Shown here piece by piece: positions 1 to 32,000 of a stretch of DNA of 32,000 nucleotides. How positions within the stretch are numbered: the first letter of the stretch is position 1; each line of letters opens with the position of its first letter. The stretch covers positions 30,001 through 62,000 of the forward strand of contig NZ_SNUY01000009.1 in NCBI RefSeq assembly GCF_004376175.1, in the 5' to 3' direction. Made by a program: the position numbers and the translations under genes. The notes beneath the pieces were generated by a model. It made no database searches and was not told where the DNA came from. It saw only the letters and a list, made by a program, of their open reading frames with translations. The stretch comes from Halalkalibacterium halodurans. Its GTDB lineage: Bacteria; Bacillota; Bacilli; Bacillales; Bacillaceae_D.

Positions 1-1143
1 CAATGACGAAGACAGGCTTCTCCTTTTCTTGCATCCACGTTAGAAAGTTCGCAAAAATTCTGGAAGATGTTCCACTATCCCCAGCGCCATTAACTCCACC
101 AAACCCTTTTTCTATTTCATCGATCCACAAGATGGAAGGGGCGATAGCTTCTGCTGTTTGAATGGCCGAGCGCATCCGTTCTTCACTGCTCCCGACTATC
201 CCACTATAAATCTTCCCAATATCGAGCCTTAACAATGGAAGCTTCCACATATCACTGATTGCCTTGCTAATTAAACTTTTCCCACAACCTGGAACTCCAG
301 TAATCATCACACCTTTAGGGGAAGGCAAGCAATATTTTTGCGCTGAATCTAACCATGATTTGTTTCGCTTTTCCAGCCAACGCTTTAAATTTTCAAGTCC
401 ACCTACATCTTCAATATTGAGGTCACTCGTAACAAATTCTAAAATACCTGTTTTTTTAATAATTTGTTCTTTCTCTTGTAGAATAATCGGTACGTCATTA
501 ATCGAGAGGTTGCCATCTTCAACCATTGCTCTAGCAAATGCATTTTCCGCCTCAGCTAACGTTAACCCTAAGCTTGCCTTAACTAATTTTTCTTTTTCTT
601 CTTCCGTAATTTGAAAGTCTAAGCTTGTTTTTTGATTGACTGCTATCATTTCATCTAAACTTTGCTTAATTTCTTCAAAAGTAGGCAATCCAAAATCAAA
701 TATCGTAATATCTTTTTCCAAATCATCCGGTAAAACAAGCTTTGGTGAGATGAATACGATGTTTTTCGGGTTTGGGCTTTGCTTGAGACTAGAAACAAGG
801 TCCCTAAGCTTTCGAATAATCTGTTGGTCTGGAACTCGTCCGTCTTCCCCGAAAAACACATGAAAATCAAAAAGGATAAAAATGGCAGGTCCCTGATAAT
901 TTTCAATATGTTCTAATGCTTTCATCGCTGACCGTGTATCACCTTTACTGGTTTGGTCCCCGCAAATGCCCGTTGTGATCTTCCAAGTGATAACCTTTCT
1001 TGGTGTTTTAATTAACTCTTGATTAGCTGCGACTGATTCGACCAAAGCACGTGCCCGATCCTCTTCCCAAGTAGAAATATAAAGGAATGGAAACCGCGCC
1101 CTAAATAGATTTGCCATTAATCTTTGTTTCTTTTGTCTAACAT
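1..1143 (-). CDS. AAA+ ATPase, Ycf46-like family. The C-terminus runs off the left edge, and there is an apparent 1-nt frameshift after about codon 12.
   Basis: It is missing from the ORF track because it has no stop inside the window. The minus frame is open from 1099 to 1 and reads PYISTWEEDRARALVES...GVMITGVPGCGKSLISKAI (Walker A near 289)...ILWIDEIEKGF (Walker B). The family-typical N-terminus MANLFRARFPF sits in another frame (ATG 1116 or 1143) and stops after about 35-44 codons. Adding one T at 1081-1083 (cttat to ctttat) would join the two as ...RARFPFLYISTWEE. Confidence 0.75.
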
Positions 1144-1271
1144 CCACCTACCGCATCCTCCTCATTTAAACATCTGTACGACCATAGACCTATGAACATG
1201 AAAAGTGACACACCGACATGATATGAATAGCCCTTTACCAAACGACTACACAGCCCCTTAATTGCCATCAT
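1116..1271 (-). CDS. Candidate 51-aa small protein with one hydrophobic segment, upstream of the AAA+ ATPase
   Basis: It translates as MMAIKGLCSRLVKGYSYHVGVSLFMFIGLWSYRCLNEEDAVGGWLDKRNKD. An AAGGAG RBS lies 7 nt upstream of ATG 1271. Its TAA stop overlaps ATG 1116 as TAATG. It is below the ORF-track length cutoff. Confidence 0.35.
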
Positions 1272-1453
1272 TTAACTACTCCTTATAGTCTATATACTAT
1301 ATTTCTACTATTGTAATGTCCACATTTTCTCATGTTTTTTTGTACCTTAACAAGATTCAATATCTCTAGCCACTTTTCTCCCTTTATCTGAACTGAGTCA
1401 CTTACAATCCAAATCGTAATTCATGACCGAAAACGCAGGAAAACGGAAATAAA

Positions 1454-1480
1454 GCCGGACAGCAATAAGAGCTATCCGGC
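1454..1480 (-). terminator. Putative intrinsic terminator of the GNAT gene
   Basis: GCCGGA/TCCGGC stem followed on the minus strand by TTTATTTCC. The 15-nt loop makes it only moderately convincing. Confidence 0.4.
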
Positions 1481-1491
1481 TATCTTCTACT

Positions 1492-2352
1492 TCACGCTTG
1501 CGATATTTTTGGAAATCGAGCGAGCGGAGGAAACCCTTTCGTCGTCGTCCGAACCATCCAGCTACTAGTCGAATCAATTTTCGCTGTTAGCTGCTTCACC
1601 GAATGATCAGGGGTGAAATGACAGACGACCGTTTTTGTTGCGCGCGGCGCAATTTGTTCTACCAGTTGTTCCACATTCACTTTTGCTGGTGAGAAAATGT
1701 CGTACAAGTGGAGCACGTCCCCTTCTAGTTGAAACATCACATGAACGTCTTTATTGACTTGGTAGATAAAGTCACGAAAGCCTGCCGTATAATAAAACAT
1801 AAGGATATGCTCGTCCCCTTGGGCAGATAAAACCGTCGATAAAGGGCAAGATCCCTTCTTTACTTCCACCATGGCTTCAGGTGAAACGTCCGCCCGTCTC
1901 AACGGTTTATCCAAAAGAGTATAGCCTGCCATATCGATTTCATAACAATTCTCTTCAATCAATTGAAAGCCACATGTTTCGTAGAGAGGAATCGCCTCTT
2001 GATTAGCTGCTAAAAAATACAAATCATAGGCTGAATCATAATCGTCCAATGCTTTTTGCAGCAATTGCTTGGCTAATCCTTGACGCCGATACTCCGGAGC
2101 GGTCATGACAGTGCCGATTTGAATCGCCTTCTGTTTTGCCCCGTTGATGATCAGCTCCATTTTATTCACAGAAACATTGGCGATTACTTCATGTTTATCC
2201 ACATAGCTATAGCAAATATAGTTGTCATTCCAAAAACCTTGCTCGTACCACGGTGCAAAGTCAATATTAAAAATCCTTTTTGCTAGCTGGATAAAGGACT
2301 TTCGATAAGGATCATGTGCTTTGTAATCTTTTATAAACTGATACGCTTCCAT
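1492..2352 (-). CDS. GNAT-family N-acetyltransferase with an extra C-terminal domain
   Basis: 286-aa ORF. The acetyl-CoA binding region reads IQIGTVMTAPEYRRQGLAKQLLQKAL (a Q/RxxGxG/A-like motif). A GGTGAGGTGAG RBS precedes the start. Confidence 0.8.
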   Translation of the reverse strand: MEAYQFIKDYKAHDPYRKSFIQLAKRIFNIDFAPWYEQGFWNDNYICYSYVDKHEVIANVSVNKMELIINGAKQKAIQIGTVMTAPEYRRQGLAKQLLQKALDDYDSAYDLYFLAANQEAIPLYETCGFQLIEENCYEIDMAGYTLLDKPLRRADVSPEAMVEVKKGSCPLSTVLSAQGDEHILMFYYTAGFRDFIYQVNKDVHVMFQLEGDVLHLYDIFSPAKVNVEQLVEQIAPRATKTVVCHFTPDHSVKQLTAKIDSTSSWMVRTTTKGFPPLARFPKISQA

Positions 2353-2384
2353 TTTCTCACCTCACCGGTGGATCGGTAGTCTTT

Positions 2385-4217
2385 TTAAGGGAGTCTCACA
2401 TCTTCCAAGCTTCCACCTTTTTCGAATAAGCGTCGAATGTTGGCTTCAACCGTTGGGTCTGGAATGAGTGGCGGCGCATGATGTGGTTTCGTTCGCACAT
2501 CAATGATCATGTTGTCACAGCCCCAATGCTTGTTTTCATAAAAACTATTCACCCCGTACATATCATGGGAAGGATTGCTACGAGTGAACGTTACCCAAAC
2601 GAAATTGTTGATGTTTTTGCTAATGAATTCACTATCGTCACAGACAACAATCATTGGACATGACGGCAGCTCCCCATTTTGCGTGATCGTTTCACTGAAT
2701 GCACGAAACTCCTCTTGTGCCCTTTCGTATGAAGTAAATGATGGGCCTTCGAGCGCTACAACCCCAGGCATAACGAGTCGAGGGTTTTGAAATGTCTGTA
2801 ATCCCTTAAACAGCTCAGGCACCTCTTGGCACAGCTCTCGCTTTTTATCTCCATAAGCGGCAATAACGACCTTGCTCCCTGTATTCAATCCCGTTCCCGA
2901 ATAATCGAGCGTATCAATCGTCGTATTCGTTTGAAAATGAATATCTCGGTGGAGGTCGATCCGCTCTAATAGATACGTTAAAAACTCTTCTTCTTTGTGT
3001 GTGTTTAACGGCTTATCCTGTTCAGCAGTAATGAATAAATATTTAGCAAGACTTAGCTGGCCTGTCCCTAATATGCGATTCGCAATCGTTAACAGTTCCG
3101 CTGGCTGTTTTACTTTTTGGTAAGGGGTATAACGCTCACTTCCGATCGCAAACAGGAGTGGATGGACACCGGCTGCGTCGACAGCATGCACTTCCTTCAC
3201 ACCAGGGATCTCTTGCTTCACCGCATCTCCTGTTAACTCGTGAATAAGCGCCCCAAATGACGTATCTTCCTGTGGCGGGCGACCAACGACCGTAAACGGC
3301 CAAATCGCTCCTTGCTTTGCATACACTTTATGAACCTTCATAACCGGGAAGTCATGGATTAAGCTGTAGTAACCTAAATGATCACCAAACGGCCCCTCTG
3401 GCTTCGTGTCGCCGGGATGAATTTCTCCTGTAATCACAAAGTCAGCGTCATGACTAATGCAATAGCCGTCCACATAGCTGTAGCGGAACCGCCGGCCTGA
3501 TAGGAGACCAGCAAATGTCATTTCGCTTAACCCTTCAGGAAGGGGCATAACAGCCGAAAGGGTATGGGCAGGTGGACCGCCTACAAAAATGCTAACCTTG
3601 AGTGGCTCTCCCTTTTGATTCGCTTTTGTCTGATGGACACCAATGCCGCGATGAATCTGATAGTGGAGCCCAACCTCTTGATCAAGCTCATACTCATTGC
3701 CAGTAAGCTGAACGCGATACATGCCTAAATTCGCATTCATGATCCCCGGTTTGTCAGGATCTTCGCTATACACTTGAGGGAGTGTAATAAACGCCCCACC
3801 GTCGTCTGGCCAATGCTGAATCAACGGTAAATCGGAAATGGTAATTTCCTCAAAGCCTGCGGGTAGCCGAGATTTTTTAAGCGGCAGCGCTTTGGAAGCA
3901 GCTAGGGCGGTTCGTGCATGAGCAAACGGATGTTTCAACGCACTCATCGGATCGTTCCGAAGCGCGACGACATTTTCAGCCGACTGCCACGTTTGGCGAA
4001 AAATAAACTTGCTACGCTCCATTGTGCCAAACAAATTGGAGACGGCTTGATAGTTGGAACCTTTTACATTCTCAAATAACAGCGCGGGTCCGCCCGCTTC
4101 GTACACTTTTAAATGAATCGCCGCCATCTCAAGGTACGGGTCGACCTCCTCACGAATGCGGATAAGGTGACCGTGCTTCTCTAAATCGTTAATGCATTCT
4201 TGTAAATTTTGATACAT
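2385..4217 (-). CDS. UbiD-family (prFMN-dependent) decarboxylase, long ~610 aa form
   Basis: The translation has UbiD-like blocks (GGPALLFENVKG, GMYRVQL, IFVGGPPA, EGPFGDHLGYY). The likely start is ATG 4217, 8 nt after AGGAGCG. The ORF track begins two codons earlier at a TTG. Confidence 0.88.
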   Translation of the reverse strand: MYQNLQECINDLEKHGHLIRIREEVDPYLEMAAIHLKVYEAGGPALLFENVKGSNYQAVSNLFGTMERSKFIFRQTWQSAENVVALRNDPMSALKHPFAHARTALAASKALPLKKSRLPAGFEEITISDLPLIQHWPDDGGAFITLPQVYSEDPDKPGIMNANLGMYRVQLTGNEYELDQEVGLHYQIHRGIGVHQTKANQKGEPLKVSIFVGGPPAHTLSAVMPLPEGLSEMTFAGLLSGRRFRYSYVDGYCISHDADFVITGEIHPGDTKPEGPFGDHLGYYSLIHDFPVMKVHKVYAKQGAIWPFTVVGRPPQEDTSFGALIHELTGDAVKQEIPGVKEVHAVDAAGVHPLLFAIGSERYTPYQKVKQPAELLTIANRILGTGQLSLAKYLFITAEQDKPLNTHKEEEFLTYLLERIDLHRDIHFQTNTTIDTLDYSGTGLNTGSKVVIAAYGDKKRELCQEVPELFKGLQTFQNPRLVMPGVVALEGPSFTSYERAQEEFRAFSETITQNGELPSCPMIVVCDDSEFISKNINNFVWVTFTRSNPSHDMYGVNSFYENKHWGCDNMIIDVRTKPHHAPPLIPDPTVEANIRRLFEKGGSLEDVRLP

Positions 4218-4449
4218 CGTCAATTCGCTCCTAGTTTTTTAGCATTTTGCCCGATAACGTTTTCTTACTTAAGTGTAACAGGTTCTCGCCCCTGTTCGCT
4301 AACGACAAAATGATGAATATGAAAAAGAGGACGTTCTTAATAAGTAAAGGGTATTCGTAAAAAATGGTTCCTGTTCTCACAATAGTGGATATCAATCCCT
4401 ACTTTAAACATTAAGGACGCAAAAGCCCTCCATCGGATGGAATTTCACT

Positions 4450-4965
4450 TTACGGACTTTCGACCACGGTTACAACCTTTCCGTTCTGATCGGTAAACTC
4501 GAGCGAATAAACAGCGGTCACATCGTTTTCAAGTCGATCTAGCACAATGAACTCATCCTCTAAAAAGAGACTTTCACCTAACTTCTGGTGTTGTTTATCG
4601 TAATAGGAGACAGCGGCCACAAGCTGGCGAAACTCCTTACTCACGAGAATCCCCACATATTGACCGTCGTTTCCTTCTAACGTGACAATCGTATAATCAC
4701 CATCAATACGTGCCTCTGCGCTCGCCTGCGTCTCTTCCCCAAATTCAGCGATACCCATTTGATCATCCGGTGTGACATAGAGCGCTAATAAGGATGGTTC
4801 AAGGGGCTGAGGGGTTGTTTGGCGTAGAACGTCCAACTGGTTCTCTTTCACATATTCAGAGAATCGAGCGGACATTTTCTCTGCTGGTGTTTTTTGCGTA
4901 GCTCCAATTATCACAATAACGGTTACTAAGAAAAGAGCGAATACAATCTTACCTTTATGCTTCAT
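4450..4965 (-). CDS. Hypothetical membrane-anchored or secreted protein
   Basis: Start MKHKGKIVFALFLVTVIVIIGA looks like an N-terminal TM or signal anchor. AAAGGAGA lies 6 nt upstream of ATG 4965. I recognise no family. Confidence 0.6.
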   Translation of the reverse strand: MKHKGKIVFALFLVTVIVIIGATQKTPAEKMSARFSEYVKENQLDVLRQTTPQPLEPSLLALYVTPDDQMGIAEFGEETQASAEARIDGDYTIVTLEGNDGQYVGILVSKEFRQLVAAVSYYDKQHQKLGESLFLEDEFIVLDRLENDVTAVYSLEFTDQNGKVVTVVESP

Positions 4966-5250
4966 GATTTTTCTCCTTTTTCCAATCAATAGCTTTACTA
5001 TAGAAGATCATGGGGGGATGCGCAATGACTAGCAAACTTGGTTTGTCCTCAAGTTTATGGCGAAGCCCTCAGACAGGGGCCAATATCCATCAAAGGCTTC
5101 TTCATTTTTGGCTAGTTCACCTAAGGTGGTTGCAAAATAGTATATACCTATTTCACACAAGCGATTTTTGCTTTTATTGGGCAATAGATGCAGGGATCCC
5201 TTCGAGAAGAGAGAATAGGAAAAGTAGCTTTTTAGGAAAGGAGAACATTA

Positions 5251-5340
5251 ATGAATGAGCCAACAGCGGAAAGAAAGCGAACCTTCGGACAGGCGATCCA
5301 GTTTGATTCGAGTAGTCTAGGTTCAGTTCATGAGATATAA
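5251..5340 (+). CDS. Candidate 29-aa small ORF (MNEPTAERKRTFGQAIQFDSSSLGSVHEI)
   Basis: AAAGGAGA RBS lies 6 nt upstream of the ATG. I verified the frame codon by codon. There is no recognisable family and no clear terminator. Confidence 0.25.
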   Translation: MNEPTAERKRTFGQAIQFDSSSLGSVHEI

Positions 5341-5482
5341 TTTTCATTTTTTTCAAATTTAAGTTGATTAAAACTTGAATAGTATATATAACAAAAATAG
5401 TACACATTAGGTAATATATTCCTTATATGTGGCGCTGCATTTGCGAGTACAAAGATTCTTTTTCGAAATAGGAGGAGCGTTT

Positions 5483-6112
5483 ATGAGCAAAACTAGAAAA
5501 CTTTTATTCAGTGGTTTATTATCAGCTACAGTCGCTGTCGCAGTCTTCGGTACTGTTTCAGCACATGTAGACAAACCCGAAGTAGAAAACGAACTTGTAA
5601 CAAAGACGGAAGCTCCATCTGAAGTGTCAATAAACAACTATGATACTTCCGATTATGTAGTTGAAATAACAGAAGAAGAGTTAAAAAGAGACTCATCTTC
5701 CTTACGAACACACGATTTTGAAACTGAAGAACCAGAAGTTGAAGATTTGAGTCAAATTGATGAAAGTGAGATTATCTACCTAGATGAACTCTCAGACGAA
5801 GTATCAACAGACGATATTAGTATAGCAGCTGTCATGAATATCAGCCAAAGAATTTCGGGTGGTTCAAGGGTTGTTTTCAATACACAGGTTAGAAAAATCG
5901 AGAATAGCTCAGTATCATGGAATCTAGTTTGGGATAGCAGAGGAGATGCTAGAATTGGTGTTGTAGGTGCGGACAAAAAATTCTATTATCTCAATGACAG
6001 CAACGGTTCGAGCGTACGTACCATGAGAATTACAAAAACTCAAAGCTATCGCTTTGCTATCAGAAATATGTCTTCATCAAGCGCTACGTTTAGTGGATGG
6101 AGAGATATGTAA
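5483..6112 (+). CDS. Hypothetical secreted protein: signal peptide, acidic linker, ~100 aa C-terminal domain
   Basis: AGGAGGAG RBS sits 5 nt before ATG 5483. The N-terminus MSKTRKLLFSGLLSATVAVAVFGTVSAHV is signal-peptide-like. An E/D-rich spacer follows. Confidence 0.65.
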   Translation: MSKTRKLLFSGLLSATVAVAVFGTVSAHVDKPEVENELVTKTEAPSEVSINNYDTSDYVVEITEEELKRDSSSLRTHDFETEEPEVEDLSQIDESEIIYLDELSDEVSTDDISIAAVMNISQRISGGSRVVFNTQVRKIENSSVSWNLVWDSRGDARIGVVGADKKFYYLNDSNGSSVRTMRITKTQSYRFAIRNMSSSSATFSGWRDM

Positions 6113-6179
6113 AAGGCCTGAAAATATAGCATCGTCTTAGGGGCGATGCGCAAAGCCGAAGCAACAGCAAATAAACGAT

Positions 6180-6213
6180 GAGACCAAGACCCTTTAAATA
6201 GGATCTTGGTCTC
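6180..6213. terminator. Hairpin between convergent genes (bidirectional terminator candidate)
   Basis: GAGACCAAGA / TCTTGGTCTC form a 10-bp perfect stem with a 14-nt loop. Confidence 0.55.
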
Positions 6214-6215
6214 GT

Positions 6216-6407
6216 TCATTTAACAAGAGCGTTCATTCGTATCAATCTCACAACGTTGTATAAACTAGTGCAAGTAATAATGAGTGCAATGACAATGTAA
6301 AGAGCGGCTCTTTCAATGAACTCATACGCGATGATGGAAGAACTGAGGATTCCTAAGGCAATCAATGCAAGAAAGCTGTAATACAACACTTTCAACTTAT
6401 GACCCAT
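6216..6407 (-). CDS. Hypothetical small membrane protein (63 aa, two hydrophobic helices)
   Basis: ORF-track entry. The GAGGAG lies about 15 nt from the ATG, which is poor spacing, so support is weak. Confidence 0.4.
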   Translation of the reverse strand: MGHKLKVLYYSFLALIALGILSSSIIAYEFIERAALYIVIALIITCTSLYNVVRLIRMNALVK

Positions 6408-6489
6408 TTTAATTCATCCACGCTCCTCTTTTTTAAAATGACATCTATAGTTTACCACCAATTGTCACGTTTCGGAACCTTCTTCCCCT

Positions 6490-7161
6490 TTATTTTACAC
6501 CCTTTATAAACGTATGCACCGCTTGAGCATATAATGCTGGCTGATCTTTATGGACTAGATGACCGGCCATCGGAATGATTGAAAGGTGGATGCTTGGGTT
6601 CAACGTTCGATACGTGATGGCTGCTGAAACCTCTAACTCCTGCATGTCTCCGACGATACGTAGTGCTGGAACGTTCAAATCGGATACATCACCAGTTTGA
6701 TGAAAGGGGTAAAGTGAAACTTCATTCACTGGGGCTTTCTTTCGTCAGTGAATGTTAGTTGAACGAATCGGGTTGTTACTGGCGCTTATCTCCCATTATC
6801 TTTTTTTGTTGCCTCCAAACCTTGAGATGGGATGCTAGAGAACGATAACGACTTCACCATTTCAGGAAACTCTTTAGCAAAAAGCAGCCCGACAATCCCT
6901 CCAAGTGATACCCCCGCCAAATGACATTGGGTGACGTTCAAGGCCTTTAACGTATCAGCCAAATCTTTCACGCAATGGCCGAAGTAATCTCCATCAATCG
7001 TCCCTACTGACTTCCCGTGACCACGCAAATCGGGGCGAATGACCAGAACGTTTTATAAAGAAATCACGTTGTTCTTCATATTCCGTCGCCCCTGTCATTC
7101 CCCCTGAATGGAGAAAAACGAACGGATCCCCTTCACCAGTAACATAGGTATGTAAAATCAC
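6490..7161 (-). pseudogene. Alpha/beta-fold hydrolase, decayed by multiple frameshifts and an internal loss
   Basis: There are three pieces. The N-terminus is VILHTYVTGEGDPFVFLHSGGMTGATEYEEQRDFFIK (GTG 7161 after GGAGGG). The middle piece NVLVIRPDLRGHGKS...HLAGVSLGG carries the nucleophile elbow GxSxG (6786-7052). The C-terminus ...MAGHLVHKDQP carries the catalytic His (6490-6729). The first break is at an A4 run (plus-strand T 7051-7054). The cap region between 6729 and 6786 is largely missing. Confidence 0.75.
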
Positions 7162-7284
7162 CCGTGACCCTCCTTTTTAAATCTTGTTCCCACTTCTAGA
7201 TCACAATCTCACGTTCATTTGTTTCGTTATAGCACCTGTAAAACCCTTTTACAGTTAGGCTTATGAAATTTTTCGGCTTTTTTA

Positions 7285-7314
7285 TTGACGATAAAATCCA
7301 ACGTATGATATTAT
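7285..7314 (+). promoter_or_regulatory. Sigma-A-type promoter of the CarD-family gene
   Basis: TTGACG, an 18-nt spacer, then TATTAT preceded by TGA (extended -10-like). Confidence 0.5.
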
Positions 7315-7367
7315 ATTTAATTTGATTAAAAAACCCACTTATGTTAACCTAAAGAAGGTTACCTTAT

Positions 7368-7844
7368 ATGGAGGTGGGTTATTTGTTTCAAATTGGCGAT
7401 CACGTCGTTTATCCAATGCATGGAGCAGGTATCATTAAAGCCATAGAAGAAAAAGAAATAGCAGGAGAAAGAAAGCAATATTTTGTGATAAAAATGTCGA
7501 TTAATAATATGGACGTTATGATTCCAGCGGATAAAATTTCGAGTACAAATATCCGTCCTGTAACGGACCTAACGGCATTAAAACAAATTATACACATCTT
7601 TCAGCACGGAGAGTCAGAGCAGTTACTTCCGTGGAAGGAAAGGTATAAAATGAACGCAGATAAAATGAAAACGGGCCATATTCAAGAAGGTGCTGAAGTT
7701 GTACGCGATTTAATGCGTATAAAAAAAGAAAAAGCACTTAATCCAAGTGAAAAGAAAATGTTGGATGACGCACGTGAATTTTTAAATAGTGAATTAGGGT
7801 TAATCGAAGGCATCACTGAAAATCATATTAAAAGCTTTAGTTAG
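7368..7844 (+). CDS. CarD/CdnL-family transcriptional regulator (B. subtilis YdeB-like)
   Basis: FQIGDHVVYPMHGAGIIKAIEEKEI matches the CarD_CdnL_TRCF N-terminal domain. The start may instead be TTG 7383, 6 nt after GGAGGTGG. Confidence 0.85.
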   Translation: MEVGYLFQIGDHVVYPMHGAGIIKAIEEKEIAGERKQYFVIKMSINNMDVMIPADKISSTNIRPVTDLTALKQIIHIFQHGESEQLLPWKERYKMNADKMKTGHIQEGAEVVRDLMRIKKEKALNPSEKKMLDDAREFLNSELGLIEGITENHIKSFS

Positions 7845-8162
7845 TTGGTCAACTGCTTTTTAGACACTCTCATCCATTTCCCGCTTACGTTCAATAAATG
7901 ATCCTCTTTTTTCTACACTTTCATCCTTATGATCGTACACATTTCTTCTACGAATTTTAACGTTACATCAACTTTCTCGATTCAAATAGTTACTTAATGT
8001 TTACAAATCTGATTCACACTGGCGCGGTCAAGGAGCCGTAAGGATGGAAGAGAGGTAGGGCTTTCATTGTTTCAGGTAATACTAAGTCATTATGTTCAAG
8101 AAAATAAGATAACTCACTCTCCATTCATAAAAGAAAAAATATTCACCATTGAAACGATGCCC

Positions 8163-8199
8163 AAAAAGGATTAGAGCGACAATTGCTCTAATCCTTTTT
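8163..8199. terminator. Bidirectional intrinsic terminator downstream of lctP
   Basis: AGGATTAGAGC-gacaatt-GCTCTAATCCT, flanked by an A-run and a T-run. Confidence 0.75.
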
Positions 8200-8220
8200 C
8201 CAATTTGTTTTAACGTATCT

Positions 8221-9795
8221 TTAAAAGAGTAGAGATAAAATATACGTCCATACCGAGACAAACACGAGTAATCCAAAGCTATATTTCAACGTCATTTTTG
8301 TTAAGGCTGCTTCATTGCCGGTTTCTCCAACCGCTGCCGTTGCAATAGCGATCGATTGCGGTGACACTAGCTTAGCCATGACGCCACCAGCTGTATTTGC
8401 AGCAACTAGTAATGAAGGATTGGTCCCGATAATCGAGCCTGCTGTCGTTTGAATCGGGGCAAATAATGTATTATTGTTCACGACTGAACCTGTCATAAAT
8501 ACGCCAATCCACCCTAAGATTGGTGAAAGGAAGGGGAAGAACGCCCCTGTGGTGGCAACTGCCTCCCCTAAAGCCATCGTTAGACCCCCATAGGTCATTA
8601 ATTTTGCGATTCCAATAATGGCACAGATCATCATGATCGGAATGGAGAAGTCGACGATCACTTTTTTAAGAAGGCTAATACTCTCCTTCATGCGAATCGT
8701 TTTCGTAGTGGTTACGGTTGTAACTGCTGCTAATAGAATCGCGGTTCCTGTTGCTCCGATAAAATCAACCCCTACCTCAATCGATGATCCAGGGACAACA
8801 AATGCCCACTTTGAAAACTCAAGTGCTCCCCCTTCAGCAAACAATCCTTTAAAGGCTGGTAAGCTCCAAAGAAAAACAAACATCGTTAACAAGTAAAACG
8901 GAGACCATGCCTTGATGACATCCTTTAATGAAGCATGTTCGGACTCACAACCGTTTCCGTTGAGTAAGAAGATGTTCCGCGGCTGCCATCTTTTAAGAAA
9001 CAACGCCAGTAAGCCCATGGTTAAGAGTGATGGTATAATATCGGCCAACTCTGGACCTATAAAGATTGTAATAAGGGCTTGTGACACAGTGTAAACGGAA
9101 GATGTGACGAGAATGGCTGGGAGGATTTCCTTGATCCCTTTCCAACCGTCCATTAACCCAATAAGTAAAAATGGAATGGTAAAATTAATCATCGGCAGCG
9201 TCAAAGCTGTCATCATCGACACGTCCATTGACGTGACTTGACCTTCTAATCCAAGCGTATCAATAATACCAACCGGGATTCCAATCGCTCCAAATGCACC
9301 GGAAGCACCGTTTGCAATCAAACAAAGCATGGCTGCCTGCAATGGCTTAAAGCCTAATGATACTAAGAGAACCGCACAGATCGCAATCGGTACCCCGAAG
9401 CCCGCAGCCCCCTCAAGGAACGCATTAAAACAAAATCCGATGAGTAATAACTGAATTCGCTGATCTCTTGATATACCTATAATGCTTCCTCGTAACACAG
9501 CAAATTTTCCAGATGCAACCGCAATTTTATATAACCAAACGGCCATCACAATAATGTAACCGATCGGCCACAGTCCTTGCACAACCCCTTGTACAATACT
9601 GCCTATGGACTCGCCGAAAGGTAAATGAAATACGAGCCCAGCAATAAAAAACGTCACGAGTAAAGTCAAAAGAGCTGCTTGAATTCCTTGCATTTTGAAA
9701 ACAGTCAAGCATAAAAGGAGTAACAGGATCGGAATCGCTGCAACGAATGCTGATACGGCTAAATGTTGAAATGGATCGTATGTTTCAACTAACAT
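8221..9795 (-). CDS. lctP: L-lactate permease (LctP family)
   Basis: 524-aa polytopic membrane protein with LctP-type blocks (FLEGAAGFGVP, GGVMAKLVSPQSIA). It sits 37 nt downstream of ldh, as in the B. subtilis ldh-lctP operon. Confidence 0.9.
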   Translation of the reverse strand: MLVETYDPFQHLAVSAFVAAIPILLLLLCLTVFKMQGIQAALLTLLVTFFIAGLVFHLPFGESIGSIVQGVVQGLWPIGYIIVMAVWLYKIAVASGKFAVLRGSIIGISRDQRIQLLLIGFCFNAFLEGAAGFGVPIAICAVLLVSLGFKPLQAAMLCLIANGASGAFGAIGIPVGIIDTLGLEGQVTSMDVSMMTALTLPMINFTIPFLLIGLMDGWKGIKEILPAILVTSSVYTVSQALITIFIGPELADIIPSLLTMGLLALFLKRWQPRNIFLLNGNGCESEHASLKDVIKAWSPFYLLTMFVFLWSLPAFKGLFAEGGALEFSKWAFVVPGSSIEVGVDFIGATGTAILLAAVTTVTTTKTIRMKESISLLKKVIVDFSIPIMMICAIIGIAKLMTYGGLTMALGEAVATTGAFFPFLSPILGWIGVFMTGSVVNNNTLFAPIQTTAGSIIGTNPSLLVAANTAGGVMAKLVSPQSIAIATAAVGETGNEAALTKMTLKYSFGLLVFVSVWTYILSLLF

Positions 9796-9832
9796 AGTAA
9801 CGGCTCCCTTGCCTTAGATGTTGATCGATTGT

Positions 9833-10801
<969 letters not shown>

Positions 10802-10958
10802 GATTTTTTTAAAGTAAACTCGGCGATTGCCGAGCCTTCTGCTACAGGAGCGCATGCCATAGTTGTACATGCAACTCTAACCTGCCTCCACTTACAGTCT
10901 GTCCATTTCCCAAAATGAACATTCTTCTTGATGACCCATACCACTACTGAATTTCATT

Positions 10959-10976
10959 ATGTGAAGTATTTCACAT
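10959..10976. promoter_or_regulatory. Rex box 2
   Basis: ATGTGAAGTATTTCACAT. Confidence 0.65.
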
Positions 10977-11016
10977 GAAAAGAGATAAAAACAAGTTTGA
11001 TAGCTCAATTCTTAAT

Positions 11017-11034
11017 TTGTGAACTATTTCACAT
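11017..11034. promoter_or_regulatory. Rex box 3
   Basis: TTGTGAACTATTTCACAT. Confidence 0.7.
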
Positions 11035-11249
11035 TTAAATTGTACTACAGCTTTTAGAAAACCGCAATATCATTTGTCGTACTAAATTTGTCTAAAAAAT
11101 GAAGAAGAACATACGTACTATGACAGGAAACACAATCAATAGTTTCCGTTTCAGTTGTCTTCCCCTTAGTTCGTGATTATTAAAAATTGCCTTCGAGCCA
11201 GTTGAATTTTATTTCAAGAGGTCATATTAGAACAAAAAATAAACAATAA

Positions 11250-11549
11250 TTAAAGCTGCTTTCGTTTGTAATAGTACGCATAACATAGAATGAGCGTCAT
11301 GATAAACGTAGCTGCAACAATATAGACACCGTCCCAATCATTGGAGCTTCCAGTTAGGACCCACACTTCAAAAGGGATGAGAATTAGACATCCCAGCAGT
11401 AGAAGGCCCCATGGCATCATATGAAGTGTTTGTTTGATTTCCTTTCCCATCGATGAAGGCTTCTTTTTTTCAATGGAAATGATGTTATTAAGAACAACGA
11501 TCATTGTAATGACAGCACTGACAAGTAATACAACATTCATGGTTTCCAC
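11250..11549 (-). CDS. Hypothetical small membrane protein (99 aa, about 3 TM)
   Basis: AAGGAGTGG RBS lies 5 nt upstream of the ATG. The translation has clear hydrophobic helices. Confidence 0.6.
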   Translation of the reverse strand: METMNVVLLVSAVITMIVVLNNIISIEKKKPSSMGKEIKQTLHMMPWGLLLLGCLILIPFEVWVLTGSSNDWDGVYIVAATFIMTLILCYAYYYKRKQL

Positions 11550-11872
11550 TCCTTAAGGTACGATTTAAGATTCCCTTACTTTGATGACACGTTCTTTTTT
11601 TTAACTTGTCACCGATCTCCTCCGTTTTCTCGGTACGGTAATCCGTGGTGAAAAATGAGCAACCGGCCCCTTCCGAGCATGATCTTTTATAAGTACGAGA
11701 TAAACAGATCAGAAGATTCAGATGAATAGAATAAAATTCCTATCCTCATATAAAAATCTGCTCATGATAGGGTCATTGATTTTCGTTTGTGTCCTATCAT
11801 GATCATACTACCTATTCTGGTTTTTTTCACCAATAAATGAGGGAAACTTAATGACAGCTGCTCAAATAATGC

Positions 11873-11894
11873 AAAAAACCCGCCAATTGGCGAG
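11873..11894 (-). terminator. Intrinsic terminator of selO
   Basis: On the minus strand, CTCGCC-AATT-GGCGGG is followed by TTTTTTG. Confidence 0.7.
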
Positions 11895-11907
11895 TTTTGC
11901 ACTGGTC

Positions 11908-13386
11908 TTACGTTCCGCAATAAGTGCGGTACGGATTCGCGCAAGGAGCAGGAAGTTTGGCGTACGCCTTTTGTTCAGGGGAATGGGCAAATGGATTGGT
12001 CAGCACTTTGAGGAGCCGTTCCATCACTTGATAGTCTCCTTGTTCAACCGCGGCCTCCAAAGCCTCTTCTACCCGATGGTTCCGAGGAATCACCGCTGGA
12101 TTACTCATTTTCATCAAGTTATGAGAATCATCTTTCGTTTGTTCCTGTCTCCCTAATCGAGCCTGCCATCGCTCATGCCATTCCGTGAATTCGAGTTTGT
12201 CGTGCAAGCCCGTCTCTTCCTGTTCATCGAACGTGAGCGCGCGGAACGTATTCGTAAAGTCTGCCTTATGCTTGTGCATTACTTCGAGCAGATCTTTTAT
12301 GAGGGACAGGTCCTCGGATTCTTCGTTGAACAAACCGAGCTTAGCTCTCATTCCATTCAGCCAATGGTGCTCAAACTGCTCCGCGTAATTGGAAATTTCC
12401 GCCTCGGCCAGCTTGATCGCTTCGTCCTGATCATCGGCCAACAGCGGCAAAAGAGCCTCTGCAAAACGGGCAAGGTTCCACGCCCCGATCCGCGGTTGAT
12501 TGCCATACGCATAACGACCACGCGTATCAATCGAGCTGAAAACCGTTTCCGGATCGTACACATCCATGAAAGCACAAGGGCCATAGTCAATCGTTTCCCC
12601 GCTAATCGTCATGTTGTCTGTGTTCATCACACCATGAATAAAGCCGACAAGCTGCCATTTGGCGATCAGTTCAGCCTGACGCTTGATCACTTCCTGTAGC
12701 AAGGCGAGATAACGGTTTTCGCAATCGGCTTCAACTTCTGGGAAATGCCGCGCCAACGTGTAGTCAGCCAGTGCTTTAAGCTCTTCCTCCGACCCTGCAT
12801 TGGCAGCGAATTGGAACGTGCCGACCCGTATATGACTAGCGGCCACCCGGGTAAGAATCGCGCCCGGAAGCACCGTTTCCCGGAAGACAGATTCACCGGT
12901 TGTCACAACTGCCAGGCTACGCGTTGTCGGAATCCCAAGGGCGTGCATTGCTTCACTTATGATGTACTCTCGCAGCATCGGTCCAAGAGCCGCTCGGCCA
13001 TCTCCTTGCCTTGAATAAGGCGTACGCCCCGATCCTTTTAGCTGAATATCAAATCGCTCTCCATTTGGCGTAATCTGTTCCCCGAGAAGGATCGCTCGGC
13101 CGTCCCCTAACATCGTAAAATGGCCAAATTGATGGCCAGCGTATGCTTGCGCAAGAGGAGCAGCACCCTTCGGCACCTCGTTGCCAGCAAGCACGGCGAT
13201 ACTGTTTTGATGTTGCAGCGCAACTGGATCCAATCCGAGTGATTGAGCTAGACTATCGTTCAGAATGACCAGCTTCGGCGCCTCCACAGGCTCTGGTTCA
13301 ACATTTGAAAACATCATGGATGGCAGATCGGTATAGCGAGTATCGAAACTCCAACCTACTTCCAGCGTTCCTTTATTTTCAGTCAT
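11908..13386 (-). CDS. selO: Protein adenylyltransferase SelO (YdiU/UPF0061 family)
   Basis: 492 aa with [23 protein letters not shown] and GVMNTDNM blocks typical of SelO pseudokinases. AAAGGAGA RBS precedes it. Confidence 0.9.
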
Positions 13387-13485
13387 CCGTATCTCCTTTC
13401 GTTTACATCTTTCCTCAGCGCTTTTTTAGCGTGTACGTCTATAGGGTCATTATACCACTGGGCGAGCATTACTATTGATAAATTG

Positions 13486-13520
13486 AAAAAGCCAAACTCC
13501 TCATTTTGAGGAACTTGGCT
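13486..13520 (-). terminator. Intrinsic terminator of the rocD-gdh-rocA operon
   Basis: On the minus strand, an AGCCAAGTTCCTCA...TGAGGAGTTTGGCT stem is followed by TTTTTC. Confidence 0.75.
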
Positions 13521-13529
13521 TATGACTCC

Positions 13530-15077
13530 TTAATACATTTCGGAGACGGTTTTTGCTTGCATATGAAGGGCCAAATAATCAGGTCCTCCAGCTTTTGAAT
13601 CGGTGCCTGACATTTTAAAGCCGCCGAATGGGTGGTAGCCGACAATCGCGCCTGTGCAATTCCGGTTAAAGTATAGATTTCCGACATGGAAGTCTCGCTT
13701 CGCTTTTTCGATATGGTGACGGTTCGTTGTAATGACAGCGCCTGTCAGACCGTACTCGGTATTATTGGCGATTTCTAGCGCATGATCAAAATCCCTTGCC
13801 TTACTGAAGGCAACGACTGGACCGAAAATCTCTTCCTGCATGATTCGCGCATGGGGATCTACGTCAGCAAAGATCGTCGGTTGAATGAAGAAGCCTTTTG
13901 AATCATCTCCTTCACCTCCGACCATCAATCGGCCTTCCTCTTTCCCCACTTCGATATAGCTCATGATTTTCGAAAAAGCCCCTTGATCGACGACAGGTCC
14001 CATATAGACGTCAGGTGCCGTCGGTTCGCCTACTGAGAGTTGTTTCGTGAGGGCCACGGCCTTCTCTAACACAACATCATAGACGTCTTGATGGATGACA
14101 GCTCTCGAACCTGCAGAACATTTTTGTCCAGAAAAGCCGAAGGCCGAGGTCACGATCGATTGAGCAGCTAAATCGAGATCGGCATCCTTATCGACAACAA
14201 CGGTATCTTTTCCTCCCATCTCTACAATGACGCGCTTCAAATGCTGTTGACCTGGATGAACAACCGCTGCCCTTTCATAAAGCCGGACTCCCACGTCACG
14301 CGAACCGGTAAATGTGATCAAGCTTGTTTTTGGATGATCGATCAAGTAGTCACCGATGTCTGTTCCACTTCCTGGGACGAAGTTGACCACACCCTTTGGC
14401 AAACCTGCTTCTTCAAGAACTTCGACGAACTTTGCGGCGACAACAGGGGTCGTGCTAGCTGGTTTCAGTAAGACGGTGTTCCCTGTTACAATTGGCGCTA
14501 CCGTCGTTCCAGCCATAATCGCCAAGGCGAAATTCCAAGGTGAGATTGTCACACATACCCCGATCGGTGTATAGAAGTAGCGATTATGCTCACCCTCGCG
14601 ACTATTGACTGGCTTTCCATCCTTTAGCGTAATCATTTGCCGGGCGTAGTACTCTAAAAAGTCGATCGCTTCCGCTGTGTCTGCATCGGCTTCTTTCCAA
14701 GGCTTACCCGCTTCTTTCACGAGCCATGCCGAAAACTCATGCTTTCTCCGGCGAATGATCGCGGCCGCTCTGATTAAGATGTTCGCTCGCTCTTCAGGAT
14801 TGACGTTTTTCCACGTATGAAATGCCGTCTCTGCCGATTTAAATGCATCATCTACTATCTCGCGACTTGCTTTTGAGACGACGCCGATCACTTGCTCTTT
14901 CATGGCAGGATTCACGGAAACGATTTTATCATCGGTCGTCACACGTTCCCCATTGATCACTAACGGGTAGTCTTTCCCTAATTCCCCTTCAACGTTCTTT
15001 AAGGCAGCCTCAAACGCGCTGCGGTTTTCTTCTACACTAAAATCTGTAAACGGTTCATGCTTATAAGGTGTTAACAT
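13530..15077 (-). CDS. rocA: 1-pyrroline-5-carboxylate (L-glutamate gamma-semialdehyde) dehydrogenase
   Basis: 515 aa. It is near-collinear with my recollection of B. subtilis RocA ([44 protein letters not shown]). Confidence 0.95.
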
Positions 15078-15104
15078 TCTCTTGCCTCCATTACTGATAA
15101 TTGA

Positions 15105-15356
15105 TCAATCACAAGGAGCAGGTTTCCGATCTTCTTCGACGATGGCGAGTGTCATATCTGAGATCACTTGATCTCCAGGTGCCACCTTGACGGTAGAAAT
15201 GAAGCCTCTAACCCCTAGTTCGACCTTTTTCATCGCACCACCATTTGTCTCTATGAGAAATAGTGGCTCCCATTCGTGTACATAATCGCCTTCACGGACT
15301 AAGACTTTCTGAACGACACCGGTAGAATCACTTGCAATCGCACGATAACTTGTCAT
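15105..15356 (-). CDS. Small (83 aa) biotinyl/lipoyl-attachment-like domain protein
   Basis: GVVQKVLVREGDYVHEWEPLFLIE..GAMKKVEL..GFISTVKVAPGDQVISDMTLAIV follows the two-fold hybrid-barrel pattern, with AMKK where AMKM is canonical. Its TAGGAGG RBS overlaps the gdh stop codon. Confidence 0.65.
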   Translation of the reverse strand: MTSYRAIASDSTGVVQKVLVREGDYVHEWEPLFLIETNGGAMKKVELGVRGFISTVKVAPGDQVISDMTLAIVEEDRKPAPCD

Positions 15357-15368
15357 GACCTGCGCCTC

Positions 15369-16643
15369 CTAAATCCAGCCCCGGAATCTTGAAGCTTCTG
15401 CTGTTTTTCGTACGCCAACCATATAGGCCGCCAAACGAGGGTCAACGTTGTAACGCGTCGCTGTTTCCACTACTTGATGAAACGCCTCAACGATTTTACT
15501 TCTAAGTTTCTCGGACACTTCTTCTTCCGACCAATAATAACCTAAATTGTTCTGTACCCATTCAAAATACGAAACGGTGACACCACCAGAGCTTGCAAGC
15601 ACGTCAGGCACAATTAAGACACCGCGCTCGGTTAAAATATTTGATGCTTCAGTCGTTGTTGGGCCATTCGCCGCCTCTACAATGATTGAAGCTTTGATTT
15701 CGCGAGCATTTGCCTCTGTAATTTGGTTAGCAATCGCTGCTGGAACGAGAATGTCGCACTTTTTTTCTAATAGCTCTTCGTTTGTTATGGTGTTTTTAAA
15801 TAACGTCGTCACGGTGCCAAATGAATCGCGGCGATCAAGCAAATACTCAATATCTAAGCCTGTTTCATCATAGAGCGCCCCATACGCATCGGAAATGCCA
15901 ATGATTTTCGCCCCGCGATCGCTCAAGGTTTTGGCTAAGTAGCCTCCTGCATTACCAAAGCCTTGGATAATAACGGTGGCCTCCCGTAAATCCAGCTGTT
16001 TCAGCTTGGCTGCCTCTTCAATGCAAATTGTGACCCCCATGGCTGTTGCTGTTTCCCGTCCGTGGGAGCCGCCGAGCACGATCGGCTTACCTGTAATGAA
16101 CCCAGGTGAATCAAACTCTCGAATCCGGCTATACTCATCCACCATCCACGCCATAATTTGCGAGTTCGTAAATACGTCAGGTGCCGGAATGTCCTTAGAT
16201 GGCCCGACGATTTGACTGATCGCTCTTACGTACCCTCTGCTTAACCGCTCGATTTCGGGAAATGACATCGTTCGCGGATCACATACGATCCCGCCTTTCC
16301 CACCACCGTACGGAATGTTAACGATTCCGCATTTTAACGTCATCCATAACGAGAGCGCCTTCACTTCATCGGCTGTCACTTCCGGATGGAAGCGAACGCC
16401 CCCTTTTGTCGGCCCAACCGCATCATTGTGTTGCGCGCGATAGCCAGTAAACACTTTGACGGTCCCGTCGTCCATCCGCACAGGGATTCGAACCGTTAGC
16501 ATTCGCACCGGCTCCTTGAGCAACTCGAACATTCCCTCTTCATAGCCTAGCTTCCCTAACGCTTGTTGAATCACATCTTGCGTTGACGATAGAATGCTAG
16601 ACTCTTTTCCTTTTTCTGCAATGGCCCCCATTTGTCTGTTCAC
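15369..16643 (-). CDS. rocG: NAD-specific glutamate dehydrogenase (RocG/GudB type)
   Basis: 424 aa with GPTKGGVRFHP, KCGIVNIPYGGGKGG and GFGNAG. There is a single VKA near the active site, so the B. subtilis 168 gudB-type duplication is absent. Confidence 0.95.
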   Translation of the reverse strand: MNRQMGAIAEKGKESSILSSTQDVIQQALGKLGYEEGMFELLKEPVRMLTVRIPVRMDDGTVKVFTGYRAQHNDAVGPTKGGVRFHPEVTADEVKALSLWMTLKCGIVNIPYGGGKGGIVCDPRTMSFPEIERLSRGYVRAISQIVGPSKDIPAPDVFTNSQIMAWMVDEYSRIREFDSPGFITGKPIVLGGSHGRETATAMGVTICIEEAAKLKQLDLREATVIIQGFGNAGGYLAKTLSDRGAKIIGISDAYGALYDETGLDIEYLLDRRDSFGTVTTLFKNTITNEELLEKKCDILVPAAIANQITEANAREIKASIIVEAANGPTTTEASNILTERGVLIVPDVLASSGGVTVSYFEWVQNNLGYYWSEEEVSEKLRSKIVEAFHQVVETATRYNVDPRLAAYMVGVRKTAEASRFRGWI

Positions 16644-16644
16644 C

Positions 16645-17847
16645 TCATGGTTTTAACACGTGATAAATTTTTTCAATCGCCCAATCTAGATCTTCTTTAC
16701 TGATCACTAATGGTGGAGCGAAGCGAATGACAGTTTCATGTGTCTCTTTACATAAAAGTCCTTCTTCTTTCAACTGTTCACAATATTTACGCGCAGGCTC
16801 GTGTAACTCGACACCGATAAATAAACCTCTCCCACGGACGTCTTTAATGATCGGGTTATCAATCTCTTTTAATTTCGTTAACAAGTAATTTCCATACTCA
16901 TAGGAACGCTCGACTAGCTTTTCCTCTTCAAGAACCTCTAGAGCAGCAATTGACACAGCACAAGCGAGCGGATTCCCACCAAACGTGGAACCGTGAGATC
17001 CAGGCTCAAAGACACCGAGAATGTCGCGATCGGCACATACGACGGAAATTGGGAATACCCCGCCACCGAGTGCTTTCCCTAAAATATACATGTCTGGCTT
17101 CACATCTTCCCAGTCACACGCGAACCATTTCCCAGAACGTCCAAGCCCTGATTGAATTTCGTCCGCAATAAACAAGACGTTTTCTCGCTTACATAATGCA
17201 TACGCCTCCTTTAAGAAGCCTTCCTGAGGAATTCGAATGCCCGCTTCCCCTTGAATCGGCTCGACTAAAAACGCAGCCGTGTGACTAGTGATCGCCGCTT
17301 TTAGCGCTTCTAAATCGCCGTAAGGGATCACTTTAATCCCAGGAAGCATTGGGCCGAATCCTCGCTTGTACTCGTCATTTGAAGAAAGGGAGACGGCCGT
17401 CATCGTCCGTCCATGAAAATTGTCTTCACAAACGATGATTTCGGCTTGATTATCAGGCACACCCTTCACATCGTAAGCCCAACGACGCGCTGCTTTTACA
17501 GCTGTTTCGACAGCCTCCGCACCTGTATTCATCGGCAAAAGCATGTTTTTCCCCGTTAGCTTAGATACCTTCTCATAAAAAGGTGCAAGTTGATCGTTAT
17601 GAAATGCTCTCGAGGTTAATGTAATTTTATCGGCTTGATCTTTTAATGCTTGGATAATTTTCGGGTGACAATGCCCTTGATTCACAGCAGAATACGCACT
17701 TAACATATCAAGGTATTTTCTCCCTTCAGGGTCTTTCACCCAAACTCCTTTTGCTTCTGAAATGACAATTGGAAGCGGGTGATAATTTTTTGCCCCGTAC
17801 TTTTCCGTCTTCTCAATGACAGCAGATGTTGACGATTGCATTTTCAT
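16645..17847 (-). CDS. rocD: Ornithine aminotransferase
   Basis: It matches recalled B. subtilis RocD strongly ([39 protein letters not shown]). ATG 17847 lies 7 nt after GGGGGAG. The ORF track starts two codons earlier at a TTG. Confidence 0.95.
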
Positions 17848-17891
17848 GTTCAATCTCCCCCTTAAATCAGATGACTTCTACTAATAATCAA

Positions 17892-17907
17892 TGCAAATCC
17901 TGTGCCA
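17892..17907 (-). promoter_or_regulatory. Sigma-54 (-24/-12) promoter of the rocD operon
   Basis: The minus strand reads TGGCACAGGATTTGCA, matching TGGCAC-N5-TTGCA. It lies about 45 nt upstream of the rocD ATG. Confidence 0.85.
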
Positions 17908-17979
17908 ACTTTATAAACCACGATGTTTCACGTGGAACGAAAAAGAAATGTTCTTTTGCTCATTATTTTGGCGATATGA

Positions 17980-17996
17980 GCGAAAAACTTTTTGGC
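17980..17996. promoter_or_regulatory. Candidate RocR enhancer (UAS) palindrome
   Basis: GCGAAAAACTTTTTGGC has half-sites GCGAAAAA / GCCAAAAA. It lies about 75-90 bp upstream of the -24 element. A related element is found upstream of rocF. Confidence 0.4.
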
Positions 17997-18002
17997 AGTC
18001 TT

Positions 18003-18018
18003 CGAAAAATTATTTTTC
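18003..18018. promoter_or_regulatory. Second A/T-tract near-palindrome adjacent to the candidate UAS
   Basis: CGAAAAATTATTTTTC. It may be a second RocR site or simply bent AT-rich DNA. Confidence 0.25.
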
Positions 18019-18057
18019 TTTATTTCTTAATCATAACCTATAAAACGAAAAAATAAT

Positions 18058-18086
18058 TTGCACCTTTTCCCTCCCTCGTTTAAAAT
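18058..18086 (+). promoter_or_regulatory. Sigma-A-type promoter of rocR
   Basis: TTGCAC, a 17-nt spacer, then TAAAAT. It lies about 30 nt upstream of the GGAGG RBS of rocR. Confidence 0.5.
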
Positions 18087-18118
18087 GAGGGCAAAATCGT
18101 TTACTTGGAGGACAAACA

Positions 18119-19557
18119 ATGGAACGAATCGGAAACCTCCCTCTGTCGCAGCAACGAATTATCTACGAAACGATCATGAATGAAATCGACGTTGGCATTC
18201 ATGTGATTGATACGTTCGGACAGACGATCATTTATAACAAAAAGATGATGGAAATTGAATCGCTGACAAAAGAGGATGTAGAGAACAAAGATTTTTTAGA
18301 CATCTTCATGTTTGAGGAAGGACAAGGTAGCACCTTATTAGAAGCACTCTACAAAAAGAAGCACTCTAAAGATGTAAAGCAAACGTATTTTAATAATAAA
18401 GGGAAAGAGATTACGACCATTAATAACACCTTCCCTCTCTATGAAAATGGCCAGGTGATCGGGGCGATCGAAATTTCGAAGGACGTTACGAAATTAGAGC
18501 GGCTCATTCGAAAAAACATGGAGAGTAAAGGCAATACCCGCTATACCTTTGACAGCATTATTGGAGAAAGCACGGCTATCCGTGAAGTAATTGAAAATAC
18601 AAAGCGAGCGACACGGACTGCTTCTTCCGTCCTCATCGTCGGCGAAACAGGGACGGGAAAAGAATTATTTGCCCAAAGCATTCACAATGGAAGCGATCGT
18701 TCCAAAGGGCCATTCATTTCACAAAACTGTGCCGCCATGCCGGAAACGTTAATAGAAAGCTTGTTATTCGGGACGAAAAAAGGCGCCTATACTGGGGCAA
18801 TTGAACGTCCCGGCTTATTTGAGGAAGCTGAGGGGGGCACATTGTTGCTTGATGAAATTAACTCTCTTAGCCCACCCCTACAAGCAAAGCTGTTACGGGC
18901 GATCAAGAAAAGCAAATTCGTCGTGTTGGGGACACGGTTGATCGCAAAGTGAACGTTCGGATTCTTTCCACGATTAACGAAGATCCAATTGAAGCAATCG
19001 CAAGCGGGCGTCTGCGAAAAGACTTGTATTACCGGCTAGGCGTGGTCACCCTCTTCATTCCTCCTTTGCGGGAACGGAAAGAGGACATTCTCCCTCTCGT
19101 TGACCATTTTATCGCAAAATACAATGAGCGGTTTCAAATGGAAGTGAAGGGGCTTAGCGATGAAGTCACACAATTACTCCTACAGTACGATTGGCCTGGA
19201 AACGTTCGCGAACTGGAGCACATCATTGAGGGCGCGATGAACCTGATGATCGGTGAGGACCTAATTGATGTGCGACATTTACCGTTCCACTTTCGCCAAA
19301 AATCACTTTCGGCTCCCCTCTCCTCGCAAATCACAAGCGTCTACGAAACAGCTACCTCTGACGCCATAGAGCACTCAGTTGAGGAACAACAGCCGTTACG
19401 AGACTTGAAAGATTATTTACTTGAAGCCGAAAAAATGTATATTAAAAAAGCGCTCGAACGAAACAAATACCATGTGACGAAGACCGCCGAAAAGCTAGGC
19501 TTAAGCCGGCAAAGCTTACAATATCGGATGAAGCGGTTAGGCATTAGCGCAAAGTAA
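18119..19557 (+). pseudogene. rocR: Sigma-54-dependent activator RocR (PAS, AAA+, HTH), interrupted by a 1-nt frameshift
   Basis: Two ORF-track pieces, 18119-18952 and 18949-19557. Walker A is GETGTGKE and Walker B is GTLLLDEI. The frame is then lost at about 18901-18906. LLRAI+KKSKFVV... should read [30 protein letters not shown], and that sequence is present in the -1 frame. Confidence 0.85.
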
Positions 19558-19805
19558 AAGGGACTGTCTCAAAAGTATATCTTTTTAAGGCAGCTTCTTT
19601 TCTCATTCTTTATAAATGGCGACTTGGCGGACGCTTTCACCACAGGCACAAGTGCAACATCAACTCACGCACACTTTGTTTGCATTCGTCGTGTTTTCTT
19701 TGCCGCGGTCAACCTGCGTATCACCCGAAAATGATGACGAAAACCCTATTGTACGGGTGGTTTTCTCGTCGTACGATCGCCAAGGCTTTTGACCAAACAC
19801 CTTCC

Positions 19806-19832
19806 AAGCTTGAGACGAACTCAAGCTTTTTT
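19806..19832 (+). terminator. Intrinsic terminator. The T-tract is on the plus strand and the hairpin abuts the nhaC-like stop.
   Basis: AAGCTTGAG-acgaa-CTCAAGCTT followed by TTTT. Confidence 0.75.
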
Positions 19833-21252
19833 ACATGGCCTTTGCTTTTTCCTTCCATTGTTCCACCTCTTGATCGGTTAGTTTCACGATGGAAAATCCA
19901 GTCCAAGCAAACAAAAGTGAAATAAACGGAACAATTAAATTAAATATCGCATAAGGACCGTATTCAAACGGGTGAACAGATAGGGTAGCAAAGATAAATA
20001 TGGCGCACGTATTCCAAGGAACAAAAACCGATGTGAGCGTCCCCCCATCCTCTACCGCACGCGATAAATTTTTCGGATGAAGTCTCTTTTCTCTAAAACT
20101 TTCCACATACATTCTTCCCGGAATAACAATGGAAATATATTGCTCGGCTGCTGTAATGTTCGTGAAAAACGCAGAACTGATAGCCGTCGTCAGCAATCCT
20201 TTTGCCGTCTTTGCGAGCATGAGAATTTTTGCTACGATCACCTTTAACATTCCTGTATTCTCTAGAACGCCCCCAAAGGTCATGGCCACTATCGTGAGGG
20301 AGACGGTATACATCATCGCCTCAATTCCACCACGATTAAAAAGCGTATCAATCATCTCATTCCCTGTTAGAATCACAAACCCGTCACTTAACGTATTTAC
20401 CGCATCTCCAACCGTTCCACCTTGAACGAAGATTTGCGATAAAAACCCGACCAGGACGCCCGCTGTTAAGGCTGGCAAAGCAGGAACCTTTTTAATGACG
20501 AGAAAAATGACACATGCAGGGATCAATAGCAACCATGGGGAAATGACAAAGCTTTCTTGCAACAGATTCATCACCTCTAAAATGCCTTGTTGCTCGACTG
20601 AATCTGCGCGAAAGCTTCTCCCTAGCACGGCATAGAAGACGAGCGCAATGACAAACCCAGGAATCGTCGTATAAAGCATATGTTTAATATGCTCAAATAA
20701 ATCAACACCTGTAATCCCAGCAGCAAGGTTGGTCGAGTCAGACAGGGGCGACATTTTATCGCCGAAGTAAGCGCCTGAGATGATGGCACCTGCGACCATC
20801 GGAGCAGGGATTCCCATACTGATACCAATCCCCATTCCCGCCACACCAATCGTTCCCATCGTCGACCATGAACTTCCGATAGCAAGGGAGACAATCGCTG
20901 TAATGACCGTAATTGATACTAAGAACAATGGTGGTGAGATCAGCTTAAGACCGTAATAGACCATTGTCGCAATGATCCCACCCCCGATCCACGCGCCAAT
21001 AATGACACCGACCATGATAATGATCACGATCGCCGGGAGCGCTAGACGGATCCCTTTGTAAAGTCCAGCCTCAATTTCCTTCCACGTAAAGCCCGCGCGC
21101 CAAGCAATAAAAGCTGCGACAACCGTCCCGACAATGAGCGGAATATGGGGGCTGCCTTCAAATACAATAATCGTAAAACCCATGGAGACAAACATGACGA
21201 GCAATGGAATGACAGATAGTCCGAATGAAATGTGTTTTTGATCAGTCTTCAT
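19831..21252 (-). CDS. NhaC-family membrane transporter (Na+/H+ antiporter family, TC 2.A.35)
   Basis: 473-aa polytopic protein with NhaC-like topology and sequence feel. It is the last gene of the rocF operon. AAGGGGA RBS precedes it. Confidence 0.8.
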   Translation of the reverse strand: MKTDQKHISFGLSVIPLLVMFVSMGFTIIVFEGSPHIPLIVGTVVAAFIAWRAGFTWKEIEAGLYKGIRLALPAIVIIIMVGVIIGAWIGGGIIATMVYYGLKLISPPLFLVSITVITAIVSLAIGSSWSTMGTIGVAGMGIGISMGIPAPMVAGAIISGAYFGDKMSPLSDSTNLAAGITGVDLFEHIKHMLYTTIPGFVIALVFYAVLGRSFRADSVEQQGILEVMNLLQESFVISPWLLLIPACVIFLVIKKVPALPALTAGVLVGFLSQIFVQGGTVGDAVNTLSDGFVILTGNEMIDTLFNRGGIEAMMYTVSLTIVAMTFGGVLENTGMLKVIVAKILMLAKTAKGLLTTAISSAFFTNITAAEQYISIVIPGRMYVESFREKRLHPKNLSRAVEDGGTLTSVFVPWNTCAIFIFATLSVHPFEYGPYAIFNLIVPFISLLFAWTGFSIVKLTDQEVEQWKEKAKAM

Positions 21253-21303
21253 TTGCTTTCCCCTTTTACATGTTTTCGATCATGATCGACCCCGAACGGA
21301 AAA

Positions 21304-21326
21304 GAGCTTGAGTCCTCCTCAAGCTC
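21304..21326 (-). terminator. Intra-operon hairpin between the YjiH-like and NhaC-like genes (attenuator or partial terminator candidate)
   Basis: On the minus strand, GAGCTTGAG-gagga-CTCAAGCTC is followed by TTTTCC. Confidence 0.45.
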
Positions 21327-21332
21327 AGAACG

Positions 21333-22715
21333 TTAAAAAATCAGGTGGGCCATTCCTACAATAATTGGTAACGTGATGATTGTTCGCAATAAGAAAATCA
21401 GGACAAGATCAATAAATTTAACGGGTAATTTTGAGGCGATAATCAGTCCGCCGACCTCAGACATATAAATCAATTGCGTAACTGACACGCAGGCAATGAC
21501 AAATCTCGTCAAATCACTTTCAATACCGCTCCCAATAATAGCTGGCAGGAACATGTCAGCAAAGCCGACGACCATTGTTTGCGCAGCTGCATGGGCTTCA
21601 GGTACTTGAAGCAGCTGTAGAATCGGTACAAACGGAGCACCCACGATTTTAAACAGGGACGTATACTCTGCGAAAATGACGGCCACCGTTCCGATCGCCA
21701 TAATGACTGGGATGACGGCAAACCACATATCAAATACATTTTTCATTCCGCCTTGAAGCAAGTTCTTCACACTACGATTTTGCCTAGCTCTCTCTAACGC
21801 TTTTGTCATTCCATAGGCAAACATCCCCCGCCCCTTTGAAGCGCTTTCATCAAATCGATCAGGATTTTCTACCAAATACGTATCCCGCTTTCGTGACAAA
21901 GGCGGTATTCTCGGGAGAATGATCGCCGCTGCAAGGCCTGCAAGCACAATCGTCAAATAGTACGGAAGAAAGAGATGCTCTAAGTCCATATACGCTAAGA
22001 CGACAATGCTGAACGTAATCGAGACAACAGAAAATGTCGTACTAATAACAGCTGCTTCTCGTTGTGTGTAAAAGCCTTCTTCGTATTGTTTGTTCGTCAG
22101 CAAGACACCAATCGTCCCGTCCCCCATCCACGAAGCCAAACAATCAATCGAAGAACGCCCTGGCAGCGTAAAGACCGGACGCATGAATTTATTTAATAAC
22201 ACGCCGAACAGCTCGAGTAATCCGAAGTTTAATAGGAACGGAAGAAAGAGTCCAGCAAATAAAAAGATCGTGAACAACAGCGGCAAAAGATCGTACAACA
22301 ACAATGCACCCGTTCCTTCAGACCATACCGCTTCCGGTCCGAGTTGGAGCAACGTCATGAACGCAAAAATGAAACCGAGCACCCGGACAACTAACCACAT
22401 CGGATGGATGACGAATAAACTTTTCAAAAGTCCATTTTTCATAAACAAATTTGGCTTGAATAGTGTGGCCACACAGGACAACACGACGACGATGGCAAGC
22501 ATGATCGTAAGGATAGCCGGCAAATGATCGTCCAGTGCTCCTTGCAGCTGTTTCGCTAAAAACGCGACAGGAATCGTAATTGCGTTGTCTTTTTGGATTG
22601 GTACCATAAATAGACCTACACCAATGATCGACGGAATGAGAAACCATAAATAGTCCTTCAAACCTTTGCCTCGATTTTCTACAGTTTCTTTCCGTTGTAC
22701 TTCTTCAACCCCCAT
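21333..22715 (-). CDS. YjiH-like membrane protein with nucleoside-recognition (Gate) domains; putative transporter
   Basis: 460-aa polytopic protein. The family assignment is from memory of YjiH/Gate-domain proteins. It sits 33 nt downstream of rocF. Confidence 0.6.
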   Translation of the reverse strand: MGVEEVQRKETVENRGKGLKDYLWFLIPSIIGVGLFMVPIQKDNAITIPVAFLAKQLQGALDDHLPAILTIMLAIVVVLSCVATLFKPNLFMKNGLLKSLFVIHPMWLVVRVLGFIFAFMTLLQLGPEAVWSEGTGALLLYDLLPLLFTIFLFAGLFLPFLLNFGLLELFGVLLNKFMRPVFTLPGRSSIDCLASWMGDGTIGVLLTNKQYEEGFYTQREAAVISTTFSVVSITFSIVVLAYMDLEHLFLPYYLTIVLAGLAAAIILPRIPPLSRKRDTYLVENPDRFDESASKGRGMFAYGMTKALERARQNRSVKNLLQGGMKNVFDMWFAVIPVIMAIGTVAVIFAEYTSLFKIVGAPFVPILQLLQVPEAHAAAQTMVVGFADMFLPAIIGSGIESDLTRFVIACVSVTQLIYMSEVGGLIIASKLPVKFIDLVLIFLLRTIITLPIIVGMAHLIF

Positions 22716-22748
22716 AAAATCTCCCCCTTTTTTCCCGCTAATCGAACG

Positions 22749-23654
22749 TTAGAGTAGCTTCTTTCCTAAAAGCGAGGTCACTAACGCAACCGCCACGTTT
22801 GCCGTTTGGTTTTTGTTATCGAGAATTGGATTAATCTCCACGAATTCAGCTGACGTAATCAATTCCGATTCCGCGAGCATTTCCAGGGCTAAATGACTCT
22901 CCCGATACGAAATCCCCCCTAATACCGGTGTGCCTACCCCTGGTGCATCGACTGGATCAATCCCATCCAAATCAAAGCTTAAATGGACGCCATCGGTGCG
23001 GGCAGAAAGATAGTCAATCGTCTCTTCAATCACTCTCGTCATGCCCATTCGATCAACTTCGTGCATCGTATAAACTTTAATGCCTTGTTCCCTAATGAGT
23101 TGCCGTTCTCCCTCATCGATCGAGCGAGCCCCGATAATGACAATATGTTCAGGTTTCACTTTCGGAGTAATGCCCCCTATGTTCATTAACCGCTCATGCC
23201 CGATGCCAAGATTAACCGCCAACGGCATCCCATGAATATTTCCAGATGGTGATGTCTCTTCTGTATTTAAATCCGGATGGGCATCATACCAAATGACCCC
23301 AAGGTTATTGTAGCTTTTTCTGATACCTGCAATCGAACCGATGCTAATGCTATGGTCGCCGCCTAAAATGAGAGGGAAGCTATGCTCTGCTTCGATTGCC
23401 GCAACCCCTTTGCACAACTCCTCACTCACCTTTACAACTTCATCCAGATTTCTGAGCGGCCCCTCCTGAGTCTCACTCGTTGCTGGGCGATTGATCGGAA
23501 TATCCCCATAATCTTTTACTTCAAACCCAAGGGCCTCAATCTCTTCAATTAACCCGGCATATCGCATCGCGCTCGGTCCCATATCAACCCCTCGACGCTT
23601 CTGTCCTAAATCCATTGGCACTCCAATAATCGAAACTTTTTGAAATTTGTTCAT
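22749..23654 (-). CDS. rocF: Arginase
   Basis: [29 protein letters not shown]..., GGDHS, DAHPD and SFDLDGIDP match recalled B. subtilis RocF. ATG 23654 lies 7 nt after GAGAGGAG. The longer ORF-track start at 23720 would overlap the sigma-54 promoter. Confidence 0.95.
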
Positions 23655-23703
23655 CCTATGACTCCTCTCTAGATCGCAAACATGTATGTCTATCTCCTTC
23701 ATT

Positions 23704-23719
23704 TGCAAAAACTGTGCCA
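23704..23719 (-). promoter_or_regulatory. Sigma-54 (-24/-12) promoter of the rocF operon
   Basis: The minus strand reads TGGCACAGTTTTTGCA. It lies about 50 nt upstream of the rocF ATG. Confidence 0.85.
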
Positions 23720-23804
23720 ATTAATAATAGACAAAACAGATAGAAAAATAGATTAAACCCACGATACAATCTTTTCGTTTAGCCAAATTTTCTGTCACTT
23801 CCAA

Positions 23805-23821
23805 CGAAAAAATTTTTTGCG
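23805..23821. promoter_or_regulatory. Candidate RocR enhancer (UAS) palindrome
   Basis: CGAAAAAATTTTTTGCG lies about 86-100 bp upstream of the -24 element, with A-tract DNA between them. Confidence 0.4.
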
Positions 23822-23974
23822 TTGTTATGAAAGAAGTCCTTTATTAATAAAATATTCGAGAAAGAAGGGCCCTTATGATGGTACGCGCTCTAGTAAACGG
23901 TAAATCAACTTATATGCCTTACCATCTGCTCTAGTCTACATTGACAACATTATCCATCTATGACACTATGATAA

Positions 23975-23987
23975 TGAAAGCGCTTCA
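23975..23987. promoter_or_regulatory. cre-like (CcpA) near-palindrome in the bdhA upstream region
   Basis: TGAAAGCGCTTCA is one base short of a perfect TGAAAGCGCTTTCA. A TTGACA -35-like hexamer lies at 23941. Confidence 0.25.
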
Positions 23988-24024
23988 ATTAATGCAATAA
24001 ATTTCTTTAAAGGGGGTCCTTTAT

Positions 24025-25077
24025 TTGCAGGCTTTAAGATGGCATGGAGTAAAAGACGTAAGAGTTGACGACATCGCAGAACCTGCAACGCTTAAAGGGA
24101 AAGTAAAGATTAAAGTGAAATGGTGTGGCATTTGTGGAAGTGATCTTCATGAGTATGCGGCCGGTCCAATCTTTATTCCACAAAATAGCCCTCATTCTCT
24201 AACGGAAGAAAAAGCTCCGATTGTGATGGGCCATGAGTTTTCTGGACAAGTGGTGGAAGTAGGCGATGGTGTGACCAAATGTGAAGAGGGCGACCGTGTA
24301 GTGGTCGAGCCGATTTTTGCTTGTGGTACTTGTACCGCCTGCAAGCAAGGAAAGTATAATCTTTGCGAGCAATTAGGGTTCCTCGGTTTAGCTGGAGGTG
24401 GAGGTGGTTTCTCGGAATATGTGACAGTAGACGAGCACATGGTTCACAAAATTCCGGACACTGTATCCTTCGAGCAAGGGGCCTTAGTCGAGCCCGCCGC
24501 CGTTGCCTTATATGCGGTCCGCCAGAGCCAGTTTAATGTCGGTGACCAAGCGGTTGTATTCGGTACAGGCCCAATCGGATTATTGGTTATTGAAGCGCTT
24601 AAAGCTTCGGGGGCCTCAAAGATTTACGCAGTAGAACTCTCAACCGAACGGAGACAGAGAGCAGAACAATTAGGTGCCATTGCCCTGAACCCAGCGGAAG
24701 TAAATGTAGTGGAAAAAATTCAGCGTCTAACCGATGGCGGTGCTGATGTGTCCTTTGAAGTAACCGGTGTCCCTATTGTCTTAACACAGGCGATCGAGTC
24801 CACCAAGCTAAACGGGCAAACGATGATTGTGAGCATCTTTGAAAAAGAAGCCTCTTTTCAACCAAACCTAGTTGTCATGCGAGAACGAAACATTGCAGGG
24901 ATTATTGGCTACCGCGACATTTTCCCAGCGGTCATCAGCTTGATGAATCAAGGCTACTTTTCCGCTGAGACGTTAGTCACCAAGCGGATCGGCCTACATG
25001 ACATTGTAGAGCAAGGCTTCGAGGCTTTAATGAAAGAAAAAAGTCAGGTGAAAATATTGGTTTCCCCTGATCGCTAA
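24025..25077 (+). CDS. bdhA: (R,R)-2,3-butanediol / acetoin dehydrogenase, Zn-dependent MDR family
   Basis: Very similar to recalled B. subtilis BdhA (KVKIKVKWCGICGSDLHEY, GFLGLAGGGGGFSEY, KSQVKILV). It uses a TTG start 7 nt after AAGGGGG. Confidence 0.9.
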   Translation: MQALRWHGVKDVRVDDIAEPATLKGKVKIKVKWCGICGSDLHEYAAGPIFIPQNSPHSLTEEKAPIVMGHEFSGQVVEVGDGVTKCEEGDRVVVEPIFACGTCTACKQGKYNLCEQLGFLGLAGGGGGFSEYVTVDEHMVHKIPDTVSFEQGALVEPAAVALYAVRQSQFNVGDQAVVFGTGPIGLLVIEALKASGASKIYAVELSTERRQRAEQLGAIALNPAEVNVVEKIQRLTDGGADVSFEVTGVPIVLTQAIESTKLNGQTMIVSIFEKEASFQPNLVVMRERNIAGIIGYRDIFPAVISLMNQGYFSAETLVTKRIGLHDIVEQGFEALMKEKSQVKILVSPDR

Positions 25078-25091
25078 TCCAAAACATGATG

Positions 25092-25120
25092 AAAGAGCCT
25101 GTCACCCTAGCAGGCTCTTT
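25092..25120. terminator. Bidirectional terminator between bdhA and the convergent HExxH gene
   Basis: AAAGAGCCTG-tcaccctag-CAGGCTCTTT form a 10-bp stem with A and T flanks. Confidence 0.75.
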
Positions 25121-25977
25121 CATCGTTTAAACCACCGCTCTACCTCTTCTCGAAAACGCCCCTCTTTCCAAGCAGTAATCGCATTCCGCTCACCTTTTGT
25201 TTTGATGAAATGCTGAAATAACAAATCCCCGACCAAATAGCCTAGCCGATTATATCCAAACCGATTTCCGCCATTAATCGAAAACCATTCGTGAAACATG
25301 GATTGGCTCGTTTCCTGTACATAATCATGAGCAAATGCGCTTTTGACCGCATGGGTATTTTCCTTAAAAAAACGTAACCACTCCTCCCCTTCAGCATCAA
25401 AGGAAAAGTACATTGCAGGTGGAAGTTGAGGCACTATTTGCCGTGAAAAGTGTATCGCAGCTCCTTCTTGATATAGCCAAATTAGCGGGCTATCCCACTG
25501 CACTTTTCCCCAGTCCATACCGGCTTCAGACGAAAGGATGTTATGCGCAACATGACCAAATTCATGGGCGACGATCGCCTGCAAATGCTCAACCTTCGGA
25601 GACAGCCTTTCTAAAGCAAACGTAACGTCAGGGATAATTTGCCGATGTGTATACGCATTCGAGCCATAGCCACCAACGATCAGATTTACTTCAGTCGGAA
25701 ACGTCACCTGATAGAGTCGACCGTATTCCTCCACTACCTCCTCAATTATCGGGATGATCGCTCTGCGCACCTGCTGAATAGCTAACAACGACTCGGGATA
25801 TTTTGCAAGTGATTGGTCATGCCTCTCCTCCGTATCTTTGCAGTGGTAGGCAAAATATTCGTTAAAAATTTTAGGGTATTGACTGTAATAGTGTTTTAAA
25901 AAAGCTAGCGAAGACTCGTAGTATTTAAGGAAGAATGGAACCGTATCGATAATCTTCAAAAGAACACCTCCGCTCAT
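25120..25977 (-). CDS. Putative zinc metallopeptidase-like protein (HExxH; possibly DUF2268/YjaZ-like)
   Basis: It carries the AHEFGHVAHN motif. The start is uncertain: ATG 25977, or TTG 25959 which follows GGAGGTG. The longer ORF-track start would overlap the padR promoter. Confidence 0.55.
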   Translation of the reverse strand: MSGGVLLKIIDTVPFFLKYYESSLAFLKHYYSQYPKIFNEYFAYHCKDTEERHDQSLAKYPESLLAIQQVRRAIIPIIEEVVEEYGRLYQVTFPTEVNLIVGGYGSNAYTHRQIIPDVTFALERLSPKVEHLQAIVAHEFGHVAHNILSSEAGMDWGKVQWDSPLIWLYQEGAAIHFSRQIVPQLPPAMYFSFDAEGEEWLRFFKENTHAVKSAFAHDYVQETSQSMFHEWFSINGGNRFGYNRLGYLVGDLLFQHFIKTKGERNAITAWKEGRFREEVERWFKR

Positions 25978-25988
25978 TTTTTTAATGA

Positions 25989-26017
25989 TTGCTTTAATGA
26001 AACTCATACCGTATAAT
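25989..26017 (+). promoter_or_regulatory. Sigma-A-type promoter of the padR operon
   Basis: TTGCTT, a 17-nt spacer, then TATAAT. Confidence 0.45.
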
Positions 26018-26034
26018 ATATCTAAATGATATAT
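26016..26034. promoter_or_regulatory. Inverted repeat overlapping the -10 and start region; candidate PadR operator
   Basis: ATATATC-taaat-GATATAT, 7-bp perfect arms. Confidence 0.35.
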
Positions 26035-26058
26035 ATCCAAAAGATATGGTGAGGACAG

Positions 26059-26613
26059 TTGAAAAAATATAATCATACCACCTACGCGATTCTTGGCATT
26101 TTAACGACCGATTGTAAGTCAGGCTATGCCATTAAACAACTGATTGATCAAAGCTTAAATCACTTCTGGAAAATAAGTTATGGGCAAATCTATCCGACTT
26201 TAAAAAAAATCGTTGAAGATGGATTAGCGGAAGTGCGAACGTCGGCAACCGAAGGAAAACCAGATCGAAATGAGTATTTCCTCACACCTAAAGGAATCGA
26301 AACATTGAAACGCTGGCTCGAACAACCTGTAGAGCAACTTCCTGTAGAGCGAAATGAAGTTTTACTTAAATTGTTTTTTGGCCGTTATCAATCAAAGCAA
26401 AGTACAACAAGAGTGTTAGAGGATTACAAACAAAAGCTAGAAGAACGTTACCAAACATATGTAAACGTCGAACAAGCGATTAAAAGCCATGACGCAAATC
26501 AAGAAGACGCCTGGTATTGGCTCTGCACATTAGACTATGGGAAACGTGCCACACTGGCAGCCATCGATTGGTGCACAGCTTCTCTTGAAACGTTCAAGCG
26601 AAAGGAGAACTAA
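26059..26613 (+). CDS. PadR-family transcriptional regulator with a C-terminal extension
   Basis: YAILGILTTDCKSGYAIKQLI...WKISYGQIYPTLKKIVEDGL is a typical PadR winged helix. It uses a TTG start. Confidence 0.85.
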   Translation: MKKYNHTTYAILGILTTDCKSGYAIKQLIDQSLNHFWKISYGQIYPTLKKIVEDGLAEVRTSATEGKPDRNEYFLTPKGIETLKRWLEQPVEQLPVERNEVLLKLFFGRYQSKQSTTRVLEDYKQKLEERYQTYVNVEQAIKSHDANQEDAWYWLCTLDYGKRATLAAIDWCTASLETFKRKEN

Positions 26614-26617
26614 GGTT

Positions 26618-27091
26618 ATGAGCAAATCGATTTTCACCGGCCGATATACAACGGAAAATGACAACGATGTTGTTGTTTTCATCATCGGGATGAGGGTAAA
26701 CAAGCGGTGGGCACTGGGTAAATGGCTGCCTGTGTTCATGGCCATGCCCGGAATGCTTAAAGAGCTCCATGAAAATAAGGAAGAATTAGGATTTTTATCA
26801 ATGGAAAGCTACTTTGGTTTGCGGACGGTAGCCTTGATACAATACTGGCGATCAACGGATGATTTGACAGCCTATGCAAGAAACGAGAAACATTTAACCG
26901 CATGGAAAAACTTTAATCAAAAGGTTGGGGACAATGACGCTGTCGGCATCTATCATGAAACGTACCGGCTAAAAGCGGGGCAGTATGAATCGGTTTATGG
27001 CAACATGCCCTTATATGGTTTAGGAAAAGCGTTGCCTCATATTCCTATTACGCCCGACATTAATTCGGCGCAAAAGCGACTAAGAGGGTAG
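26618..27091 (+). CDS. DUF4188-like protein (157 aa)
   Basis: AAGGAGA lies 9 nt upstream of ATG 26618. VVVFIIGMRVNKRWALGKWLPVFMAMPGMLKEL matches my recollection of DUF4188 proteins commonly paired with PadR or MarR regulators. Confidence 0.65.
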   Translation: MSKSIFTGRYTTENDNDVVVFIIGMRVNKRWALGKWLPVFMAMPGMLKELHENKEELGFLSMESYFGLRTVALIQYWRSTDDLTAYARNEKHLTAWKNFNQKVGDNDAVGIYHETYRLKAGQYESVYGNMPLYGLGKALPHIPITPDINSAQKRLRG

Positions 27092-27154
27092 ATTCGAAGC
27101 TTACGAAGTTTTTTCTACGCCTCTTTTTCGTTTCTGTGAATAGACACATCGGTG

Positions 27155-27361
27155 TTATTCCTTGCTCTTCCCAATCAATGGAACAATATGTAAGAACTCT
27201 TCAATGCTTTTCAAAAGGAAATGAGGTGCAACTGAAAACTCTAAGGTTTGGTATTCTGGTAACCATTGCACACCTACAGTACGGACGTTAGCTTGCATGC
27301 CAGCATGAATATCGGCACCACTGTTTACCAAATACTTTTTCAAAGTAGTCAGGCCCTCCCT
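27155..27361 (-). pseudogene. C-terminal remnant of a HAD-superfamily phosphatase
   Basis: ...YLVNSGADIHAGMQANVRTVGVQW... corresponds to HAD motif IV (GDxxxDIxAG) and the C-terminal strand. The roughly 150 N-terminal residues, including the DxD motif, have no room because the methyltransferase stop is at 27411. Confidence 0.6.
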
Positions 27362-27410
27362 TTAAAACAAAAAACACGGGTTAACCTCCTTCTACAGTCC
27401 CTACATTTCA

Positions 27411-28178
27411 CTAAGAACTTTTTTTACAAACATAGATCATTTGGTCGCTATCTCTTGTTAAAGGGGTTTCCTGCCAATCCTGATACACATCAATTATTTC
27501 AAAGCCATTGGCGCTTAGAAGTCTTTCCATCTCCTTTGGAAATACGTACCGTAAACGAATGTTCGTTCTTTTTTCATTTACAGCTAGACCCTCCGCATTT
27601 ACAGATTTCCTGATCATGGTGTAGTGCTGTATTTGCGTTAGAGGGTCATACTGGCTGATTGTGTAAACGTCTACCTTCTGTCCTGTGTCTGTATCCTGAT
27701 AGCTTTTCCAATACTCCTCTGTACTAGGTTGTAACAGTTCCTCTTTGCTTGGGAACCTTGTATCGAAAATAAAAATGCCGCTCTCCTTTAAATGTTTATT
27801 CACAGACGTTAAAAAACTGTCCTGCTCCTCGTTTGTTAGAAAGTGTTGAAAGACGTTCCCAACGGAATAAATAAACGGACTCATAAGGTTCAAACTCAGC
27901 TTAGTACAATCTTGCTTAATCCATTCAATGGGCAGGTTGAGTCGCGACGATTTTTCTCTAGCGGCTTCCAGCATCCCTTTATGTACGTCGACGCCCATCA
28001 GTTTGTAGCCCTTGCTTGCTAATGGAATCGTCGCTCTTCCTGTCCCACAGGCTAAATCAACAATCGTTCCATCCACTTTCCCCGCCCATTTTAATAAAAA
28101 AGGAATGTCTCCTGTATAACGGTTCTCTTTATCGTATAAAACGGGATCATTATATTCTTGAAAATTTTCCAGCTCCAT
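27411..28178 (-). CDS. Class I SAM-dependent methyltransferase
   Basis: VDLACGTGRATIPLA is motif I, followed by GVDVHKGML. AAAGGAG RBS lies 8 nt upstream. Confidence 0.85.
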   Translation of the reverse strand: MELENFQEYNDPVLYDKENRYTGDIPFLLKWAGKVDGTIVDLACGTGRATIPLASKGYKLMGVDVHKGMLEAAREKSSRLNLPIEWIKQDCTKLSLNLMSPFIYSVGNVFQHFLTNEEQDSFLTSVNKHLKESGIFIFDTRFPSKEELLQPSTEEYWKSYQDTDTGQKVDVYTISQYDPLTQIQHYTMIRKSVNAEGLAVNEKRTNIRLRYVFPKEMERLLSANGFEIIDVYQDWQETPLTRDSDQMIYVCKKSS

Positions 28179-28219
28179 GTGTCATGCTCCTTTCATAGGA
28201 TTAAGAATGTTCCGCCCTC

Positions 28220-28233
28220 TTGACTTAAGTCAA
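28220..28233. repeat. Perfect 14-bp palindrome TTGACTTAAGTCAA
   Basis: Read directly from the sequence. It lies about 40 bp upstream of the methyltransferase start. Function is unknown; it may be an operator. Confidence 0.9.
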
Positions 28234-28356
28234 TGATCGATACCTCAGCTTCCCCGTACAACGAAGGTAACATTCGAAACGGGGGTTATCATATGGCTAC
28301 CTTTGAAAAAAACGCATCTCAACGAAAGTCGCCATTATTATGTATAATAGAATCAT

Positions 28357-28684
28357 ATGAAAGTCAAATGCATGGAGTCGTATCAAGAAACACCCGGGCT
28401 CTCGCTTCTGTTTCGCACGGACAGCATGGCGTTTTTTTGAGTGTAACGGACTTCGCCTTCTCTTAAGCCTTCCTGAAAAAGAGGCATACGCCCATTCGAG
28501 TTCGGTTGTCTATTTTCAAGTGGAGAGTATAAAGGAGATCTATGAAAAGCTAACCGATGAGGGGGTAACGTTTATCGATGAGCCTCACGTTGTGGCAAAA
28601 GTCGGGCAAACGGAAACATGGATGACCTTTTTTCACGATACGGAAGGAAACACGCATGCATTCATGAGCGAGGTTTCTGTCTAG
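28357..28684 (+). pseudogene. VOC/glyoxalase-family gene, frameshifted at a T7 run and lacking a normal N-terminus and RBS
   Basis: One frame (ATG 28357) reads MKVKCMESYQETPGLSLLFRTDSMAFF and stops. The next frame continues ECNGLRLLLSLPEKEAYAHSSSVVYFQVESIKEIYEKLTDEGVTFIDEPHVVAKVGQTETWMTFFHDTEGNTHAFMSEVSV. The junction is at T7, 28432-28438. Confidence 0.65.
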
Positions 28685-28944
28685 AACATGAAAAAAGGCC
28701 CGGCTAGCGGAGCGACGGAAAGAAAGGAATCACAGTGAGTTTTTGAAAAGGTGATGACGGATGGTAGGGGTGTCTTTCAGGATGCCCCTTCGTGTTGCCC
28801 CCTTGGCTAGACTTTCTGTGAAAAAGGTTACCTTTTAGATACCGACTTAACTTGGAGATGAATCGTTTGACAAAAGCGGTTGTTCCCTACTAAACCGAAG
28901 ACATTTTACCAGTTGTGTTCTTGAAATTTTTTTACCTGAACTAA

Positions 28945-28973
28945 TTGCTATTTTTCGAACATGCTGATAAGAT
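28945..28973 (+). promoter_or_regulatory. Sigma-A-type promoter heading the long leader of the polyamine operon
   Basis: TTGCTA, a 17-nt spacer, then TAAGAT. The predicted transcription start is near A28980. Confidence 0.55.
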
Positions 28974-29281
28974 AGAGGCATGAATTGGGAAGCTAATATT
29001 CAAATATACTTGAGAGTCTTTCCAAGCAGATAATTTTTGACCACTTCCTTTGGGAAGTTAAGGCAACGGTACGCCGGGTCAAATGCCGATTGGCAACTTT
29101 AGTTGCCTTATTGATTGAGTTAAAAGCTCAAATTTTATAAGTTGGTTACTTTACAACCAGTGCATACGCACGCAACTTGTGAAACGGTCAATAAGAGTGG
29201 TAAAAGTAATTATTTGCTATTAGACTCTGAACCTAAAAGATATATTTAAATATTAATAAGCTTTCTACTATAGTGCTCCCA

Positions 29282-29337
29282 AAGCTTAAGGTAGATGTAT
29301 CCATACAGCCTTTTTATGGGTACACTTATGCTTTTTT
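29282..29337 (+). terminator. Leader terminator T1 (long composite hairpin plus T-tract)
   Basis: AAGCTTAAG-gtagat-GTATCCATA-loop-TATGGGTAC-a-CTTATGCTT followed by TTTT. An upstream TAAGCTT (29257-29263) can pair with the 5' arm as an alternative structure. Confidence 0.6.
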
Positions 29338-29352
29338 AATATTGAATATATG

Positions 29353-29396
29353 AAGCAAGTGTTGTGCGTGTTGATGCGCTATGCACTTGCTTTTTT
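29353..29396 (+). terminator. Leader terminator T2
   Basis: AAGCAAGTG ... CACTTGCTT followed by TTTTTG, about 100 nt upstream of the first polyamine gene. Confidence 0.7.
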
Positions 29397-29495
29397 GTTG
29401 CCCACTGGCTCGTGTTTTAACAATCTTTTTATTCGGCAGATTGTCATGGATTTCCTCTTTTTACTTTTAAAAATTTTATGTTAGGAGATATGCAA

Positions 29496-30728
29496 ATGGG
29501 AAAAGCACTTATTATCGGTTGTGGTGGTGTAGCATCGGTCGCGGTCCACAAGTGTGTTCAAAACAGTGAAGTCTTTGAAGAGATTTGTATTGCGAGCCGG
29601 ACAAAATCAAAATGTGATGCGTTAAAGGCAAAACTGGATGGCGGCAAAACAAAGATCACAACGGCACAAGTAGATGCTAACAATGTGGATGAGCTAATTG
29701 CTCTTATCGAAGAAGTGAAGCCTGACGTTGTCATGAATTTGGCGCTACCTTATCAAGATTTAACGATCATGGATGCGTGTCTTGCCACAAAAACCAACTA
29801 TTTGGATACGGCAAACTACGAGCCAGAAGATACGGCTAAATTCGAATATAAATGGCAATGGGATTATCGCGAGCGCTTTGAAAAGGCGGGCATTACCGCA
29901 CTTTTAGGTAGCGGATTTGACCCAGGGGTGACCGGTGTATTTTCTGCTTATGCGCTAAAGCATCATTTTGATGAAATTGAATATATCGACATTCTCGACT
30001 GTAACGCAGGGGATCATGGGTATCCATTTGCGACGAACTTCAATCCTGAAATCAACATCCGTGAAGTGTCAGCGAACGGACGTTATTGGGAAAATGGCGA
30101 ATGGGTCGAGACGAAACCAATGGAAATTAAACGTGTATACAACTTCCCTGAAGTTGGCGAGAAAGATATGTACTTGCTTTACCATGAAGAGCTTGAATCT
30201 CTTGCAGTCAACATTCCAGGAATCAAACGGATTCGTTTCTTTATGACCTTTAGCGAAAGCTATCTAACGCACTTAAAATGCCTTGAAAATGTGGGCATGA
30301 CGTCCATTGAGCCAATTGAATTTGAAGGGAAGGAAATCATTCCACTTCAATTTCTGAAAGCTGTCTTACCTGACCCTGCTTCTCTTGGCCCGCGCACAAA
30401 AGGGAAAACGAACATTGGTTGTATCTTTAAAGGGAAAAAAGACGGTAAAGATAAAACGTACTATCTATACAACGTTTGTGATCATGAGGAATGCTATAAA
30501 GAAGTGGGCTCCCAAGCCGTTTCTTACACAACTGGCGTTCCAGCCATGATCGGTGCGATGATGCTTATGACTGGAAAATGGAATAAGCCAGGAGTATATA
30601 ACATTGAAGAGTTTGATCCAGATCCATTCATGGAAGCGTTGAACAAGTGGGGACTTCCTTGGAAAGAAGACCACAATCCTCAGCTTGTCGACTCTGATCC
30701 GATTAAAGAGACGGAGCTTGTTCGTTAA
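29496..30728 (+). CDS. Carboxy(nor)spermidine dehydrogenase/synthase (saccharopine dehydrogenase family)
   Basis: MGKALIIGCGGVASVAVHKC..., GFDPGV, NAGDHG..FATNF.PE, YTTGVPA and NPDPFME-type blocks match recalled Vibrio CANSDH. ATG 29496 lies 7 nt after AGGAGA. Confidence 0.9.
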   Translation: MGKALIIGCGGVASVAVHKCVQNSEVFEEICIASRTKSKCDALKAKLDGGKTKITTAQVDANNVDELIALIEEVKPDVVMNLALPYQDLTIMDACLATKTNYLDTANYEPEDTAKFEYKWQWDYRERFEKAGITALLGSGFDPGVTGVFSAYALKHHFDEIEYIDILDCNAGDHGYPFATNFNPEINIREVSANGRYWENGEWVETKPMEIKRVYNFPEVGEKDMYLLYHEELESLAVNIPGIKRIRFFMTFSESYLTHLKCLENVGMTSIEPIEFEGKEIIPLQFLKAVLPDPASLGPRTKGKTNIGCIFKGKKDGKDKTYYLYNVCDHEECYKEVGSQAVSYTTGVPAMIGAMMLMTGKWNKPGVYNIEEFDPDPFMEALNKWGLPWKEDHNPQLVDSDPIKETELVR

Positions 30729-30729
30729 A

Positions 30730-31857
30730 ATGCGTTTTGAAGAATTACCGACGCCATGTTACGTAGTGGATGAAGCGCTCGTGGAGAAAAACGTAAAAAT
30801 CCTAAACGGCATCATGAAGCGCACAGGAGCAAAAATTGTGTTGGCGCAAAAAGCTTTTTCCATGTCGACCATGTACCCGCTCATCGGAAAGTACTTAACG
30901 GGTACAACGGCAAGCGGCTTGTACGAGGCACGATTAGGTCATGAGGAGATGGGCAAAGAAAATCATATCTTTGCCCCCGCCTATCGTGAAGATGAAATCG
31001 ATGAAATCGTCTCGATTTGCGACCATATCATCTTTAATTCCTTCTCTCAGCTTGAGAAGTTTAAACAGAGAGCTCTTGATGCTGGGAGTAAAGTGGGCTT
31101 ACGCATCAACCCTGAATGCTCCACCCAAGTGGGCCATGAGATTTATGATCCTTGTTCACCAGGCTCTAGATTCGGTGTCAAACAGGAAGATGTTCGTCAG
31201 GAGCTGCTTGACGAGGTGTCAGGACTTCACTTCCACACACTTTGTCAGCAAAACTCTGACGATTTAGAAACAACGCTTGATGCAGTAGAAGAAAAGTTTG
31301 GCCAGTGGCTACCGCAAATGGAATGGATCAACTTTGGTGGCGGTCACCATATCACAAGGGATGATTACGATATCCCGAGATTGGAAGCTTGCATTAAGAG
31401 AATGCAGGACAAATACGGTTTGGAAGTCTACCTTGAACCGGGCGAAGCGATCGCGCTTAACGCGGGCTATCTCGTCACGACAGTCCTTGACCTCCATAAA
31501 AACGGAATCGACATTGCGATTTTGGACACGTCCGCCACTTGTCATATGCCCGACGTCCTCGAAATGCCTTACCGCCCCCCTCTTTTCGGATCAGGGGAAC
31601 CAGGCGAAAAGCCGTTCACCTATCGACTCGGAGGCCCGACCTGCCTGACAGGTGACGTCATCGGTGACTATTCGTTTGACCAGCCATTAAAAAGCGGCGA
31701 CCGATTAGTTTTTGGGGATATGGCGATTTACTCCATGGTGAAAACGAACACGTTCAACGGCATGCCACTTCCAGCTATTGCCGTCAAACATCAAGATGGC
31801 GATTGTCAGGTTGTACGCCAATTTGGCTATCAAGACTTTAAAACACGACTAGCGTAA
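30730..31857 (+). CDS. nspC: Carboxy(nor)spermidine decarboxylase
   Basis: The start MRFEELPTPCYVVDE lies 1 nt after the upstream stop. The LEPGEA and MVKTNTFNG blocks match recalled NspC, a PLP fold-III decarboxylase. Confidence 0.9.
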   Translation: MRFEELPTPCYVVDEALVEKNVKILNGIMKRTGAKIVLAQKAFSMSTMYPLIGKYLTGTTASGLYEARLGHEEMGKENHIFAPAYREDEIDEIVSICDHIIFNSFSQLEKFKQRALDAGSKVGLRINPECSTQVGHEIYDPCSPGSRFGVKQEDVRQELLDEVSGLHFHTLCQQNSDDLETTLDAVEEKFGQWLPQMEWINFGGGHHITRDDYDIPRLEACIKRMQDKYGLEVYLEPGEAIALNAGYLVTTVLDLHKNGIDIAILDTSATCHMPDVLEMPYRPPLFGSGEPGEKPFTYRLGGPTCLTGDVIGDYSFDQPLKSGDRLVFGDMAIYSMVKTNTFNGMPLPAIAVKHQDGDCQVVRQFGYQDFKTRLA

Positions 31858-31860
31858 AAG

Positions 31861-31900
31861 AAAAAACCAGATCCTGAACTAGGATTCTGGTTTTTCTTTT
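31861..31900 (+). terminator. Intrinsic terminator of the polyamine operon
   Basis: CCAGATCCT-gaact-AGGATTCTGG (one bulged T), flanked by A6 and TTTTTCTTTT. Confidence 0.75.
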
Positions 31901-31920
31901 GTACGTAAATACCGCAACGT

Positions 31921-31985
31921 CGATAGAAATCTCCATCATGGATATGTCGCAATATTTTAATATTTCATACTTGCCCGATAGAAAT
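31921..31985 (+). repeat. Two copies of CGATAGAAAT, 55 bp apart, upstream of a TATAAT at the right edge
   Basis: The copies are at 31921-31930 and 31976-31985. TATAAT is at 31990-31995. The downstream gene lies outside the window. Confidence 0.6.
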
Positions 31986-32000
31986 TAGGTATAATAGAAA

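Follow-up and report, generated by a model that had tools for sequence, protein, structure and literature searches.

A conserved leader of about 400 nt containing the ldcC RNA motif upstream of carboxyspermidine genes in Halalkalibacterium halodurans

Polyamine-responsive control in 5' leaders is known from the speFL leader/arrest peptide of Enterobacteria and from antizyme frameshifting, both of which depend on a conserved translated ORF. In the M-box Mg2+ riboswitch, the cation-bound multi-helix leader compacts and sequesters an antiterminator strand, so that a terminator forms. To our knowledge, a single RNA sensor of polyamine homeostasis has been validated in Firmicutes, a rare variant of the SAM-I riboswitch. 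This spermidine riboswitch has 13 representatives, and its ligand was shown experimentally (Salvail et al. 2023, Cell Rep, PMC10853860). The ldcC motif was reported from Firmicutes upstream of polyamine genes as an orphan riboswitch candidate, with a possible pseudoknot between its bulge and 3' tail; no ligand was named, and a role in polyamine homeostasis was only suggested (Weinberg et al. 2017, NAR 45:10811, PMC5737381). Literature searches for the time after the 2017 paper found no study that named a ligand of the ldcC RNA or an extended form of it. This is a class already on record, yet still an orphan family without a reported ligand.

The ldcC motif upstream of the carboxyspermidine genes

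The window is the whole 32,000-nt stretch of H. halodurans DNA that was analyzed (contig NZ_SNUY01000009.1, positions 30,001 to 62,000). It contained a gap of about 810 nt (28685-29495) without a credible ORF, in which an Rfam family was found ahead of two genes of the carboxyspermidine pathway:

29038-29089, plus strand: ldcC RNA motif (Rfam RF02440, SpF59/ldcC RNA), 53.3 bits against a gathering score of 37.2
29038-29042/29077-29081 and 29043-29048/29053-29058, plus strand: motif helices P1 (outer stem) and P1b (inner stem)
within 29038-29089, plus strand: conserved internal loop of the motif with a CGG-UACG-CCG mini-hairpin, and the tail AAAUGCCGA
29496-30728, plus strand: carboxy(nor)spermidine dehydrogenase/synthase of the saccharopine-dehydrogenase family (PF03435, PF16653)
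30730-31857, plus strand: carboxynorspermidine decarboxylase nspC (TIGR01047, 497.5 bits against a cut-off of 409)

The covariance-model search revealed that 29038-29089 matched the full RF02440 model above its gathering score (positions 1-54 of 54, E = 1.4e-8), and the region is a bona fide member of the family. The conserved bulge and 3' tail, AAGGCCAUACGGACAGCCGGGUC..UGCCGA, were present as AAGGC--AACGGUACGCCGGGUCAAAUGCCGA in the window. Like the published motif (PMC5737381), the match is a hairpin whose bulge and 3' tail are conserved and which occupies the 5' UTR of polyamine genes of a Firmicute, although the carboxyspermidine-pathway genes, here the dehydrogenase gene and nspC, are not among the associated genes named there. 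The window carried a minority variant of the motif with an internal loop shortened by a 2-nt deletion and an altered tetraloop (CGG-UACG-CCG). Because of this internal-loop variant, which was also found in four relatives (L001, L003, L008, and L026), the window scored 53 bits compared with 67-77 bits in most relatives. All six pairs of P1b covaried; P1 was 98% paired, with UA as its first pair in 37 sequences and GC in 28. The nucleotides of the possible pseudoknot were invariant, so covariation was impossible there. Among the first 20 Bacillales loci scanned, 18 had an RF02440 match 350-460 nt upstream of the orthologous gene, and a model of the motif plus its extension (R1) found the leader in 30 of 80 loci of Bacillales relatives. 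The dehydrogenase scored 426.7 bits against NF043000, below the cut-off of 800, and its start codon is likely ATG 29496 rather than 29478 as in the public gene call.

The sequence-only reading had proposed that a riboswitch- or attenuator-like cis leader, whose arms compete, precedes the carboxyspermidine genes and had matched it to no known class. The leader stood; the lack of a known class did not, since RF02440 is a confident Rfam hit to a known class, which that reading had itself named as grounds for giving up its claim. The spermidine riboswitch is the obvious functional analogue of the ldcC leader, as an OFF switch of Firmicutes that acts via an intrinsic terminator on the same kinds of genes (ldcC, speE, and speB; PMC10853860). 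However, the folds are unrelated. Neither the window nor the leader matched SAM-I (RF00162), whether the gathering score or E ≤ 10 was applied, and the SAM-I four-way junction was not present in the ldcC leader.

Architecture and conservation of the extended RNA

The conserved RNA was about 400 nt long, far longer than the 54 nt of the published motif and the Rfam model. About 130 relatives were compared, namely 31 Bacillales loci and 100 metagenome loci for which the aptamer 23-mer was the only query, and in all 31 and all 100 of them the 54-nt motif was the 5' quarter of a longer leader. In the window and every relative examined, the unit included about 60 nt upstream of the motif, with P0, and extended for about 300 nt beyond it as far as a terminator. 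The order was promoter, P0, ldcC motif, H1, a near-invariant domain (P2, H2, P3, Ja, Jb, and P5), P6, terminator, and gene. Besides the motif, the leader consisted of the following features:

28945-28973, plus strand: promoter, -35 TTGCTA (28945-28950), 17-nt spacer, extended -10 TGaTAAGAT (28965-28973)
28985-29025, plus strand: P0, 5'-terminal hairpin, arms UUGGGAAG / CUUUCCAA, 25-nt loop
29026-29037, plus strand: conserved linker GCAGAUAAUUUU, directly 3' of P0
29092-29107, plus strand: H1 hairpin GGCAAC-UUUA-GUUGCC, 6 of 6 pairs covarying, 99.8% of cells paired
29109-29193, plus strand: junction domain, closed by P2 (UAUUGA 29109-29114 / UCAAUA 29188-29193)
29115-29119/29127-29131, 29143-29147/29155-29159, and 29160-29163/29168-29171, plus strand: H2, Ja, and Jb, with joining strand CGG
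29133-29142/29175-29184, plus strand: P3, UUUUAUAAGU / ACUUGUGAAA
29194-29228, plus strand: P5, with P5a AGAGU/ACUCU (29194-29198/29224-29228), P5b (29205-29209/29214-29218), and a conserved internal loop
29240-29351, plus strand: P6, long variable hairpin, AU-rich base (29240-29261/29330-29351), two variable inner hairpins
29352-29396, plus strand: terminator T2, stem GCAAGUG (29355-29361) / CACUUGC (29384-29390), inner mini-hairpin, U6 (29391-29396)
29397-29495, plus strand: post-terminator spacer, Shine-Dalgarno AGGAG (29483-29487)

The promoter TTGCTA-17-TAAGAT had been proposed from the sequence, and comparison with relatives backed it. It matched 8 of 12 consensus positions, which by itself is at chance level and is the reason why the consensus scan did not list it. 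The TG at 28965-28966 upstream of TAAGAT (28968-28973) made an extended -10, and the -35, the -10, and their distance to the RNA were kept in about 30 relatives, often with an A/T-rich tract upstream. Transcription was predicted to start near A28980. The hairpin of TTGGGAAG (28985) with CTTTCCAA (29018), also proposed earlier, was present with a folding energy of -10.6 kcal/mol. Of 84 distinct leaders, 71 had a hairpin that ended at the GCA anchor, and its arms came in 27 different pairs; in the Bacillales alignment, 90% of the P0 cells were paired.

Model R1 matched all 31 Bacillales leaders with 202-237 bits and all 100 metagenome loci, 88 at full length and 12 cut by contig ends. No other Rfam family was found over the extension, and RF02440 was the sole family above threshold. 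The 206-nt core was 91% identical compared with 54% at the third codon positions of the adjacent gene, a value that also spoke against recent horizontal transfer as the cause of the conservation. Selection acts on the core at the nucleotide level, and the core helices covary. Covariation of the stems, whose absence from relatives was to count against the sequence-only reading, was found in both sets analyzed. In the main Bacillales-plus-metagenome set (A1), 97.7% of cells were paired compared with 31-45% when the partners were slid, and double changes occurred in 18 pairs compared with 8.9 ± 1.1 in shuffles. In the metagenome set (A2), 32 of the 53 modelled pairs showed compensatory changes compared with 11.9 ± 1.7, a count biased towards the structure by the fitting of A2 to the structure model. 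RNAalifold independently agreed with the A1 structure and predicted P2, H2, P3, and Ja. The compensatory changes in A2 fell in P2 (2 pairs), H2 (5), P3 (3), Ja (4), P5a (2), and P5b (3). P2 was a perfect 8-nt inverted repeat; P2, P3, and P5a were almost invariant, so their support came from a few divergent sequences (e.g. L085 and L118). The U.G pairs in P3 were compatible with the plus strand only. The whole leader folded better than shuffles (z = -4.85), as did the region 29229-29400 (z = -5.58), where the base of P6 was an inverted repeat whose stem covaried in Bacillales. A protein-coding extension was rejected on account of 1-nt indels (CACACAAC compared with CACAUCAAC), an H2 that could be deleted or expanded, and a stop codon in the sole candidate frame in L086.

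The architecture occurred in leaders from across the Bacilli and on metagenome contigs from gut and sediment, whose leader types were distinct and richer in GC. Cultivable organisms that carry it include Salirhabdus sp. Marseille-P4669, Neobacillus drentensis, and Paenibacillus amylolyticus. The leader preceded genes for Orn/Lys/Arg decarboxylase, AdoMet decarboxylase, PotA (potA), or carboxyspermidine dehydrogenase; the first genes downstream were decarboxylase in 50 cases, carboxyspermidine dehydrogenase in 33, AdoMet decarboxylase in 13, and PotA in 11.

Terminators and competing pairings

Tandem terminators had been read from the sequence, and the second of them, T2, is conserved. It has the properties of an intrinsic terminator, a strong hairpin followed by a U-tract (U6) at a conserved position: 103 of 106 leaders had a hairpin with a U-tract no more than 215 nt from the core, and 92% of the T2 cells were paired in Bacillales. 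The first, T1 (29282-29337), is lineage-specific and lies inside P6, with its U-tract (29332-29337) paired in the P6 base stem. A comparable extra hairpin with a U-tract was found in only 15 of 67 leaders. T1 is not a free-standing conserved terminator, and the tandem arrangement holds only for the window and some Bacillaceae. H1, which was flagged as terminator-like by the scan, was a structural helix instead.

The complementarity within the leader was analyzed for alternative partners of these helices, and three candidate strands emerged:

29167-29181, plus strand: candidate antiterminator strand X, Jb 3' arm and ACUUGUG of P3
28986-29019, plus strand: candidate long-range strand A, P0 5' arm, loop, and AGAGUCU
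29222-29267, plus strand: candidate strand B, complementary to A, P5a 3' strand AGACUCU and P6 5' strand

Strand X could pair with 11 of the 13 positions of 29356-29368, which lie in the terminator 5' arm, with a duplex energy of -16.5 kcal/mol. For 59 of 72 leaders, no other part of the leader paired as well with the terminator 5' arm as the Jb/P3 3' segment did (median z = -3.25 compared with shuffles), with 13 perfect pairs in L083, and native pairs beat cross-lineage pairs in a weak test of 12 groups (p = 0.039). In Bacillales, 91% of the cells of this pairing were paired compared with 21-54% when slid, without covariation, and no compensatory change was found there. According to nearest-neighbour energies, the terminator state is the more stable one, with an advantage of 13 kcal/mol for the full leader and 5 kcal/mol for the nascent transcript; therefore, read-through may depend on a factor, or the switch may work the other way round. 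The complementarity between ACUUGUG and the terminator 5' arm suggests an OFF-type attenuator responding to polyamine supply.

Strands A and B formed a predicted duplex of -24.6 kcal/mol in the window (z = -7.6). Across 86 leaders the median z was -2.8, and the native mean was -20.8 compared with -15.6 kcal/mol for cross-lineage pairs in this alignment-free comparison. In the matrix of major lineages, the diagonal was the minimum in only 3 of 5 rows and 4 of 5 columns. No column-wise covariation of A with B was found in Bacillales, and the P0 loop against P6 alone, an AU-rich region, gave a median z of -1.0. The helix between P0 and the sequence after P5 is a candidate, less firm than the antiterminator and not family-wide.

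The competition between arms that had been read from the sequence survived in this altered form, as a conserved but putative competition of the P3 3' strand for the terminator 5' arm, whereas the specific swaps proposed were real complements in the window that the family did not keep. TTGGGAAG did recur at 29050, with five copies in the window compared with 1.45 expected. However, its exchange between P0 and the inner stem of the motif is not conserved because the inner stem covaries independently of P0, being CUUAC/GUAAG in L005 and GCCC/GGGC in a GC-rich metagenome leader type (e.g. L082). TAAGGCAAC (29059-29067) and GTTGCCTTA (29102-29110) were a perfect 9-nt complement, as needed for AAGGCAAC (29060) to compete with GGCAAC for GTTGCCTT; the perfect 9-mer was confined to the minority loop variant (the window and L026), and in most relatives only AAGGC:GCCUU was possible in its place. 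AGTGCATA (29159-29166) and TATGCACT (29380-29387) were also perfect complements, of which about two such 8-mers are expected by chance per 500 nt. This pairing of the Jb 5' arm with the terminator 3' arm was rejected, the best partners of the terminator 3' arm being scattered across the family.

The region 28945-29396 is probably a promoter with a full-length ldcC RNA, a cis leader for transcription attenuation of carboxyspermidine dehydrogenase and nspC. Folding of the multi-helix core would lock ACUUGUG in P3, the terminator would form, and the genes would be OFF. The folded state may be stabilized by a ligand, for which spermidine or a related polyamine is the most plausible candidate, and the long-range pairing of P0 with the sequence after P5 may clamp it. 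When the core is not stabilized, ACUUGUG would pair with the terminator 5' arm, and RNA polymerase would read through. More tentatively, at somewhat less than an even chance, the sensor may be a so far undescribed multi-helix RNA of 200-250 nt (P0, motif, H1, P2/H2/P3/Ja/Jb, and P5) that gates the distal terminator via ACUUGUG, with the ldcC motif as only a fragment of a polyamine-responsive riboswitch class. The junctions of this RNA showed almost no variation among the Bacillales genomes and among most of the leader types sampled from gut and sediment metagenomes, and the clamp between the P0 loop and the sequence after P5 in Bacillales would add to the gating. The M-box works as proposed here for the ldcC leader. 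The analogy is mechanistic only, and the ldcC leader has no sequence or structural homology or Rfam match to the M-box.

Alternative explanations and significance

The same leader could be read by a protein. In such protein-mediated attenuation, a conserved RNA-binding regulator or other macromolecule would recognize the invariant single-stranded junctions and set the choice between terminator and antiterminator, and the RNA itself would sense no small molecule. Long unpaired stretches were invariant in A1, such as GUGAAACGG and AGUAAAAG, and their extreme invariance would also fit a protein-binding site, although the binding pockets of riboswitches just as typically have invariant nucleotides at their junctions. 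The predicted energies make termination the default, which would suit an antitermination factor, and no ligand was reported for the ldcC family in the literature searched. Since the operons behind the leader differ and the leader types are diverse, we consider this explanation unlikely.

A stable trans-acting sRNA of about 415 nt that ends at T2, with its place upstream of polyamine genes being secondary, is less likely still. Rfam files the family as SpF59 (SpF59_sRNA) under the type "Gene; sRNA", and the transcript ends in a strong conserved terminator and might be stabilized by its 5'-terminal hairpin. However, the RNA always immediately preceded a polyamine gene and shared its strand, and the terminator 5' arm of the RNA keeps a conserved putative competitor within the leader. 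A second promoter after T2 was also rejected. The consensus scan found no plus-strand promoter in 29397-29495, TTGTCA at 29441 had no acceptable -10 at 16-18 nt, and only about 40 nt separated the terminator from the start codon in some relatives (L004 and L026), so transcription must read through T2. The sRNA reading is compatible with cis control.

The sequence-only reading had also proposed a leaderless uORF, whose ATG coincides with the predicted transcription start and which spans P0:

28980-29033, plus strand: 17-codon mini-ORF, ATG 28980 opening MNWEANIQIYLRVFPSR* (translation)

Translation of this ORF would couple the position of the ribosome to the choice of hairpin, as in a leader-peptide attenuator, which is defined by a conserved translated mini-ORF over alternative hairpins. 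The ORF was present in the window, but its in-frame ATG was found in only 4 of 31 Bacillales leaders and was missing from 27, including that of the closest relative (L001). In addition, the differences in P0 loop length were not multiples of three, and the common C-terminus "...FPSR*" was explained by the conserved RNA sequence GUCUUUCCAAGCAGAUAA. The mini-ORF was judged to be an incidental reading frame instead of a conserved feature, and attenuation through it is highly improbable. The speFL and antizyme systems resemble the ldcC leader in their polyamine-responsive control in a 5' leader, but their translated ORFs are conserved, whereas the mini-ORF in the window is not. A diverged lysine riboswitch or T-box can be dismissed, as only loose word matches such as ATGCCGA pointed to it, this word is the conserved tail of the ldcC motif, and neither RF00168 (lysine) nor RF00230 (T-box) matched 28650-29550 at E ≤ 10 with permissive filters, L-box also giving no match at E ≤ 10 and RF02440 alone scoring above threshold.

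The extended ldcC leader, which we prefer to read as a cis-acting attenuator, accounts for the 0.5-kb "empty" gap in the window, and it predicts that carboxyspermidine dehydrogenase and nspC are controlled by premature termination at 29391-29396. If the unit is about 400 nt long, the whole leader, rather than the 54-nt motif, would be the proper object for binding and termination assays, with the P3 3' strand against the terminator 5' arm as a testable hypothesis. The Rfam model could then be extended for a far more specific annotation (200-237 bits compared with 42-77 bits at present). The ldcC motif is far more widespread than the SAM-I-variant spermidine switch. If the sensor of 200-250 nt is true, the truncated definition of the aptamer could partly explain the missing ldcC ligand, and the leader would represent a widespread polyamine-responsive riboswitch class distinct from that switch.

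An ldcC-family leader upstream of the polyamine genes

Rfam scanning of the window revealed a single match inside the leader region, RF02440 (SpF59_sRNA, "ldcC RNA"), at 29038-29089 (+), which spanned the full model and scored 53.3 bits against a gathering score of 37.2 (E = 1.4e-8). The sequence-only reading had matched the leader to no known class, which this hit contradicts; the lysine and T-box families that it proposed for an Rfam check, and the SAM family, gave no match even at E <= 10. The ACTTCC/TTGGGAAG hairpin, the AAGGCAAC element and the "ATGCCGA" of its description were all parts of the ldcC motif. It was correct that no ORF explains the gap: from the short ORF that stops at 28684 to the polyamine genes, no credible ORF was found. 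That short ORF itself (54 aa, 28520-28684, +), read earlier as a VOC remnant, matched no Pfam family at E <= 0.001. Elsewhere in the window, the scan found the BsrC sRNA (RF01410) at 7994-8080 (-), which scored 95.1 bits (gathering score 38) and is in keeping with a Bacillaceae origin.

Weinberg et al. 2017 (PMC5737381) reported the ldcC motif to be a bulged hairpin, possibly with an invariant pseudoknot, that is widespread in Firmicutes 5' of decarboxylase and potA genes, and proposed a probable link to polyamine homeostasis. No later literature on its ligand or mechanism was found. The validated spermidine riboswitch is a SAM-I variant (PMC10853860), an RNA different from the ldcC leader. 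The leader at 28945-29396 is a member of this known but orphan family, with the following features.

Features of the leader (window coordinates)
28945-28973, +, promoter TTGCTA, 17-nt spacer, TGaTAAGAT; consensus match weak, position conserved
28985-29025, +, P0, 5' hairpin; in 71/84 distinct leaders, with 27 different arm pairs
29038-29089, +, ldcC motif (RF02440)
29092-29107, +, helix H1
29109-29114 with 29188-29193, +, P2, UAUUGA/UCAAUA; encloses helices H2, P3, Ja and Jb
29133-29142 / 29175-29184, +, P3, 10 bp, UUUUAUAAGU / ACUUGUGAAA
29194-29228, +, P5
29240-29351, +, P6, long variable hairpin
29352-29396, +, terminator (T2)

The leader, promoter, P0, H1 and T2 recognized in the earlier reading were real and conserved among relatives. 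Its leaderless uORF (28980-29033) and first terminator T1 (29282-29337) were present in the window, but were not conserved (4/31 and 15/67 leaders, respectively), and its specific arm swaps were possible in the window but not kept across the family.

The genes 3' of the leader encoded a carboxy(nor)spermidine dehydrogenase of the saccharopine-dehydrogenase family, followed by nspC. The public gene call starts the dehydrogenase at ATG 29478 (416 aa); the Shine-Dalgarno sequence AGGAG at 29483-29487 and the orthologue alignment (MGKALIIG...) point to ATG 29496 (410 aa) as the more likely start. Several Bacillaceae whose post-terminator spacer is long shared a short box, TTGTnATGGAaTTCCTC, between terminator and Shine-Dalgarno sequence; it stood as ATGGATTTCCTC at 29446-29457 in the window and occupied the equivalent site in L002, L005 and L011. 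The box is no anti-SD sequence, and no promoter could be built from it.

Extent and structure of the conserved unit

Among 80 gathered genome loci encoding an orthologous dehydrogenase, 30 contained the ldcC motif, all from Bacillales or unclassified Bacillota genomes or MAGs of several genera. The motif lay 350-460 nt 5' of the start codon in 28 of these and preceded a decarboxylase-speE-dehydrogenase operon in the other two. For the dehydrogenase, the genome locus of Salirhabdus sp. Marseille-P4669 was the closest (96% amino-acid identity). No ldcC leader was found within 3 kb upstream in the remaining 50 loci (L010, L013, L031, L033-L053, L055-L080), which included Clostridia, Streptococcus and three Bacillales-named records; there the gene presumably lies within a longer operon or is otherwise controlled. 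In a Rummeliibacillus MAG (L023), a Bacillaceae-1 RNA (RF01690, 78.6 bits, 6787-6853, -) was located 3' of the polyamine genes.

When the relatives were compared, about 150 nt 3' of the ldcC motif were almost without variation. The mean identity of the 206-nt core was 91%, against 54% at third codon positions of the adjoining gene, which argues for selection at the nucleotide level and excludes recent transfer as the source of the conservation. A metagenome search with a 23-mer of the aptamer alone yielded 120 loci, and R1, a 202-position covariance model that covers the motif and its extension, matched 100 of the 100 searched, 88 at full length and 12 interrupted by contig ends. Rfam recovered just the 54-nt piece in 13 diverse leaders. 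The sequence evidence thus indicates a conserved family unit about eight times the length of the catalogued motif. The first genes 3' of 113 leaders included 50 Orn/Lys/Arg decarboxylases, 33 carboxyspermidine dehydrogenases, 13 AdoMet decarboxylases and 11 PotA.

When 70 distinct leaders were aligned with MAFFT, 97.7% of cells were paired, compared with 31-45% after the partners were slid, and double changes occurred in 18 pairs versus 8.9 +/- 1.1 in shuffles. RNAalifold independently predicted the same helices. In the metagenome set, compensatory pairs numbered 32/53 versus 11.9 +/- 1.7, some of them in P2, P3 and P5, a count biased by the model-fitted alignment. H2 was absent in L108, L128, L155 and L156 and carried insertions of 60-100 nt in L133, L148 and L192, while P5 carried insertions of about 150-190 nt in L108 and L128; the sites of H2 and P5 therefore behave as peripheral helices and are positions tolerant of engineering. 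A minority of copies (window 29059-29076; L001, L003, L008, L026) had a variant ldcC internal loop, 2 nt shorter (AAGGC--AACGG) and with its CGG/CCG mini-hairpin capped by UACG, UGUG or UUCG in place of ACAG; these copies scored 42-53 bits with the Rfam model, versus 67-77 bits for the others. That the tetraloop varies speaks for a small third helix within the motif, which RNAalifold also predicted.

Terminator, proposed antiterminator and proposed control

Of 106 leaders, 103 had a hairpin with a U-tract no more than 215 nt from the core. Because the terminator was as close as about 40 nt to the start codon in some relatives and no second promoter was detectable between terminator and gene, expression must read through the terminator. 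When the best complement of the terminator 5' arm was sought over each whole leader, it lay in the segment made up of the Jb 3' arm and ACUUGUG(AAA), the P3 3' strand, in 59/72 leaders; partners of the terminator 3' arm were scattered. Native duplexes of this putative antiterminator had a median z of -3.25 against shuffles and a modest advantage over cross-lineage pairs (p = 0.039, 12 groups), with 13 perfect pairs in L083 and 11/13 in the window. Within Bacillales, 91% of cells were paired and no covariation was found. Predicted energies favoured the terminator state by 5-13 kcal/mol, which would also accommodate a protein factor or a different logic.

The 5' arm and loop of P0 (including AGAGUCU, 29013-29019) were also complementary to AGACUCU (29222-29228) plus the P6 5' strand. 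This long-range duplex reached -24.6 kcal/mol (z = -7.6) in the window and a median z of -2.8 family-wide, with native pairs averaging -20.8 versus -15.6 kcal/mol for cross-lineage pairs; the signal came from about five independent lineages and held in three to four. Column-wise covariation of the duplex was absent in Bacillales, whereas the modular P0/P6/terminator structure did covary. The helix is a candidate additional control layer: it would enclose motif and extension and be topologically incompatible with the antiterminator, and so would act like a riboswitch P1.

From these sequence comparisons we infer an OFF-type attenuator. The folded core would hold ACUUGUG in P3 and allow the terminator to form; in the unfolded core, ACUUGUG would invade the terminator. 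Given which genes are regulated, spermidine or a relative, as the pathway end product, would be the natural candidate effector. As far as the literature searched shows, the extended size of the ldcC unit had not been described earlier, and the extended unit brings an expression platform open to testing.
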